Positions 1 through 64,000 of a stretch of DNA of 64,000 bases are shown here, piece by piece (within the stretch, counting starts at the first letter, position 1; every line of letters begins with the position of its first letter). The notes under the pieces are model-generated. The model had not been told where the DNA came from, did no database searches, and saw only the letters and a program-made list of their open reading frames with translations. A program made the translations under genes and the position numbers. Source of the DNA: Myxococcota bacterium (lineage in GTDB: Bacteria; Myxococcota_A; Bradymonadia; UBA4248); contig JAZRWH010000049.1 of assembly GCA_045599585.1 (NCBI GenBank), positions 1,510 to 65,509 of the forward strand, read 5' to 3'.

Positions 1-117
1 ATTCCTCCACTTGAACGGGCGATTTTGCATACCATAGACAATGCTCACAGAATTAGCATCCATAGAAAGTGCAATGCCCGTAAGAAAAATAGCAATAAAA
101 GAGGAAAGCGTTATCAT
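1..117 (-). CDS. partial CDS (first 39 codons, runs off the window start): MntP-like putative Mn2+ efflux membrane protein
   Basis: ATG at 117-115, open to the window edge. The translation MITLSSFIAIFLTGIALSMDANSVSIVYGMQNRPFKWRN contains an LSMDAxSVS motif like MntP/DUF204 N-termini (recalled signature). Confidence 0.5.
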   Translation of the reverse strand, partial: MITLSSFIAIFLTGIALSMDANSVSIVYGMQNRPFKWRN

Positions 118-136
118 ATAAATTTAAACAATATAC

Positions 137-169
137 AAAAAAAACCGGCATTTATATGAAACTGCCGGC
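137..169 (-). terminator. intrinsic terminator downstream of the DUF507-like gene
   Basis: Stem CCGGCA/TGCCGG (145-150 / 163-168), followed on the minus strand by a T8 run (A-run 137-144 on plus). Confidence 0.7.
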
Positions 170-199
170 ACGATCTATATCTATAAAAACACTAGTGAA

Positions 200-718
200 C
201 TAAACAAGCCCCTTAGAACGACGTATTTCTTCGAGAACCTGATTATATTTTGTATCCCACGCAAGAGAACCCTCAGAAAGATTTTTGATACGTTTACGCA
301 CTTCAGCATCAACTTCATTATCGATTGCGGAATACTTATTAATGACATTGCGAGAAATACGTCTGATATCGTTATTATCAGCCCAAACCTCTTCAACATG
401 TGTCGTATGATACAACATTTCGATAATTTGGTCTGTGATCCAATCCATAGCATCTTCACCGACCGCAAAATTATATTTCTTAGCTACATCGCGCTTCACG
501 CGATGGAATGAACCAAAATCGAGGTTGCGTGCAGCTAAAATCTGCTGAGCTTCTTCATGAATTCTTCGATCCGTGTCAACGTAAGCTCTGAGAATAGATT
601 GAAGATCAAGGCTAAATTCTTCTTTTTCATCATCGTTTACCTCAATCGCATTCTCGTCCATGAGGTGTTGAGCGATGTCTTCAGCCATTGTAGGGATTTT
701 TGATTTATATATTTTCAT
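200..718 (-). CDS. DUF507-like acidic helical protein (172 aa)
   Basis: The ORF-track ORF 200..796 is trimmed to ATG 718, which is preceded by the SD-like AGGTGAGA. Length and sequence character (MKIYKSKIPTMAEDIAQHLMDENAIEV...) resemble DUF507. The family call is from memory. Confidence 0.7.
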   Translation of the reverse strand: MKIYKSKIPTMAEDIAQHLMDENAIEVNDDEKEEFSLDLQSILRAYVDTDRRIHEEAQQILAARNLDFGSFHRVKRDVAKKYNFAVGEDAMDWITDQIIEMLYHTTHVEEVWADNNDIRRISRNVINKYSAIDNEVDAEVRKRIKNLSEGSLAWDTKYNQVLEEIRRSKGLV

Positions 719-821
719 TATCTCACCTGCTCGAAGAGGGGGCATCGTCCCCGTTAAAAGCAATCGCAATATACGGCCAAGGCGCCATTGTGGCAACGAT
801 AAAGCGCTGAATCACGAAAAC

Positions 822-860
822 TAAAAGAATAAACAACAAGGGCGCCTAAGAAGCGCCCTT
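822..860 (-). terminator. terminator-like hairpin between the giant ORF and the DUF507-like gene
   Basis: 9-bp perfect stem CAAGGGCGC/GCGCCCTTG (836-844 / 852-860), followed on the minus strand by an interrupted T-rich tract. Confidence 0.5.
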
Positions 861-878
861 GAAATTATTAATAACAGA

Positions 879-3800
879 TTAGGTGCGTCTGAGACCTATC
901 CAGCTGCTAAGCGTTTCGTAGACCAAGAGTGAAATTGGCCAATCGATGGGACCACAGCCATCTCCACTCCAATTGATGAAACCAGGAATCTTGACCTGCC
1001 ATGAATCATCTTTGCGGACGAAGACATCTCCCTTAGCCATACCCGCTTTAAGAAGTTTCTTAATAACATCAAGAATCTTGCCACACATCTTAAAGAAAGC
1101 CTTAACGGAGCTCGCGACAAATCCAAGCACCTTAAAGATACCCTTAACAATTTCGCCCTGATTAAAAGCTTCGACAATACCGATAAGAAGATCAAACTCC
1201 TCACCGACAAAATCAATAACAGGCTGAAGAAGATCGGCAACCGGGTAACCTTTTTTCTCGAACTTCTCACGCATAAGGGACATGACTTTATTTTTAATCT
1301 TAGTAAGATCTGCGTCCTTAAGGAACATGTAAATATTATAGACATCAGGAGGCAGAATAAGTTTAAGGAACTCATCCATACCGCCAAACAGAGCCATGAG
1401 GGAATTGAATCCCTTCTTAAGATCAGCAAGCGCCTGCTTAACATCACCGATCAAATTATCGACAAGAACTCGAATCAATACGTAAATAAGAACGCCAGCC
1501 GGTCCGAACGTACAAGCGTTAACAAGCCCGCCTATAAGTTCAGCAAAGAAGCCAAAGGCACTCATCATATTGCCAACATTCTTGATATGCTCGATCTTCT
1601 CAGAGATACCACCCTTACTGTCAGCATTCTCTTGTTTGGCACCGCCGACATCACTACCAAGTGCCTGTGATCCAGGAAGATTGGGACCATCTTTCTTTTC
1701 TTTGCCCTTATCGTCCTTTTTATAATCCTCGCCGACTTCAGCAGTCTTAGATTCATGCGCTTCTTGGGTCTGTTCTTTGTTTGCACCTGGAAGATTGTTA
1801 ACACTTCCTGAATCCTCAAGACGTGTTCCTTGTGCATCAAAGACGACTTTTTTACCCCAGTTGAAACTAAAGACATCGCCAAGATCGAATGTCCACGTGG
1901 TAATCGGATAATTGAAATCTTTACCAAGAAGTACCGCGTACAACTCAGGAATGACGTCGACAGAGAAGCTGCCCGTGAGAGCCACGCCAAGTCCAAGAGA
2001 ACCACCCAAGCCCTCTTCACCGCCATGTAGCTCACCACCAATAGTAACATCTGCTGCGGTCGTGAAATTAGCTGAGCCTTTCAGTTTAAAGCCTGCTTCG
2101 AGCACATTGGCTACACCAACGCCGAGTTTAAGGTATGGTGCGATTGAAGCCTTGAGCTCAAGACCTGACGTACACTGGAGTTCGGTCGAAAAAGCAGGAA
2201 TTCCCTTTCCACTTCGAACATGGTAGTCTTTAACTTTAAGCGTTGCATTAAAGAGAATAGGCTTAATACCAACGTTAAGACCGAGACCGATGCCGCCGCC
2301 AAAGGTAATAGGAACGGGGCCTGCCATGCCTTGTCCAGAGAACCCGAGATCTTTCGTAAAGTTAAAGAGCGAACGCCCTGCCATAAGTTCGACTTGATTG
2401 ACATCCATTTCGCCGTAAACGATCGGATCGTCCCAACCATTTTCAAAGCGAACACCAATCATGCCCTCAAGCCAATCGGTAATCTTAAAGTTGAGCTTAC
2501 CATTGATCTTCGGAGCGCCACCATTCTGCTCGGTATCGTAATCGATGTCGACTTCGCCTCCCAATTTACCTTCGAAAGCTTGAACCGAAAGATGTCCTGC
2601 AAAAGCAAGTTGGTCGTTTGCACCTTTTTGACCTTTAACCCAACGGAATGAATCACAGCCGCCCTCAATGGTGAAACCTTTATTCTGATATTTCATGCCG
2701 ACTTTGCCGGAAATGTCATTCAGATCGTTATCAACAATGCCTACGTGCGCATTGAGACTCGTCAAAGATAATCCAGCACCGAGTTCAAACGGACCTGTCC
2801 CTTCAAGGCTAGCATTGCCGGAGAATTTGCTGATAACACCAGACTCAACATCAATGGAGCCCTTGGCTTCGACACGGATCTCTCCCTTAGATTCGCCTTG
2901 AGCCGTTTTCGGACCTGCAATGATAACAATGAGCGTACCATCCATTTGGGTAATCTTGCTGTTCTTAATTTCAGCCTTGGCAGAAGTACCCATTCCAAGT
3001 CTGAATTTTCCAGCAGGATCAATGGCCAGATCACGTTTAAGTTCAACCTGACCACTAGCGGTAAGATCTGATTCTGTGTCCTCACCACCTGGCGTATAAT
3101 CACCTTCTACAGAACCTCTAAAGAGTTCTTCTTTGTCCTTTTCGATCTTAAAGGCAAAGTTCCCGTGCAGGGCTGTAATATTATTTTCTTCGATATCACA
3201 CTTAAACCCACTCGATTTACATACGACAAACTGGTAACCCGATGAAGTCGGTTTGCCAATGGCTTTTTCACGCGTAACAGCGACTGTAACAGTACCATTG
3301 ATCTTATCAGGATCAATACAGTCAAAATCACCTGCCGTCTTAAACTCAAGATAACCGCCGTCTTCATCCTGCATTTCAAGCGTCACTTGGCCACGAACAC
3401 CAGTCAAGGTACTGTTATCGATCTCCAAAGTTGCCTCTGACGGTTTCAGCCACAATGATTCTGTGCTGGAAATGTTAAACAACTTTTTCTCTTCAATCGA
3501 CACCGACCCCGATGCATGAATGAGATTGTTATTTTCGACATCATATGCGAACTCAACATCCCCGTGGACCTTCAGCAGACCCATTTCGTCCTCACCTGTC
3601 TGCGTAAGGTAGAGACCGGCTGCCCCCGTAAGATAGGTGACTTTACCTTCTGAGATCGTTGTTTCGACGCTTGCGGCAGGACCTTCTGCTGTACCTAGCC
3701 CATACTCAAAAGATTTATCATTATAGGTAAAATCTCCAAGTTTCGTTTTGGAGGCACATTTCAGAGTGACAACACCATTGAAGCTATTCTCGCGCGTATA

Positions 3801-6800
3801 AGCGAGCGATTCGCTTGCCAATTCTAATGTCAACAGTTCATCTGAAGAGGGTAGTTTTACATCCAAATCCAATGCACCACTGAAATCAGATGAGACAAGA
3901 CCCTCTGAATCAAACTGTGCAGTTGCTGTACAATCTCTCGTCTGGACTGTAAGTGCATCCGACAGATTAGCTGTCAATTCGACTTTCGCCGTAATTTCAA
4001 GAGAATTAATCTCACCTGTTTCAACGTTCAGATCGACTGATGCTGAACCGTCTTCTATATTAAGTTTTGCTGCATTTGTCGTGCCTTCAAGTGCCGCAGA
4101 TGCATTAAAAAATGCATCGCCATGGAATCTCACCAACTTTGAGTCGGCGACTTCTGCATCAAGAGACGTACCTTTCTCTAACAGTGTAAATTCAGCAGTT
4201 GCGCCCCCTTCACCTGCCACAAATTTAATATCGCCTATCGGCGTCAGCTTAACGGTTCCATCAAACGAAGGCTTATCTCCCAACGTGCACGTTAGATTTT
4301 CACCCTTTAAGCTGGCTCCAAATCCCTCAGGCAAATATTTGTTTTCTGCCTCTTTATAAATGTAATCAAGCTGGAACGCACCGGATACGCTGCTAATGCC
4401 TTCGTTGCTAAAGACAATGCCAAATCTTGACCCCTCTTTAAGCGTAATGGAATCAACGCCTTCAATCGCATCAAGTACACAATCACCTACGGTCTCAATG
4501 TCAGCATCACCCGAAACAACGTATTCCTCGCCTTCACGCGCTACACTCACGCCCGCACTGCCTTTGAAGACGATAGGCGTCGTCGTTTTGAGAATGCTTG
4601 TCTTTCCCTCGTAGTCGCCCCTGACGTCAAAACTCTGAAGCTCATCATCTTTGATGACGACATCAAGACCGCCACCATCCAACACGGTGACTTTTGTCTC
4701 ACCGTTGTGCGCATTCATTTCGACATCACCATCTAAATGCGCTGAAATATTGCCAGATACAGCAAGCGTATCAACATCAATCGATGCGTCCTGCATCTTG
4801 AGATCGAATACAGCTTTTTTCTGAGTGAACTTGTCATTCGCAATCGTAAGCTTAGCAACACAATCCAAGTCCATTCCCGTGACTTTGTTTGCTTCTATTT
4901 CAAGATTTAAGCCACACTGGCGTTTACCCTGAAGTACGAGAGAATCTCCACCTTTGTCTTTATAAAGATCATAGTTCTCTGTGAGCTTCGCCATCACTTT
5001 GCCAGTAAACTCACCTTTATCACAATCAAAGTTCTTAATATCCGCTGTAATATAACCCTTAAGATTGTCATTCTTAAGTTTGATATCAGTGATTGCTGTG
5101 ATCGTGCCTTTTACAGTCGTCGGTTGGGAATTAACAAATGTAATATATAATTCGTTGCCTGCCCCATAATACGATTGAGGAAGCGTTACGCCAATCTTTT
5201 CACTGCCAAGCGCTAGATCACTGTCAATAACACCACTGACAACGCCGTCAAACGATCCCGTACTCAAATCATACTTTCCACCCTTCACGTTGCCGCTAAA
5301 CGAAAAGGCGTTTTCCGCTCCACCAGAACCCTTTTTCGAATCTGCATCAGCGCCATATTTAAAATCACCCGAAAACTCAAGCGGGGCAATCTCGTTGTCT
5401 ACGATGGCTACATGCGCTTGGGCTCCAGTTAAAATTTTGAATTTGCTATTAGCATCCGGTATGGCAAGATCATTCGATAAAACGATATCACATGTCGCAT
5501 TTAAAGACTCTGAATCGACCGTCATGTCGAGCGTCGAAGTCGCAATCTCCGATTCGTCGTTCTGGAGAACTTTGACAATACCGTCACATTTAATCACACC
5601 TGCTGCATAATGAATGCTTATGCCAGGGTCTTCGCTCCTAAGATTCTTGTGATCCACCTTTATGGATCCATCAAATTGCGTCAAAATATTGTCTGTTGCG
5701 CTATCAAATCGTGCATTGCACTCCGTCAAGGTGGCACATCCCATGGCAAACGGTTGACCTAAGCTCAATTCACCACTGACACCACCTTGCGCATCAATAT
5801 CCAATGCATCCACGTTCAAACTGACCGTTTGTTGCGCAGCACTCAAATGCACATTGCCTGTAATACTCGCTTTTTCAAACGCCCCTTCGGTAATATCAAC
5901 CGTTCCAGTCAAACTACCTGACAATATCGGAGAAACTTTTTTGCCTTCACCACCAGATTTCTGCTCGCCGCCTGCTTTCGTGCCGGGAATCGAAAAGTTA
6001 TCTGCACTCACCGTTAACGTAGCATTCTCAAGCTTATTCTTCGTGAAGCTGACATCGCCTTCTGCTTTCACAGCATCCCAAAGCGACGCCTCAACGTGAC
6101 CCGAGGCCGCAAACTGGTTCTCTACTGTATACGAAGCTTCATTGATCGTAAGCTGGAGCGTTGCCCCTGTTCCTGGAACCGTATAAGGTTTCAGTGAAAC
6201 ACTGCTCATCTCAGCTTCAAAAGCATCCCCTGTGTGCGATACCTTAAACGTCACCTCGGAAGACGGATCTGTGACAAAATTCAACCCTTTTGCCGTTAAC
6301 GTGCCCGTTGCACTCGTGATCTCTCCATCAAGCGCACTCAGTGTAACTGTACCGCTCAAGCCTATGCCAGAACCGCTCATCGCTCCGTCAGAAGCCATAC
6401 CACTTTGCGCAGCTCCACCGCCAGGACGCTTCGTATTTCCCTTTGCCGTCAAAGTCGTATCAATTTGTGTGCTCTCACCTATCGACACCGAACCATTCGC
6501 ACTGACATCGACAGTATCGAAAATACGCGCCGTCGTCGCGATCTGCCCCTTCAATACCGTTGACGCGCCATCCTGCGTCATGTTGAATCCAACTTTGAGA
6601 TCGTCAATGCCAGGAATCTCTAGCGATGTGCTAAATCCACCCAATGGCTTAAACTGCCCAGTTCCTTTCGGATCTTTCAGCGTGAGCGTGACATTCGTGT
6701 CCTTAAGCAAATCCGTCGACAGCGACGCTCTCAGATTAATCTCTGAAAGCTTAGAATTCGTCACCGTCGCGCTTCCAGTGATGTTCTTCAAAAACGGAAT

Positions 6801-7277
6801 ATTCCACTTGTCACACTCAATCGTGTGCTTCCCGTTTTCACTGCTGTATTTCACTTTCGTTTTCACGCCGAAAAGTGTCAGCTCTTTCTCTAAACTGCCA
6901 CCCTCTGCCACAGAACTTCCTGCCGCAATGCCTCCATTCGCACTCGCACGGCCAGACGATGATTTTTTGTGAAGCGAGTTGCGGTTCGCTTGAGCTAGCT
7001 CTCGTTCGGCTTCTACTTGCGCCTGACGTGCATTTTCTTGGACAGTCGTATGAAGACGACGCACTTTCGATCCGCCCAAAACGCCCGTCAACTGCTTCAT
7101 CACACGCGCATATACATACGGACGCTCCTGATACAGTGCAGAAAGATCCGCCGCAATGTTCGTCGAACGCTTCAAAGACTCCAACAACGCTCGATTCGAA
7201 TCCTCTTTAACGAAACCGCTGTCCTGCTTGCCTAGTTTTCCTTCTAGCCCATGACGCTCAAGTTCAAATTCTGACAT
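879..7277 (-). CDS. giant orphan protein, 2,132 aa, beta-rich, no signal peptide, C-terminal hydrophobic hairpin
   Basis: Uninterrupted 6.4-kb ORF. SD-like GGAGAAG lies upstream of ATG 7277. All overlapping ORFs are short shadow frames. No family recognised by eye. Confidence 0.9.
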   Translation of the reverse strand: MSEFELERHGLEGKLGKQDSGFVKEDSNRALLESLKRSTNIAADLSALYQERPYVYARVMKQLTGVLGGSKVRRLHTTVQENARQAQVEAERELAQANRNSLHKKSSSGRASANGGIAAGSSVAEGGSLEKELTLFGVKTKVKYSSENGKHTIECDKWNIPFLKNITGSATVTNSKLSEINLRASLSTDLLKDTNVTLTLKDPKGTGQFKPLGGFSTSLEIPGIDDLKVGFNMTQDGASTVLKGQIATTARIFDTVDVSANGSVSIGESTQIDTTLTAKGNTKRPGGGAAQSGMASDGAMSGSGIGLSGTVTLSALDGEITSATGTLTAKGLNFVTDPSSEVTFKVSHTGDAFEAEMSSVSLKPYTVPGTGATLQLTINEASYTVENQFAASGHVEASLWDAVKAEGDVSFTKNKLENATLTVSADNFSIPGTKAGGEQKSGGEGKKVSPILSGSLTGTVDITEGAFEKASITGNVHLSAAQQTVSLNVDALDIDAQGGVSGELSLGQPFAMGCATLTECNARFDSATDNILTQFDGSIKVDHKNLRSEDPGISIHYAAGVIKCDGIVKVLQNDESEIATSTLDMTVDSESLNATCDIVLSNDLAIPDANSKFKILTGAQAHVAIVDNEIAPLEFSGDFKYGADADSKKGSGGAENAFSFSGNVKGGKYDLSTGSFDGVVSGVIDSDLALGSEKIGVTLPQSYYGAGNELYITFVNSQPTTVKGTITAITDIKLKNDNLKGYITADIKNFDCDKGEFTGKVMAKLTENYDLYKDKGGDSLVLQGKRQCGLNLEIEANKVTGMDLDCVAKLTIANDKFTQKKAVFDLKMQDASIDVDTLAVSGNISAHLDGDVEMNAHNGETKVTVLDGGGLDVVIKDDELQSFDVRGDYEGKTSILKTTTPIVFKGSAGVSVAREGEEYVVSGDADIETVGDCVLDAIEGVDSITLKEGSRFGIVFSNEGISSVSGAFQLDYIYKEAENKYLPEGFGASLKGENLTCTLGDKPSFDGTVKLTPIGDIKFVAGEGGATAEFTLLEKGTSLDAEVADSKLVRFHGDAFFNASAALEGTTNAAKLNIEDGSASVDLNVETGEINSLEITAKVELTANLSDALTVQTRDCTATAQFDSEGLVSSDFSGALDLDVKLPSSDELLTLELASESLAYTRENSFNGVVTLKCASKTKLGDFTYNDKSFEYGLGTAEGPAASVETTISEGKVTYLTGAAGLYLTQTGEDEMGLLKVHGDVEFAYDVENNNLIHASGSVSIEEKKLFNISSTESLWLKPSEATLEIDNSTLTGVRGQVTLEMQDEDGGYLEFKTAGDFDCIDPDKINGTVTVAVTREKAIGKPTSSGYQFVVCKSSGFKCDIEENNITALHGNFAFKIEKDKEELFRGSVEGDYTPGGEDTESDLTASGQVELKRDLAIDPAGKFRLGMGTSAKAEIKNSKITQMDGTLIVIIAGPKTAQGESKGEIRVEAKGSIDVESGVISKFSGNASLEGTGPFELGAGLSLTSLNAHVGIVDNDLNDISGKVGMKYQNKGFTIEGGCDSFRWVKGQKGANDQLAFAGHLSVQAFEGKLGGEVDIDYDTEQNGGAPKINGKLNFKITDWLEGMIGVRFENGWDDPIVYGEMDVNQVELMAGRSLFNFTKDLGFSGQGMAGPVPITFGGGIGLGLNVGIKPILFNATLKVKDYHVRSGKGIPAFSTELQCTSGLELKASIAPYLKLGVGVANVLEAGFKLKGSANFTTAADVTIGGELHGGEEGLGGSLGLGVALTGSFSVDVIPELYAVLLGKDFNYPITTWTFDLGDVFSFNWGKKVVFDAQGTRLEDSGSVNNLPGANKEQTQEAHESKTAEVGEDYKKDDKGKEKKDGPNLPGSQALGSDVGGAKQENADSKGGISEKIEHIKNVGNMMSAFGFFAELIGGLVNACTFGPAGVLIYVLIRVLVDNLIGDVKQALADLKKGFNSLMALFGGMDEFLKLILPPDVYNIYMFLKDADLTKIKNKVMSLMREKFEKKGYPVADLLQPVIDFVGEEFDLLIGIVEAFNQGEIVKGIFKVLGFVASSVKAFFKMCGKILDVIKKLLKAGMAKGDVFVRKDDSWQVKIPGFINWSGDGCGPIDWPISLLVYETLSSWIGLRRT

Positions 7278-7508
7278 GACACTTCTCCAATTCTATTTGG
7301 ACCAATAAACAGTGAGGATTCACCTCACCAAATTTTTCATATATATGAACAAATAAACGCGCTATGGCAATATAGAAATTGCTTTTTTTTGCACATAATA
7401 ATTCATGCCAATATCTAGATAATGCTCGCTTATTTCTGATTTTTTTCCTTTCTCCAGACACACTCCAAAATCACGTGCCACATACAGATTCAAGTGTAGT
7501 TGTTTGTA

Positions 7509-7647
7509 GGGAGAAGTCTCCCCCTGAGCGTCTATCTTCATCATTTCTTAGTACAAAACATATACTCACTAATATTTTTTACAATTTTCAAAATGATACA
7601 AAGCTACGATACGCCGCTACCCCCTCTGCGGGGAATCCTTCCCCGCA
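7509..7647 (+). repeat. REP-like composite element, type A, long-loop variant
   Basis: Left half GGGAGAAGTCTCCCCCTGAGCGTCTAT (7509-7535), 73-bp insert, right half ATACGCCGCTACCCCCTC (7609-7626). An extra hairpin GCGGGGAA-TCC-TTCCCCGC follows at 7628-7646. Confidence 0.8.
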
Positions 7648-7708
7648 ACGCCCCTTCACGCAAACTTAAGACTCACTATCAAAACCATAGGATTACAATA
7701 CCACATAA

Positions 7709-8164
7709 CACTGCTGTCCCACGAAATTTTCCTAGAATACTCTGCTAACTCTATTGTAGCTTTGTTTTATCGATATATAGTCGTTTCTAAGCATGAAAAA
7801 GACCTAAGATTACTGTTAAATCGCCTGCGTCGCGAAGCCGAAGGCAAGCAGCGGGCGCGCATGTTGAAGACGAAGTCAAGTTCGTGCCCGCCGATGAGCT
7901 TTTGATATTTTGAGAGCGTTTGAATACAGTTCGAGGAAACGACGAAGATCCTTGAGGCCTTAAGGCTGTAACCGAAAGGATTGAGGAAGGTGACGAAGAA
8001 ATGTGTCAAACGCTCTCAAAAGAATGCGGGATTCCAAAGGTGCATCCTCAATACGACGTCCCTTTGGGCCGTCCACAGGACAGAATGAGAATAAGAAAAG
8101 TATAAAATTCTGTAACGAGCGCATTTCGTTACAGTTAATGAGAATATGTTGTGGGACAGCAGTG
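7709..8164 (+). mobile_element. non-autonomous MITE, copy 1 (456 bp), no ORF
   Basis: Terminal inverted repeats CACTGCTGTCCCAC (7709-7722) and GTGGGACAGCAGTG (8151-8164). Perfect 9-bp direct repeat ACCACATAA on both flanks (7700-7708 and 8165-8173). Arms are near-identical to copy 2 at 42828-43233. Confidence 0.85.
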
Positions 8165-8388
8165 ACCACATAAATAGCATACACAATGCATTTTGCGTAT
8201 CCGTACACTCATCTCAATAATGTATAATTAAAACGACCGATTAATGTATGCATGATCACAATATATCTATAGCAATTCACACCAATCACTACAATACGCT
8301 CTAGTTTATACAAAATAGCATCACAATCAACATGCAATTTTATTAATAATTCAAAGTTCAAATCAATTATAAGCGCCGCAAGCCAGAA

Positions 8389-8686
8389 GGGGGCGCCCGA
8401 AGACCAAAGCCACAATTAGGACAAATACAGAGGTTTTATACACCATGCACCTTGATTCCTGGCGTATGGTGTCGCTGCAGTTTGGAGATCTTCATCGCTT
8501 CTGAAATACTTATTTGCCTCAGCGAAGCTAAGCAAGAAAACCTTGTCGCTCGTCGCCTTGCCCCCCCGGCATGCGCCAGCTAGGATCATTTTGATTATCT
8601 ATTCTAGATGTGAGAATCTTTTTTTGCTCTGCCTTGGTAAATGCCGCTTTAATGAAGTCACCATTAAGCCATGAACGAATCGAGCT
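8389..8686 (-). pseudogene. decayed gene remnant with no start codon, one frameshift at a C7/G7 run and one in-frame stop
   Basis: The minus strand reads SIRSWLNGDFIKAAFTKAEQKKILTSRIDNQNDPS... up to the G7 run. A frame shift there gives GGKATSDKVFLLSFAEANKYFRSDEDLQTAATPYARNQGAW..., then TAA, then LWLWSSGAP. This follows the W-L-N..F..AFT..E / DKVFLLS..E..YF / T.YA..GA / WWLRSPG pattern of a widespread surface-protein domain (recalled; no family ID asserted). Confidence 0.55.
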
Positions 8687-8697
8687 CTATCCTAAAG

Positions 8698-10677
8698 CTA
8701 CGGCACACTAAGCATGATTGCTGCTTTGGGATCTTTGTGCTCCGAAAGAAGCATTTTTCGCGTCTTTGACGGCTCTCTGGCCGTTGCTTCACTACGAATC
8801 TCTATCTCTATTTTATTAGGATCACCATAAGTATAAATTGTACACGGCGTGCTTGAGCAGGTCAAATGTTTTTGAACATAGATATCTGCTGTAACGGGCG
8901 TTCCAATTATATCATAACTGTTTACTTTACTAGGATCAAAAACTGCTCCCTTCACAGCCGATACATAGGAAACATCTGCCATGATTTTGCCGACAGAAAC
9001 AACCGTTGCACGACGTACACCTGGAATCGCCGTATCAATTTGCTGAGCACTCTGCTCAACACTAGAGGTTATATTCGATGCTGTTCGAGTGCTAAGCATG
9101 TCTGAAGAATAAATAAAATACCCGCCAACAAGCAAAAGCAACATTATAACAAAGACAACAGCCATACCGAATCCGCGTGACTTTTTCTGCGGAACTGGAA
9201 TTTTAGAATTCGTAACATTCGGACGCGATGCAACCCCGGTAGATCGAAACTGAGTGTCTTTTAAAGATGCGCGGATTGATCCTGATGATGGAATCACACT
9301 ACTCAATGATACTTCGCTTTCACGGTCATTCGCGACTGCACTGTCTCCGCTTGTTGAGTCTTTGATTAAGGGTGCACTTTTCTTCTCTAGCGCATCCATC
9401 TTTTCGAGTTTAGAAAGAGATTCATGCAAGCTGCCGAAATGTAAACTCTCATGCCGTACAGCCGCAGCCTCCCTAGGATTACTCTTGCGCCCCTCTGACT
9501 CAGAGGGATCCTTGAGCTGAGGTACGCCCGACGGAATAGACGAAGCTTTTACGGGAGGAATCCCTTCATCAGAGTCAAACTCATGCCCACCTTCAAACAA
9601 CTTAAACGGATCTACCGCGCTGTCTTCTGCTGAACGTCTTACATCTGAAGACCCAACGCCGTTGAGAAGGGGTACACTACCGCTTTTTCCACCAAGTCGA
9701 CCATTATACGAGACATCTAAATTAAGAAATTTATCAAACGAGCTTGCGTCCGAAATTTCCTGAAAGATACTAGGATACGCTCTTTCCCTTACAACCTGCG
9801 GTTTTGCGTTAATCTTTTCTTTAATTTTATGCTGCCATTGAGCTTCATTTTTCATCTTCTCAATGGCCTGTTTAAGATCATTATAAAACTCAAGCGTTGA
9901 TTGATAGCGCTCTTGAGGATTCTTCTTTACCGCCTTTTCAATGACAGCACCTAAGGCAGTCTGGGCCAATTCTGCAGGAAGCTTAACGGGGTCTTTAATC
10001 TGCATCCGGAGGACTTCGCGCGGATCTGGATCATCAAAAACAATCTGTCCTGTCCACAATTCGATCAAAATAAGACCAATCGCATAAATATCAGTGTAAG
10101 GTCCAATTTGACGCCTCTGTATCTGCTCCGGAGCCATATACTGTGGGGTTCCGACAAGCGCTTTTTTGGAGTTATCCTCCATCTTCGACAAGAGGTTCGC
10201 AACGCCAAAATCAATCAGCTTAGCTACGTCGTTTTTTGCCCCACGCGACGTTAACATGATGTTTTCAGGCTTTAGATCACAGTGAATGATACCACGGCTG
10301 TGCGTCTCAACCAAAGCATCCAAAACCTGACAACCTACATCTCCGATGCGTTCAAAATTAAAGGGACCTTCGTTCGATAAAATGTCGCCCAGTTCTCGAC
10401 CATCAACATACTCCATGACTAGGCACGGTATCCCACCTCTGATCAAGTCATAATCATAGAGTCTAGCAATATTCGGATGCTCTAAGCGTTTAACAGCCTC
10501 AATTTCAGACGCAAAATTCTCAATAGATCCCGGCGAGGATCTAATAAATTTTACGGCTACGATACGATCCAGTTTGGTATCGCGTGCTTTGTAGACACCA
10601 CCAAAAGCACCCTCTCCTATTAGATCCGATATCTCGTACTTATTAAGTAAAATCTCACCAGGTTTGAATTGCAGCAC
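8698..10677 (-). CDS. Hanks-type Ser/Thr protein kinase with one TM helix and an extracytoplasmic PEGA-like tail
   Basis: GEGAFGGVYKA..VAVK, HCDLKPENIM, DFG and MAPE motifs. TM helix VVFVIMLLLLVGGYFIY. GTG start at 10677. Confidence 0.9.
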   Translation of the reverse strand: MLQFKPGEILLNKYEISDLIGEGAFGGVYKARDTKLDRIVAVKFIRSSPGSIENFASEIEAVKRLEHPNIARLYDYDLIRGGIPCLVMEYVDGRELGDILSNEGPFNFERIGDVGCQVLDALVETHSRGIIHCDLKPENIMLTSRGAKNDVAKLIDFGVANLLSKMEDNSKKALVGTPQYMAPEQIQRRQIGPYTDIYAIGLILIELWTGQIVFDDPDPREVLRMQIKDPVKLPAELAQTALGAVIEKAVKKNPQERYQSTLEFYNDLKQAIEKMKNEAQWQHKIKEKINAKPQVVRERAYPSIFQEISDASSFDKFLNLDVSYNGRLGGKSGSVPLLNGVGSSDVRRSAEDSAVDPFKLFEGGHEFDSDEGIPPVKASSIPSGVPQLKDPSESEGRKSNPREAAAVRHESLHFGSLHESLSKLEKMDALEKKSAPLIKDSTSGDSAVANDRESEVSLSSVIPSSGSIRASLKDTQFRSTGVASRPNVTNSKIPVPQKKSRGFGMAVVFVIMLLLLVGGYFIYSSDMLSTRTASNITSSVEQSAQQIDTAIPGVRRATVVSVGKIMADVSYVSAVKGAVFDPSKVNSYDIIGTPVTADIYVQKHLTCSSTPCTIYTYGDPNKIEIEIRSEATAREPSKTRKMLLSEHKDPKAAIMLSVP

Positions 10678-10793
10678 GGACTTACCCTTTAGTCACCGAA
10701 TGCCCTCGTTTATCAAAGGCATACTGCTAAAGATTACCGCTATTTACTCCGCAATTCAATCCATTTTGGCAACACTCAACGCAACAAACGATG

Positions 10794-13190
10794 CTACGAA
10801 ACAGTCCTGAGCAATAAATGATCGCCTTCTGCGCTCACGCCCACGTTGCACGTTCCGCCATCCTTCAATCCACCAAACAAAATCTCATCCGAAAGCTTAA
10901 ACGCAATTTCTTTCTGAATCAATCTGTTCAACGGGCGTGCACCCATTAATTCACTGTATCCTCGTTCTGCTAACCAACTGCGTGATTCTGGCGAAAGCCG
11001 AATCTTTATATCTCGCGCCGAAAGGCGGCTCTCAAGTTCACCAACGAGCTTGTCTACGATCTTCTCCATGACCTCGCGCGCAAGCGGATTGAACAATACA
11101 ATCTCATCAAGCCTATTCCTAAACTCGGGCGAAAATGTCTTCTCGATCTCCTTCTCACTCTTCGAAAGATCCACATGCTGACTAAAACCAATGGATAGCT
11201 GCCCCATTTCTCTACCGCCAGCATTACTCGTCATAATCAAAATGACATTCTTAAAGTCTGCAACATTACCCGAGTTATCCGTTAATCGAGCGGCATCCAT
11301 CACCTGAAGGAGCAAATCAAAAATACTGGAATGTGCTTTTTCTATTTCATCCAATAGTAATACACATCTGGGATTCGATCGAATCGCTTCAGTCAACAAT
11401 CCACCCTTTTCATAGCCTACATAGCCAGGAGCAGAACCAATAAATTTAGATACCGTATAGGCTTCCTGGAACTCACTCATATCAAATCGTACAAATGATA
11501 ATCCCAATATTTTCGACAACTGCCGAGCGATTTCTGTTTTGCCTACGCCTGTTGGTCCGGCAAACAATAACGACGCCGTAGGCTTGTCAACAGGTCTCAA
11601 ACCAGCGCGGGATAATTTGATCAAACGCATCACGCTATCAATGGCATCATCCTGACCAAACACAACTTTTTTGAGGCGAATATCTGCTTCTTTCAAACTC
11701 TCCCGCTCATCTTGCGTCGCACGGATATCCGGAATATGAGCTACTTTAGATACCACACGTTCAATCTGCTCACGTTTGATCAAAAGTTGCTGTTCACCTA
11801 CCGGAAGCGCTCGATTCGTTGCACCCGCCTCATCGATAACATCAAGCGCCTTATCCGGAAAATTACGATCATTGACGTATTTGTCACACAACTCGATCGC
11901 TGCATCAATCGCTTCATCCGTTATCTCAACCTCGTGATAAACTTCATATTTATCACGAACGCCTAACATGATCTCTTTTGTCAAGGCTGCATCAGGGGCA
12001 TTGACTGTCAGTTTATAAAAGCGACGCATAATCGCATTATCACTCATCAGGGAATTACGCCCGTCTGCTTGTGTCGTCGTTCCTATTACACGCAACGATC
12101 CATCCGATAGACCAGGTTTTAAATAGGATAAAATCGATGGTTCACCATGCGCACCTGTGCTTTGACTCGTCGATTGTATTTCATCAATAAACAAAATTGA
12201 ATTGGGGATTTTTCGCATTATTTCCATGATATGATGAATGCGATTCTCCAATTCCCCTCTAAACTGCGTTCCAGCCATCATGGCTGTCACGTCTAATTCA
12301 AAGATCTTATAGCCTTTTAGAGGAAGTGGAACATCTCCTTTGGCAAGTCTTTCTGCAAGACCATACACGATCGCCGTTTTACCAATTCCGCTTTCACCAA
12401 CAATAAGAATGTTCCGCTTATTGCGACGAAGTAGCGTTTCAATACACGCATGCAACTCCTCTTCTCGGCCAATAACGGGATCAAGTTCGCCAGCAGCCGC
12501 ACGCTGCGTCAGATCTTTCAAAACACCGCCCATGCGTCGAATTGCTTCTTTCCACGTTCTTGGATCACTCCAATCTTCGCTATCCGCATCATCATCATAA
12601 TCCGACGCGCTGTCCATATCCTCAGAAATAACTGATGCAGAAAACCCAAGCCCCCCCAAACGCGACTCGATTCCGCTACGAAGTTCATCCAGTTCGATTG
12701 GCGACATCATATCCCCTTCACGCGGTATGAGACTATTATCTTTTACAGGATGACTAGCCGCCCATTTTTTTAGTCCTAGTGCGGTAATACCATGCGCAAG
12801 AAGTAATTCCTGGGCAAAAGAACCACTTCCCTCTTTGGATTCCATCATCTCAATAACAAAATCAATCGCCCTAGGAAATCTTATCTGAGCGCCCACACTA
12901 TGAGCCATTGTATCATAAATAACGCGCTCTAAACTCGGTGTCATTTCTGCGAGATCATCTTCTGATACACTCGGACTATTCTCTGATTCTAATTGCGTAT
13001 CAAAATAATAACCCAGTTCTTTATAGAAAACTTCTGGATCACTAATATTAAACGAATGAAGCATTCTTTTTAATTCCGCTTCATGAAGCAAAGACCAGAG
13101 AAGATGTTCGGTCGTCAAATACAAATTCCGTCTTCGAAGTGCTTCCCCACGCGCTCTATCCAATATGACATTCAGTTTCTGAGGATCCAT
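10794..13190 (-). CDS. clpA: ATP-dependent Clp protease ATP-binding subunit ClpA
   Basis: Clp_N repeats. Two AAA+ modules with Walker A motifs GESGIGKTAI and GPTGVGKTEIA. Sits directly downstream of clpS. Confidence 0.93.
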   Translation of the reverse strand: MDPQKLNVILDRARGEALRRRNLYLTTEHLLWSLLHEAELKRMLHSFNISDPEVFYKELGYYFDTQLESENSPSVSEDDLAEMTPSLERVIYDTMAHSVGAQIRFPRAIDFVIEMMESKEGSGSFAQELLLAHGITALGLKKWAASHPVKDNSLIPREGDMMSPIELDELRSGIESRLGGLGFSASVISEDMDSASDYDDDADSEDWSDPRTWKEAIRRMGGVLKDLTQRAAAGELDPVIGREEELHACIETLLRRNKRNILIVGESGIGKTAIVYGLAERLAKGDVPLPLKGYKIFELDVTAMMAGTQFRGELENRIHHIMEIMRKIPNSILFIDEIQSTSQSTGAHGEPSILSYLKPGLSDGSLRVIGTTTQADGRNSLMSDNAIMRRFYKLTVNAPDAALTKEIMLGVRDKYEVYHEVEITDEAIDAAIELCDKYVNDRNFPDKALDVIDEAGATNRALPVGEQQLLIKREQIERVVSKVAHIPDIRATQDERESLKEADIRLKKVVFGQDDAIDSVMRLIKLSRAGLRPVDKPTASLLFAGPTGVGKTEIARQLSKILGLSFVRFDMSEFQEAYTVSKFIGSAPGYVGYEKGGLLTEAIRSNPRCVLLLDEIEKAHSSIFDLLLQVMDAARLTDNSGNVADFKNVILIMTSNAGGREMGQLSIGFSQHVDLSKSEKEIEKTFSPEFRNRLDEIVLFNPLAREVMEKIVDKLVGELESRLSARDIKIRLSPESRSWLAERGYSELMGARPLNRLIQKEIAFKLSDEILFGGLKDGGTCNVGVSAEGDHLLLRTVS

Positions 13191-13234
13191 CTTATATTTC
13201 CTTTTATATTAATTCACTCTATTGTTCATCGATA

Positions 13235-13543
13235 TTATTCACAATCTTCCACTACAGCCTGAAGTGGAAATCCTGCTGCATCTGCCATACTATGCACTAA
13301 ATGAACTTTCATAAGTGCAATTTCTCTAGGATATTCACCAGCTACTCCGCGTCCCTCAAAGTGTACCTTTTTTGTTATTCGCTCTGCTTCAGAAACGCTC
13401 TTTCTAAACACTTTCATCAAAACTTCTATTACAAATTCAAAGGTCGAATAGTCGTCATTTAACAGAAATACACGGCACTTCCTTACCTGTATCACTTCAA
13501 CGTTAGTCGTTGATCTTACTTCTCGCGATGTTCTTTCAGACAT
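13235..13543 (-). CDS. clpS: ATP-dependent Clp protease adaptor ClpS
   Basis: 102 aa with the core VFLLNDDYSTFEFVIEVLMKVF, typical of ClpS. Lies 44 bp upstream of clpA. Confidence 0.9.
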   Translation of the reverse strand: MSERTSREVRSTTNVEVIQVRKCRVFLLNDDYSTFEFVIEVLMKVFRKSVSEAERITKKVHFEGRGVAGEYPREIALMKVHLVHSMADAAGFPLQAVVEDCE

Positions 13544-13732
13544 TTGTATCTCCCTAAACTCTTCAATTTAAAACTCTATTTTTCGTACATCTGCATAATA
13601 TGTTCTATTTAAACAACATATATCGTAAATTCTAACTTTCCTTAAGCAACATATCGAATGCGCATCTGACACAACGAGTAAACATTGCAATCAACCAATG
13701 GACAACAGATGCGCACCATGAAACGGCAAAGT

Positions 13733-16249
13733 CTATTTCATACTCTGATCTTTACCTTTGATGTAGTTGTTTTCACGCCACACTTTCCCGTCCTCTTTCC
13801 ACCAAATCCAATGACCTTCTCTTTTTCCTGCCTTAAACTCGCCTTCTCCGAATTTTTGGCCATTTTCATAGTAAGAAGTCCATTTTCCCTCTTCTAAACC
13901 ATCTGAATAGGCACCCTCATCTTTTACTTTTCCATTTTCATAATACCACACCCATGAGCCAATGCGTTTTCCACCGTCGTACTCGCCATAACTAGACTTT
14001 TGGCCATTTTCATAAAACGTCGTCCATTCCCCCTTTTCTTTTCCGTCAACGTCGTAACTTCCGCTAAATTTTGGCTTATAACCTATATAATATCCGCGCC
14101 ATACACCAACAGGCCTATCCAACGAGAATTCACCTTCCAACATAATATAGTTTTTGTCGGCTTCCACACCAATTTTTCCTCCTGGATAATAATAAGCCCA
14201 ATGACCATCAAGATGTCCTAGATTAAACTCACCTTCCCGTTGAAGCGCTCCATGCTCGTCCCACCATCTCCACTTGCCGTATCGAAGTTTATCTGGATGC
14301 GTTACGACATCTCGATTCACCATCGATAAATAACATCCCTCTACGCGATTCTCCTCGTCAATAACATATTCGCCACCTTCATTTTTACATTTATCTGCAT
14401 TAGGACCAACCGGTACACCCTGATCATATTCTACTTCACGCCAAAATGTACCATCGAGCAAATACAATTTCCATTTACCATCACGCGTATCAGAAACACT
14501 TGAATCAAAGCCCTTCGCTCTAACTTTCCCGTTAGAATAGTACAACGTTATGGGATTTCTTGGTCTTGTAAAATCCTGATCTTTTACAAGAGCGCCTGTG
14601 CCACTATACTCTTTGTAGTGGCCAGAAATTTCTGTATATACTATAGGCTCATCCGATTTTAAATTAACTGTTTGCTTGTATGTTGCTTCCCAGGCTAAAC
14701 CACCTAAAGTATAGTACCCTTTAAAGCTAGAAACAGGCTTGCCATAAGCATAATGCTTTATTCTATCAGGCATTCCATCGTCAAACCAAAACATCTCAGT
14801 GCCCCATTTTTGACCGTCTTTATATTCTACACTTCGATATTTGGATCCGTTTTCACCATAGTACTCCCACGTACCATTTCTTTTGCCATCTTTCCATTCG
14901 CCTTTTTCGCGTATTTTACCATTATGCCAATATGCAATCCATTGCCCAGTACCTTCTGAAATCGAGCAACGACCGTATTCTGCACGAGATTCCCTTTCTT
15001 TATTTGAAGGCGCTAAATATATAACTTCGCCCTGAACAATATCTAGGTATTCTAAATTATCATCGATTTCAATTGGCATTGTTCTTTCAAACAAATACGC
15101 ACTAGGCTCTGTTAAGTATTCTCCATTTTTATGATATTCCGTGTGAGACCATAATTCTTTTCTATTTTTTACTTGCTTTCGTTCCTCAATATAGCGAATT
15201 TCCCCTGTAGAATAATATCGAATGACTTTCCCTTCATCATTTTTTTCATCTAAACAACTGAGCTGACGTTCGTTGTGATCAAAGTTATAATCTTTATACC
15301 CAGAACAAAGTTCAATAATAATAGGATCTATTACAACGCTGTCACGATCAAATTCTATATCTAACCATTTTTCACCATTTGCATCGTAAAATGTCTGCGT
15401 CTTATACATCGATCCTACTACAGCAGGATCTGAATCCGTCCGCTCTAAACGATATCCCTCGGTCTTTTTCTTGCCACTAATAACATCATACTCAACTGTC
15501 CATACCAGACGTTCAAATTCACCTATTTCTTTGGTTAATGCCTCTGGAGCTTCTTTCTGATATTCTTTTTTATATTCAAGTCCGCCGAACATTGGATGAT
15601 ACAAATACCATGTCTCTGAAGGTTTCCCCTTGAAATAGGATCCATAATATTCAGGCGATGCGTGGTCATTAAATCGTGCCGTTTCACCATCCATTTCGCC
15701 CTTACTATAATGGTTATAATATACAAGCTGGCCATTTTCTCCCCATTCCAGCTCGTTTCCGTCAATTTCATCCGCACTATATTCTATAACTGACTTTAAA
15801 AAATTCTGTTCTGGAGATTGATACTGAACCGCTTCACCCTCTTTTTTTCCCTTAACAAACCAAACATAACCGTTAATTACATTTTTTGGAGGTGTCGTTT
15901 GATAAACTTGTCCACGGTTCTTTGTAACAAAACTCCAAAGTCCAACAGCCTCTCCATTAATTTTACAACCGTAAAGATCATGATATTCATTAAATGCTAA
16001 TTTTGAAGGCCATTTTCCGCCATTGTCGACACAACTCTTCTCATCACTAATATCTAGTGCCTGATCCGGGCGTGCCGGAGCATAGGACAATTCATAAGGA
16101 TCGCTCGGCGGAAGTGATACCTTATCCCAGTTTACAGTATCATATTTTGCTCGAAGCGGCGTACGATCAATAATGTCCTGCGCTGCCGCTTCACGCGCGG
16201 AATACACACTTGCTGCTGCTAAAAAAATGCATAATATCTGTCTTTTCAT
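13733..16249 (-). CDS. secreted MORN-variant (YwqK-like) repeat protein, 838 aa
   Basis: Signal peptide MKRQILCIFLAAASVYSA. Many G.W..YYENG....G.Y..G...G.W repeats, for example GEWTTFYENGQKSSYGEYDGGKRIGSWVWYYENGKV. Confidence 0.85.
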   Translation of the reverse strand: MKRQILCIFLAAASVYSAREAAAQDIIDRTPLRAKYDTVNWDKVSLPPSDPYELSYAPARPDQALDISDEKSCVDNGGKWPSKLAFNEYHDLYGCKINGEAVGLWSFVTKNRGQVYQTTPPKNVINGYVWFVKGKKEGEAVQYQSPEQNFLKSVIEYSADEIDGNELEWGENGQLVYYNHYSKGEMDGETARFNDHASPEYYGSYFKGKPSETWYLYHPMFGGLEYKKEYQKEAPEALTKEIGEFERLVWTVEYDVISGKKKTEGYRLERTDSDPAVVGSMYKTQTFYDANGEKWLDIEFDRDSVVIDPIIIELCSGYKDYNFDHNERQLSCLDEKNDEGKVIRYYSTGEIRYIEERKQVKNRKELWSHTEYHKNGEYLTEPSAYLFERTMPIEIDDNLEYLDIVQGEVIYLAPSNKERESRAEYGRCSISEGTGQWIAYWHNGKIREKGEWKDGKRNGTWEYYGENGSKYRSVEYKDGQKWGTEMFWFDDGMPDRIKHYAYGKPVSSFKGYYTLGGLAWEATYKQTVNLKSDEPIVYTEISGHYKEYSGTGALVKDQDFTRPRNPITLYYSNGKVRAKGFDSSVSDTRDGKWKLYLLDGTFWREVEYDQGVPVGPNADKCKNEGGEYVIDEENRVEGCYLSMVNRDVVTHPDKLRYGKWRWWDEHGALQREGEFNLGHLDGHWAYYYPGGKIGVEADKNYIMLEGEFSLDRPVGVWRGYYIGYKPKFSGSYDVDGKEKGEWTTFYENGQKSSYGEYDGGKRIGSWVWYYENGKVKDEGAYSDGLEEGKWTSYYENGQKFGEGEFKAGKREGHWIWWKEDGKVWRENNYIKGKDQSMK

Positions 16250-16314
16250 TATATTAGCCTGCTGTTTGTTATCTAGTTTTCGTAGTATTCCAAATTTATA
16301 TATCGTTCTTTTTT

Positions 16315-16375
16315 GAGGGGGAAGTCTCCCCCTGAGCGGCTATTGGCTAACGCCAATACGCCGCTACCCCCTCAG
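16315..16375 (+). repeat. REP-like composite element, type A, short form
   Basis: GAGGGGGAAGTCTCCCCCTGAGCGGCTATTGGC-TAAC-GCCAATACGCCGCTACCCCCTCAG, lying between two minus-strand genes. Confidence 0.9.
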
Positions 16376-16392
16376 TCAAAACAATTTGTCTG

Positions 16393-18405
16393 CTAAAAAG
16401 CAAGACCCTCAAGCGCCTCACGACTTGAAATTCGTACTGCCGAACCATCAAGTGAATGGACATCCCGCTGTGTAAGATCGATTCTCGGTGAAAAGGCGAC
16501 CGACACAAAATTAGCTAAAACGGCCCAATCAGGAGCAGTACCATCTTTATCTATGCCATAATCCAAAGGATCTGTAGATGAACAAGCGACTCGCCTGCCT
16601 GTCGTCTCGGTCAAACATAGCTCAAGCCATTTATTCTCACGATGGGCACTAATGACATACGGCGCATTTTTTCGAATAACAAAGGCGTCTGTTTCTGCAA
16701 CACGACGGGCTTTTTCTTTGAGTTCTCCAGACAATTCCTCATCCAACATCACAGGAAGCTTAATACCGTATTGTCTAAAAATAACCGGGTATGCCATAAG
16801 CACTTCAGACCACGCCTCATAAGCTTTATCATACTCGCCCTGCTCATCATAAATTGCACCACGTATCGCAGAACATATCGTTTTGAGCTGCTGCTGTTCA
16901 CTGTTCATGGCTTTATCTGCAGCATTGATAAGCTCTAAAGCCTTGCCGTACTCTTGACTACGCCAGGCGATATAACCGCGAACATAATTCCACACGGGTT
17001 CAAAAAAAACTTTTTCCTGATCCGTGACAGAAGCCTCCTCATAGTCTATCAATGCTGTTGTCAAACCACGCCCAGCCACATCTACCAAAACGTCGTTGTA
17101 GGCTGGCGACTCAAAAACATAATACGGAACCAGAAGTGCAGAAACGTTCTCTGGCTTCAGCATAGATTTCAGCGATTGCTGTGTAATAACCCATTGTGTT
17201 CGCTTGAGTTCATCCAATGTTTTGACACGTTCATAGACACTATTTCGCTGCTCACTATCAAACAACCACCACGAATTCTCTGATTTGTAAAGACTTAACT
17301 CAATTTCAAGTCTACGAATGTCTTCGCGAATCGTCGCATAGTAAAATAGCTTTTCTGCAAGCATAAACTGTTCAAAAGAAAGCGAGTTAAATCCTACACG
17401 CCCCGGAGCTTCGATAATGGTTTTCATTAATAAACGCGCTCTATCAGGAAAACCTAAGACCATAAGTAATTCAGCCAAGCTCGTACGAATGGTCATCTCC
17501 GCCTGAATACGCATACGCTTCGAAAGTGGCGTTTTGCGAACTTTTTGCATTGCGGATATCGCTTTTTGAATATCCAAACGAGACAAATAAGGCCCCAATG
17601 CGCTCACAAGAGGCGGTTCAGGACACCCCTCCCCCCCCGTTTTCTCAGCTTTCAACACATAAGAGATCGCTGCATCTGCATGCATGAAATACATTTCGCC
17701 GCGAGCCATATTCGTTAAAATAACACATTCTTTTCCGTGTGAAATCTCTACCGATTTGAGACCAGCTTCATAAGCTTTATAATAATGATGCTGCGCATCC
17801 TCAATCGCTACCAAATCGTTATACGCGATATTGCGAGCAAACCTATCCGTCCCACGAATCGCCGCCTCATCAATCTCTCGTGCCTCATCGTATTTGCCGA
17901 GTTTCATCAGAGCCCAAGAGGCACGTACCCCTCTTGGACGATTATATAACTGTTCGATACGATCAAAAACTGCTAGTTCTTCCTGACGCTGATCCAAATC
18001 GGCATAGATCATCGCTTGCTCCGAAAGTAACTGCATATGCCACGCCTGTAACTCAGCATTTTCAGGAACCTTTCCATCCTCAAAATACTTCTCTTCAAAC
18101 AACTTGATCGTTTTTTTGTATGAAGACTGAGCGCGGTACAAATCGCCTTCGCCCATGTGGTAGACTCTACCGATAACGTAATTTGCAATAATCGATTCTG
18201 GCGTTTCTGCGAGTATTTTTTCTACAACAGATCGAGCTTTTATATAATTTCCTTGCGAAACAAGCTCGTAGGCTTCCTTTTCATCAAGTGACGAAAATAA
18301 GGCTACCTGCGCATAAGCGTTCTCTTGCGGACATATCAACAAGCCACCCAATGAAATTCCTGCAGCCAATGCAAGAACCTTCAAAAAATGAAAACAGCCC
18401 TTCAT
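16393..18405 (-). CDS. secreted TPR-like repeat protein, 670 aa
   Basis: Signal peptide ...LICPQENAYAQ. Helical repeat character with recurrent Y..A...Y.KA motifs. No catalytic motif seen. Confidence 0.8.
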   Translation of the reverse strand: MKGCFHFLKVLALAAGISLGGLLICPQENAYAQVALFSSLDEKEAYELVSQGNYIKARSVVEKILAETPESIIANYVIGRVYHMGEGDLYRAQSSYKKTIKLFEEKYFEDGKVPENAELQAWHMQLLSEQAMIYADLDQRQEELAVFDRIEQLYNRPRGVRASWALMKLGKYDEAREIDEAAIRGTDRFARNIAYNDLVAIEDAQHHYYKAYEAGLKSVEISHGKECVILTNMARGEMYFMHADAAISYVLKAEKTGGEGCPEPPLVSALGPYLSRLDIQKAISAMQKVRKTPLSKRMRIQAEMTIRTSLAELLMVLGFPDRARLLMKTIIEAPGRVGFNSLSFEQFMLAEKLFYYATIREDIRRLEIELSLYKSENSWWLFDSEQRNSVYERVKTLDELKRTQWVITQQSLKSMLKPENVSALLVPYYVFESPAYNDVLVDVAGRGLTTALIDYEEASVTDQEKVFFEPVWNYVRGYIAWRSQEYGKALELINAADKAMNSEQQQLKTICSAIRGAIYDEQGEYDKAYEAWSEVLMAYPVIFRQYGIKLPVMLDEELSGELKEKARRVAETDAFVIRKNAPYVISAHRENKWLELCLTETTGRRVACSSTDPLDYGIDKDGTAPDWAVLANFVSVAFSPRIDLTQRDVHSLDGSAVRISSREALEGLAF

Positions 18406-18578
18406 CTGATAACCTCTAACCTATGACATCCAAAGCAACCGATCCGTATCCAAAGATCCTCTTTTTACAGTTTTCCTACAGTTTTCAACCCTTGATCTAG
18501 GCCAAACCAAGTACATAAAACTGTATTGTAATTTTTAAATACGATGTACATTTATAAATTACTTTTTTGCTGAATCAA

Positions 18579-18634
18579 GAGGGGGTAGCGGCGTATTGGC
18601 TTTGCCAATAGCCGCTCAGGGGGACACATCCCCC
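18579..18634 (-). repeat. REP-like composite element, type A, short form, inverted orientation
   Basis: GAGGGGGTAGCGGCGTATTGGC-TTT-GCCAATAGCCGCTCAGGGGGACACATCCCCC. Confidence 0.9.
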
Positions 18635-18646
18635 ACCAAACCAAAA

Positions 18647-19645
18647 CTAATGCATCATACTAGCTGACAATTTTTTAAGCGGTGCAACGAGTGCATCTCG
18701 AACGATAACTTCAGGAGCGCCAGCCCCAGGCGTCAACTGCAGACGGTGCGCAAACAACGGTTCACAAAGATCATCGATATCCTGGGGCGTCACATACATT
18801 CTCCCGTGCATAAACGCCCAACACTGAAGCGCCGGTATCGCCTGAACGAGCGAACGCGTCGAAGCCCCCTGAACACAACGGCTGTCCTCGCGAATGGCTC
18901 GGATCATATCTACAAGACAAACCATAATCGCATCATCGACCGCGACATCTCGGCGAATCAATTCTCGAGCCGATTCAATATCACAGACAGAAACGAGATC
19001 CATATTACACTTCTCGCGTGGTCGTCCCCAGTTTTTAATAACATTAAATTCAGCTTCTCGACTGATATGCTTCATTTTAATTTTAAACATAAAACGGTCG
19101 AGCTGTGCCACAGGAAGCGGATAAGTTCCCACCTGATCTAGCGGATTTTGCGTTGCGATAACAAAGAACAGATTACCCAATTTATAGGTTTCATTATCGA
19201 CCGTAACCTGTTTTTCGCCCATTGATTCGAGCAAAGCAGACTGAACTTTCGGTGAAGTACGGTTAATTTCGTCAACGAGTGCAATGTGTGTAAAGATTGG
19301 ACCACGTCTGAAATGAAATTCATTACTCTCAGTATTAAATATCATAACACCGGTAATGTCGCTTGGGAGAAGGTCAGGCGTGAACTGCATGCGTCTAAAA
19401 GCGTTTAAGCCTTCCGAAACGGTATTATCCGAAATACTTTCACCCAAAGCCTTAGCCAACGTCGTTTTACCACTTCCCGGAAAATCTTCGAGAAGCACGT
19501 GACCGTCTGCAAAAAGAGCCGTTAAAACAAGATCAACGACGTCGTCTCGTCCCATTACATCATAACAAATGCGTTTTTTCAGAAGTTCAATTGTTTGTTT
19601 GGCCTGTGTTCTTACTTCTTCTTTTGATAATTCAACGGATGACAT
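18647..19645 (-). CDS. MoxR-family AAA+ ATPase
   Basis: Walker A FPGSGKTTLAKAL, Walker B LVDEINR. 332 aa, typical MoxR size. Neighbours are DUF58 and transglutaminase genes. Confidence 0.9.
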   Translation of the reverse strand: MSSVELSKEEVRTQAKQTIELLKKRICYDVMGRDDVVDLVLTALFADGHVLLEDFPGSGKTTLAKALGESISDNTVSEGLNAFRRMQFTPDLLPSDITGVMIFNTESNEFHFRRGPIFTHIALVDEINRTSPKVQSALLESMGEKQVTVDNETYKLGNLFFVIATQNPLDQVGTYPLPVAQLDRFMFKIKMKHISREAEFNVIKNWGRPREKCNMDLVSVCDIESARELIRRDVAVDDAIMVCLVDMIRAIREDSRCVQGASTRSLVQAIPALQCWAFMHGRMYVTPQDIDDLCEPLFAHRLQLTPGAGAPEVIVRDALVAPLKKLSASMMH

Positions 19646-19705
19646 TGTAATTTCCTATATTTAGAGAGCCTGTGCATTTATACTAAAAACACACAGACCG
19701 TGTTA

Positions 19706-21973
19706 CTACAAATGGAATATGGCTATAATACGTCGTCCAAAACTTACAGACCTACGAGCATCTCTGCGTGCCACACTGACGAGTTTTGCGATTTCACAAG
19801 CTTCACTGTCTGAAATCTGGCCGCCGAGTTTTGCAGCCAAAGTTGCGTCGACAATGCGTTGCGTCGCAGTGCCACGTGTCTTGGCAAAGTGTTCGAGTGT
19901 TTCACCAGGAGCTGGTGCTTGACCGTAACAACTCCAACTCTTTAATGTACTGCGAAGTGAACGCGGAAGGTCTTTTGCGCGTTTAACGGTCGAGCCACGA
20001 AGAATAATGATGCCTTTACGCGTATAGAGAATAACAATTCCACCGCAAAGCAGAGCGAGTATACTGTACCAGATCACGTCCCAAGGCACAGTAAATGGCT
20101 CATGTACAGGTTCTTCGGCTTTTCCTGCGGATTTATCGTCTCTCGCAAGTTCGCCAAACATAGATTCCAAGGACTGATCCACAAACACTGCAGGCTGAGG
20201 ATCACCGTTTTCGGGGAAAATATCAAAAGTTACCCAACCAATGCCATCTACATAAATTTCAGGCCAGGCATGCGCCATATTACCGCGAATGATCACAGCC
20301 GAGTTCGTTCCGCGAAGTTCGTTGTCAACTGCAAAGCCAATGGCAACACGGGCTGCGATGCCCTGACTTCGAAGCAAATACACCGCAGAGTGCGCGAAAT
20401 GAACGCAATAACCACGCAACGAGCCAAAGAGGAACGATGCGGTTGGATCGTCAGCATCGACGTGTTTCTCCTTAAGCGTATAATACCCTTCGTGCTCTAA
20501 CCAAGATTTAATAAGAATAGCTTTGGCAATATCTTCCCCATAGAATCTTGGATCAAGTTGTCTAACAATAATGTCTGACAAAGCCTTGTAACGCGGATCA
20601 TCAGGAATCTTGAGATAGTGCTCTTTTTTGGCTGCATCCCAACTGTCAGGCACACTTTTACGGCCAATAAAGCGGGTTACATCACTTGTCAAACCAAGAC
20701 TATCGACGCCATAAGCGGCAATAAACATCTTTTTGTTAGGATTCTCGATAGGGAAAACGCGCTGTCCCATAGCGAGTTGGGGAGGCTGAGACGTATCCTG
20801 AAGGAGAAACATCGAAGTCTGAATTGTTTTATGTACAGATCTCGACTGAATGTCTAATGCTGTAATTTCCTGCTTATAAGGAAAGCTTGAAATAACGTCG
20901 GAATCTTCATCGCTCTTAACGAGGTGGTTACCATCGTAGTGGCTTAAAACGGATTGTCGAAAATGGAATATGCCGTCTGCAGGCTCAAATTCGTCGTAAA
21001 AAACGGCAATCGCGACAGGCGTTGGGGGATTATCGGGAGGGACATTCGTATCAGAATCACTGTTTCCCCCCTTATTCCCATTATTTTTGCCATTGCCATT
21101 ATTATCGTCGTTATTATCGCTGTTATCGCCGTTATTATCGTTAGATGAATCGCCATTATCGTCGTTGTTATCGTCGTTATCGTTTTTGCCCTTAGACGAA
21201 TCATCATCATCATCTTTATCGCTGTCTTTATCGTTCGATTTAGAATCATCATTATTGCTGAACAAACCGAGCGGATCTTCAGTCGACGACATGATAGCGG
21301 AGTAGGATGAGAGTTGAGCGAGAATAAGCGCGACGAGAGCAAGGATAACGAAGGCATACAACGTGCGAAGAAACTTTGAACGCCCCAACCAGAATATGAG
21401 CGACAAGAAACCTGCGCCAACCCCCATATAGCGGTAGAGTTCAATAGGATCCTTACCATTTGAATAAGCCCAATCTGCAAATTCTCGGGGATTTTGTATA
21501 TTGTAGTCACGGTGGGAGAAAAACACGAATACAAGTGCCCCCAACGTCACACATGACTCGATCAGGCGAGCGACCTGATACCGCAGCGAAAGACTTCTGA
21601 GGGCCAACGTAATGCCGAAGGCAAGGGAACCATAGTAGATGATTCTTGATGTTGACAGCACGCCAAAAAAGTCCGTGACGCTACCATTCATCAGAGCGAG
21701 TGCACCGAAACAACCAAAACCAGTCAAGAGCGCACTGACAATTAATATCCATATAAGACGGATGCGAAAATGACTTAAAGCGCCCGCCAAACATCCCGCA
21801 ACGACGGAACATACAATGACAGCAATGCGAGATGTATCATCGCATAGTTCCATCGTATATACACTCTCACAAGCAGAGAGCATCAAGACTTTCAGGATCT
21901 GAACCCATACAGATTCACCAGCCAGAGGTTTTGCAGACGACGAAGCCTGATTTTGTGCATTGACACTGCTCAT
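19706..21973 (-). CDS. multi-pass membrane transglutaminase-domain protein with a D/N/S-rich insert
   Basis: Cys-His-Asp core: GYCVHFAHSAVYLL, HAWPEIY, WVTFD. N-terminal TM helices. Low-complexity aa 239-310. Start overlaps the upstream stop (ATGA). Confidence 0.9.
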   Translation of the reverse strand: MSSVNAQNQASSSAKPLAGESVWVQILKVLMLSACESVYTMELCDDTSRIAVIVCSVVAGCLAGALSHFRIRLIWILIVSALLTGFGCFGALALMNGSVTDFFGVLSTSRIIYYGSLAFGITLALRSLSLRYQVARLIESCVTLGALVFVFFSHRDYNIQNPREFADWAYSNGKDPIELYRYMGVGAGFLSLIFWLGRSKFLRTLYAFVILALVALILAQLSSYSAIMSSTEDPLGLFSNNDDSKSNDKDSDKDDDDDSSKGKNDNDDNNDDNGDSSNDNNGDNSDNNDDNNGNGKNNGNKGGNSDSDTNVPPDNPPTPVAIAVFYDEFEPADGIFHFRQSVLSHYDGNHLVKSDEDSDVISSFPYKQEITALDIQSRSVHKTIQTSMFLLQDTSQPPQLAMGQRVFPIENPNKKMFIAAYGVDSLGLTSDVTRFIGRKSVPDSWDAAKKEHYLKIPDDPRYKALSDIIVRQLDPRFYGEDIAKAILIKSWLEHEGYYTLKEKHVDADDPTASFLFGSLRGYCVHFAHSAVYLLRSQGIAARVAIGFAVDNELRGTNSAVIIRGNMAHAWPEIYVDGIGWVTFDIFPENGDPQPAVFVDQSLESMFGELARDDKSAGKAEEPVHEPFTVPWDVIWYSILALLCGGIVILYTRKGIIILRGSTVKRAKDLPRSLRSTLKSWSCYGQAPAPGETLEHFAKTRGTATQRIVDATLAAKLGGQISDSEACEIAKLVSVARRDARRSVSFGRRIIAIFHL

Positions 21974-23379
21974 GCAAGACCTCCTGCCGGAAGACGCTTA
22001 GCTGAGGCTTTTTTTGCAGCAGCAGAAGGCTCGTACATCATACTATCTCCAGTCTTTACATCTACGAGCCGAACTGAACCGATAACAGAGAGTGCATCAC
22101 AAAGTTTTTCGCGTTCGGCATATTGATTAAGTTCTTTTTCATTCTGACAAAACACACGCTTTATTAACGAATGTTTTTGGGGATTCATCTCGGTGGGTTC
22201 CAACGCCATGACAAACGTGGGACGAATACCAGAACTGCCACAAAAGGCTGCAACGTTTTTTAACCAAACGCCGCTTGTCGAAGGAACCATCATAAAAAAG
22301 TGTCGCAAAGCACTGCTTGGAATTTTATTAATCTGTTCTGATATGCCAGTGCCCCCCTGAGACCGATGGCGGACTGATTCGATAATATCATCCAGAGCAT
22401 CTATAGAATCTGTTGAAATACGCTTTGCGCCATCAGCACAAAAATTAAGTTCTGCTAAAGACCCCTCAAGTGAAGTCAAGAAGGTACGCGTCAAAGAAGC
22501 AGAGGGCTCATCGTCTTGACCAGCAACGAAATAGATAAACATCTCGTGTTCTTCAACGATCGCTGGTTCTGGCGCACGAACCAAGAGTTTGCGACTGCGT
22601 GCAAAAACACGCCACAACAAATATCGAAGTGGGTCGCCAGCTTGATAACGCCGCATCTCCACAAGTTCGCCCTTACTTTCGCCCGTCGGAAAGGAATACC
22701 CTTCGCCACTCGCGTGCGCTGAAACTTGTATGGAATCAAACACACAACTCGACGGCTTAATTTCGGCATTAAACTGTGTTTTAAGTGGAAAAGTGAATGA
22801 CGTAACACCAAAAATATCACGCACCGTAATTAAATGTCGTGTTTTTTCGTAACGGCCACGCGAGCGGATAACGATTCTTTCTTTCAGCCACTGCCCATCT
22901 GGACTAAACGTCGAATCAAATGGCGCATCTTCACTTTCAACCGCAACTTGAACAAACGGAAGCCAGAAGGGATTAAAGACTTGAAAACCAGAATCCAGAA
23001 CCTGATTCGTCTCTAACTTACCTAATTCGGATAAATCCTTATTTCGATGTGCGGTAACAATCCAAACCAACGCAACACCGATTAATTCGAACACAAATAC
23101 CAGCAAAAAAGCCGCAACCAAGCAAATTACAGATGCAAACAAGATCTGATTCTGATGACGCACAACTTCACCAAACCAAACCACATAAGCCAGACAAACA
23201 AAGATAAGCCCCGCCCAAGTTACGGGAAAAAAGCCTTTTATCCGCTTTAAAATACGCGAAATCAATTTGACAATGGTTTTAATACTGATTCGTTTTTTCA
23301 CGTTTCTTGTTATGTCTTGTGCCGCTTTCGCATTAACCAAGTTCGGCACTATCTTTTCGTCATGCTTCGATATATCCAT
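21970..23379 (-). CDS. DUF58-family protein with N-terminal TM helices
   Basis: MRRYQAGDPLRYLLWRVFARSRKLLVR is the DUF58 signature. I prefer ATG 23379, preceded by AAGGAA-N6. The ORF is open up to 23637, so the start is uncertain. Confidence 0.8.
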   Translation of the reverse strand: MDISKHDEKIVPNLVNAKAAQDITRNVKKRISIKTIVKLISRILKRIKGFFPVTWAGLIFVCLAYVVWFGEVVRHQNQILFASVICLVAAFLLVFVFELIGVALVWIVTAHRNKDLSELGKLETNQVLDSGFQVFNPFWLPFVQVAVESEDAPFDSTFSPDGQWLKERIVIRSRGRYEKTRHLITVRDIFGVTSFTFPLKTQFNAEIKPSSCVFDSIQVSAHASGEGYSFPTGESKGELVEMRRYQAGDPLRYLLWRVFARSRKLLVRAPEPAIVEEHEMFIYFVAGQDDEPSASLTRTFLTSLEGSLAELNFCADGAKRISTDSIDALDDIIESVRHRSQGGTGISEQINKIPSSALRHFFMMVPSTSGVWLKNVAAFCGSSGIRPTFVMALEPTEMNPQKHSLIKRVFCQNEKELNQYAEREKLCDALSVIGSVRLVDVKTGDSMMYEPSAAAKKASAKRLPAGGLA

Positions 23380-23686
23380 GCTGCATTCCTTAAACGCACT
23401 TAGGTCACGCAATACCATCGTGGTTTGTATAGCGAACGTCTGTTTAGCGCAACCCGTAAACGCAAAAACCATAGGCTTATGTCTCAATTCTAAAAATTCT
23501 TTTTTTATTCCCATTGCTATTAATTTCATTGATGAATTTGTATGTCGCGCGTAAATTAAATCATTTTGCAGCTCGTTCAATACGATGCGGCTCAATGAGA
23601 GGGGGCTTTCAGCGTGCCCCAACACAAATCCACACACCTTAATCCCTTTCGCATATTCACGCCTGCGGCATATCCAATAGGTCTGT

Positions 23687-25015
23687 ATGAAACCAATCGA
23701 ATATTTTTATATCTCCGATTCAATCACATCCCAAGAACAAGCCCAACAACTGATCTTGGATGCTTGCGACGATCCTGCCCTGCAGCAACTATCCAAGATG
23801 ATTTTATCCATGCTTGCCATGCAGGACGGCATCGTTTTTGAAGATATCGCCTCAGAAATTCTTCTTGAAACCGGTGGTGCTGTGGACGATGAACAGGTCA
23901 ACCAAATCGTGGCGTTTCTGCTCAACAATGATCTGATCAAGTGTACGCTATCCACGCCTCGACTCGCTGTGCCTTACTACCTGGATCATCAATGTGAACT
24001 CTGCGGCTGCTCGTGCCAAGCCCAGCTCGTCGGCCCGCTCTCCGAGACGGAACTGAAAAATGTCATGGATGCCCACACCCCGCTACACGACGAGGGACTC
24101 GTTCCGCACGGCGTAGCGCCCATTATGAAGGGGCTTAAGCCAGATGGCACATGCCTGCACTTTCTCAATTTTCCAGGGAAACGCTGCGTTTTTCTCGATG
24201 ACAACAATCTCTGCACCGTTCACGCCCGTTTCGGCGCCATGCAAAAGCCTGCGGCATGCCGTCGTTTTCCATGCATTGCAATTGCAACCGAGTCTGAGAT
24301 TCGAATCGGCATCAAGCCCTACTGTTACGCAAATGCCCGCGTCGTCCGTATTCAAACGCCAGAACCTGATTACATCAACTCGCTTCTCAATGGCTCAGAC
24401 AGCGCGTTTTATCAAGATTTGCTCGATAATGCAGCCTTCCGTCCCGTTCTAAAAAATGCGGATCCGATTGAAGAAGCACAGGCAAAGTTTGAAGAAGCGC
24501 GCATCTTATCCATTCTTCAAGATCCATCCTTGAATTGGCCTACCCTCCTTTGCCGCCTCATTGATCCAGAAGCCCCGGAGATCGACCAACTGCCCCCCGC
24601 ATTTCTTCGTGCACTTGAATCGCGTTTCATCCACTTTTCCAGCCTGCTTCGCGCAGAAGCAGATAAGCTCGGTCAAACTGCACACGCCCGCCATGCTCAG
24701 GCACTCTGTGACCAACTTTCCAAACCCATTACGGTGTCTTTGAATGAGGCTTCCCCACAGTTTTTACAATTTGCAACATACAGCCTCTACAACGCCGTCT
24801 TTCTGCGCGAAACGACGCGTTTTCCCGCGTTATCACTGGGCGCTTTTGCGCTCGCGCTCGGCACGATCGCGGCAATCCAAGCTCCTCAACAAAGCGACAC
24901 CCTCCTCATTGCATGGATGCGCTTGTTTGCACAAACACCCGCATTCACCCTTCTGTTTGACTCCTCCGATGCGCTCGCATCACTTGCTCAGTGCCTTCAT
25001 GTCGATAACTGCTGA
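23687..25015 (+). CDS. YkgJ/UPF0153-type CxxCxxCC Fe-S/zinc-chelating domain protein with long extensions (442 aa)
   Basis: CELCGCSC ... CVFLDDNNLCTVHARFGAMQKPAACRRFPC pattern. Divergent from the DUF58 gene. Confidence 0.75.
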   Translation: MKPIEYFYISDSITSQEQAQQLILDACDDPALQQLSKMILSMLAMQDGIVFEDIASEILLETGGAVDDEQVNQIVAFLLNNDLIKCTLSTPRLAVPYYLDHQCELCGCSCQAQLVGPLSETELKNVMDAHTPLHDEGLVPHGVAPIMKGLKPDGTCLHFLNFPGKRCVFLDDNNLCTVHARFGAMQKPAACRRFPCIAIATESEIRIGIKPYCYANARVVRIQTPEPDYINSLLNGSDSAFYQDLLDNAAFRPVLKNADPIEEAQAKFEEARILSILQDPSLNWPTLLCRLIDPEAPEIDQLPPAFLRALESRFIHFSSLLRAEADKLGQTAHARHAQALCDQLSKPITVSLNEASPQFLQFATYSLYNAVFLRETTRFPALSLGAFALALGTIAAIQAPQQSDTLLIAWMRLFAQTPAFTLLFDSSDALASLAQCLHVDNC

Positions 25016-25043
25016 CGTTTTTTTTGAATTGCGTATTTAGGAA

Positions 25044-25183
25044 GGGGGAAGTCTCCCCCTGACCGGCTATCCTCCGTGCTCAAGCCTCAGTTCGTAGTCC
25101 TAATACATACGGCCCCCTATACCTACCTCAGCTCAACAAGCCTAAGCCGCATGAGCACTGCGGATACGCCGCTACCCCCTCTC
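25044..25183 (+). repeat. REP-like composite element, type A, long-loop variant
   Basis: GGGGGAAGTCTCCCCCTGACCGGCTAT (25044-25070), 93-bp insert, ATACGCCGCTACCCCCTCTC (25164-25183). Confidence 0.8.
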
Positions 25184-25334
25184 AAGTTTACGAAATCTTC
25201 AAAACATCACGCTTTCCTAAATCTTCATGCATTGATCTGCATAACGCTCCGCACACTTCGTCCCTGCTCATAAGCTTCGTACACAAAGTACAAACTTCCG
25301 CGCTTCCCCCCTAACCTAAAACACCTAAGAAACA

Positions 25335-27464
25335 ATGACATTTATTGACCTCGATATCTATAAATCACTCATCAAACATACTTCTGGAAGATGGATTCCT
25401 ACGCTCCTAGTTAGCTTCGTATGGTGCGTTATTTATGTAATCCTAGTCTTCCTAGTTAGCCTTATCAGTGTATTTCTGAGCGAATTTCTCGAAGATTTCG
25501 TTGTAAGAATTATCGTTGCACTCATATCAACGATGATCTTTGGCGTGACTTATTTCGGATTAATAAGTATTCCATATGCGAATATTCTCCATCCGGAAAA
25601 GTCAGTCTTTCAAAATTTCATTGAATCTTTAACAGTTAATAATATCAGACGTGCCTTGTTCATGGGGGTGGTTTATGAGGTTATTGTCGGGGCTCTCCTT
25701 TTGGGAACCTACATTGTTGAATCGCTCATGGGCCTTGCGCTCATAACAGCGCCTCAATTTATCTTTTACTTCATGATAATATGCAGGATCGTTGCGTTAT
25801 ATATTGCGACAAGATTCTATTATACTTTTGCAAACATTCCCGCTGAACTTTACGATAATCCTAACGCCAAAGTTATAGATTCATTTTCAAACTCACGCGT
25901 TACGATGGATGGGCACAAATTTGCTCTCTTTAGACACCATGTTCCCGTCTTCCTCGTTTGGCTTTTGGCGCTTGTTCTACCGGTTATCTTCGTTTTTGCA
26001 ACCATGGGATTCGGTGGTCTCATGAATGCTATAAACGTTCAAAATAAAATCGAAGCATCCGCTGAACTCCAAAAAGCAACCGAACAAACACGCAAAGCAT
26101 CAAACGGTAAAGACGATTTTTATCGCCTCAATCAGTACATCAAACAAACGGATGACAATACAAAACTTGCTGTTTATCGTCCCACACCAGAAGAAGCTGT
26201 CTTATTAAGCAAGCTCTCTCAATTAAAATTCTTCATTATCCTATCCATTATCATCATTCTTGCTTCCATACCGATCTTCACTGCCATCCAGGTCGAATTT
26301 TGCCACAAACTCACGGAGCCAGCCCGCAAGAAAAAAGCTGAACTCGACGCCTTCGAAGAAGAAGCACGTCGTAAGAATAATGAACGCATCGCGAATGCCG
26401 CCAAATATAATGAAGCGAGACGTACAGCAAAACAAAACAATGCGCTCCCTGATGACGGTCGTTATCGATCGATTGCAGTTGACTATTCTTCGCTCGTCAG
26501 AAGCGCTAAGACTGAATACGACTACAGCAAAGTTGAAAACAAAGACAATGACGCTGTAAATACGACGCAAAAATCAGAACACTCTGACGCAAACGTCACG
26601 CAACAACAAGACACAAAACAATCTGAAGACAAAGTTGTTTCCGTGCGCGAACGAAAATTGTCCTTCAATGGCTCTTTCGATTTTGGACTCGACGATATCA
26701 AAGCCGAAGCCGAAAAACCATCCTCGCGTAAACTTGAAATCGCAAACTCCGTTTCAGACCGCATTGACATTCCTTCGTTTGATTTCAATGCACTCACGGA
26801 AGATTTGCACAAAACAGATTCTAAAGCCCCCGCAACATCCAAAGAGCCCGCAATCGTCAATGACGAAAAGACTTCTGCTGACAAAGCGCCTAGTCCAGCG
26901 GTACCGATCATATCGGCCCCCAAACTCGACAAACAAACACAAGCCGCCGCCCCCAAAGTGCCAAATTTAACCGCTGACGCACCAGACGAAAATGCAGACA
27001 AACAGAGTTCAGTCAACAAGCGAATTGAAGATTTAAAGCCTCTGTCAGCCTCAATCCCGACCCTCAGCAAACCTCTGTTCTCAATCAATAAACCCGCTTC
27101 GACAATTGCTAAAAAAGAAGAGAGCACACCCAAAGAAGACAAAACGCTCTCAACGAGCATTCCGCTTCTCAACAATTCTACAGAAGAAGCAGAACCGGAA
27201 GTGCCTATTCTTCCTAAAACGGAAGCTCCCAGCCTCACTTTGTCAAACGACATTTTTGCGAACAGCCCAAGTTTAGCAACAGACTCCGATCAATCTTCCG
27301 AGACCACCTCTGACAAAGAAACGGATATCTTTGCGAATAGCAAATTTAACTTAGATAACGACTTTTCACTAGACAACGACTTTAAAGTCAATAGTAGCCT
27401 CGATTTTGGTTCCTCGACGGAATCCAGCTTCGATGACATTTTTGCTAAATACAATAAGTCTTAA
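25335..27464 (+). CDS. polytopic membrane protein (DUF975-like N-terminal half) with a ~400-aa low-complexity tail
   Basis: Several TM helices in aa 20-310. The remainder is K/E/S/T/P-rich with no motif. The DUF975 resemblance is a weak, memory-based call. Confidence 0.75.
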   Translation: MTFIDLDIYKSLIKHTSGRWIPTLLVSFVWCVIYVILVFLVSLISVFLSEFLEDFVVRIIVALISTMIFGVTYFGLISIPYANILHPEKSVFQNFIESLTVNNIRRALFMGVVYEVIVGALLLGTYIVESLMGLALITAPQFIFYFMIICRIVALYIATRFYYTFANIPAELYDNPNAKVIDSFSNSRVTMDGHKFALFRHHVPVFLVWLLALVLPVIFVFATMGFGGLMNAINVQNKIEASAELQKATEQTRKASNGKDDFYRLNQYIKQTDDNTKLAVYRPTPEEAVLLSKLSQLKFFIILSIIIILASIPIFTAIQVEFCHKLTEPARKKKAELDAFEEEARRKNNERIANAAKYNEARRTAKQNNALPDDGRYRSIAVDYSSLVRSAKTEYDYSKVENKDNDAVNTTQKSEHSDANVTQQQDTKQSEDKVVSVRERKLSFNGSFDFGLDDIKAEAEKPSSRKLEIANSVSDRIDIPSFDFNALTEDLHKTDSKAPATSKEPAIVNDEKTSADKAPSPAVPIISAPKLDKQTQAAAPKVPNLTADAPDENADKQSSVNKRIEDLKPLSASIPTLSKPLFSINKPASTIAKKEESTPKEDKTLSTSIPLLNNSTEEAEPEVPILPKTEAPSLTLSNDIFANSPSLATDSDQSSETTSDKETDIFANSKFNLDNDFSLDNDFKVNSSLDFGSSTESSFDDIFAKYNKS

Positions 27465-27524
27465 TATTCATCGAGATTATACAAATTGAGACGAATTGAT
27501 TTATGACGTTTATGCGCCGCAGGC

Positions 27525-27584
27525 CTGAGGGGGTAGCGGCGTATTTGCTTGCAAATAGCCGCTCAGGGGGACACATCCCCCTCA
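27525..27584 (-). repeat. REP-like composite element, type A, short form, inverted orientation
   Basis: CTGAGGGGGTAGCGGCGTATTTGC-TT-GCAAATAGCCGCTCAGGGGGACACATCCCCCTCA. Confidence 0.9.
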
Positions 27585-27672
27585 ACAAAAAGGTAGATGT
27601 CTGTTTTTTTGTTTCTGAAGTGCTTTATATAAATCTCAAGACTTTCATACATAACGCATTTAGTATATTCTT

Positions 27673-27719
27673 AAGCGTCTGCCAGGCTCTCCACAAACCT
27701 GCCAGACGCTTCTTTTTTA
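27673..27719 (+). terminator. terminator-like hairpin plus T-run, about 30 nt upstream of the M2 peptidase start
   Basis: Stems GCGTCTG-c-CAGG / CCTG-c-CAGACGC followed by TTCTTTTTT. May end the upstream transcript or act as a leader attenuator. Confidence 0.6.
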
Positions 27720-27749
27720 TTTGCACCTAGTGCCCAAATGGAGATGAAT

Positions 27750-29597
27750 ATGTCTTTGCATACCCCAACCAAAGCTCTTTTGGCGATCTGCGCGCTGTCA
27801 TTAGCGAGTTGCGGAACGTCAGCCAAAAATTCGTCGAATGCTTCAGAAGCAGCTTCACAAGATATTTGTGCTGCACCGACGCCCGTCAAACAGTTCCTGG
27901 ATCGCGCAAATGCAGATTTGAAACGCATTACGACGACCGACGAACAGATGAACTGGAAATATATGACTGATATCAACGATGAAACGGAAGCTGCCGTCAC
28001 TGCTTACGAAGAAAAAATGATGGCTGAACAATCCGCAATCATCGCAGAATCCCTGACGATCAATTTAGACGACGTAAAATGTGAAGATCAAAAACGTCAG
28101 CTCAAAGCGATCCAGACCAGCCCACTCCTTCCCCCACCCAAAGATCCTGCAAAGCAACAGCGTGCAGCCGAACTTTCGGCAAAACTTATGGGATACTATG
28201 GCGCAGCCAAATCTTGTGATGGCGATACATGCCGTGATCTTGGCGTACTTTCGCAAGTCGTAGATCACAGTACCGATGAAGCTGAGATTCGAAAGGCTTG
28301 GCTTGGCTGGCACAATGCGTTTGATACTCAAAAAAGTGCATACGTAGAATTCGTCTCTATCTCTAATGAAGGCGCTCGAGATATCGGTTACAACGATACT
28401 TCCGAACTTTGGCTCGCGGGTTACGATATGCCTTCCAAGGATTTTCAAGACGAAATCAATGCACTCTGGAATGACCTCAAACCGCTTTACGATGAACTTC
28501 ATTGTTATGTCCGTGCCAAACTTGGTGAGGTCTATGGCACAGATATTGTTCCCCAATCTGGCCCCATTCCAGCCCATCTTTTGGGCAACATGTGGGCACA
28601 AGAGTGGACAAACATTTATCCACTCGTCATGCCGTACAAAGACGCCCCAAATATCGATGCCACGCCCAAGATGGTAGAAAGTGGCATGACGCCGGTACAA
28701 TTATTTGAAACCGTCGAAAAGTTCTACACATCACTTGGTTTGCGCGACCTTCCTAAATCTTTCTGGACGAATTCCATGTTTGTTAAGCCAGAAGGCAAAG
28801 AAGTCGTCTGCCACGCCAGTGCCTGGGATCTCGATACCGAAGGCGATGTCCGCATTAAAATGTGCACAGATATAAATTATGATAATTTATTAACTGTTCA
28901 GCACGAGATGGGCCACATCTATTATTACTTATATTATAATCATCTTCCTTTTATATATCAAAATGGCGCCAATGATGGTTTCCATGAAGGAATTGGAGAC
29001 ACGATCACGCTTTCTGTTACGCCCAAATACCTTCATGACATTGGTCTTTTGGACGAAGTTTCTTCATCATACGAATCGACAATCAATCAGCAGATGCAAA
29101 GTGCACTTGAAAAAGTTGCCTTTCTGCCATTTGGTTTGCTCATCGACGAGTGGCGTTGGCGTGTCTTTGACGGCACAATTACACCTGAGAATTACAATGC
29201 TGGATGGTGGAAACTGCGCGAAGAGCTTCAAGGTGTAAAAGCTCCTGAACTGCGTGATGAATCCCATTTTGATGCTGGCGCCAAATATCATGTGCCAGGA
29301 AATACGCCCTATCTGCGTTATTTCATTGCGCGTATTCTTCAATTCCAATTCCATAAAGCGCTCTGCGAAGCTGCAGGCTTTAAAGGCCCACTTCACGAAT
29401 GCTCGATTTACGGCAGCAAAGAAGCTGGTGCAAAGCTCATGTCCATGCTTTCAAAGGGCGCTTCACAGCCTTGGCAAAAGACGCTTGAAGAAGTTACAGG
29501 ATCGCCCAAAATGTCTGCAGCCCCAATGCTTGAGTACTACGCCCCACTCATCGAATGGCTCAAAAAAGAGAATGCAGGACGAACTTGCGGTTATTAA
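27750..29597 (+). CDS. peptidase family M2 (angiotensin-converting-enzyme-like peptidyl-dipeptidase) lipoprotein
   Basis: Zinc site QHEMGHIYYY plus downstream FHEGIGD (HEXXH+E). Lipobox LSLASC. ATG 27750 lies 6 nt after GGAG. The ORF is open from 27738. Confidence 0.88.
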   Translation: MSLHTPTKALLAICALSLASCGTSAKNSSNASEAASQDICAAPTPVKQFLDRANADLKRITTTDEQMNWKYMTDINDETEAAVTAYEEKMMAEQSAIIAESLTINLDDVKCEDQKRQLKAIQTSPLLPPPKDPAKQQRAAELSAKLMGYYGAAKSCDGDTCRDLGVLSQVVDHSTDEAEIRKAWLGWHNAFDTQKSAYVEFVSISNEGARDIGYNDTSELWLAGYDMPSKDFQDEINALWNDLKPLYDELHCYVRAKLGEVYGTDIVPQSGPIPAHLLGNMWAQEWTNIYPLVMPYKDAPNIDATPKMVESGMTPVQLFETVEKFYTSLGLRDLPKSFWTNSMFVKPEGKEVVCHASAWDLDTEGDVRIKMCTDINYDNLLTVQHEMGHIYYYLYYNHLPFIYQNGANDGFHEGIGDTITLSVTPKYLHDIGLLDEVSSSYESTINQQMQSALEKVAFLPFGLLIDEWRWRVFDGTITPENYNAGWWKLREELQGVKAPELRDESHFDAGAKYHVPGNTPYLRYFIARILQFQFHKALCEAAGFKGPLHECSIYGSKEAGAKLMSMLSKGASQPWQKTLEEVTGSPKMSAAPMLEYYAPLIEWLKKENAGRTCGY

Positions 29598-29632
29598 CTG
29601 CTAACGTAAATATTTAGCATTCTATACAACAA

Positions 29633-29678
29633 GACTGCATCGCTTTTATATTTTCCAATCAACGATGCGGTCTTTTTT
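29633..29678 (+). terminator. intrinsic terminator after the M2 peptidase gene
   Basis: 10-bp stem GACTGCATCG/CGATGCGGTC (one G-T pair), followed by T6. Confidence 0.7.
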
Positions 29679-29921
29679 GATTTTTATTAGCACAAAATCG
29701 ATTAAATCAATATTCTTAAAATATTTCACTTAATCAAAGAATTCGCGACAGTATATAAGTAACACCAAAAACCGCGCCAACATAAAGCGAAATAAAGCTC
29801 CAATATAGAAATACGCGTCTATTTAATGTATAAGGCAATCGCTATTCAGGGCAAATGTGTGTTCTAAACGCACATTTCTGCAAAGCACAACCCCGGTAGC
29901 CCCTGAGATTAGGAGTCTTAA

Positions 29922-31589
29922 ATGATGAGTAGATGTCCGAAATACATTCTTTTTTGCGCAGCCATGCTCTTGTTTAGCGCCTGTGCAGAGTCCGGCGTAG
30001 CACCGTGTGACAATGAAAATCCTTGTGGAGGATGCACGACTATGAATTCCGCTCCTGGCGACAAATGTGGATATTGTGGTACATTTGTTTGCTACAGCGA
30101 GGAAGAAATCCGATGCATCGATCCAGGACAAAACGCGTGTGGTGGGTGTACACAGCTCTCACATATGCCAGGAGAAGCCTGCGACGGCGGATTATGGGTT
30201 TGCGAAGCGAATGGCACAATCTCATGCAAAGAAAACGTTCAGATCAATGCATGTGGCGGCACAGCCGTACTCCCATACGCCCCCAAAACGTCGTGTGGCG
30301 TATGCGGCGTTTACGAATGTGACGGTGTCGATAACATTGTCTGTAACGATCCGGGTAAAAATGAATGTGGAGGGTGCTCTGTACTCAAAAACGCCCCCGG
30401 AGACGCATGTGGTTCCGGCTGCGGATTCTACGTTTGCGACAGCAGTGAGTCACTCACATGCAATGATCTGGGACAAAATGCCTGCGACGGATGCAGCCAA
30501 TTGGAACATGAAGTTGGTTCTCCTTGTGGTGCCTGCGGGTTTTATGAATGCCAATCCACCGACGCTGTCACGTGCAACGACCCTGGACAAAACGCCTGTG
30601 GAGGCTGTGAACCCCTTATGGCTACTGTGGGAGATCGATGTGGTGACGGAGACTGCGCTTTTTGGACTTGTGATGGTCTGAACAATGTCGTTTGCGGAAA
30701 TGACGGCGCCAATGCATGTGGCGGTTGCGGCAAACTCGACCACGCCCCCGGGGATGCATGCAAAGGCGAGTATGCCTGCTGCACCTATGTTTGCGAAAAT
30801 GGCGAACTTGCAAAATACGACCGTGCCCCCAACGAATGTGGCGGCTGCGAAGTTCTCGATCATGCTCCCGGAAGCAAATGCAGCAACAACGCCAAATGGT
30901 CATGCGATTATAACGATCCCACACATAACACTGTTGTTTGCGAGTGTACCGAAAAGAATGAATGCGGCGGGTGTAACCTGGATGCTGCGCCGGTCGGCAC
31001 GAGTTGCTCATATTGTGGTTCCCAAAGAGGCAAAATCCTTTGCCAAGACAATGAACCCACGTGCCTCGACAATAATGAAACGATCGATACTGCCAAAAGT
31101 GATGGCATCGCTCACAAAGACGGTGATGATAATATCTATAAATTTACGGGCGTTCTTATCAATGATCTAGACATCGACTATTACACAACCCACGTCGATG
31201 ACGAGTTTTTTGCAATTCTTACACCCGAAATCTGGATCGCAAATGCCCCCGCCTATATGCGACTCTGTGTTTATATTCTTGAGGATCAGCTCGCGAACAA
31301 ATCGCCGTATACCCCCTATACCGGTTATACCAACTCTGGTAGCGGCAAAGATAGCAATGGCAACAAAATGACAGTCACTGCAAGCGAATCCGTCTTTGTA
31401 AAACTCAAAAACGGCAAGTCCGTGCCAGGATTCTGCTCTTTAAAAGTCGATGCAGGTACGCGCTATATGAAGATCGGCAGTTTGGCCAATTCATCAAGTA
31501 CCAATTCACTTACGATGTACGTCAGTGTCGATTCTATCGCCTCCCATTATAATACGTGCAGTTCCTATACGGTTAATTTCAAATTCTGA
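29922..31589 (+). CDS. lipoprotein with nine ~40-aa N(A/E)CGGC Cys-rich repeats and a C-terminal PPC-like beta domain
   Basis: AGGAG SD and lipobox LFSAC. Repeat unit: NACGGC..L...PG..CG.CG.Y.C.......C.D.G. The tail contains a DIDYYTTHV motif resembling pre-peptidase C-terminal domains. Confidence 0.88.
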   Translation: MMSRCPKYILFCAAMLLFSACAESGVAPCDNENPCGGCTTMNSAPGDKCGYCGTFVCYSEEEIRCIDPGQNACGGCTQLSHMPGEACDGGLWVCEANGTISCKENVQINACGGTAVLPYAPKTSCGVCGVYECDGVDNIVCNDPGKNECGGCSVLKNAPGDACGSGCGFYVCDSSESLTCNDLGQNACDGCSQLEHEVGSPCGACGFYECQSTDAVTCNDPGQNACGGCEPLMATVGDRCGDGDCAFWTCDGLNNVVCGNDGANACGGCGKLDHAPGDACKGEYACCTYVCENGELAKYDRAPNECGGCEVLDHAPGSKCSNNAKWSCDYNDPTHNTVVCECTEKNECGGCNLDAAPVGTSCSYCGSQRGKILCQDNEPTCLDNNETIDTAKSDGIAHKDGDDNIYKFTGVLINDLDIDYYTTHVDDEFFAILTPEIWIANAPAYMRLCVYILEDQLANKSPYTPYTGYTNSGSGKDSNGNKMTVTASESVFVKLKNGKSVPGFCSLKVDAGTRYMKIGSLANSSSTNSLTMYVSVDSIASHYNTCSSYTVNFKF

Positions 31590-31596
31590 TATTTTT

Positions 31597-31657
31597 CCGT
31601 GCCTATTTCGCTTCCGCGAAATACGGCACGGCGCTGCGCTATTTCATACGCGCAGCG
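31597..31657 (+). repeat. two tandem bare CTAT/ATACG hairpins (type B), followed by a T-run
   Basis: CCGTGCCTATTTCGC-TTCC-GCGAAATACGGCACGG and CGCTGCGCTAT-TTC-ATACGCGCAGCG, then TTTCCTTTTTTT. Probably doubles as the terminator of the upstream gene. Confidence 0.85.
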
Positions 31658-31823
31658 TTTCCTTTTTTTAATATCAGTTGCATAACACAGCATATATTAT
31701 TAAACGGCACTTTTTTAGTTTTTGCCATACAACAACGATTGTCATTCTAACAAATCAAAGTTATATTTCTCCTAGTCTTGATGTCATCGTATCTCGTTCA
31801 TCTTGATATCAAAGGGGATTCCA

Positions 31824-32702
31824 ATGAAAAGAATTTGTTTAATGATGATAGGACTCGCGTTGATCAGCTGCTCATCGCCAAAAGTCGCAGAAATACAGCC
31901 TCAATCAACCCAAGAAACCCAAACAGTGACACCCTCAAAAGATACAACATCGATTGAGACAGCAGAAAAACAGAATAAACAAGGAGAAGAAATTATGGCA
32001 AACTCAAGTATGACATTGGATGACCTCGGACACCAAATCGATAGCTTTAAAACAGTATCCGGTAAAACTATCACATTCCACTGCATCAAACATGGTTCAA
32101 TCCGCATCGATTTTGACGGCCTCGAATTTCACATTGACCCCGTCGCCAAACTAGATGCAAATGTTACAGATTACAGCAAATTTCCTAAAGCTGACTACAT
32201 CATTGTCACGCATGAACACTTCGATCACCTAGATCTTAACGCCATTTCCGACCTCAAAAAAGACGGTACTGTCATCATTACCAATAAAGCAAGTTCTGCA
32301 AAACTCGCTAATGCATCCATCATGTCCAATGGTGACAGCAAAACACTTCGCGACGATATACAGCTTGAAGCTGTGCCAGCTTATAACATCACCCCCGATC
32401 ATACCCAGTTCCATCCCAAAGGCAGAGACAATGGCTTTATCCTAACACTCGATGGATTAAGAGTTTACATCGCGGGTGATACAGAAGATATCGAAGAAAT
32501 GGCCAAACTTCATGATATTGATGTTGCCTTTATGCCTTGCAATCAGCCGTACACCATGACCCCCACACAATTGGCACACGCCGTCGATATGGTTAAACCC
32601 AAAGTTCTTTTCCCATACCACTACAGCAACACAGATATGTCCGAAGTTACCACAGTGCTGAAAGACAGCAACGCTGACGTTCGCATTCGCAACTATCAAT
32701 AA
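31824..32702 (+). CDS. MBL-fold metallo-hydrolase lipoprotein
   Basis: HEHFDH motif. Lipobox LISC. ATG 31824 follows AAGGGGA. The ORF-track start at 31803 is TTG. Confidence 0.85.
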   Translation: MKRICLMMIGLALISCSSPKVAEIQPQSTQETQTVTPSKDTTSIETAEKQNKQGEEIMANSSMTLDDLGHQIDSFKTVSGKTITFHCIKHGSIRIDFDGLEFHIDPVAKLDANVTDYSKFPKADYIIVTHEHFDHLDLNAISDLKKDGTVIITNKASSAKLANASIMSNGDSKTLRDDIQLEAVPAYNITPDHTQFHPKGRDNGFILTLDGLRVYIAGDTEDIEEMAKLHDIDVAFMPCNQPYTMTPTQLAHAVDMVKPKVLFPYHYSNTDMSEVTTVLKDSNADVRIRNYQ

Positions 32703-33028
32703 TTATGCATATTTAGTTATCTCAAAGATTGGTTGTGTCTTGCGTAATTCCTACAATAGATTACAATAATCAATGAACGCTTCGTCCAAAACAATATCTA
32801 TCCGTTTTTCTTTGTTTTGACTCAGCGCATTACGGCGTAAAAGCACAGCCAATCATTAAACAATTCACGTAAATGAAGAACCTGTTTTGCTATCATTGAG
32901 GCGTTGCAGGAAAACTTCCCCGTATAGGGATCGTTACTATTAGCCATTAGCTAATAGTAACGCAATAGGCATACAGAATACGATGTAGGATTGAATACAC
33001 TTTATCGAAATGCTTCGGTAATTTGTTC

Positions 33029-33445
33029 TTAGTATAAATAAAAATAGCTCGTATCCCCGAAGCTAAACACCTCTTTGCCACGCCCCCAATCATCTATGCA
33101 AGAAGCAGCAAATACGCCTATCGATCTGTTACAATCTTCTTGACAATCTAACATGCAGTTTTCCATGCAAAGACTATATTCGTTTTCTGCATAGCCAGCA
33201 CAAATTCGAGAACAGCTATCACAAACGCCTCTACTTAGACAGGCATTTTCTATTGCACGGTTGACATGTTTATTAACGTCACTCAACTCAACATCGTCAT
33301 CGAGGTCTATCCAAAAGAACGAAATCCCAGTAAGGATCTGATCATTATAATAACCAGCGATCTGACATTCGACTTGATTCTCTCCACACCCCATTAACAT
33401 TAACGCAGATAGCCCCAATCCAAACAAAAAGCCTAATTTTTTCAT
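33029..33445 (-). CDS. small Cys-rich lipoprotein, unknown function
   Basis: MKKLGFLFGLGLSALMLMGC lipobox. 13 Cys in 138 aa. Confidence 0.75.
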   Translation of the reverse strand: MKKLGFLFGLGLSALMLMGCGENQVECQIAGYYNDQILTGISFFWIDLDDDVELSDVNKHVNRAIENACLSRGVCDSCSRICAGYAENEYSLCMENCMLDCQEDCNRSIGVFAASCIDDWGRGKEVFSFGDTSYFYLY

Positions 33446-33457
33446 AGTACACTCCTC

Positions 33458-34279
33458 CTACTTAATGGGATCAAGATCAACCATAATCATGCTGTTGTAT
33501 GGCCCCATGACTTGACCGGGGTCGTAAATAACAGTGAAACCGTCTTTATCACAGCAACGTCGCAAGATATGACGAAAATTCTCTGCTTTAGGCTCTGAAC
33601 AATCTTTAATATCCGCATCTGTAACATCAATGCCAACTTCTGTTTTCATAATTCCAGGAAGCAAACGACGCGTTTCTTTAGAAAGATAATCAATCGAAAC
33701 CATCCCAGAAGCTATAAAATCATCAAGTCTGAGCCGCTTTCCTGTTTTACTGTCGAATGAAAACGTATAAACGTTAGAACTCGGATGCGCAAACCCAGAA
33801 ATAGTCCGATCAAAGAAAACATAAAAATCAATATTCTCTTTTGTTGCACGGAAATTCTTATACTGGATATCGACGGTCATATGATTGTCACTTTCAGCGA
33901 CCTCTTCGAAATCTTTGATTTCTTGATGAATGATACCATCAATTTCAGATTTTACGGCATCATCGATCGCCTGAATCCCGAAAGTCGGATAACTCCCCGA
34001 AAACTCGTAACGATCCTTCACAATTTTGACCGTCTGGCTCCCAACACTAAACCGAGACAAATCCACGTCAGCGACTTCTTTTGCGTTGTTCGCTTCGACA
34101 TTGACTGAGTCATCAGACTTGTTTGCTTCGTCTGTTTTCACTTCATCAGACTTGTTTGCTTCGTCAGACATAGGTAAGGCTTGAGATTCTGCCGTATCTG
34201 ATGACGTTGCTTTCGAACTACAGCCCGAAACCATAACACCAGTTAGAATAAGCCCTAAAACGAACTTTGATATTCTCAT
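33458..34279 (-). CDS. lipoprotein with a DUF3298/RsiV-like domain
   Basis: ATG 34279 follows GAGAGGGG. Lipobox VSGC. SGFAHPSSNVYTFSFDSKTGKRLRLDDF resembles the DUF3298 core (recalled). Confidence 0.75.
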   Translation of the reverse strand: MRISKFVLGLILTGVMVSGCSSKATSSDTAESQALPMSDEANKSDEVKTDEANKSDDSVNVEANNAKEVADVDLSRFSVGSQTVKIVKDRYEFSGSYPTFGIQAIDDAVKSEIDGIIHQEIKDFEEVAESDNHMTVDIQYKNFRATKENIDFYVFFDRTISGFAHPSSNVYTFSFDSKTGKRLRLDDFIASGMVSIDYLSKETRRLLPGIMKTEVGIDVTDADIKDCSEPKAENFRHILRRCCDKDGFTVIYDPGQVMGPYNSMIMVDLDPIK

Positions 34280-34323
34280 AAACCCCTCTCGTGATACCAT
34301 AATTTTCTTACTATATAAAATGG

Positions 34324-35598
34324 CTAAATTTTATATATTTCATTAGTAATTTGACCGCGCATTGAAGTTGGATCGTCAAACACTTTTGAGAAGCGCAGAT
34401 AATTCGTTGAATAACCACCAGCCGAAGAGGGACAACCCTCCTGCTTTGCATGGCTAGATTCCCAGAGAACAGGGTATGATCGACCTACAAATTTCTGTAG
34501 CTGTTCCTGAGCGATCTGAGAAATCAGAGCATCCGCCTCATTCCAACGCGCTTTTTTGACATCAGGCGCAATCTGATGAGGCATATCGTGGGCTATCGTT
34601 CCAGGTCGCGCAGAAAATCTAAAGAGATGCACGTCATCAAATCGTGCCGCGCGAATAAAATCGATGGTTTCTTGCCAATTATCTTCGGTTTCACCAGGAA
34701 ATCCAACAATTAAATCTGTCGAAATTCTAACGTCAGGAATATTTGCGCGCAGATTTTTGAGCAGTGAAAGGTAAGCTGGAATTGGCGTACGACGACGCAT
34801 TGCCGTTAAAACAGCATCACTCCCACTCTGTACGGGGATATGAAAATGTGGACAAAGACGCGGATTATCACACCACATGCGCCAAAGATCCTCGCGAATA
34901 TGCCAAGGTTCAATAGAACTCAATCGAATACGTTCGATCGTAGTCTGAGCAAGAATATCACGAATCAAATCGGGCAGACGGCGATCATTTTCCTTCCATG
35001 CGCCAAGCTGAACGCCGGTTAATATAATTTCTCGACACCCTCGAGAACTGTATGCATTAATATCATTTAAGATAGAAATCGTCGATTCGCTTCGTTCATG
35101 TCCTCTGGCGAGTCTGACAGAACAATAGGTACATTGATTGTTACATCCGTCTTCGATTTTTATAAAACCGCGCGTATGTGATTGGTAGGCAAGTACCTGC
35201 GCGTGCTGTTCAGAAAATAGATCTGCATGATCGACGATATACTGCGCAATCATATCGCCAGCTTTAGGTTTGTCATAACCGCGAATCATCAAAACTTCGG
35301 GCGGAATGAATTCTTCTGACTCACCTATTTCAAAAAAGTTCTCACCCTCTGGCATGAGATCAAGAGCACACCCCATGACCACAAGGCATTTTGGATTGTG
35401 CGCACACAGCTTACGCGCAATTTGTCTCGATTTACGCATCGCTTCAGTCGTTACGCTGCACGTATTGAGAAGAATGAGATCCGGGTTTTCTTCGAGACGC
35501 ACAACGATATGGCCTGAGCGCTCTAAAACGCGTGCAGTCTGCTCCAACTCGGCTTCATTCAGTCGACAGCCGAGTGCATGTAAAGCGATTGTTGCCAT
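34324..35598 (-). CDS. mtaB: radical-SAM methylthiotransferase, MtaB-like
   Basis: N-terminal GCRLNEAELE and CSVTTEA. Radical SAM motif GCNNQCTYCSV. C-terminal TRAM-like region. Confidence 0.8.
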   Translation of the reverse strand: MATIALHALGCRLNEAELEQTARVLERSGHIVVRLEENPDLILLNTCSVTTEAMRKSRQIARKLCAHNPKCLVVMGCALDLMPEGENFFEIGESEEFIPPEVLMIRGYDKPKAGDMIAQYIVDHADLFSEQHAQVLAYQSHTRGFIKIEDGCNNQCTYCSVRLARGHERSESTISILNDINAYSSRGCREIILTGVQLGAWKENDRRLPDLIRDILAQTTIERIRLSSIEPWHIREDLWRMWCDNPRLCPHFHIPVQSGSDAVLTAMRRRTPIPAYLSLLKNLRANIPDVRISTDLIVGFPGETEDNWQETIDFIRAARFDDVHLFRFSARPGTIAHDMPHQIAPDVKKARWNEADALISQIAQEQLQKFVGRSYPVLWESSHAKQEGCPSSAGGYSTNYLRFSKVFDDPTSMRGQITNEIYKI

Positions 35599-35685
35599 GT
35601 ATTATTTGCCTTTCTTATATTTAAAGCGTTACGATATCCACAAGGATACTATTTCTACAATTTCTAATAAAACTCCGTTTTTGTT

Positions 35686-37113
35686 TTATTCTACAGTTTT
35701 ACCCGCTTTAAGCATAGCCCGCTTCCAATCACTAAACTTCCCCCCTTGTCCAACAGCTTCAACAGCAATCGCCGCCATTTCAGGCCCTCCCTGCGCAAAA
35801 GCATGTTCAATAAAAGCCCATTTCGCCGAGACAGATCGAATCTCAGCTTTGCCTCGCAGTTTTTGCTGCAATCTTTTAATACGATTTTCAACGAGACGTA
35901 TGCCCGCGAAAGGCAAATTATCGAGCGGTGTATGTCTTTTAGATACGAAAGGACTCACGCCCAGACTTAATTTTAAACCGCCGAATCCCTCCGTCACAAA
36001 ACGCGCAAATTCGTCCATATCCTCGTCAGTTTCGCCCGGAAGTCCAATCATGACGTACATTTTAACACTCATATTACGATCGCGTGCAATGCGTCCTGCA
36101 CGAAGCAATTGTTCCTCCGTGACGTCTTTTGTGAGCATTGTTCGAAGCGCTTCAGTTGGGCCATCTGCAGCAATCGTCAACGTTTTAAGCCCAGATTGTG
36201 CGAGGAGATCAATGAGTGGTTCTGTAATGCGATCCGTTCGGAGACTAGCGAGTGAAACGAGGTGCCCTTCTGCGACCAGCCGCTCAACCATGGGAAGAAG
36301 CTCAGGATGATCCGAAACTGCAGCACCAACCAACCCCACTTTACGAACGTCTTTGGGCGTCATAGCACATACCGTATCTGCAGGAACGAGGCGCATACCC
36401 GCAGTTTCTTCGCGGCGCATGACGCAAAATTTGCATCGTCTGTGACAACCACGCTCGGATTCTATGAGAAACATATCGCCAAATTCTGTTTCTGGCGTAA
36501 GGATCTGGCTGACCGCAGGCAAACATGATTTATCAACAAAGCGGCATGGAGGAATTTTATCGCTCGTTTCTGGCGTCCAAACCTCTGGAATTTCTGAGGG
36601 AGCCGCATCTAAAAACAACTTTTTATGCGGAAATTTTCGATATACATCGCAGAATTTTTCAATCAGGCCCTCACCTTCCCCCAAGATCATACAATCTGCA
36701 ACGTCCTTGAGAGTATCCATATTTGAAAAGCTCAGAGGGCCACCGATCAGCACGAGCGGCGCATTGATATCACGTTCACGCGCAAACGGACTCAGCCCCA
36801 TTAACTTGAAGCATCGAATCAAATCAGGAATTTCGAGTTCATAGGCAATCGAAATTGCAATAATATCACAGTTTTGAATCGGTGTCTGGCTCTCATAACA
36901 CAGAATATTGCGTGCATTTTCAACATCGTCTGGCAAAAAAGCCCGTTGCGCACAAAAGTCTTCACAATCATTAAAAAGCTTGTAAATCACCTGCATTCCA
37001 AGCGAACTCATGCTCAAAAAATAATTGCTCGGTTTGAGAAGTCCTACGCGATACTTAGCATTTTTATAAATCGTACCGCGTTCGAGTTTAAGACGACGCG
37101 TTATTTCATTCAT
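35686..37113 (-). CDS. B12-binding-domain-type radical SAM protein (TIGR03960-like)
   Basis: CHRRCKFC CxxxCxxC motif. The N-terminal YRVGLLKPSNYFLSMSSLGMQVIYKLFN resembles that family (recalled). Confidence 0.8.
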   Translation of the reverse strand: MNEITRRLKLERGTIYKNAKYRVGLLKPSNYFLSMSSLGMQVIYKLFNDCEDFCAQRAFLPDDVENARNILCYESQTPIQNCDIIAISIAYELEIPDLIRCFKLMGLSPFARERDINAPLVLIGGPLSFSNMDTLKDVADCMILGEGEGLIEKFCDVYRKFPHKKLFLDAAPSEIPEVWTPETSDKIPPCRFVDKSCLPAVSQILTPETEFGDMFLIESERGCHRRCKFCVMRREETAGMRLVPADTVCAMTPKDVRKVGLVGAAVSDHPELLPMVERLVAEGHLVSLASLRTDRITEPLIDLLAQSGLKTLTIAADGPTEALRTMLTKDVTEEQLLRAGRIARDRNMSVKMYVMIGLPGETDEDMDEFARFVTEGFGGLKLSLGVSPFVSKRHTPLDNLPFAGIRLVENRIKRLQQKLRGKAEIRSVSAKWAFIEHAFAQGGPEMAAIAVEAVGQGGKFSDWKRAMLKAGKTVE

Positions 37114-37162
37114 AATCTTCCTATATATATAAATATTTATATGTATATTTTATATTTTAATT

Positions 37163-37236
37163 GCGGCCGCTATCCTCACGTTGTGAGGATACGCGTCTCG
37201 CTGCGCCCCTATTTGCCGTTGTCAAATACGGGTCGC
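37163..37236 (+). repeat. two tandem type B hairpins, forward
   Basis: GCGGCCGCTATCCTCAC-GTT-GTGAGGATACGCGTCTCGC and GCGCCCCTATTTG-CCGTTGT-CAAATACGGGTCGC. Confidence 0.8.
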
Positions 37237-37316
37237 ATTTTATTATATTTTAAAATAGATTCAAAAAACACCATTTTCAAGTAGAAAGCTCGTTTGTAGC
37301 ACGTCACACTATTATG

Positions 37317-37417
37317 GCGCGGGCGTATGGGCATTGCCCATAGCCAACGCGCCCCAACGGCGTATCGTGAAACGATAGCCGTTGGCCGCTGACGTATGCT
37401 CAAGGCATCGTCAGCGG
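37317..37417 (-). repeat. three tandem type B hairpins, inverted orientation
   Basis: GGCGCGGGCGTATGGGC-ATT-GCCCATAGCC..CGCGCC; CCAACGGCGTATCGT-GAA-ACGATAGCCGTTGG; CCGCTGACGTATGC-TCAA-GGCATCGTCAGCGG. Confidence 0.8.
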
Positions 37418-37450
37418 AATCATCCAACAAATTGAAATTTTATGAAAACA

Positions 37451-39349
37451 CTATGCGTTCGTATTTTCAGGAGTTTGTGTTCCCATAAATTCTGGCATCG
37501 TCGCAGAATCTGCATGATGAATACCACTTCGGCAAAGCACTGTTTTAGCAGTCAAAAGAAGGATTTTGAGATCCATAAACAAGCTTGCATGATCGACATA
37601 ATAAGTGTCGAGCGCAAACTTTTCGTTCCAAGAAATTGAATTGCGCCCATTGACCTGAGCCCACCCCGTCACACCGGGCACGACCCATTGGCGTCTTTTT
37701 TGAGCATCCGTATAGCGGTCGAGGTACTGCATGAGAAGTGGACGCGGCCCTACGAGACTCATATCCCCTTTAAAGACGTTGAGAAGCGTCGGGAGCTCAT
37801 CGAGGGACAGGGCTCGAATCATCTTACCGAAACGCGTCAGGCGATCACCGTCTTGCGCAGCATCGATCTCCCCTTCTGTAGCTTTCATCGAGCGGAATTT
37901 AATCAGTTCGAAGGATTCACAATCTAAACCGGGGCGCTGTTGACGGAAAGTGACCGGCAACCCAAGATCGAAACAAACGCCCAATGCAGTCGCAAGCAAT
38001 ACCGGTGAGACAGCCAGAAGCCCAAGTCCAGAAACAGCGAGATCAACGAGACGCTTCGTCGTGCGGTAGCCAAGAGCTGCCCAAGTTTCGGGAGCATTTT
38101 GAGCTGCCTCTTCGAGACAAGCTTTCCACTGAGCCGCAATATGATCGACATGATATAATGCTGCTGCATTTTGTATATTCGGCTGAAGTTTGTCGAGTTC
38201 AGCCCGATCCGCAAGCGAACGAATCGCATCGACGAGCGCATCGACTGAGCCAGGAGAAACGCGTTTGCCCAAGGGGGCATCGCCTTCGATGAGCTCTGCA
38301 AGATCTGAATACTGCGGACAGACCGCTAGAAGCGCACATCCTGCAGCAACTGCACTGAATGCTTTGCTCGGTGCACTCGTCGCCCAAGCTCGGTCAGTCA
38401 ACGTAGCCAAGGCAACATCCGTCTTCGTAAGCAGTTCGGCCCATTCGCGATCTGGCTGAGGACCAATAAATTTTATCGACTCGCTGTACTGATCTCCCCA
38501 AGCAGACTGAAGTCGTGCAGTTCCCTGACCTGTTGAAGCGAAAATAAAACCAACGTGCTTCTTTTCTTCTTCGCTGAGTGAATCAAGGTAGCACGGAATA
38601 GCCTTTTGAACGGTTTCAACATCGTGCATCACGCCCATATTTCCAACATAAGAAAATATGACCCTATCTTGCATCCATGCCCGAAGCGGCTCAGGCAACG
38701 TATCGTCCGTCTGACCAAATTCAGAGGGATCAGCGCCATTGACTATGATCCAAGTATTGGGATGCGTCCCGTATCTTTTTTCAGCAGAAGCCTTCATGAC
38801 ATCGCCCATATAAACGACGGCATCTACGTGACGGATCGTCCAACGATTAATCAACTCAAGCGCCTTAGTAAGCAAATTAGGCTCCATGCCTGCAGCTTCG
38901 AGTGCATCGGGATACATGTCATACATGAGTGCAACGACTGCACAACGATGTAATGGGCGAGTAAGCGCCGTAACAAACGGCACAACAAACGGATTAGTCG
39001 TCACGACCATAACCGGTACTTGATAAGGTTTTCCGTGAGATTCTAGTGTTGTTGCCTTAATCCCATCCAACACAACTTTAGCCGGATAAGCGATCAACGA
39101 CGCCAGGCGCGTCGCCATTCTTTCGGCGTTCGAACCTCGGAAATGCGCTCGCCAAGACTCTGGAGACCACATTTCGCCTGTCGTCGCACGCGTGCCCAAA
39201 GCGTTCAGCGAGCGAACTGCGCGCTCAAGTGGACCACCACCGACCGATGAAAACATTTTGCCGCGTACACGACGTCTCGCAGGATCCTGAGGTTTTCCGG
39301 TCAAAAAATTACAAATTTTAGAAATTATAGATGAAGTTTCTTTTGCCAT
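37451..39349 (-). CDS. fusion of a glycosyltransferase (GT-B/GT4-like) and a PglC-type monotopic phosphoglycosyl transferase
   Basis: The C-terminal ~190 aa carry the bacterial sugar transferase signature: re-entrant helix LVDLAVSGLGLLAVSPVLL, then DELPTLLNVFKGDMSLVGPRP. The N-terminal ~430 aa are GT-like. The start overlaps the mutS 3' end by 25 nt. Confidence 0.85.
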   Translation of the reverse strand: MAKETSSIISKICNFLTGKPQDPARRRVRGKMFSSVGGGPLERAVRSLNALGTRATTGEMWSPESWRAHFRGSNAERMATRLASLIAYPAKVVLDGIKATTLESHGKPYQVPVMVVTTNPFVVPFVTALTRPLHRCAVVALMYDMYPDALEAAGMEPNLLTKALELINRWTIRHVDAVVYMGDVMKASAEKRYGTHPNTWIIVNGADPSEFGQTDDTLPEPLRAWMQDRVIFSYVGNMGVMHDVETVQKAIPCYLDSLSEEEKKHVGFIFASTGQGTARLQSAWGDQYSESIKFIGPQPDREWAELLTKTDVALATLTDRAWATSAPSKAFSAVAAGCALLAVCPQYSDLAELIEGDAPLGKRVSPGSVDALVDAIRSLADRAELDKLQPNIQNAAALYHVDHIAAQWKACLEEAAQNAPETWAALGYRTTKRLVDLAVSGLGLLAVSPVLLATALGVCFDLGLPVTFRQQRPGLDCESFELIKFRSMKATEGEIDAAQDGDRLTRFGKMIRALSLDELPTLLNVFKGDMSLVGPRPLLMQYLDRYTDAQKRRQWVVPGVTGWAQVNGRNSISWNEKFALDTYYVDHASLFMDLKILLLTAKTVLCRSGIHHADSATMPEFMGTQTPENTNA

Positions 39350-42102
39350 TTATACAACCAATTTAAAGCCTGTATAGGCGATGTAGTGTCCAAAGATAAC
39401 GATTTAAAAGCATCTAAGAAATTTTGCGTATCCTGATCAAGCACCGAAGTTGTTTCGGGGACTGGTTCGGTGGAGGCAAAAAGAGAACGTTGCGTGATGG
39501 GATGTTTAACGACAGGCGCTGTAACCTGTTTGCTTTCGACCAAGCCATCTTTGCCAGCTTCATTTCGTACGAGCTCCGCATGGGCATTTTTTTCGAGAAG
39601 CTTCAGGATAGATTCTGCACGGTCAATGACTTCACCAGGAATGCCTGCGATGCGAGCGACCTCAATACCGTAACTGCGATTTGCCGCTCCCAAGATCAGT
39701 TTACGCAAAAAGACGATCTCTTTGCCATACTCTTTCACAGCAATAGACGTATTTTGTATCCCAGAGAGGACATTTTCAAGCTCAGTGAGTTCGTGATAAT
39801 GCGTCGCAAACAAAGAGCGAGCGCCGACTTTAGTATGAAGAAATTCGGTAATAGCCCAAGCGAGGGATAGACCATCATAGGTTGATGTACCGCGGCCAAT
39901 TTCGTCAAGGATTACTAAACTACGAGGCGTCGCATTTTTAAGGATATTCGCGGTTTCTGTCATTTCGACCATAAAAGTCGATTGCCCGAGCGCAAGATTA
40001 TCGCTTGCCCCAACACGCGAAAAGATTCTGTCCACCAAACCGATATGCGCCGCCTCGGCCGGAACAAAAGACCCCATTTGCGCCATCAAGGTAATAATTG
40101 CAGCCTGACGAATGATCGTTGATTTACCAGCCATATTTGGCCCTGTAATAATCATAAACCGACCATTTTCGTTGAGCTGAATGTCGTTGGGAACGAATCT
40201 CTCGCCTTTTGGCAAAAAGCGTTCAACAACAGGGTGACGCGCATTTTTCAACGAAAAAGCACGAGATTCATCGATTTCTGGGCGCGTGTAACTTCGATGA
40301 TGCGCTGTATGAGCAAGTGAAGCCAAGACATCAATATGTGCCAGAATACGAGCGTTGCGCATCAACATAGGAATATGATGTGCCGCAAATAACTTAAGGT
40401 CGGCATAGAGCTGTAATTCGCGTTCACCGCGCTTCGCTTTTGCGTTAAGGATATTCTCCTCATACTCCTTAAGTTCAGGCGTATAAAATCGATCCGCATT
40501 TGCTAGCGTCTGTGAGCGCACGTACGAATCCGGTACACCCGAAAGCTTCGCTTTTGGTACTTCGATAAAATAGCCAAATACGCGATGATACTTTACTTTA
40601 AGCGACGTTATCCCCGTTTCAATTCGCTGTTTGGCTTCATAATCCAAAAGCCACTGAGCACCGTGTTCATCGAGCTCAACATAATTGTCGAGTGTTTCAT
40701 CGTAACCGCATTTAAAAAAGCGCGTATCGTTTAAGTTGCTAGGTGCATCATCCGTCAACGCCAAATCGATCTCGTCTGCCAATCGCACAAGCGGATTCAG
40801 TTGTTCCGCTGCACGCCAAAAATACTTGGCATGTGCATTTTTACATCGCTCTACGACGCTGGGTATTGCTCGAAGCGTATTTTTAAGCATCAGTAATTCG
40901 CGAGGCATAATTCGATCGTTTGCAATTTTTGTCGTCAAACGTTCGAGATCACCAGTTTCATGCAACAAATTCCTCAACGCCTCACGCGTCTCAAGGTCAT
41001 TGAACAGATCATCTACAGCATCCAGACGTGCCGTGATTTGACGCACATCTTTAAGTGGGTACGCCAACCAATTTTGCATTAATCGCGCCCCACCGCCCGT
41101 CACAGTTTCGTCAAGTTCTCCGAGAAGGGAGCCTTTTTTCCCACCCCCACGAAGCGTCGCGTAAATCTCAAGATTTTGGAACGTCGCGCCATCAATTTGC
41201 ATAAAAGCTTCTGCGCGATAGGGATAAACCTGCTCGATATTGCTCGTCAGTGGATAATGCAATTCGACGAGGTACATCAAAACACCGCAAAGAGAGGACG
41301 CTACGCCATCTGGATCTTCAAATCCTGTTTGCTCGATCGAGGAGAGAAACGTCAAAAACTTCTCTTTAGATAAGAACTTTTCATCCGCCCCCTGAGACTG
41401 CCAGTGATTGAGAATCGCCTGCTGTGAAAAGAGTTCAACGGGGCGCACTTCGACAGGAATACCAACAAACGCCTTGTCTAGCACGCCTCTAGAATCGTGT
41501 GTTACGAGTTCACGCACGTTAAGCCGCTGAAGTTCGGCAGCCAATTCTTGCGTACTCGAAACCTCAGTCATCGTGCAATATCCCGTCGAAAGATCAATGC
41601 TTGAGAGCGCAATTTTTGAGCCGTGCCCCATACAAACGCCACTCAAAAAACGTGCATTGCGATCATGCCCTGGGCGTTCATCGCACAGCGTACCAGGTGT
41701 CACAATTTGTGTGATGCCGCGTTTTACGATCTGATTCGAAGGTACTGTGCTGGGGTCTTCAAGTTGATCACATACGGCAACGCGAAATCCCTGTTCTACA
41801 AGCGAAAACAAATACTCATTGATCGCTTTGTGTGGCACGCCTGCCATGGGTACATCTTCGCCATCTTCGGATTTATTACGTGACGTAAGTGTCAAATCGA
41901 GTGCTCGGGCTACGACTTTTGCATCATCAAAAAAAGTTTCATAAAAGTCGCCCATTCTAAAGAGCAAAAGAGCCCCCGGAGCCTGGCGTTTAACCTCCAA
42001 ATACTGCTCGTACATCTTGGTTAATTTCACCTTAACGCCGCAATAAACGATAAGGTTTTCATTAATCCATGTTAAGCCAGGGAGTTCATCCCCAAATTGC
42101 AT
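39325..42102 (-). CDS. mutS: DNA mismatch repair protein MutS
   Basis: MYEQYLEVK...FRMGDFYETFFDDA at the N-terminus. Walker A GPNMAGKST. DEIGRGTSTYDG. The true start may be about 25-29 codons downstream of 42102. Confidence 0.93.
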   Translation of the reverse strand: MQFGDELPGLTWINENLIVYCGVKVKLTKMYEQYLEVKRQAPGALLLFRMGDFYETFFDDAKVVARALDLTLTSRNKSEDGEDVPMAGVPHKAINEYLFSLVEQGFRVAVCDQLEDPSTVPSNQIVKRGITQIVTPGTLCDERPGHDRNARFLSGVCMGHGSKIALSSIDLSTGYCTMTEVSSTQELAAELQRLNVRELVTHDSRGVLDKAFVGIPVEVRPVELFSQQAILNHWQSQGADEKFLSKEKFLTFLSSIEQTGFEDPDGVASSLCGVLMYLVELHYPLTSNIEQVYPYRAEAFMQIDGATFQNLEIYATLRGGGKKGSLLGELDETVTGGGARLMQNWLAYPLKDVRQITARLDAVDDLFNDLETREALRNLLHETGDLERLTTKIANDRIMPRELLMLKNTLRAIPSVVERCKNAHAKYFWRAAEQLNPLVRLADEIDLALTDDAPSNLNDTRFFKCGYDETLDNYVELDEHGAQWLLDYEAKQRIETGITSLKVKYHRVFGYFIEVPKAKLSGVPDSYVRSQTLANADRFYTPELKEYEENILNAKAKRGERELQLYADLKLFAAHHIPMLMRNARILAHIDVLASLAHTAHHRSYTRPEIDESRAFSLKNARHPVVERFLPKGERFVPNDIQLNENGRFMIITGPNMAGKSTIIRQAAIITLMAQMGSFVPAEAAHIGLVDRIFSRVGASDNLALGQSTFMVEMTETANILKNATPRSLVILDEIGRGTSTYDGLSLAWAITEFLHTKVGARSLFATHYHELTELENVLSGIQNTSIAVKEYGKEIVFLRKLILGAANRSYGIEVARIAGIPGEVIDRAESILKLLEKNAHAELVRNEAGKDGLVESKQVTAPVVKHPITQRSLFASTEPVPETTSVLDQDTQNFLDAFKSLSLDTTSPIQALNWLYKWQKKLHL

Positions 42103-42161
42103 ATTAAACTCCTATATTTTAATGCATAATTCTCATTTTGAAGCCCTCGTTCAAAGCTTAC

Positions 42162-42196
42162 AAAACGAAAAAGGACGCGCAATCTTTCGCGCATCC
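42162..42196 (-). terminator. intrinsic terminator after tatA
   Basis: Minus strand reads GGATGCGC-GAAAGATT-GCGCGTCC followed by a T-rich run. Confidence 0.6.
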
Positions 42197-42219
42197 TCAA
42201 GCTATGCCAAAGAATGCAA

Positions 42220-42483
42220 TCAGACCTTTGTAGAAGCATCTTCTGCATTTTCTTTATTTTCTGTAGCAATTTTTTGATTTTCAAGCGCCTTTCGTTCTTT
42301 TTCTTTGCTTGCAGCTTCATCTTCAGCTTCAACCTCGCGCATGCCTCGTTTGAAGTTGCGAATCCCCTCTCCAATCGAAGATCCTAGTTTAGGAATCTTT
42401 GTTGCTCCAAACAGAACGACAACAATGACGGCAATGACGATAAGTTCCTGAGTACCAAAAATAAAGGCGAGAGAGATCAACAT
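42220..42483 (-). CDS. tatA: twin-arginine translocase subunit TatA/E
   Basis: 87 aa. TM helix, then FGATKIPKLGSSIGEGIRNFK amphipathic motif. Confidence 0.9.
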   Translation of the reverse strand: MLISLAFIFGTQELIVIAVIVVVLFGATKIPKLGSSIGEGIRNFKRGMREVEAEDEAASKEKERKALENQKIATENKENAEDASTKV

Positions 42484-42636
42484 ATTTCCTAAAACTCCGA
42501 AAACGAGATCAAAATTGCCCTAAACCGCAAATAGCAAAGGGCGAGCTGTGTTAGCACAAAGCCCCCTCAATCGTCAAAGGCGGCTTCTTAAGGATCATGT
42601 TTTTTATGCTCTAAATCTGAATGATCTTCCCTTAGG

Positions 42637-42743
42637 CTGTCGTCTATTGGCTTTGCCAATACGACGACAGATGCTCCGCCTATTGGCTACGCCAATACGG
42701 CGTCACTCGCAGGCTTTGCCGGTCAAACCGGCAATACGCCTGC
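42637..42743 (+). repeat. three tandem type B hairpins, forward
   Basis: CTGTCGTCTATTGGC-TTT-GCCAATACGACGACAG; CGCCTATTGGC-TAC-GCCAATACGGCG; GCAGGCTTTGCCGG-TCAA-ACCGGCAATACGCCTGC. Confidence 0.85.
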
Positions 42744-42827
42744 TGTACGTTTATTTACATATTTTTTGCATACAATTATACATCATTTAATTACAATTTC
42801 ACAAACAACAAATTCGATATCCTATAT

Positions 42828-43233
42828 CACTGCTGTCCCACAATAATTTTGTAGAATACTCGGATAACTCTACTGTAGCTTTATATTATCGATATATAGT
42901 TACTTCTAAACATGAAAAAGACTTAAGATTACTGTTAAATCGCACGCGTCGCGAAGCCGGAGGCAAGCAGCGGGCGCACCGGGCGAGCGGGCGCGCATGT
43001 TGAAGACGAAGTCAAGTTCGCGCCCGCCGATGAGCGAATTAATCTATCCCCATGACCTGCATACAACATTGATCTGCCGCGCGATAAAAGAGCGTGGGGA
43101 TTCCAAAGGGGCGTCCACAATACGACGCCCCTTTGGGCCGTCCGCAGGACAGAATGAGAATAAGAAAAGTATAAAATTCTGTAACGAGTGCATTTCGTTG
43201 CAGTTAATGAAAATATGTTGTGGGACAGCAGTG
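42828..43233 (+). mobile_element. non-autonomous MITE, copy 2 (406 bp), no ORF
   Basis: TIRs CACTGCTGTCCCAC (42828-42841) and GTGGGACAGCAGTG (43220-43233). Perfect 9-bp direct repeat ATCCTATAT at 42819-42827 and 43234-43242. Same orientation as copy 1. Confidence 0.85.
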
Positions 43234-43262
43234 ATCCTATATATAAAAATATACAAGATAAA

Positions 43263-43331
43263 GGCGCGTATTCTCAAGCAACAAGCTTGAGAATAGCGCC
43301 GACCGCGTGCCGTATCGCCAGATAGGCACGC
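43263..43331 (-). repeat. two tandem type B hairpins, inverted orientation
   Basis: GGCGCGTATTCTCAAGC-AACA-AGCTTGAGAATAGCGCC and GCGTGCCGTAT-CGCCAG-ATAGGCACGC. Confidence 0.85.
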
Positions 43332-43346
43332 CAAATATGATATAAA

Positions 43347-46300
43347 TTAATGCTTTACCTCAGCATCAATGATTGTTCGCACGATACTGCCGTGAAGCGC
43401 GTCTTTTTCGACTTTGAGCTGATTGCCAATCTTCTTATCAAGGCCTTCAACGTGAGAAATGATGCCGACGAGACGTTTTCCCCCTTGCAGGTCTACCAAG
43501 GCTTTCATAGCGCGACTGAGCGTTTCAGGATCGAGCGTGCCAAAACCTTCGTCAACAAATAATGAATCGAGCTGGATACCGCCGGTTGTCTGCTGAATCT
43601 CGTCACTCAACCCCAGTGCCAACGCCAATGACGCTAGGAAAGACTCGCCCCCTGAAAGCGTGTTTGCTAATCGTTCTTTTTCATTCGCAAAAATATCGAC
43701 GACGTTGAGCTCAAGACCACTTTGCCCGTTGCCCCCCTTCGGCTCTTCACGACGTTTTAGAAGATACTGATGATTCGTCATATTATAAAAACGGATATTG
43801 GCGAAATCCAACACTCTATCGAAGTAGGCCATTTGCACCCACGTTTCGAGGTTAATCTTATTCCCCGGAAGCTTCCCAGAGAACAAATCGTTCAGGCTAT
43901 TCAGTGCCAACCAACGTTTCTTATTTTTGCTCAGTGCTGCTGCACCGGCTTTTAACGTTTCTAAGCTATCGCAATTTGTCGTATAGCGACTTGTAACTTG
44001 ATCGTAATGATCTTTCTTTATACCTTTCTGATTTTTAAGTTCATTCTGCTGGAGTTTAAGTTGATCTAAATCTATAGCAGGTGTTTTGGCTATTTCATCA
44101 GCGAGCTGTTTGATCTGAGCCTCAAAATTAGAGCACAATGTCAAACCTTCTTGGTACGATAATTCTGCATTTTTAATATTAAGTTGAAGTTGATTCGACT
44201 TTTGTTGAAGCGATTCAATTTTTTGTTTTGCGATTTCATAACTATCGCAATCCAGCTCATTTCGCAGGGCATCGATTTCCTTGCGACTACTCTCAAGGGT
44301 TGCCTTCAAACTCGCCACACTTTCTCTCACTTTTTGTCGCGTGTCTGTTTTTTCGTTTGTTTGTATCAGAAGCTCTGCCTTTGATTTTTCGAGACCATTT
44401 TTATACGTCAAGCGCTCATTTTCATTATCCAAATTTGCTTGAATAGACTTGATTTCATCCTCTGACGCCATTAAAGCCTTCTTTAGACTGATACCAAGCA
44501 ACTCGAACGATACATCCTGTCCCAAACACGCTTTCGATTCACGAAGCAGGCTATCCAAAAGCGTTTTTCGTTTCGATTCTTCAGACACAAATACGCTGAC
44601 CTTGTCATTTTTATTATTCTGCAACTGATCAAGCGTTTTCTTTGCTTGAGGGATCAACTGCTGCGACAACATTTCTGCGCGCTCAAGTTTGTGGCTACAA
44701 GCTGTCATTTTTTCATCAACAGCTTTCAGATCCATTTGGGTTTGTTCACAACGCGCTTGAATTGATTTGTCCAAACCATCTTCCTCACAAGAAATACCGA
44801 GTTTTTGAGCCGCATCCGTGATCTGGATACGCATCGTATCGCGCTCAGCCTGTTTGCCACTGACCTCATTTTTATAATTTAATAGTTCTTCGGTGAGCTT
44901 AGATAAATCTAGTTCAGCCTCATGGATGAGCGCTTTCAACGCATCAAAACGCTCTTTTTGTGCTGTTGCATCCTCATATCGTTTCGTAAAGTCTTCATGT
45001 TCAGTTTTAAGCGTTATTGCGAAATGATCCAACGCAGTTTTTACATCGGTACAATCTTCACAATGAAGAAGCGAGCACAAATTCTCGTGAAGCTGATTGC
45101 GTGCAGCTTCGAATTCAGCCTTAGCTGATGCTGCCTTTTGCACTGATTCATCAAGTGCGACTTGAGCTGCTTTTCGTTTTATTTCTAATTCTCTAAATTC
45201 TAATTCATCAGGCACTTTTTGCGCACGTTGTGCAGGAAACGGATGATGTGTCGAACCGCAAACGGGACAAGGTTTGCCTTCTTCAAGGCTTTGAGCGAGG
45301 AACCCCGCTTTATCATCACGGATAAGCTTTTCAATTTGGATAAATTGATGATTCAGTGATTCATACAACTTGCTTTTATCCAAATAATCGTCACATGCAT
45401 CTTTGTGCATCCATTCTTTCTTATAAACATCATCAAGTGCGCGCTCCAATCTTTCAACTTCTTTTTGTCGCTTTTCACACTGTTCTATTTTAGCAGAAAG
45501 ATCGACAGTAAGCGCTTCCGCGCCAGATTTTGCTTCTTTTTCATCTTTTAACGCAGTCAGAGCCTGTTCTTTTTCGCATTTATCTTTTTCAACCAAGGCG
45601 CATTGATGAGTAAAATCATCGATTTTTTGAATAACAACCTTCAGTTTGTTTAACTGGTCGATAAGAGCAGTCAAATCTTCTAATTCGCGAGTAAGATCTT
45701 TGTGTTGTTCTTCCAACTGACGCAGTCTTAATGCACAGCCTGCAAGCGTTTCGACTTCATCATTGAGTATTTGAAGGTTAAGTTTTTCTTTTTCGATACG
45801 CGCATCGTAATCTTTAAGTTCTTGATTAAGCGTAGAGAGCTTTTCTTCAAGTTGTTTTATATGTTCATAAGCACCACCAATTTGACTCAACTTATCTTTT
45901 TTATGATTTGAATCCTCCAAGGCATGTTGAAGTTTGATCCTTCGGGCATCGATATCACTAAGCGAAACCAACGCGCTCTGAACGTCTTCGAGTTTCTTCG
46001 CAATAGCTTCGAGTTCTTCCTCTAGTTTTAAACAAAGTCCGGTCTCTTCTTTATACTTACCCTCAATTTTATCAATTGATGCATTTTTTTGATCAAACAG
46101 ATCATATTTGGGGAGCTGCTCCTTACGCACAGCAATCTCAGCGAGAATATTGTCGATTTCGGGCTGCTTAAGCTTTAGAGTTTCCAGGTTGTTTAAAAGA
46201 GCGCGAACGTTAATCTTCTGATCATCGAGCTGTTTTGTCAGAGCAACATGTTGTAATTCTTTTTGATGCATTGATTCTGCAGTATTGATCTGTGCAGCAA

Positions 46301-47099
46301 GCATTTCCAATGCACTATCGATGCGTTCTATCTCTGAGTTTACTTGGTTGCGCAAATTTTTGTCATCATTGACGATATTTGTAAGCACATCCATCGCTTC
46401 TTCTGCATGAATACATTCTTTTTGGAAGGGCATCCATGCGTTCAGATATTGCGAATCACTCGAAAGTACGACTTTTTTACAAGCCTCGTCCTGCTTAGAT
46501 TTTTCTTTATCATTGCCAGTTTGTTCACTCGCTAGCATCTTTGCAATTTTGTCTTGAATTGCCTCATACTTTTCGGTTCTAAAGATACTTCTAAAGATTT
46601 CACGACGCGTTTTGGTATCAGAATCCAAGAGCTTACGAAACTGCCCCTGCTGAAGCATCATGATCTGAGAGAACTGCGTCCCATTGATTCCGAAAATTTC
46701 GATAATTTTGCTCTTAACGACTTTCTCTTGCGTTAACTGCTTTCCATCTGGGAGTGTCAGTTGCACAGAAGCCCCTTGCGTTGTCACGCCCTCACCTCTC
46801 AGTCTCGGGCGCTCGTATTCTGGATTACGTTTTACCGTATATTTTTGTCCTGCATAACAAAACGAAAACTCTACATAAGTTTCTGTCCGTCTGTCAGCAT
46901 TGACCGCTCGAAGGCTTTTGGCCGGCCGACTACATTCACCAAACAACGCATAAATGATCGCATCAAAGATCGTTGTTTTGCCTGCACCTGTTTCACCGGC
47001 AATTAAAAAAAGACCGTGTTCCCCAAATTTAGTAAAATCAATCGACGTACAACCCGCATAAGAACAAAAAGCTGACATTTTAAGCACAAGCGGTTTCAT
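43347..47099 (-). CDS. sbcC: exonuclease SbcC (Rad50-like ATPase)
   Basis: Walker A GETGAGKTTIFDAI. Long coiled coil with zinc hook CPVCGS. Signature LSGGESFLASLALALGLS. Walker B LFVDEGFGTLD. Confidence 0.92.
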   Translation of the reverse strand: MKPLVLKMSAFCSYAGCTSIDFTKFGEHGLFLIAGETGAGKTTIFDAIIYALFGECSRPAKSLRAVNADRRTETYVEFSFCYAGQKYTVKRNPEYERPRLRGEGVTTQGASVQLTLPDGKQLTQEKVVKSKIIEIFGINGTQFSQIMMLQQGQFRKLLDSDTKTRREIFRSIFRTEKYEAIQDKIAKMLASEQTGNDKEKSKQDEACKKVVLSSDSQYLNAWMPFQKECIHAEEAMDVLTNIVNDDKNLRNQVNSEIERIDSALEMLAAQINTAESMHQKELQHVALTKQLDDQKINVRALLNNLETLKLKQPEIDNILAEIAVRKEQLPKYDLFDQKNASIDKIEGKYKEETGLCLKLEEELEAIAKKLEDVQSALVSLSDIDARRIKLQHALEDSNHKKDKLSQIGGAYEHIKQLEEKLSTLNQELKDYDARIEKEKLNLQILNDEVETLAGCALRLRQLEEQHKDLTRELEDLTALIDQLNKLKVVIQKIDDFTHQCALVEKDKCEKEQALTALKDEKEAKSGAEALTVDLSAKIEQCEKRQKEVERLERALDDVYKKEWMHKDACDDYLDKSKLYESLNHQFIQIEKLIRDDKAGFLAQSLEEGKPCPVCGSTHHPFPAQRAQKVPDELEFRELEIKRKAAQVALDESVQKAASAKAEFEAARNQLHENLCSLLHCEDCTDVKTALDHFAITLKTEHEDFTKRYEDATAQKERFDALKALIHEAELDLSKLTEELLNYKNEVSGKQAERDTMRIQITDAAQKLGISCEEDGLDKSIQARCEQTQMDLKAVDEKMTACSHKLERAEMLSQQLIPQAKKTLDQLQNNKNDKVSVFVSEESKRKTLLDSLLRESKACLGQDVSFELLGISLKKALMASEDEIKSIQANLDNENERLTYKNGLEKSKAELLIQTNEKTDTRQKVRESVASLKATLESSRKEIDALRNELDCDSYEIAKQKIESLQQKSNQLQLNIKNAELSYQEGLTLCSNFEAQIKQLADEIAKTPAIDLDQLKLQQNELKNQKGIKKDHYDQVTSRYTTNCDSLETLKAGAAALSKNKKRWLALNSLNDLFSGKLPGNKINLETWVQMAYFDRVLDFANIRFYNMTNHQYLLKRREEPKGGNGQSGLELNVVDIFANEKERLANTLSGGESFLASLALALGLSDEIQQTTGGIQLDSLFVDEGFGTLDPETLSRAMKALVDLQGGKRLVGIISHVEGLDKKIGNQLKVEKDALHGSIVRTIIDAEVKH

Positions 47100-47171
47100 A
47101 CAAGCTCTCCTTAATTTGTATTTTATACAACATTTAATAACTATAAAGTATCACTTTCAATGCAAACACCA

Positions 47172-47231
47172 GAAGGGGTAGCGGCGTATTTGCTTGCAAA
47201 TAGCCGCTCAGGGGAAGACATTCCCCTCAGG
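47172..47231 (-). repeat. REP-like composite element, type A, short form, inverted, between sbcD and sbcC
   Basis: GAAGGGGTAGCGGCGTATTTGC-TT-GCAAATAGCCGCTCAGGGGAAGACATTCCCCTCAGG. Confidence 0.9.
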
Positions 47232-47244
47232 ATAAAAGCAAAAT

Positions 47245-48396
47245 CTAGGCATCATCTATCTTAAGTGTTTCAAACAGTTCATTTATTATTTTTGTCTCAT
47301 CTTCATTTAAACTTCTACCGTACTGCGCATTGCAAAGTGATTGAATGTACTCGATCGGCGTTTTTTTCTTTTCGGGAGTATGAAAAAGCGCCTCAGTATT
47401 GCCTAAACGACTTTCATAGTTAAGGCACATCCACTTTTTATAATATTCGCGGAGAGCGCTCGCAGCGTTTTCAACGCGCTGCGTATCAGTCAATGTAATT
47501 TCAAAATAATCCTCTTCATGACCATTTTGTAAATATTTATCGCGCATTTCATGTGAAATCAGTTCATCGAAAGTCCCTTTAATGCGCACCAAATCTCGTT
47601 TTGGAATGAGTGGAATGGTACGAATCTTTATTTCTTTACCGACATCCACAATCGTAACTGATTTTTCATGATCCACCTCAGAAAATGAATACTTAAGCGG
47701 AGACCCAGCATAGCGAACAGTTTCTCGTTTAATATATTGTGGTCCATGCAAGTGCCCAAGCGCAACATAATCGAACGGATCAAACACATCGGCATCAATA
47801 TTATCTAGAGTGCCGACACTCAAATCCTCAGAATCGCACGGCTCAGCCGATGTAATAAACTGGTGGACGAGTGCAATGTTACGGTGCCCCTCAACAAAAT
47901 TTAGGTGACTGACAAGCACACGCATCGCATCCGTGTATGTGGAAATGCTTTCAGCCTCTTCGGGCCACGCATGTTTCACATCAGCAGAACGCACAAATGG
48001 AATCATCCAAACATCCACGTCCACCTCAGTATCATGAAGCGTTACAGGAGCAATCACCTTGTTTTCGGGAGAGTAACACGGAGAAATATGCACACCACTA
48101 CGATTGAATATTTTCGAGCCAAAAGCCAATTTTTCTGAAGAATCGTGGTTTCCAGAAATAATAAACACTACCTTTTTTAATAAAAATAGTTTCGTCAAAA
48201 AATCATCAAACAGCGACACAGCCTCATTCGTAGGCACTGGAGTATCATAGACATCACCTGCAATTAAAAATCCATCCACACCATTGGCTTCTGCCAGACT
48301 GAGAATTTGATCCAAGATATACCTCTGATCATCAATCATGGAATAGCCATTCACGCGTTTTCCAATGTGAAGATCTGCCAAGTGCATCAATCGCAT
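47245..48396 (-). CDS. sbcD: exonuclease SbcD (Mre11-like phosphoesterase)
   Basis: MRLMHLADLHIGK, GDVYD, GNHD and HLHG phosphoesterase motifs. Confidence 0.92.
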   Translation of the reverse strand: MRLMHLADLHIGKRVNGYSMIDDQRYILDQILSLAEANGVDGFLIAGDVYDTPVPTNEAVSLFDDFLTKLFLLKKVVFIISGNHDSSEKLAFGSKIFNRSGVHISPCYSPENKVIAPVTLHDTEVDVDVWMIPFVRSADVKHAWPEEAESISTYTDAMRVLVSHLNFVEGHRNIALVHQFITSAEPCDSEDLSVGTLDNIDADVFDPFDYVALGHLHGPQYIKRETVRYAGSPLKYSFSEVDHEKSVTIVDVGKEIKIRTIPLIPKRDLVRIKGTFDELISHEMRDKYLQNGHEEDYFEITLTDTQRVENAASALREYYKKWMCLNYESRLGNTEALFHTPEKKKTPIEYIQSLCNAQYGRSLNEDETKIINELFETLKIDDA

Positions 48397-48750
48397 TATT
48401 CATCTCCTTCAATCAAATCATTAGCGCAGCTTTGCAAGACAGTCGTTTCAGCACGTCTGCAAAACGGGACACTTTTACGCATATTTTTCGCCTAAATCAT
48501 GTCACTTCGGGTGTAAAAGACCTATTTTACCCTCTCGATGGAGAATTATGCGTTAAACATTAGAAACTTTCAATAAAATTTTATTTATTTAATTCTTCTA
48601 ACAACCTGTATTTTAACCACTTTAGAAATTTTTTGTCGACCAAACCACATTTTTTGAGAACCAATGTATCCTTATTATTTCAATTGTGATACAATTACCA
48701 ACGATGCCTTCCTTTTAAGGCAGATCGGATGTGTTATTTGTGGGGTACTT

Positions 48751-49551
48751 ATGAAACTAACAATGCTTGGAACGGGCAATGCCCTTGTTACAAACTGTTA
48801 CAACACATGTTTTGTCCTAGAAGACAACCATCAATATCTGTTGGTTGACGGCGGTGGTGGTTCAGAGATTCTTGCGCGACTAAAACACGCCAATATCGAA
48901 TTGGCTTCGATTCACGATGTTTTTGTCACGCATAAACACATCGACCATCTCATGGGCATTGTGTGGGTCATTCGCGTCATATCTCAACTCATGAACAAAA
49001 ATGCTTATGACGGCAACCTCAACGTCTATGCACACGCAGAGCTCATCTCGCTTATCGAACAATTATGTCAGGCACTACTTGCGACGAAACAAATTCGAAA
49101 TATTGGTCAACGCATTCAATTAATACCAATAAAAGATGGCGAATCACGCAAAATTATTAATCATACCCTCACTTTTTTCGACATTCATTCTACGAAAGCC
49201 AAACAATTCGGGTTCATTTTCAGCCTTGAGAATGGCCGTAAACTTGTTTGCTGTGGCGATGAACCTTGCCCGCCTGAATGCGAATCAATGATCGAAAATG
49301 CAGACTGGCTTTTGCACGAAGCGTTCTGCCTTCATACCGAAATCGATATTCATAAACCCTACGAAAAAAATCACTCTACGGTTAGAGATGCCTGTCAACT
49401 CGCACAACGCTTGAATATTAAGAATCTCGTGCTTTATCATACCGAAGATTCCCATATTTTAATGCGAAAAGTTTTATATATTAACGAGGGCACTCGCTAT
49501 TACCACGGTCGTCTTTTTGTTCCGGATGACATGGAATGTATTATCATATAA
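48751..49551 (+). CDS. MBL-fold metallo-hydrolase (RNase Z-like)
   Basis: MKLTMLGTGNAL start. THKHIDH motif. The ORF-track extension from 48664 has no protein-like character. Confidence 0.85.
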   Translation: MKLTMLGTGNALVTNCYNTCFVLEDNHQYLLVDGGGGSEILARLKHANIELASIHDVFVTHKHIDHLMGIVWVIRVISQLMNKNAYDGNLNVYAHAELISLIEQLCQALLATKQIRNIGQRIQLIPIKDGESRKIINHTLTFFDIHSTKAKQFGFIFSLENGRKLVCCGDEPCPPECESMIENADWLLHEAFCLHTEIDIHKPYEKNHSTVRDACQLAQRLNIKNLVLYHTEDSHILMRKVLYINEGTRYYHGRLFVPDDMECIII

Positions 49552-49590
49552 CACTTATATAATATATACACAATTTTTATTTGGATTTCG

Positions 49591-49647
49591 GAGGGGGAAG
49601 TCTCCCCCTGAGCGGCTATTTGCACGCAAATACGCCGCTACCCTCTC
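49591..49647 (+). repeat. REP-like composite element, type A, short form
   Basis: GAGGGGGAAGTCTCCCCCTGAGCGGCTATTTGC-AC-GCAAATACGCCGCTACCCTCTC. Confidence 0.9.
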
Positions 49648-49717
49648 ATTTTTTTAATTCCATAACGAACCATTAAACGAATGAAATAGTACTTCAATGA
49701 CTAAACGAGGTTCAAGC

Positions 49718-52700
49718 ATGAAAAAAAATTATTGGCTCTGCGCTTTTTTGGCCGCAACATTGTGCCAATCAGCATGTAGCGATGATTCAAGTTCTTCACA
49801 CGAAACAGCGTTTTGTGGAAATGGCGTCGTTGAACAGAATGAAACTTGCGACGACCATAACACAACAGACGGTGATGGTTGTTCTGCCGTATGTCGAACA
49901 GAACCTCACTACAATTGTCCTCCCCTCGGCGGAAGTTGTACGATAATCCCCGGTCTTCCCCCAGATAATATCGACGATCCCAATCACACCGATATTCCAG
50001 ATCCCCCCACGAATACCTGTGGTAATGCTCAACTTGACAATGACGAAGCATGTGACGACGGCAACACTAAAAATGGCGATGGCTGTTCCAGCAAGTGCGA
50101 AATTGAAGCTGGTTTCGAGTGCTCTGAGCCGGGTAAAGCTTGTCAAAAATTACCTGAATGCGGAAATGGTATCCTTGAATCAGGCGAAGAATGTGATGAC
50201 CACAACACGGATTCCGAAGACGGATGCTCCCAAAACTGCCAGATTGAAGACGACTATCGTTGTCCAATCGAAGGAGAAGCTTGTGCACGCATAGAATGCG
50301 GGGATGGTGAGCTTCAGGAAGAAAACGGAGAAGTTTGCGACGACGGTGAGTATAACGTCGACTACGCTCCAAGCGATGGTTTTTGCGGCCAAAACTGCAA
50401 GCCAGCCCATTACTGTGGTGATGGCTTATGGGATGAAATCGACAAGCTTAACGGGGAAGAATGCGATGACGGTGGCGATACATCAACGCTGTATAACGGC
50501 TGTTCCACCGCTTGCAAGCGCGTCAATTACTGCGGTGATGGTTCAATTTCTCATGATGAACAATGTGACGACGGAAATTTAATCGATGGCGATGGGTGCT
50601 CAAGTACCTGCCTCTATGAAGCTGGTTTTTCCTGTATTCAAACCAATGGTAAAACAGAATGCAAACCCATCCCATGTGGAAACGCCATACTTAATGAAAA
50701 TGAAGCTTGCGATGACGGCAACCGCATTTCCGGCGACGGCTGCAGCGCAGCCTGCCTCATCGAATCTGGTTTTTTATGCGAACAAAATGAAGATGGGCTG
50801 TCTGTCTGCAAGTCTACAATCGGAAACGGTATTTTGGACACAGATGCCGGTGAAGATTGTGACGATGGAAACACACTCGACGGCGATGGGTGCTCTTCAA
50901 AGGGCGGCATAGAACCAGGTTGGATCTGCATAACCCCCGGGAAACCCTGTATGGCACGCGCCTGTGGTGACGGTATAAAGGCACTCGGTGAAGAATGTGA
51001 TGACGGAAATACACTCGACGGCGATGGATGCTCATACCGATGCAAAATCGAAAAAGGTTTCAGCTGTCCTGCAGCAAATCAACCCTGCATTGCAGGCACA
51101 TGCGGTGACGGCAAGATTCAAAAAGGCGAAGAGTGTGATGATGGAAATACAGACAGTGATGACGGCTGTTCAGCTAATTGCACAATCGAACCCTATTATG
51201 AATGTCAAGTGAATGGCGGAAGCTGTCAAAAAACAGATTGTGGTGACGCTTCGATACAACCAACACCTGGTTATGTCTCTTACGAATCATGCGACCTTGG
51301 AACCCCTAACAACGACGGCACACAAGGCTGCAGCAACGAATGTACAATCATAAAAGGCTGGCACTGCGATTCCAATGGCCAAAATTGTAGCCAAGGCGTT
51401 TGCGGCGACGGAATACTGGATGCGGGTGAAGAGTGTGACGACGGTAACACAACACCTACCGACGGTTGTTCTCCATCCTGTAAACGCGAAACAGGTATCG
51501 AATGCAACAATGGCATTTGCAAACCTATATGCGGCGACGGCGTTACCATGTGGATGCTCGCCCCGTCCATTGCAGAAGAGTGCGATGATGGAAATCTTAT
51601 CTCTGGCGACGGTTGCTCCGCTGATTGCAAAATCGAACCAGGTTTTACGTGTACCGATTTCAAAGCAGCAGAACTTCCCCCTGTTATCTCGCTCCCCATC
51701 ACTTACCGAGACTTCAAAGGCCGAGATGAATCCGGAACTGCTGATGGAACAAATGGGCTAGGCACCAAAGACTTTGTCGATGCCGTTATCGCCGACGATC
51801 CAGAATGCGCACGTTTCTCCGAAGACGGTAAAACATGCCACCCAGGCTTTTATCCTAATTACGGACATCCTGATTTTAACAGCAACCTCGGACTAGGACT
51901 CGCCAGCTACACGGGCAGTGGCTGGAAAGCCGGTGACAAAGGCGAACTCGTTGAACTTGATCTCAGTGCTGAAGAAAAACCCGTTCTCAAAACAACTGGA
52001 AAAAAACAGTGCGTAGGCGGGTACGGTTATAGACAAGTCACATGTAATGCTTCATTTAATATGTGGTATCGTGATGTCCCCATGTACAATAAAACGTATC
52101 AGCACAAACTCAATTTGTGGATCACGGATCCCAAAACAGGCACCTATTACTTTACAAGTGATAAACCCAACTCTAATGGCGCCGTTAACACTTGTGTTGA
52201 TGGAACAACAAAATTAACCAACGGTATGTTCTCGCCTTTGAGCAATGCTGGATTCGGAAATACCCCAAAACAATCTGGAAATAACTTCGGTTTTACGTCT
52301 GAAATTAAAACTTATTTCCAGTATAAAGGTGGCGAAAAATTAACCTTTACGGGGGATGATGACGTTTGGGTATTTATTAATAATCACCTTTTTGTTGATC
52401 TCGGCGGTATGCACGGCGGAATCGGGACAGCTAATAATACGCTCAAAGCCGAAAAATTCGTATCAGGCAAAGATCAAAATGGTCAGGATATCATCATTAA
52501 TTATGACCCTGAGTTTGATGTTTATGAAGGTGGTATCTACCCCATTCACCTCTTCCAAGCCGAAAGAAGTCCTTCTGGTTCAAACTTCAGCCTTACACTT
52601 TCGGGATTTGTTAATACTGGTACAGCAGCATGCTCAACACCTTGTGGCGATGGTATCGTTCGCGGCGGCGAAGAATGTGACTACGTCGGAATTAACACGA

Positions 52701-53380
52701 ATGTTGCACTTCAACACGAAAAAGGCTGTTCCGCTGACTGTAAACTTTCTCCTTACTGCGGTAATGGCAAAATAGAATCTGGCGAACAATGCGACGAAGG
52801 TGAAAATGGCTCTGATTGGTGTTCTGCCAAAACATGCAAACTTAATCCCGATACGTGCGGAAACGGCAAACTCGACGAACATGAACAGTGTGATTACGCT
52901 ATTACGGATAAATCCTCCCCCGATTATCGTGATGGCTGCCTGAACACCTGCCGCATTTCAGGCTGTGGCGACGGCATCGTAGATAGTGCTGCCGGAGAAG
53001 AGTGTGATGACGCCAACGATTCTAACGAAGATAGCTGCACAACAAGTTGCAAACGTCCAACTTGCGGCGATGGTATCGTTCAGAGCTTCTTAGGCGAAAT
53101 TTGTGACGATGGCATCAACGACGGCGGATATGGTCACTGCGGCCTTGGATGTGCGTATCTTCCCCCCTTCTGTGGTGATGGCATCGTATCATCTGCTAAT
53201 GAAGCCTGTGACGATGGTAAAAATGACGGTTCCTACGGAGGATGTATGCCAGGATGCCAACAGCGAGCCCCTTATTGTGGTGACGGTATCGTCCAGGACG
53301 CCTTCGGAGAAGAATGCGACCCTGCTGACACGACTTCTTCAGTCAGCTGCTCGCTCGATTGCTCACTTGCTATTTTATAA
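49718..53380 (+). CDS. 1,220-aa lipoprotein: two blocks of Myxococcus-type cysteine-rich repeats (DUF4215) flanking a fibro-slime/PA14-like domain
   Basis: GAGG SD and lipobox CQSAC. Over 15 units of CGNG..E.GE.CDDGN...GDGCS..C..E. Central ITYRDFKG...GHPDFN...FTGDDDVWVFINNHLFVDLGGMH (about nt 51674-52622). Confidence 0.9.
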   Translation: MKKNYWLCAFLAATLCQSACSDDSSSSHETAFCGNGVVEQNETCDDHNTTDGDGCSAVCRTEPHYNCPPLGGSCTIIPGLPPDNIDDPNHTDIPDPPTNTCGNAQLDNDEACDDGNTKNGDGCSSKCEIEAGFECSEPGKACQKLPECGNGILESGEECDDHNTDSEDGCSQNCQIEDDYRCPIEGEACARIECGDGELQEENGEVCDDGEYNVDYAPSDGFCGQNCKPAHYCGDGLWDEIDKLNGEECDDGGDTSTLYNGCSTACKRVNYCGDGSISHDEQCDDGNLIDGDGCSSTCLYEAGFSCIQTNGKTECKPIPCGNAILNENEACDDGNRISGDGCSAACLIESGFLCEQNEDGLSVCKSTIGNGILDTDAGEDCDDGNTLDGDGCSSKGGIEPGWICITPGKPCMARACGDGIKALGEECDDGNTLDGDGCSYRCKIEKGFSCPAANQPCIAGTCGDGKIQKGEECDDGNTDSDDGCSANCTIEPYYECQVNGGSCQKTDCGDASIQPTPGYVSYESCDLGTPNNDGTQGCSNECTIIKGWHCDSNGQNCSQGVCGDGILDAGEECDDGNTTPTDGCSPSCKRETGIECNNGICKPICGDGVTMWMLAPSIAEECDDGNLISGDGCSADCKIEPGFTCTDFKAAELPPVISLPITYRDFKGRDESGTADGTNGLGTKDFVDAVIADDPECARFSEDGKTCHPGFYPNYGHPDFNSNLGLGLASYTGSGWKAGDKGELVELDLSAEEKPVLKTTGKKQCVGGYGYRQVTCNASFNMWYRDVPMYNKTYQHKLNLWITDPKTGTYYFTSDKPNSNGAVNTCVDGTTKLTNGMFSPLSNAGFGNTPKQSGNNFGFTSEIKTYFQYKGGEKLTFTGDDDVWVFINNHLFVDLGGMHGGIGTANNTLKAEKFVSGKDQNGQDIIINYDPEFDVYEGGIYPIHLFQAERSPSGSNFSLTLSGFVNTGTAACSTPCGDGIVRGGEECDYVGINTNVALQHEKGCSADCKLSPYCGNGKIESGEQCDEGENGSDWCSAKTCKLNPDTCGNGKLDEHEQCDYAITDKSSPDYRDGCLNTCRISGCGDGIVDSAAGEECDDANDSNEDSCTTSCKRPTCGDGIVQSFLGEICDDGINDGGYGHCGLGCAYLPPFCGDGIVSSANEACDDGKNDGSYGGCMPGCQQRAPYCGDGIVQDAFGEECDPADTTSSVSCSLDCSLAIL

Positions 53381-53673
53381 TATCAATCTCTAGTTTATAA
53401 CTATGAGGGGTAAGTCTCGATAGTGTTTATGGCGCCGCCTAGAAGCTGCTTCAAAAGACCGCCCCTCCAAAACATCACATAGTGCTCAGCATATAACGAA
53501 ACAGCCTCAAACAGGCCTGAGTATTCGAGAAAACTCCGATTGTAAAAAAAGCCTCCGGATCGCCCGATTCAATGACTCAAGCATGTTTGAGGCTAAAGTT
53601 TTTCTAGGGCTTTGTTTACGGATATCACATCGATTACAAGACCACATCCGAGGATAAGATTAATAATATCCCC

Positions 53674-53698
53674 AAAAAAGGCGCATGATTAATGCGCC
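53674..53698 (-). terminator. intrinsic terminator after the 53758..54303 gene
   Basis: GGCGCAT-TAATC-ATGCGCC followed by T6 on the minus strand. Confidence 0.65.
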
Positions 53699-53757
53699 TT
53701 GCGGTAATTTATCATTTAATTTTTTGATACAATCATTTATTCAATGGATTTAAACGA

Positions 53758-54303
53758 CTATCGAAATGAAGATGGCGGCCCGTACACAGCCTTAGGAACG
53801 GGCATTCGATTTTGCATCTTTTTCATTTCTTCAAGTTCTTTATTTGTTATAGAACCAGACTTAGACTTAGTCGTTCTTTTTTTCTTTGAATCCTTCGGTG
53901 CTGGCTTTGCTTCTTCCGGCGTTGGCTTTAGATCTTCTGACGCCGGGACATCTGCATCCGGCAAAACACCATCAACCGAAGGCTTTTCCATCTCTGCCTC
54001 TGGCGTCTTGTTTGAATCATTCTCAATTGCATCCTCCCTTTCAAACGGAGGCGGACCATATATATCTAAGGGCTCTTGATCAATATCTTTGGGAACTTGA
54101 TCCTTATACTGGTCATAAAAAGGACCACTCTTGGAGCCTTCATCCGTCTTACCAGTTTCTTCAGCTGGATCACTAATTGGCGTAGGCTCTGCTGGTGGCG
54201 GACCATACATATTACCACTCGATCCAATTCTGTCACAGCCTGCTGCATAGAGAGACGTTATCGCACCTGCAATAATACTAATGAATTTCTTAATCATCTT
54301 CAT
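53758..54303 (-). CDS. acidic, proline-rich lipoprotein with three (M/I/V)YGPP motifs
   Basis: AGGAGA-N6-ATG at 54303. Lipobox YAAGC. NMYGPPP, DIYGPPP and AVYGPPS motifs. Confidence 0.8.
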   Translation of the reverse strand: MKMIKKFISIIAGAITSLYAAGCDRIGSSGNMYGPPPAEPTPISDPAEETGKTDEGSKSGPFYDQYKDQVPKDIDQEPLDIYGPPPFEREDAIENDSNKTPEAEMEKPSVDGVLPDADVPASEDLKPTPEEAKPAPKDSKKKRTTKSKSGSITNKELEEMKKMQNRMPVPKAVYGPPSSFR

Positions 54304-54541
54304 ATCCACTCTCCTGATTATTTCAAAAAAAGCATCTTAAATGCTTTTTTATACAATACTATAAACTATTATTTACGCAACTATTTTTCTATATAGATTC
54401 CAAAGTTCTAACAACAAAGCGATCCACCTGTCCACAAACAGTAAATACGCTCTTCAAACTTAAATCTTTGTTAAATACACTTTTAAAAGCATAGCGCATG
54501 CAGGGCAAACACGATTTATCTCAAAATATATTGTTTTAAAT

Positions 54542-54597
54542 GGGGGAAGGCCTTCCCCTGAGCGGCTATTTCTACGAAATACGCCGCTACCCCTTCT
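54542..54597 (+). repeat. REP-like composite element, type A, short form (variant G-hairpin)
   Basis: GGGGGAAGGCCTTCCCCTGAGCGGCTATTTC-TAC-GAAATACGCCGCTACCCCTTCTC. Confidence 0.85.
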
Positions 54598-54741
54598 CGC
54601 CTGCGGCGAGCACAAACGTCTCGCATTAGGTTAAGTTCGATCTATTTAGTAAATTGTCATTGCTGTAATACCTGCTATAATAATCTATGTCGTACATGAC
54701 GCGTCTTTTTAGTTTTAGTCATTCGTCGAGGAAGAAATAAT

Positions 54742-55731
54742 ATGCGCCTTTCCCCTTTCATTTGTTCGATCTATCTCGCCATTTCAACAGTCATGCTTCC
54801 CACCTCGGTCTCCGCGCAAGACGATGCTTCTACGCTTTGTCTCAAAGCCAAACAAGCTAAGGACAGCAACAACAGCGCTTTGACGTGTGATTTTGCACAA
54901 AAAGCGATTGATCTCGAAGGCGAATCCGCTTGCGGTGGCTCTGCCGTCCATTGGACATCGCTCTATTGCCGCAAAGCCCCTAAACCTGAGCACACGTTCG
55001 AATATGAATATGAATCGGATAATAATTCCAAAGGAAGATCCAAAGTACCTGCGCATAATCGCCCAATTCCTCAAGGCCCATTCAAAATTACGATCGATCC
55101 AAATCATTACAGCGAAATGGCTGAAGAAGATGCGTGTACCATGGCTGTCAAAGCAAAAATCCGTAAAGACTATGCCCAAGCATGTGAGTACGGACAGGTC
55201 GCTTATCTAAAAAGTGGCGATAAAGCGTGCCATGGTAAGGCTGTGTTTTATATCGATGATTATTGTAATAAAAACTATCCCCCCCAATCAACCAAGGAAT
55301 CCGGCCAATCATCAGACACACCGCATGCAGTTCCATCAAGCAGCGGTTTAAGCCTTGACGATATCTGTTCGCTCGTCGTCAAAGCAAAAATGAACAAAGA
55401 CTACGAAAAAACCTACGAATACAGCAAAAAAGCTGTTGAACTGGGCGGTACAAATGCATGCAACGGGAAGGCTACCGAGCAAATTCACAACGATTGCCAA
55501 GACAAAACGATTCCAAAACAGGTTAAACAACCTCAACCCAAACCGGAGCCAGCTCAACCTGTTGCCAATCAAGGCATGAGTACGGATGATCTTTGTTCTC
55601 TGGCTGTCAAAGCAAAAATACAAAAAAACACTGAAAAAGCCTGCGAATTCTACCAAAAAGCACTCAAAAAAGGTGGAAAACATGTATGCAAAGACAGCGC
55701 AGCAACTTATGTTTCAAGTTTTTGTAATTAA
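54742..55731 (+). CDS. secreted protein with four ~50-aa four-Cys modules
   Basis: GAGGAAG SD. Signal peptide ...PTSVSAQ. Repeated D.LC.LAVKAK..K....CE....A...GG..C.G.A......C units separated by linkers. Confidence 0.8.
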   Translation: MRLSPFICSIYLAISTVMLPTSVSAQDDASTLCLKAKQAKDSNNSALTCDFAQKAIDLEGESACGGSAVHWTSLYCRKAPKPEHTFEYEYESDNNSKGRSKVPAHNRPIPQGPFKITIDPNHYSEMAEEDACTMAVKAKIRKDYAQACEYGQVAYLKSGDKACHGKAVFYIDDYCNKNYPPQSTKESGQSSDTPHAVPSSSGLSLDDICSLVVKAKMNKDYEKTYEYSKKAVELGGTNACNGKATEQIHNDCQDKTIPKQVKQPQPKPEPAQPVANQGMSTDDLCSLAVKAKIQKNTEKACEFYQKALKKGGKHVCKDSAATYVSSFCN

Positions 55732-55788
55732 TATTTACAAAAAGTATCAATTACCTCCACGTATTCATAAATCATAACGATTAATAAC

Positions 55789-55819
55789 AAAAAAGGCTGT
55801 CTACCAGACAGCCTTTTTT
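55789..55819. terminator. bidirectional intrinsic terminator between convergent genes
   Basis: AAAAAAGGCTGTCT-ACC-AGACAGCCTTTTTT. Confidence 0.8.
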
Positions 55820-55911
55820 GTTAATGAATATCACTTCTCAAATCTAGCTGGCTCAACCCCATACAACGCTTTATACACGGGTCGGTCAGGCAGTTTTTGA
55901 AGCTGATCTAT

Positions 55912-56280
55912 TCAATCCTGAGAATCGTCCCCCACGGGCTGATCGTTCAACTCAGGCGGCATACCATAGAGAGCCATAATATGCTGATCAGCATCCACGG
56001 GATTCTCTTTAAGAATATCAGCCTCTTGGTTGTCTTGTACAGGCTGATCGTTCAACTCAGGCGGCATGCCGTAGATTGCCACGGGATAATCATCGTTTTC
56101 AGGCAAGTTTTCTTTAAGAATAGCGCCATCTGTATTGTCAGAGGGCGAAGCGTTATCCTTCGTGACATGGTCTGTCTCTTCGACATTTGAAGACTTAACG
56201 TTATTTTTTGAACAGCCAGAAACGATAAGCGCAACAGCAACGCCTGCGGCAATGCCAATGAATGATAAGATTTTCTTCAT
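55912..56280 (-). CDS. small acidic lipoprotein with two YGMPPELNDQPV repeats
   Basis: Lipobox VSGC. Near-identical ~40-nt DNA repeats around 55937-55975 and 56041-56080 encode (A/I)(L/I)YGMPPELNDQPV. Confidence 0.8.
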   Translation of the reverse strand: MKKILSFIGIAAGVAVALIVSGCSKNNVKSSNVEETDHVTKDNASPSDNTDGAILKENLPENDDYPVAIYGMPPELNDQPVQDNQEADILKENPVDADQHIMALYGMPPELNDQPVGDDSQD

Positions 56281-56635
56281 AGTAAAACTCCTTTATTTGA
56301 ATCAAGTGCACAAATTTATCACGAAGTGCATTGAAACGAATCGAGTGCAAGCCTATGCAGCAAGCTGCAATGGCAGTTACAGTATATGAATTTTGACACA
56401 AATACAATCAATAGAAGGCAAAAAGCGTTACACGCTTGCAAGACAAGTAACTGTAGTCAAACACGTGCGCGTACAGGTGTGCATAAAGTTAGTCTAGACA
56501 CGTATAGATACGTAACAAAGAAGCACGATTGAGCATGGCCCACGCATCGAGAAAGCGACGCGTATGGACGGCCCGCAGGGCCGGAGAAGCGGCGCCAAAC
56601 GCGGCGTATTGAGCGGAAACGCGAAAAGCCGCGTC

Positions 56636-56663
56636 AAAAAAAAGGCCGCCCCGAAGAGCAGCC
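56636..56663 (-). terminator. intrinsic terminator after the 56692..58623 gene
   Basis: Minus strand reads GGCTGC-TCTTCGGG-GCGGCC followed by T8. Confidence 0.7.
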
Positions 56664-56691
56664 TTATAGGATTATGAAATGAAGATATGGA

Positions 56692-58623
56692 TTAAAATTC
56701 CAAACCAAGACCTATTTGGAACGTTGCATTTTCGGTAAGGTCGAAAGCACCGCCTGCATAGAAATTGTTAATATTGGCATACATATATTCGGCAAAGAGG
56801 TATGAGTTATTAACGCCCCATTCGACATCAAAAGCCTTAGCCATACTTGGAGAGATCCAGTCGAGGACAAAAGCGAGTCCTGCAACGGCATGGAAGCCAA
56901 AAGTGCCACCGTAACCTTTTTTGCCACCGGCCGAGGGGATATCACCGGAAGCATTTTCGACGAACCAAATATAATAATCAAAGCCACCTTTTACATAAAT
57001 CGTAAGAGGGACATTGAATCGCTGCCAAAGGTAGTCGAAGCGGTAAACGAGCGAGAGGCGGAAAGGGAGCCAATGAATGGAAGTTTCATCGACAGTGGTA
57101 TTACCGTCGTTATCGATCGCCTTACCGGTAATATTGCCGTAGCCGAAATGAAAGCCCAAGCCCAGTGAGCCGACGCCGCGCCAAAACTGCCAATCGTATT
57201 CGCCTTCGAGGAGGAAGCCAGAATTATCGGAGAAGTGTTTTTTAAAAGCGCTTCCGAGTTTATCAGGCGTATAGGGACCAGCTTTTAATTCGACCATCAT
57301 ATTGACGGGCGATTCGTCGTCCGAATCGAGCGCGAAGGCATCGGAGGGGGCAGTCACACAGAGTGCAGAAGCGAGCAGTACAGCGGCGGCGGTAGATTTA
57401 GAGGCCAACGCTATTTTTTTTTGTCTTTTTCTGCGAATGAGCATGGCGATGCCGAAGCAGAAGAGGAGGAAGATGCCCGCGAGGACAACTGGAGCGTTAA
57501 GCGCAAGATAAGCCATGCCATAGACAGGCCAGAGGAGCGTACGCGTAATGGCGCGGGCCGTCGGGTGTTGTCCGATGAAGTGCGCGAGTGGCGGACTTAA
57601 GCGATAATAGGTATCGACGAATGCGCGGCCAGGGGCATTCGTAAGGAGGATATTGTCGCGGAACTTGCGCAGGAGCGCGACGTGGGGTTCTTGTGTTGAT
57701 CCCCAAGCAGCGGTTGCAATGAAGCAGAAACCACCATCAACGTCTGCATTCTCAGCCCGATACGTTTCCCAGAAATCGTTACTTGAGAGTGTCGTGACGT
57801 CAACGACAGGCCCCATAAGACTTTCGTTGCCCACAGAATCGACAGCTGTAATACCGATTTTGTAGTCAGTTTCTTCGTCAATATGGTCTTTGAGGGTCGC
57901 ACTTGTTTTAGAGATGCTCATGGTATCAGCATTGACATCTTCTGGCGCCTGACCTTGAGCCATCGCAACAGAGGTATCGGAAGTATAATAGATATTATAC
58001 GAAGCAGCGCTATCCACAGCATCCCAAGAAAGTTCGATAGAGCTTCCGCCAGGTTCGGCCGAAAGTGAGCTCGGAGCAGCCGGACGTTTTGTACGGAAAT
58101 CGAGGACATACGTCACATTATAAATATTCTCGGAGAGAGCCGACGAATCATTGACGATCAGATAGATGTAGGATGTCTCAGCCAAGTTCTCGCACATATC
58201 AGCCGAAGTCGCGGAACTGAGCTTAGAGGCCTTTAGTTTTACCGTAATCGGGCCTGTAGAAGCGCTCAAGGGCTGATTATTTACAATATTTTCGCATTCT
58301 TCAGACGAATCGCGCTCTAATTTTTTATTTGAACAAGCTTGAGATCCATTTGCGAATTTCACAGAAAATTTAGCTGATGAAGAGAGCTTGTTCGTCTTAT
58401 CGAGCGTATAGACAAAACTCACTTCTCCCGTGGAGATATCGAAGAGATCTTCACATCGTCTGACGTTAAAAACGAGCGTTTTGTCAGCATCATAAGCTGA
58501 AGTATTCAACGAACTCGTGAGCGACCAATCAGACTCGCTTGTATTAGCCTGAGCAGCTGTGGGGAGCCCAAGCCCGAGAATAAGGGCGGCCATAGCGCCC
58601 ATTCTGGAGAACATAAACTTCAT
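56692..58623 (-). CDS. chimeric surface protein: signal peptide, beta-rich region, FN3, CFIATAA-box with TM and basic anchor, joined in frame to a second signal peptide and an OM beta-barrel module
   Basis: ATG 58623 overlaps the asd stop (TAATG). [28 protein letters not shown]3-like [50 protein letters not shown] box, TM helix, RRKRQKK. Then [25 protein letters not shown] and a module ending FQIGLGLEF. An A9 run sits at the junction (57414-57422). Confidence 0.8.
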
Positions 58624-59648
58624 TAATCCATCCTTGCATGGTTCCAAGCCGCGCAGGCAATCTGCACAGCGTTTAGCGCAGCACCTTTTAACAGGTTATC
58701 GCTCACAACCCAAAAGATTAGACCTTGCTCGACCGGATCTTTTCGAATTCGACCGACGAGCGTCTGAAACAAGCCTTCCGCCTGTACACTGGTGGGATAA
58801 GCTGACGGATCTGCGATATCCGTGACGCAAAGGCCATCCATTTGATTCAATATTGTTTGCGCCTCTGCGACAGAAATATCTTTTTGCGTTGAGACATGAA
58901 CGACTTCACTATGGCTTCTCATCACGGGAACGCGCACACACGTTGCGCTCACAGGAAGATCGGGTCTGCCTAGTATTTTTTTTGTCTCATTCATCATTTT
59001 GTGTTCTTCTTCAGTGAAACCATCTTCTGTAAGCGGTCCAATCTGAGGAACAACATCAAAAGCGATTGTACGAGCATGAACTGCTGATTTTTCTGGACGT
59101 TTGCCGTCGAGTGTCTGACGCGTTTCATTCAACAACGCATCCATGCCTTTTTGTCCTGCACCACTACATGACTGATAAGTCGCCACGCGGACAGAACGAA
59201 TGCCTACGGCCCTATCCAAAGCAGCCAGCGCCAACACCATCTGAATGGTTGAACAGTTTGGATTGGCGATGATCCGCGGACTCAAATCGATCAGCTCTCC
59301 GTTGACTTCGGGAACGACCAACGCTTTGTCGGCATCCATGCGATAAGCCGAAGTATTATCGATGACGAGCGCCCCTGCCTCTACGGCTTTTGGTGCCAAC
59401 GCAAGAGACACTGATTTTCCTGCACTGAACAAAGCAATGTCTACGCCCTCAAAGCTGTACAATGCGGCATCCTGAACAGTTTTTGCCCCCCACGGCGTGT
59501 CGATCAATTTACCGGCCGAACGACTTGAAGCAACCAAATCAAGTTCGCCAACCGGAAATTTCAGCGCATCAAGGCAATGTATCATCTCGCGACCTACGGC
59601 ACCCGTTGCACCGACGACTGCGACATGAGCTTTCTCAGACTTCTTCAT
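58623..59648 (-). CDS. asd: aspartate-semialdehyde dehydrogenase
   Basis: [17 protein letters not shown](P) site. Active-site NPNCSTIQM. 341 aa. Confidence 0.93.
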
Positions 59649-59802
59649 GAAAAAAAACTCCCTAAAATCCCCCGGCCCAATCTTTCGTTATTACCACGTC
59701 AGAGGCACAGTTGCACTTATTTCAGTGTTTTAAACCAAAGAATTATTGCGTCTATTTCACCTAAATGCTTCAAGATCGGGTCCTGTGCCCCATTTTATCA
59801 AA

Positions 59803-59942
59803 GGGGGAAGTCTCCCCCTGAGCGGCTATCATCAACGCATGAGCAAACAAGGTTGCTTTTAGCATCCAAGAAAACAATAAATGCGACCCTTTCCGACCGT
59901 TCGAATGCACTGAACGCGCTGATGATACGCCGCTACCCCCTC
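59803..59942 (+). repeat. REP-like composite element, type A, long-loop variant
   Basis: GGGGGAAGTCTCCCCCTGAGCGGCTAT (59803-59829), 95-bp insert whose ends pair (CATCA..CGC / GCG..TGATG), ATACGCCGCTACCCCCTC (59925-59942). Confidence 0.85.
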
Positions 59943-59994
59943 TTCGCCGCAGCGCTTCAAACACATTGTTTGGCCTGAATGATCATCTCAAAAA

Positions 59995-60034
59995 CAAAAA
60001 AACGGCAGCACTCCATCCTCATGAAGTACTGCCG
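59995..60034 (-). terminator. intrinsic terminator after the 60051..60656 gene
   Basis: Minus strand reads CGGCAG-20 nt-CTGCCG followed by T7. Confidence 0.65.
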
Positions 60035-60050
60035 CTAAAAAAGAAGATGA

Positions 60051-60656
60051 TTAACCGAGCGTATATGCTGCAACCATATCCGAATCCATAGACCAATCAC
60101 CATCCAGTTTCTGATTCAAAATAATGACCAGTTTTTTGCTGTCAGGCGTCCAATAAGCACTCTTAATGCTTACAGCTGCAACTTTTTTCTTTGAAGGACT
60201 CGTAAACAACGCCGCATAACCTAACGTCATGCTCTGTCCACCAGCAGAAAGCGTCAGCTGAAGATTCTCACCGATTACCATTCCGCCTAACTGCCAACCA
60301 ACAGGAGAAACCATACCTTCGTGATGGCCACCACGAATGCCATAGGGCGCAACTTCTTTAGAAGCAAGTGCTTTGTCAAGCGATACGCCTTTCAACGGGT
60401 AGACCAAAACAGGACCTTGGCCACCGACCTTATAGATGACAAGCGATTTGCCAGCGAGCTGGCTACCTTGAACGATTGCATAAAAATCAGGATTAACGCC
60501 AAAACCGACAAAATCCATCGTAATTTTGTCTGTATCCTGAGCCTGAGCCTCCATCGGAGCCATGGTCACACCAGAAATCGCAGCACCTACAAAACAGACA
60601 GCGGCACCAAGGGCGAACAGAGAACGAGAAAGGATTTGACGCATATTGTTCTTCAT
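60051..60656 (-). CDS. secreted protein of unknown function (201 aa)
   Basis: AGGAGG SD upstream of ATG 60656. Signal peptide ...VTMAPMEAQA. The ORF-track extension to 60737 is not supported. Confidence 0.8.
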   Translation of the reverse strand: MKNNMRQILSRSLFALGAAVCFVGAAISGVTMAPMEAQAQDTDKITMDFVGFGVNPDFYAIVQGSQLAGKSLVIYKVGGQGPVLVYPLKGVSLDKALASKEVAPYGIRGGHHEGMVSPVGWQLGGMVIGENLQLTLSAGGQSMTLGYAALFTSPSKKKVAAVSIKSAYWTPDSKKLVIILNQKLDGDWSMDSDMVAAYTLG

Positions 60657-60759
60657 ACCAGAACCTCCTATAGAATCGATAAGCAGAATTTCGACCTGTC
60701 TGCCAAGAGCAGAAAACGCACTCAATGATGCATGCAATCAGCAGACCAACTTCGATAAT

Positions 60760-63651
60760 TTAGTTAATGAATACCTTTTGATCGACTGTCGCCTCTCCAG
60801 GACCAAAATTCCACATATCTTTTTTGGACTCAAGACATTTGACAAGCTCGCCCGTGCTTTCTGTTGGGGTTACCGTAAAACTATCGACAGCACCGTCAGC
60901 CTTAATTTTAAGGGTTACATAGAACTTATCGACCTGTAAACTACCCGTCTTTTTGAGGCGTTTTTGACAAGCAACGATCGTAGGTTGGACTTTTTTCCAT
61001 CCAGCAACCATTCTATCCGGTGCATCTGCCGCAGACGCTTTGTTCATTCCCTGGTATTTAGATCCAGCAACAGCTTCTAAAGCTGAATTATCTTCAACAG
61101 CTCTACCAAGATCAGCAGATTTTCTGCCATCCGCTCGAATAACAGGCACGGTTGGCGCTGCTGCAACAGCCGATTCTTCAGAATTTGCCGCATCATCTAC
61201 GGTATTTGCTGCATTCGCCTGATTCGCAGCTTTACGAGCGGAAGAATCACTGCCGCCGCGATGACGAACTTTTTCAGCCCCAGAACCGCCGATAATCTCA
61301 ACTTCGCCTATTTCATCTGAGTCATTCACAAGGGTATCACTGCCAACGGATCTTCCCTGAACCGTGCCAAAACCTGCATTTAGCTTGCTCATGTCACTAT
61401 CTTCAGGCTTCTGCTGTGCCCAAATCGTCACGCAAATGACAATCACAGCAAAAACGAGAGCCACAACGCCAATGATCGCAAATTTCGTCATATTGCGTTT
61501 CTTCGTGTCTGCCTTTTCTACGTCACGAAGCATGGAAAGTTCAATCAGCATCGAAGCTTCGCTGGGACCATCTGGATTGGCATTCTCCTGATAATCGATT
61601 TTATCGATTTCTTCACTGGCTTTGGCCAATTCTTCCTGACGCTTCATCAATTCATCGAAGCGCGTTGAACGACGTGCCACTGCAGATTCAGCTTGCGAGG
61701 ACTCGGCACACAAACTATCAGAATCAGCAAGTCCTTCTGGCGCATCTGCATTGGATTCCACAAGATCATTCACAAGTCCTTGCGGGAGGAGGCAAGAGGC
61801 TTCATCGTCCAAGTCGATCGCTCCCATATCAAGATCGATCTCCTGAACACTCTCATCGCCAACAACAGCTTCTGCACTGGCCTGGTCATTAGCAGCATCC
61901 ACTTTGTCAATCGCAGGGAGCTGCTCCATCGAATCCCCATCATCGAGATCAATGTTGCCAAGTTCAAGCGCGCCTTCAGCAGCCACAGATGTACTGAGAG
62001 AAACTTTTTGAGCTGCAACCGGCAGAATTGACTGATCAAGATCAAGATCAATGTGAGGCAAACCCATTGAAGAATCCGCATCTTCGTCAAGATCAATGTC
62101 AGCCAAAACATCATCTTTCGCAAGAACCGAAGAAATGCTCTTGTTCAAACCACTCACGGCCTGCTGAGAAGCAGTCGAAGTAATACCTTGTCCCGTCGGA
62201 AGATCGCTTAACGCAATGCCGTCGACTTTCGAATCCAAACGAAAATCTGTCTCTGATGGCAGCCAATTACTGATGCTATCTGCGCGTTCCGCCCCATCCC
62301 CCGGAAGAAGCGCCTCAGCATCAGGAAGTTTAAGTGCTTCGGCCAGATCTTCTTTGCTGTCTAAAAGCATATCGTCGTCCAACGACGACTCTGCTTTCGA
62401 GGACGAGATAGCTACGTCTGCTTTCGGTAGCGCACTACCCGACTCTTTTTTCAAAGCACCCAACTCTGCTTTTAAACCGGCAAGGCCTGTCGGTTTGCTG
62501 ATCGCGCCCAATTTGCTCTCTTGCACTTGTTGAGCATTGGTCACATTTGAGGATCCAAGCGTACTCTTAAGCGGACTCGCGATCGAAGGAACAGACGATG
62601 ATATCGGCTTTCCAAAAAGTGAAGCCCCTGCAACTGATTTACCACCAAAAGCTGGCTGTTTCAGACCTCCGCCTAAAAGTGAACCAGGCTTTACGCTAGG
62701 ATTAGCACTGCTACTTGGAGCGCCTGACTTGCCGCCAAACAAGCTCGAAATTCCAGGTACGGCATTGGATGACGTCTTAAACGATGAGATTGGCTTCGCC
62801 CCGCCATCTGATATCGGCTTGAGTGTACTCAAACTTGGGAAGGGTTTAGACAACACTTCTTGCTTACCGCCCGCCGTTTCTTTTCGCAGATCGGGAATCG
62901 CATCCAGCGACTGAAACGACAACAACGGTGATGATTCGCGTACTCGCGTGCTGTCCTCGCCTTCTTCATCCGCTGATTCTGGTTGATCTTGGACACCATC
63001 ACGTCGCGCGTTCGTCACAAGATCGTCTATCGCGGGCATCGCCTGATGTGTCGGAACTTCGTCGTTAAGCGCAGCTGTGTTGGTGAGCGTCTGCGCTCTA
63101 GAATCAAGACGGGCCCCCGCTTCATCTCTTTTTTCATCCAAGGATGAAGACTCAAGAAGACGCGCCTTGAGGGATCCCACGTCTGGAGACACTTTTTTCG
63201 CGGATGTGCTCGACATACTAACCGGTTTTTGCGAACGCACAGGAACAACGGGCGCTGCCGGAACTGATGGCTGCGCTGCCGATGCAAATGGTTCAATATC
63301 CACGAGCGGTTTCCAACTGCCCAATGATTTGCTCCATACATAACAATCTTTGGCGATCGGACTTACCGTCGGAGACTGAATCTTCGCGATCAACTCGTCT
63401 TGCGTATAAGGGCCAAAACTCTCACCATTATACGAATAATACCACCCCGGCGTCTCTTTCTGCGTCTTCTTGGGCATACTCATTGCCGATGCTCTCCACT
63501 TGCCAAGCGTTGAGCTGCTCGATGAATCTTCATCTACCCGCATGGTGATCACTTCACCACATTTTCGACACGTCATGCGCACCGTTTTCCTGACGATCTT
63601 CTCATCAGGAATATAGTACGTCGCCTGACACTTTTCACAGACTATCTTCAT
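60760..63651 (-). CDS. MJ0042-type zinc ribbon, GYF domain, long disordered region, TM helix and AgmX/PglI-like C-terminal domain (963 aa)
   Basis: MKIVCEKCQATYYIPDEK...MTCRKCGEVI (CxxC..CxxC). GWYYSYNGESFGPYTQDEL...WSKSLGSWKPL (GYF-like). TM helix FAIIGVVALVFAVIVICVTIW. The C-terminal ~90 aa resemble the myxobacterial AgmX/PglI tail (recalled). Confidence 0.88.
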   Translation of the reverse strand: MKIVCEKCQATYYIPDEKIVRKTVRMTCRKCGEVITMRVDEDSSSSSTLGKWRASAMSMPKKTQKETPGWYYSYNGESFGPYTQDELIAKIQSPTVSPIAKDCYVWSKSLGSWKPLVDIEPFASAAQPSVPAAPVVPVRSQKPVSMSSTSAKKVSPDVGSLKARLLESSSLDEKRDEAGARLDSRAQTLTNTAALNDEVPTHQAMPAIDDLVTNARRDGVQDQPESADEEGEDSTRVRESSPLLSFQSLDAIPDLRKETAGGKQEVLSKPFPSLSTLKPISDGGAKPISSFKTSSNAVPGISSLFGGKSGAPSSSANPSVKPGSLLGGGLKQPAFGGKSVAGASLFGKPISSSVPSIASPLKSTLGSSNVTNAQQVQESKLGAISKPTGLAGLKAELGALKKESGSALPKADVAISSSKAESSLDDDMLLDSKEDLAEALKLPDAEALLPGDGAERADSISNWLPSETDFRLDSKVDGIALSDLPTGQGITSTASQQAVSGLNKSISSVLAKDDVLADIDLDEDADSSMGLPHIDLDLDQSILPVAAQKVSLSTSVAAEGALELGNIDLDDGDSMEQLPAIDKVDAANDQASAEAVVGDESVQEIDLDMGAIDLDDEASCLLPQGLVNDLVESNADAPEGLADSDSLCAESSQAESAVARRSTRFDELMKRQEELAKASEEIDKIDYQENANPDGPSEASMLIELSMLRDVEKADTKKRNMTKFAIIGVVALVFAVIVICVTIWAQQKPEDSDMSKLNAGFGTVQGRSVGSDTLVNDSDEIGEVEIIGGSGAEKVRHRGGSDSSARKAANQANAANTVDDAANSEESAVAAAPTVPVIRADGRKSADLGRAVEDNSALEAVAGSKYQGMNKASAADAPDRMVAGWKKVQPTIVACQKRLKKTGSLQVDKFYVTLKIKADGAVDSFTVTPTESTGELVKCLESKKDMWNFGPGEATVDQKVFIN

Positions 63652-63866
63652 GGATCACACCATAAATCTATCGCATTTCGGCTCGTTACGCCGGTTTGCA
63701 TTATTATTTATCCTTTTGATCTTTATAAGACCAAAATGCCGACTTTGCTCTATCATACTTTAAAATTTTTCTCAACTTTCTTAATACATGCCATTTTCTA
63801 AACAATCCTTATCAAATCTTTTCCTGCTTCCTTCTTTTATAATATCTTTTTTTTATTGTTCTGTTT

Positions 63867-63932
63867 GCGGCCGCTATTGCCTTGGCAATACGCGGCACGC
63901 CCGTCGGCTATTGCCTTCGGCATACGCCGACG
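63867..63932 (+). repeat. two tandem type B hairpins, forward
   Basis: GCCGCTATTGCC-TT-GGCAATACGCGGC and CGTCGGCTATTGCC-TTC-GGCATACGCCGACG. Confidence 0.85.
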
Positions 63933-64000
63933 CTTTTCGAATGGCTATCACCCCAAACCATTTTTCTATATATTCTAACTTATATATCAATAATTATGAT

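Follow-up and report, generated by a model that had tools for sequence, protein, structure and literature searches.

In Myxococcus xanthus, SgmI (MXAN_2561) is an FN3-type surface protein with a Cys sorting tag, and it is followed by the β-barrel MXAN_2562. The two genes are apparently co-transcribed and show similar fitness profiles (bioRxiv 10.64898/2026.08.28.747804). A related arrangement has been described for MXAN_5598, in which an internal MYXO-CTERM is followed by an outer-membrane (OM) barrel and an OmpA domain. In the passages of Guo, Haft and Wall (2025, PMC11980579) that deal with this protein it is read as a fusion of two coupled genes, the overlapping ORFs of TraA/TraB serving as the comparison; its N-terminal part is proposed there to be processed and surface-anchored, and internal MYXO-CTERM motifs are called rare.

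The gene described here lies on the minus strand of the window, by which we mean the whole 64-kb stretch of DNA analysed. The ORF listing gives a single frame, 56692–58647, of 651 aa from the ORF-track start. Translation truly begins at ATG 58623, whose overlap with the stop codon of asd reads TAATG, and the product is 643 aa long; homologues begin at the equivalent position, and homologue P0001 is also of 643 aa. The modules are arranged in the order signal peptide, two FN3-like β-sandwich domains, CFI-box-CTERM, TM helix, RRKRQKK, a second signal-peptide-like segment and barrel. The features, with residues numbered from ATG 58623, are as follows.

56692–58623, minus strand: the whole fused gene, 643 codons and a TAA stop; its ATG overlaps the asd stop codon.
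58546–58623, minus strand: predicted N-terminal Sec signal peptide, aa 1–26, with an AQA/N site (sequence; aligned homologue signal peptides; AF2 helix 5–18).
58093–58527, minus strand: first β-sandwich domain, aa 33–177 (AF2 pLDDT ~90; Foldseek tandem FN3; weak MXAN_2561_fam match).
57793–58065, minus strand: FN3 domain, aa 187–277 (Pfam fn3, E = 1.8e-5; AF2; Foldseek).
57523–57726, minus strand: CFI-box-CTERM domain, aa 300–367 (NF041770, 98 bits against a cut-off of 40; motif position; alignment).
57436–57492, minus strand: predicted stop-transfer TM helix of the sorting tag, aa 378–396 (AF2 helix 379–403; sequence; conserved hydrophobic block).
57415–57435, minus strand: basic cluster RRKRQKK, aa 397–403 (sequence; basic cluster kept in homologues).
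57414–57422, minus strand: A9 homopolymer, T9 on the plus strand, within the codons CAA AAA AAA ATA; unique to the source lineage.
57331–57414, minus strand: h- and c-regions of the putative internal signal peptide, aa 404–431 (Ala conservation; homologue pattern; position in split relatives).
56695–57330, minus strand: MXAN_2562-family 8-stranded OM β-barrel, aa 432–643, ending GLGLEF (NF040596; AF2; Foldseek).
56642–56665, minus strand: terminator-like hairpin with a T-run, 27 nt past the stop codon.

The hairpin probably marks the end of an asd-adhesin-barrel transcription unit. A preliminary description of this DNA had read two proteins in one ORF with the A9 run exactly at their joint, and both the ORF listing and the profile matches to the two halves bear this out. 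Its account of the parts also agrees with the present data. The N-terminal signal peptide is there and aligns in homologues, the FN3-like module is matched by Pfam fn3 and by tandem FN3 structures in Foldseek, the anchor that it took to be of CFI-box type scores well above the CFI_box_CTERM cut-off, AF2 and the sequence place a TM helix directly before RRKRQKK, and the second signal peptide with an AxA site corresponds to a signal-peptide-like segment ending in AFA.

The first β-sandwich domain contains conserved Cys residues and is the SgmI-like (MXAN_2561-family-like) N-terminal region. The match to MXAN_2561_fam (NF045522) is weak, at 40–42 bits, and misses the equivalog cut-off of 150; we regard the window protein as a homologue of SgmI and not as an equivalog. 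The sorting tag differs in type. A CFI-box occupies the place of the MYXO-CTERM tag, the MYXO-CTERM profile gave no match in the window protein, and Cys300 of the CFI-box aligns with the invariant MYXO-CTERM Cys of homologues. The statement in the preliminary description that CFI-box domains normally sit at the C-terminus is correct, as the motif lies 98–126 residues from the end in 70 ordinary CFI-box proteins; here, in contrast, the domain is internal and the motif lies 344 residues from the C-terminus. Pfam scans of the right-hand 25 kb of the window (39–64 kb) found no sorting enzyme near the gene.

We considered a helix at aa 354–376 as a second TM segment of the tag and judged it to be amphipathic and interfacial instead, because a two-TM tag would leave the basic cluster periplasmic and the barrel cytoplasmic, and because the split relatives have a short helix, a loop and one long TM helix. 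The helix could act as a second TM and invert the topology, which would break the positive-inside rule.

Foldseek with the full-length model returned only tandem FN3 matches, and the barrel was therefore modelled separately. Alone, it is predicted to form 8 strands (AF2, pLDDT 84), and it matches MXAN_2562_fam (NF040596) at 186–189 bits against a cut-off of 100, over profile positions 2–208 of 208, which agrees with the ~210-aa barrel with a C-terminal Phe noted previously. This terminal Phe is at least 90% conserved in homologues. Foldseek placed the model with OmpA, OmpX, NspA, Ail and OmpW (probability 1.0; target-normalised TM-score 0.57–0.67). A PDB sequence search with the barrel profile gave only marginal matches to Porin D (E ~2e-3 over a 50-residue stretch), which we dismissed as uninformative, and no OmpA domain was found in the window protein with Pfam and NCBIfam.

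With its N-terminal signal peptide, an adhesin resembling a passenger and a terminal barrel that closes with Phe, the protein has a superficial likeness to type V (autotransporter-like) systems, where the C-terminal barrel exports the N-terminal passenger. The strand count and what lies ahead of the barrel led us to reject this identity, which we regard as next to impossible: the 8 strands are OmpA/OmpX-like, where a translocator would have 12 or 16; passenger and barrel are set apart by a TM helix that stops transfer, the basic cluster on the cytoplasmic side and another signal peptide; and many relatives encode the two parts in separate genes.

The segment that joins the two halves follows the Sec/signal peptidase I pattern, with a positive n-region (RRKRQKK), a hydrophobic h-region and AFA/L, and signal peptidase I is predicted to cleave after A431, between 57331 and 57330. 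RRKRQKK would thus serve twice, as the tail that the sorting tag leaves in the cytoplasm and as the n-region of the signal peptide that follows. Although the joint varies in sequence and length among homologues, its pattern is kept: across 45 homologues a stretch with a net charge of +3 to +12 precedes a hydrophobic core of ~12–15 residues, which leads to A-x-A.

Cleavage at this site is read from sequence rules, and AF2 is uninformative there, with the joint disordered over 403–440 at pLDDT below 50, which leaves some room for the segment being an uncleaved second TM helix, such that the whole protein would be a one-piece inner-membrane hairpin with both ends periplasmic. We consider this unlikely. 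In most homologues just 0–5 residues separate the A-x-A from the first barrel strand and the conserved barrel start ESPVNMM, so that a barrel still tethered would be unable to get to the outer membrane. The small side chains that a peptidase would need are also retained, Ala being invariant at −1 and at least 90% conserved at −3 in 35 sequences, and the segment matches in position the N-terminal, cleaved-type signal peptides of stand-alone barrels. Finally, the barrel keeps its C-terminal Phe β-signal.

The same continuous ORF is found, at ~100% coverage, in ~45 homologues of 625–685 aa and 31–70% identity, drawn from independent ENA, NCBI, JGI and Logan assemblies, and we judge on this basis that the fusion is no artefact. 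The order of a Zn-ribbon/GYF protein, a 197-aa protein, asd and the fused gene is kept in the three closest relatives. Tract length and gene split at orthologous loci, a comparison suggested in the preliminary description, gave homopolymer runs of at most 6 and an ORF that is continuous at every syntenic locus examined.

These observations bear on the first of three explanations offered in the preliminary description, a homopolymer sequencing error. The A9 run was placed correctly (T9 at 57414–57422, coding CAA AAA AAA ATA), as was its consequence: with A8, TAG would follow directly after RRKRQKK, and an in-frame TTG at 57408–57406 stands 2 nt further on. The true sequence would then encode a CFI-box protein ending in RRKRQKK and a coupled barrel starting from TTG 57408, an arrangement made more plausible by the existence of relatives in which two genes overlap at stop and start, and of a homologue (P0040) that is present as a frameshifted copy in public assemblies. 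Yet the ~45 closest homologues are all fused in frame through joints that differ in sequence and length, and the joint residues of the window can be aligned, with no change of frame, to ATKTTAAALLIAA and ATKSTTAAILLAA from fused orthologues. In addition, TTG 57408 has no Shine-Dalgarno sequence, unlike the barrel start of every split relative. We therefore hold an error of this kind to be highly improbable.

The split relatives also show what a separately translated barrel looks like. In the six loci with two genes (L001, L007, L011, L043, L065 and L077), stop and start overlap in five, as TAATG, GTGA, ATGA, TGATG and TTGA, and in L001 a GTG start lies 2 nt past the TAA stop. All six have a Shine-Dalgarno sequence (GGAGG in four loci, GGAG in one and AGGTG in one), which in several is built from the Arg codons of the tail, and their barrel signal peptides end A-x-A/ESP, at the same position as in the fused proteins. 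Among eight fused loci, by comparison, none has a Shine-Dalgarno-backed start for an intact signal peptide; the sole Shine-Dalgarno-like match is a weak GGTG in L002, ahead of c-region starts. Nor do fused loci have a conserved start at the joint. The in-frame TTG of the window, and an ATG or GTG in some orthologues, would allow the barrel to be translated separately from an internal start, with the continuity of frame merely incidental, whereas the joints of L082 and L003 hold no in-frame ATG, GTG or TTG. With the frame also kept across linkers of variable length in ~45 homologues, independent initiation is very unlikely.

In a tree of the barrel, fused and split states interleave, and the top 150 representatives of the barrel family (50% identity) include 68 fused and 62 stand-alone proteins; among the fused, 17 carry a CFI-box and at least 30 a MYXO-CTERM-like tag. 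The family as a whole comprises 1,286 representatives. Fusion is common and recurrent in this family. The preliminary description had called a polyprotein at this locus unusual biology. While the fusion and the polyprotein are supported, their rarity was overrated, with about half of these representatives fused. An easy evolutionary path is available, as a 1-nt change could convert the overlapping stop and start of coupled genes into an in-frame fusion.

The window has no homopolymer longer than the A9 run and no other of 9 or more, and this one falls exactly at the joint. RNA polymerase tends to slip on runs of 9 or more A, and the −1 and +1 frames (A8 and A10) both terminate within 0–6 codons of the basic tail. 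The tract could accordingly be a strain-specific contingency or transcriptional-slippage site that stochastically yields an adhesin-only product, and slippage-controlled phase variation was the second of the three explanations. A phase-variable locus would be expected to keep the tract, or to vary it in length, among orthologues. Instead, the joints of 11 fused loci, representing 9 distinct genes, hold no run longer than 6, which speaks against phase variation as a conserved mechanism. A search of JGI metagenome contigs with two flank patterns allowing A7–A11 found no same-species sequence, and neither a Shine-Dalgarno sequence nor a start is present to rescue synthesis of the barrel. The run also has a simpler explanation: it encodes Q-K-K-I of the basic cluster, AAA accounts for 69% of the Lys codons in the window, and the tract appears to be an unremarkable by-product of these codons. 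We therefore consider a strain-specific switch to be improbable. In a slightly broader form, in which the run acts in the source lineage as a transcriptional or replicative slippage site, the proposal seems a little less so but is still distinctly doubtful; such slippage would tune the ratio of adhesin to barrel, because the −1 and +1 products end 0–6 codons from a canonical CFI-box C-terminus. If true, this would place a stochastic one- or two-product switch on top of widespread Sec-dependent envelope polyproteins that undergo one cut by signal peptidase I and another by a sorting enzyme.

Together these data support the third explanation, a polyprotein whose internal signal peptide releases a partner barrel; the n-region, h-region and A-x-A are conserved, the position is that of the leaders of stand-alone barrels, and the joint lacks a Shine-Dalgarno sequence and a conserved start. 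We conclude that the long ORF is in all probability a genuine, selected fusion of a CFI-box-tagged FN3 adhesin to its cognate MXAN_2562-family barrel through an internal signal peptide, that signal peptidase I is likely to free the barrel, and that the A9 run is an incidental run of lysine codons. In relatives, M. xanthus among them, the two proteins come from a pair of translationally coupled genes.

The anatomy of the protein and its conservation allow us to propose a Sec-dependent route as the most likely mechanism. The first signal peptide would take the precursor to Sec and be cut at AQA/N, and both β-sandwich domains and the CFI-box would be translocated. The TM helix of the tag would then halt transfer, leaving RRKRQKK in the cytoplasm, where it would have a further role as n-region for the signal peptide that comes next; this signal peptide would re-enter Sec in an N-in/C-out orientation and restart translocation. 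Cleavage by signal peptidase I after AFA (A431) would free the barrel, ending GLGLEF, into the periplasm for BAM-dependent insertion. A TM-loop-TM hairpin would hold the adhesin until a sorting enzyme acts on the CFI-box tag at Cys300 or close to it, a step that we propose by analogy with the action of myxosortase on MYXO-CTERM. Fusion would in this way ensure that adhesin and barrel are made in a 1:1 ratio and exported at the same place.

The model points to a recurring design, in which an adhesin and its OM partner are made from one polypeptide with two Sec signal peptides and the Arg/Lys-rich cytoplasmic tail of a sorting tag finds a second use as n-region for the signal peptide behind it. 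With a CFI-box standing at the place of the experimentally studied MYXO-CTERM, and the Cys residues aligned, the protein also offers a testable handle on CFI-box function. For annotation, such ORFs should not be "repaired" as frameshifts, and their products are better named bipartite precursors.

Proteins that share single features with the window protein are found elsewhere. Ordinary CFI-box-CTERM proteins (NF041770) have the CFIATAA(Y/W)GS motif, helical region, TM helix and basic cluster in common with it, but carry the domain at the protein end, whereas here 344 aa follow the motif. The OmpA N-domain, OmpX, NspA, Ail and OmpW share the predicted fold of the barrel without detectable sequence similarity to it, and, unlike the window barrel, are not known to form the C-terminal part of a tagged adhesin. 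In the Bradyrhizobium japonicum FbcH cytochrome b-c1 precursor and in viral envelope polyproteins, signal peptidase divides one chain at an internal signal peptide located behind a TM segment; these are unrelated proteins, and the window product is predicted to be destined for the outer membrane. A literature search on bacterial internal-signal-peptide polyproteins returned nothing relevant.

The closest precedents for the fusion are SgmI/MXAN_2562 and the internal MYXO-CTERM of MXAN_5598. Like the window protein, MXAN_5598 combines an adhesin, an internal tripartite tag with Cys and a C-terminal OM barrel in one ORF; the window protein differs, as far as that protein is described in the passages of PMC11980579 searched, in its families, in its CFI-box tag and in having no OmpA domain, and an internal signal peptide is not mentioned in those passages. 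Within the top 150 representatives of the MXAN_2562 family fusions are about as common as split genes, in contrast to the "rare" of the same passages. The resemblance to the SgmI system extends to sequence, as the NCBIfam families of MXAN_2561 and MXAN_2562 match the window protein in the same order and both systems have a DFWExYR...GG(x)C motif. The difference lies in the joint and the tag: M. xanthus has two genes and a MYXO-CTERM, while the window has one ORF and a CFI-box-CTERM in which the Cys and the TM helix stand ~75 residues further apart.

The gene lies in a single open reading frame, 56692..58647 (-), of 651 aa in the ORF listing. Its true start is the ATG at 58623; homologues start at the equivalent position, and the database copy of the protein (P0001) has 643 aa. 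Residue numbers here count from this ATG, the numbering of the preliminary description being 8 higher. At 58621-58625 (-) the stop codon of asd upstream overlaps the start codon (TAATG). The three closest relatives (loci L082-L086) share the neighbourhood of a Zn-ribbon/GYF protein, a 197-aa protein (roughly 200 aa), asd and the fused gene, and this conservation together with the overlap suggests that the housekeeping gene asd is translationally coupled to the adhesin gene. On the coding strand the joint reads CGC AGA AAA AGA CAA AAA AAA ATA GCG TTG. Its A9 run (plus strand T9, 57414-57422) is the window's only homopolymer of 9 nt or more, and one A fewer would place TAG directly after RRKRQKK, with an in-frame TTG at 57408; the preliminary description had thus depicted the ORF and its junction accurately. 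AAA accounts for 618 of the 899 Lys codons in the window and the run encodes Q-K-K-I within a basic cluster, so that A9 can be ascribed to AAA-rich Lys codon usage there.

Three consecutive modules of the protein encoded at 56692..58623 (-) were matched by NCBIfam, and an fn3 domain was additionally matched by Pfam:

MXAN_2561-family (SgmI-like) N-terminal region; weak match, 40-42 bits (equivalog cut-off 150)
CFI-box-CTERM domain; 98 bits (cut-off 40)
MXAN_2562-family outer-membrane barrel, complete; 186 bits (cut-off 100), spanning 2-208 of the 208 profile positions

AlphaFold2, run with 35 homologues, gave a model of mean pLDDT 83. It starts with a signal-peptide helix and two beta-sandwich domains; next come the CFI-box region, which is helical, and a long TM helix. 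The joint (residues 403-440) is disordered, at pLDDT <50, and the model closes with an 8-stranded barrel. Using Foldseek, the N-terminal half resembles tandem FN3 structures, and the barrel modelled alone (pLDDT 84) matches OmpA, OmpX, NspA, Ail and OmpW. Ordinary CFI-box proteins (70 compared) have their CFIATAA motif at 98-126 residues from the C-terminus, whereas 344 residues follow it here; as the preliminary description stated, the domain is normally C-terminal.

A search of 5.8 billion proteins returned approximately 45 homologues of 625-685 aa, drawn from ENA, NCBI, JGI and Logan assemblies, with ~100% coverage of the ORF and 31-70% identity. The reading frame is unbroken through the joint in 34 of 35 aligned homologues. 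The exception, P0040, equals homologue P0008 until early in the barrel and then runs into unrelated sequence (alignment A1, columns 620-800), as a frameshifted copy; genuine frameshift artefacts of the fused gene do therefore occur elsewhere in public assemblies. Homopolymers in the 216-nt joint reach at most 4-6 nt in 11 fused loci (9 distinct genes), and A9 is found in the window only. The fusion of adhesin-tag and barrel in one ORF is real. The preliminary description had proposed that a sequencing error at A9 joined two genes, or that slippage there switches expression. The orthologues contradict the former, being continuous across the joint with short homopolymers, and we regard it as extremely improbable. 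A strain-specific slippage switch is very unlikely, as the run is not conserved and lacks a restart signal. The comparison of orthologous loci suggested in that description thus gave continuous ORFs and no long homopolymer, the outcome it had named as speaking against both.

The linker at the joint varies in sequence and length by in-frame indels, and the pattern is constant: the TM helix is followed by 3-12 clustered Arg/Lys, ~12-15 residues of hydrophobic core, often Pro, then A-x-A and, after 0-5 residues, the ESPVNMM start of the barrel. In the homologue alignment Ala never varies at -1 and is at least 90% conserved at -3. Judged by this pattern, the joint is a predicted, conserved signal peptide. 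Six relatives (L001, L007, L011, L043, L065, L077) carry adhesin-tag and barrel as two separate genes, and their barrel has an ordinary signal peptide of its own at the N-terminus, ending A-x-A|ESP, showing what the joint segment of the fused genes is homologous to. The barrel start overlaps the stop of the CFI-box gene in five of these six (TAATG, GTGA, ATGA, TGATG, TTGA), while in L001 a GTG start lies 2 nt after the TAA stop. A GGAGG-type Shine-Dalgarno sequence sits just upstream of the barrel start in the split loci. In several, the AGG/CGG codons for Arg in the basic tail of the tag form this element (GGAGG or GGAGGAGG). From the sequences, a 1-nt change would suffice to fuse the split genes.

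The corresponding analysis of fused loci covered eight, leaving aside L006, L008 and L009. None of the eight has a Shine-Dalgarno-backed start giving an intact signal peptide; the sole Shine-Dalgarno-like match, in L002, is a weak GGTG ahead of c-region starts, and in-frame start codons are inconsistent among them. The joints of L082 and L003 contain no in-frame ATG, GTG or TTG, so that the barrel there can only derive from the long precursor. The fused loci analysed have lost the split-type Shine-Dalgarno/start machinery. Separate internal initiation of the barrel is highly improbable given the absence of these signals. Together with the conserved signal-peptide pattern, their loss supports the third proposal of the preliminary description, a real polyprotein.

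Topology rules allow one consistent arrangement of this precursor. Signal peptide 1 would be cut at AQA|N, and the adhesin domains and CFI-box would be exported until the tag's TM helix acts as a stop-transfer segment, leaving RRKRQKK in the cytoplasm. The second signal peptide would use this cluster as its n-region, insert N-in/C-out and let translocation resume. Signal peptidase I would then cleave after AFA (A431), releasing the barrel, whose C-terminal Phe signal is conserved, for BAM-dependent insertion; the adhesin may stay anchored through a TM-loop-TM hairpin until processing of the CFI-box, by analogy with myxosortase acting on MYXO-CTERM. Adhesin and barrel would probably function as a pair. 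Cleavage of the barrel would be needed because the site lies only 5 residues from the first conserved barrel residue (ESPVNMM), too close for a barrel that stays tethered to reach the outer membrane. An uncleaved hairpin, in which the internal hydrophobic segment stays as a TM helix, is unlikely, as there is no linker before the barrel and the -3/-1 residues are conserved. We give practically no credence to an autotransporter: the strand number is wrong, and a TM helix and signal peptide intervene.

In alignment A3, Cys300 of the CFI-box (window 57724-57726) aligns with the invariant MYXO-CTERM Cys of fused homologues, preceded by a DFWExYR...GG motif common to the window joint and MYXO-type fusions. 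Between the aligned Cys and the TM helix, the CFI-box resembles an inserted helical stretch of ~75 aa, and on this evidence the two tags may be functionally equivalent. We know of no enzyme for the CFI-box, and no CFI-box sorting enzyme was seen in the 25 kb of the window annotated. Myxosortase cleaves MYXO-CTERM at its Cys (PMC11980579).

An exhaustive HMMER search with the barrel alone against 1.84 billion cluster representatives gave 1,286 relatives at E <= 1e-3. The best 150 of these comprise 68 long proteins with a C-terminal barrel, 62 stand-alone barrels of about 230-260 aa that carry an N-terminal leader, 12 fragments and 8 intermediates. Among the 68 fused proteins in this best 150, 17 contain a CFI-box, and in at least 30 an internal signal peptide comes immediately after a MYXO-CTERM-like tag (GG-C, TM, RRRR). 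In six MYXO-type fusions MXAN_2561_fam is matched to the profile end, then MXAN_2562_fam 2-208; the MYXO-CTERM model matches three of the six, its cut-off of 20 being reached by P0143 (26 bits) and P0136 (20.5 bits). Fused and split loci are intermixed on a rough neighbour-joining tree of barrel domains, which points to fusion or fission having happened independently at least two or three times. Another passenger, beta-helix plus fn3, is likewise fused (P0050-P0052 and the Geomonas MAG locus L009). Other or unrelated passengers with a CFI-box and a distant MXAN_2562-like barrel were observed in P0050-P0052, L008, L009 and L077 (Nitrospirota MAG). Such loci are fused or split and extend beyond Myxococcota, and the tag-plus-barrel module therefore seems portable. 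The adhesin-tag-barrel fusion is a natural, common architecture, barely described in the literature.

Elsewhere in the window, two small predicted lipoproteins (signal peptide plus Cys; 53758-54309 (-) and 55912-56280 (-)) carry (I/V)YG(P/M)PP(E/A) repeats in acidic, low-complexity sequence, and neither has a Pfam match. A secreted 329-aa protein (54742-55731 (+)), also without a Pfam match, has four ~75-aa repeats, each with conserved Cys (LC.KAK...C......A...GG..AC.G.A). The predicted 1227-aa lipoprotein at 49697-53380 (+) has nine DUF4215 (Cys-rich) repeats and a PA14 domain, an architecture typical of Myxococcota-like surface proteins. A 2132-aa ORF at 879-7277 (-) has no obvious signal peptide.

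A bacterial polyprotein cleaved at an internal signal peptide is B. japonicum FbcH, which comprises cytochromes b and c1. Our literature search yielded no publication that treats the CFI-box or its fusion to an MXAN_2562 barrel. The M. xanthus FN3 protein SgmI (MXAN_2561) bears a C-terminal sorting tag and has been implicated in T4P-dependent motility; MXAN_2562, directly downstream and apparently co-transcribed, encodes a predicted outer-membrane barrel, and the fitness profiles of insertions in either gene resemble each other (bioRxiv 10.64898/2026.08.28.747804). In PMC11980579, MXAN_5598 combines an adhesin, MYXO-CTERM, an outer-membrane barrel and an OmpA domain; it is described as probably a fusion, likened to TraA/TraB with overlapping ORFs, and its N-terminal part is proposed to be processed. 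On this precedent the window gene would be a further instance of such a fusion, differing from MXAN_5598 as portrayed there in its CFI-box tag, its other family pair and its explicit, conserved internal signal peptide.
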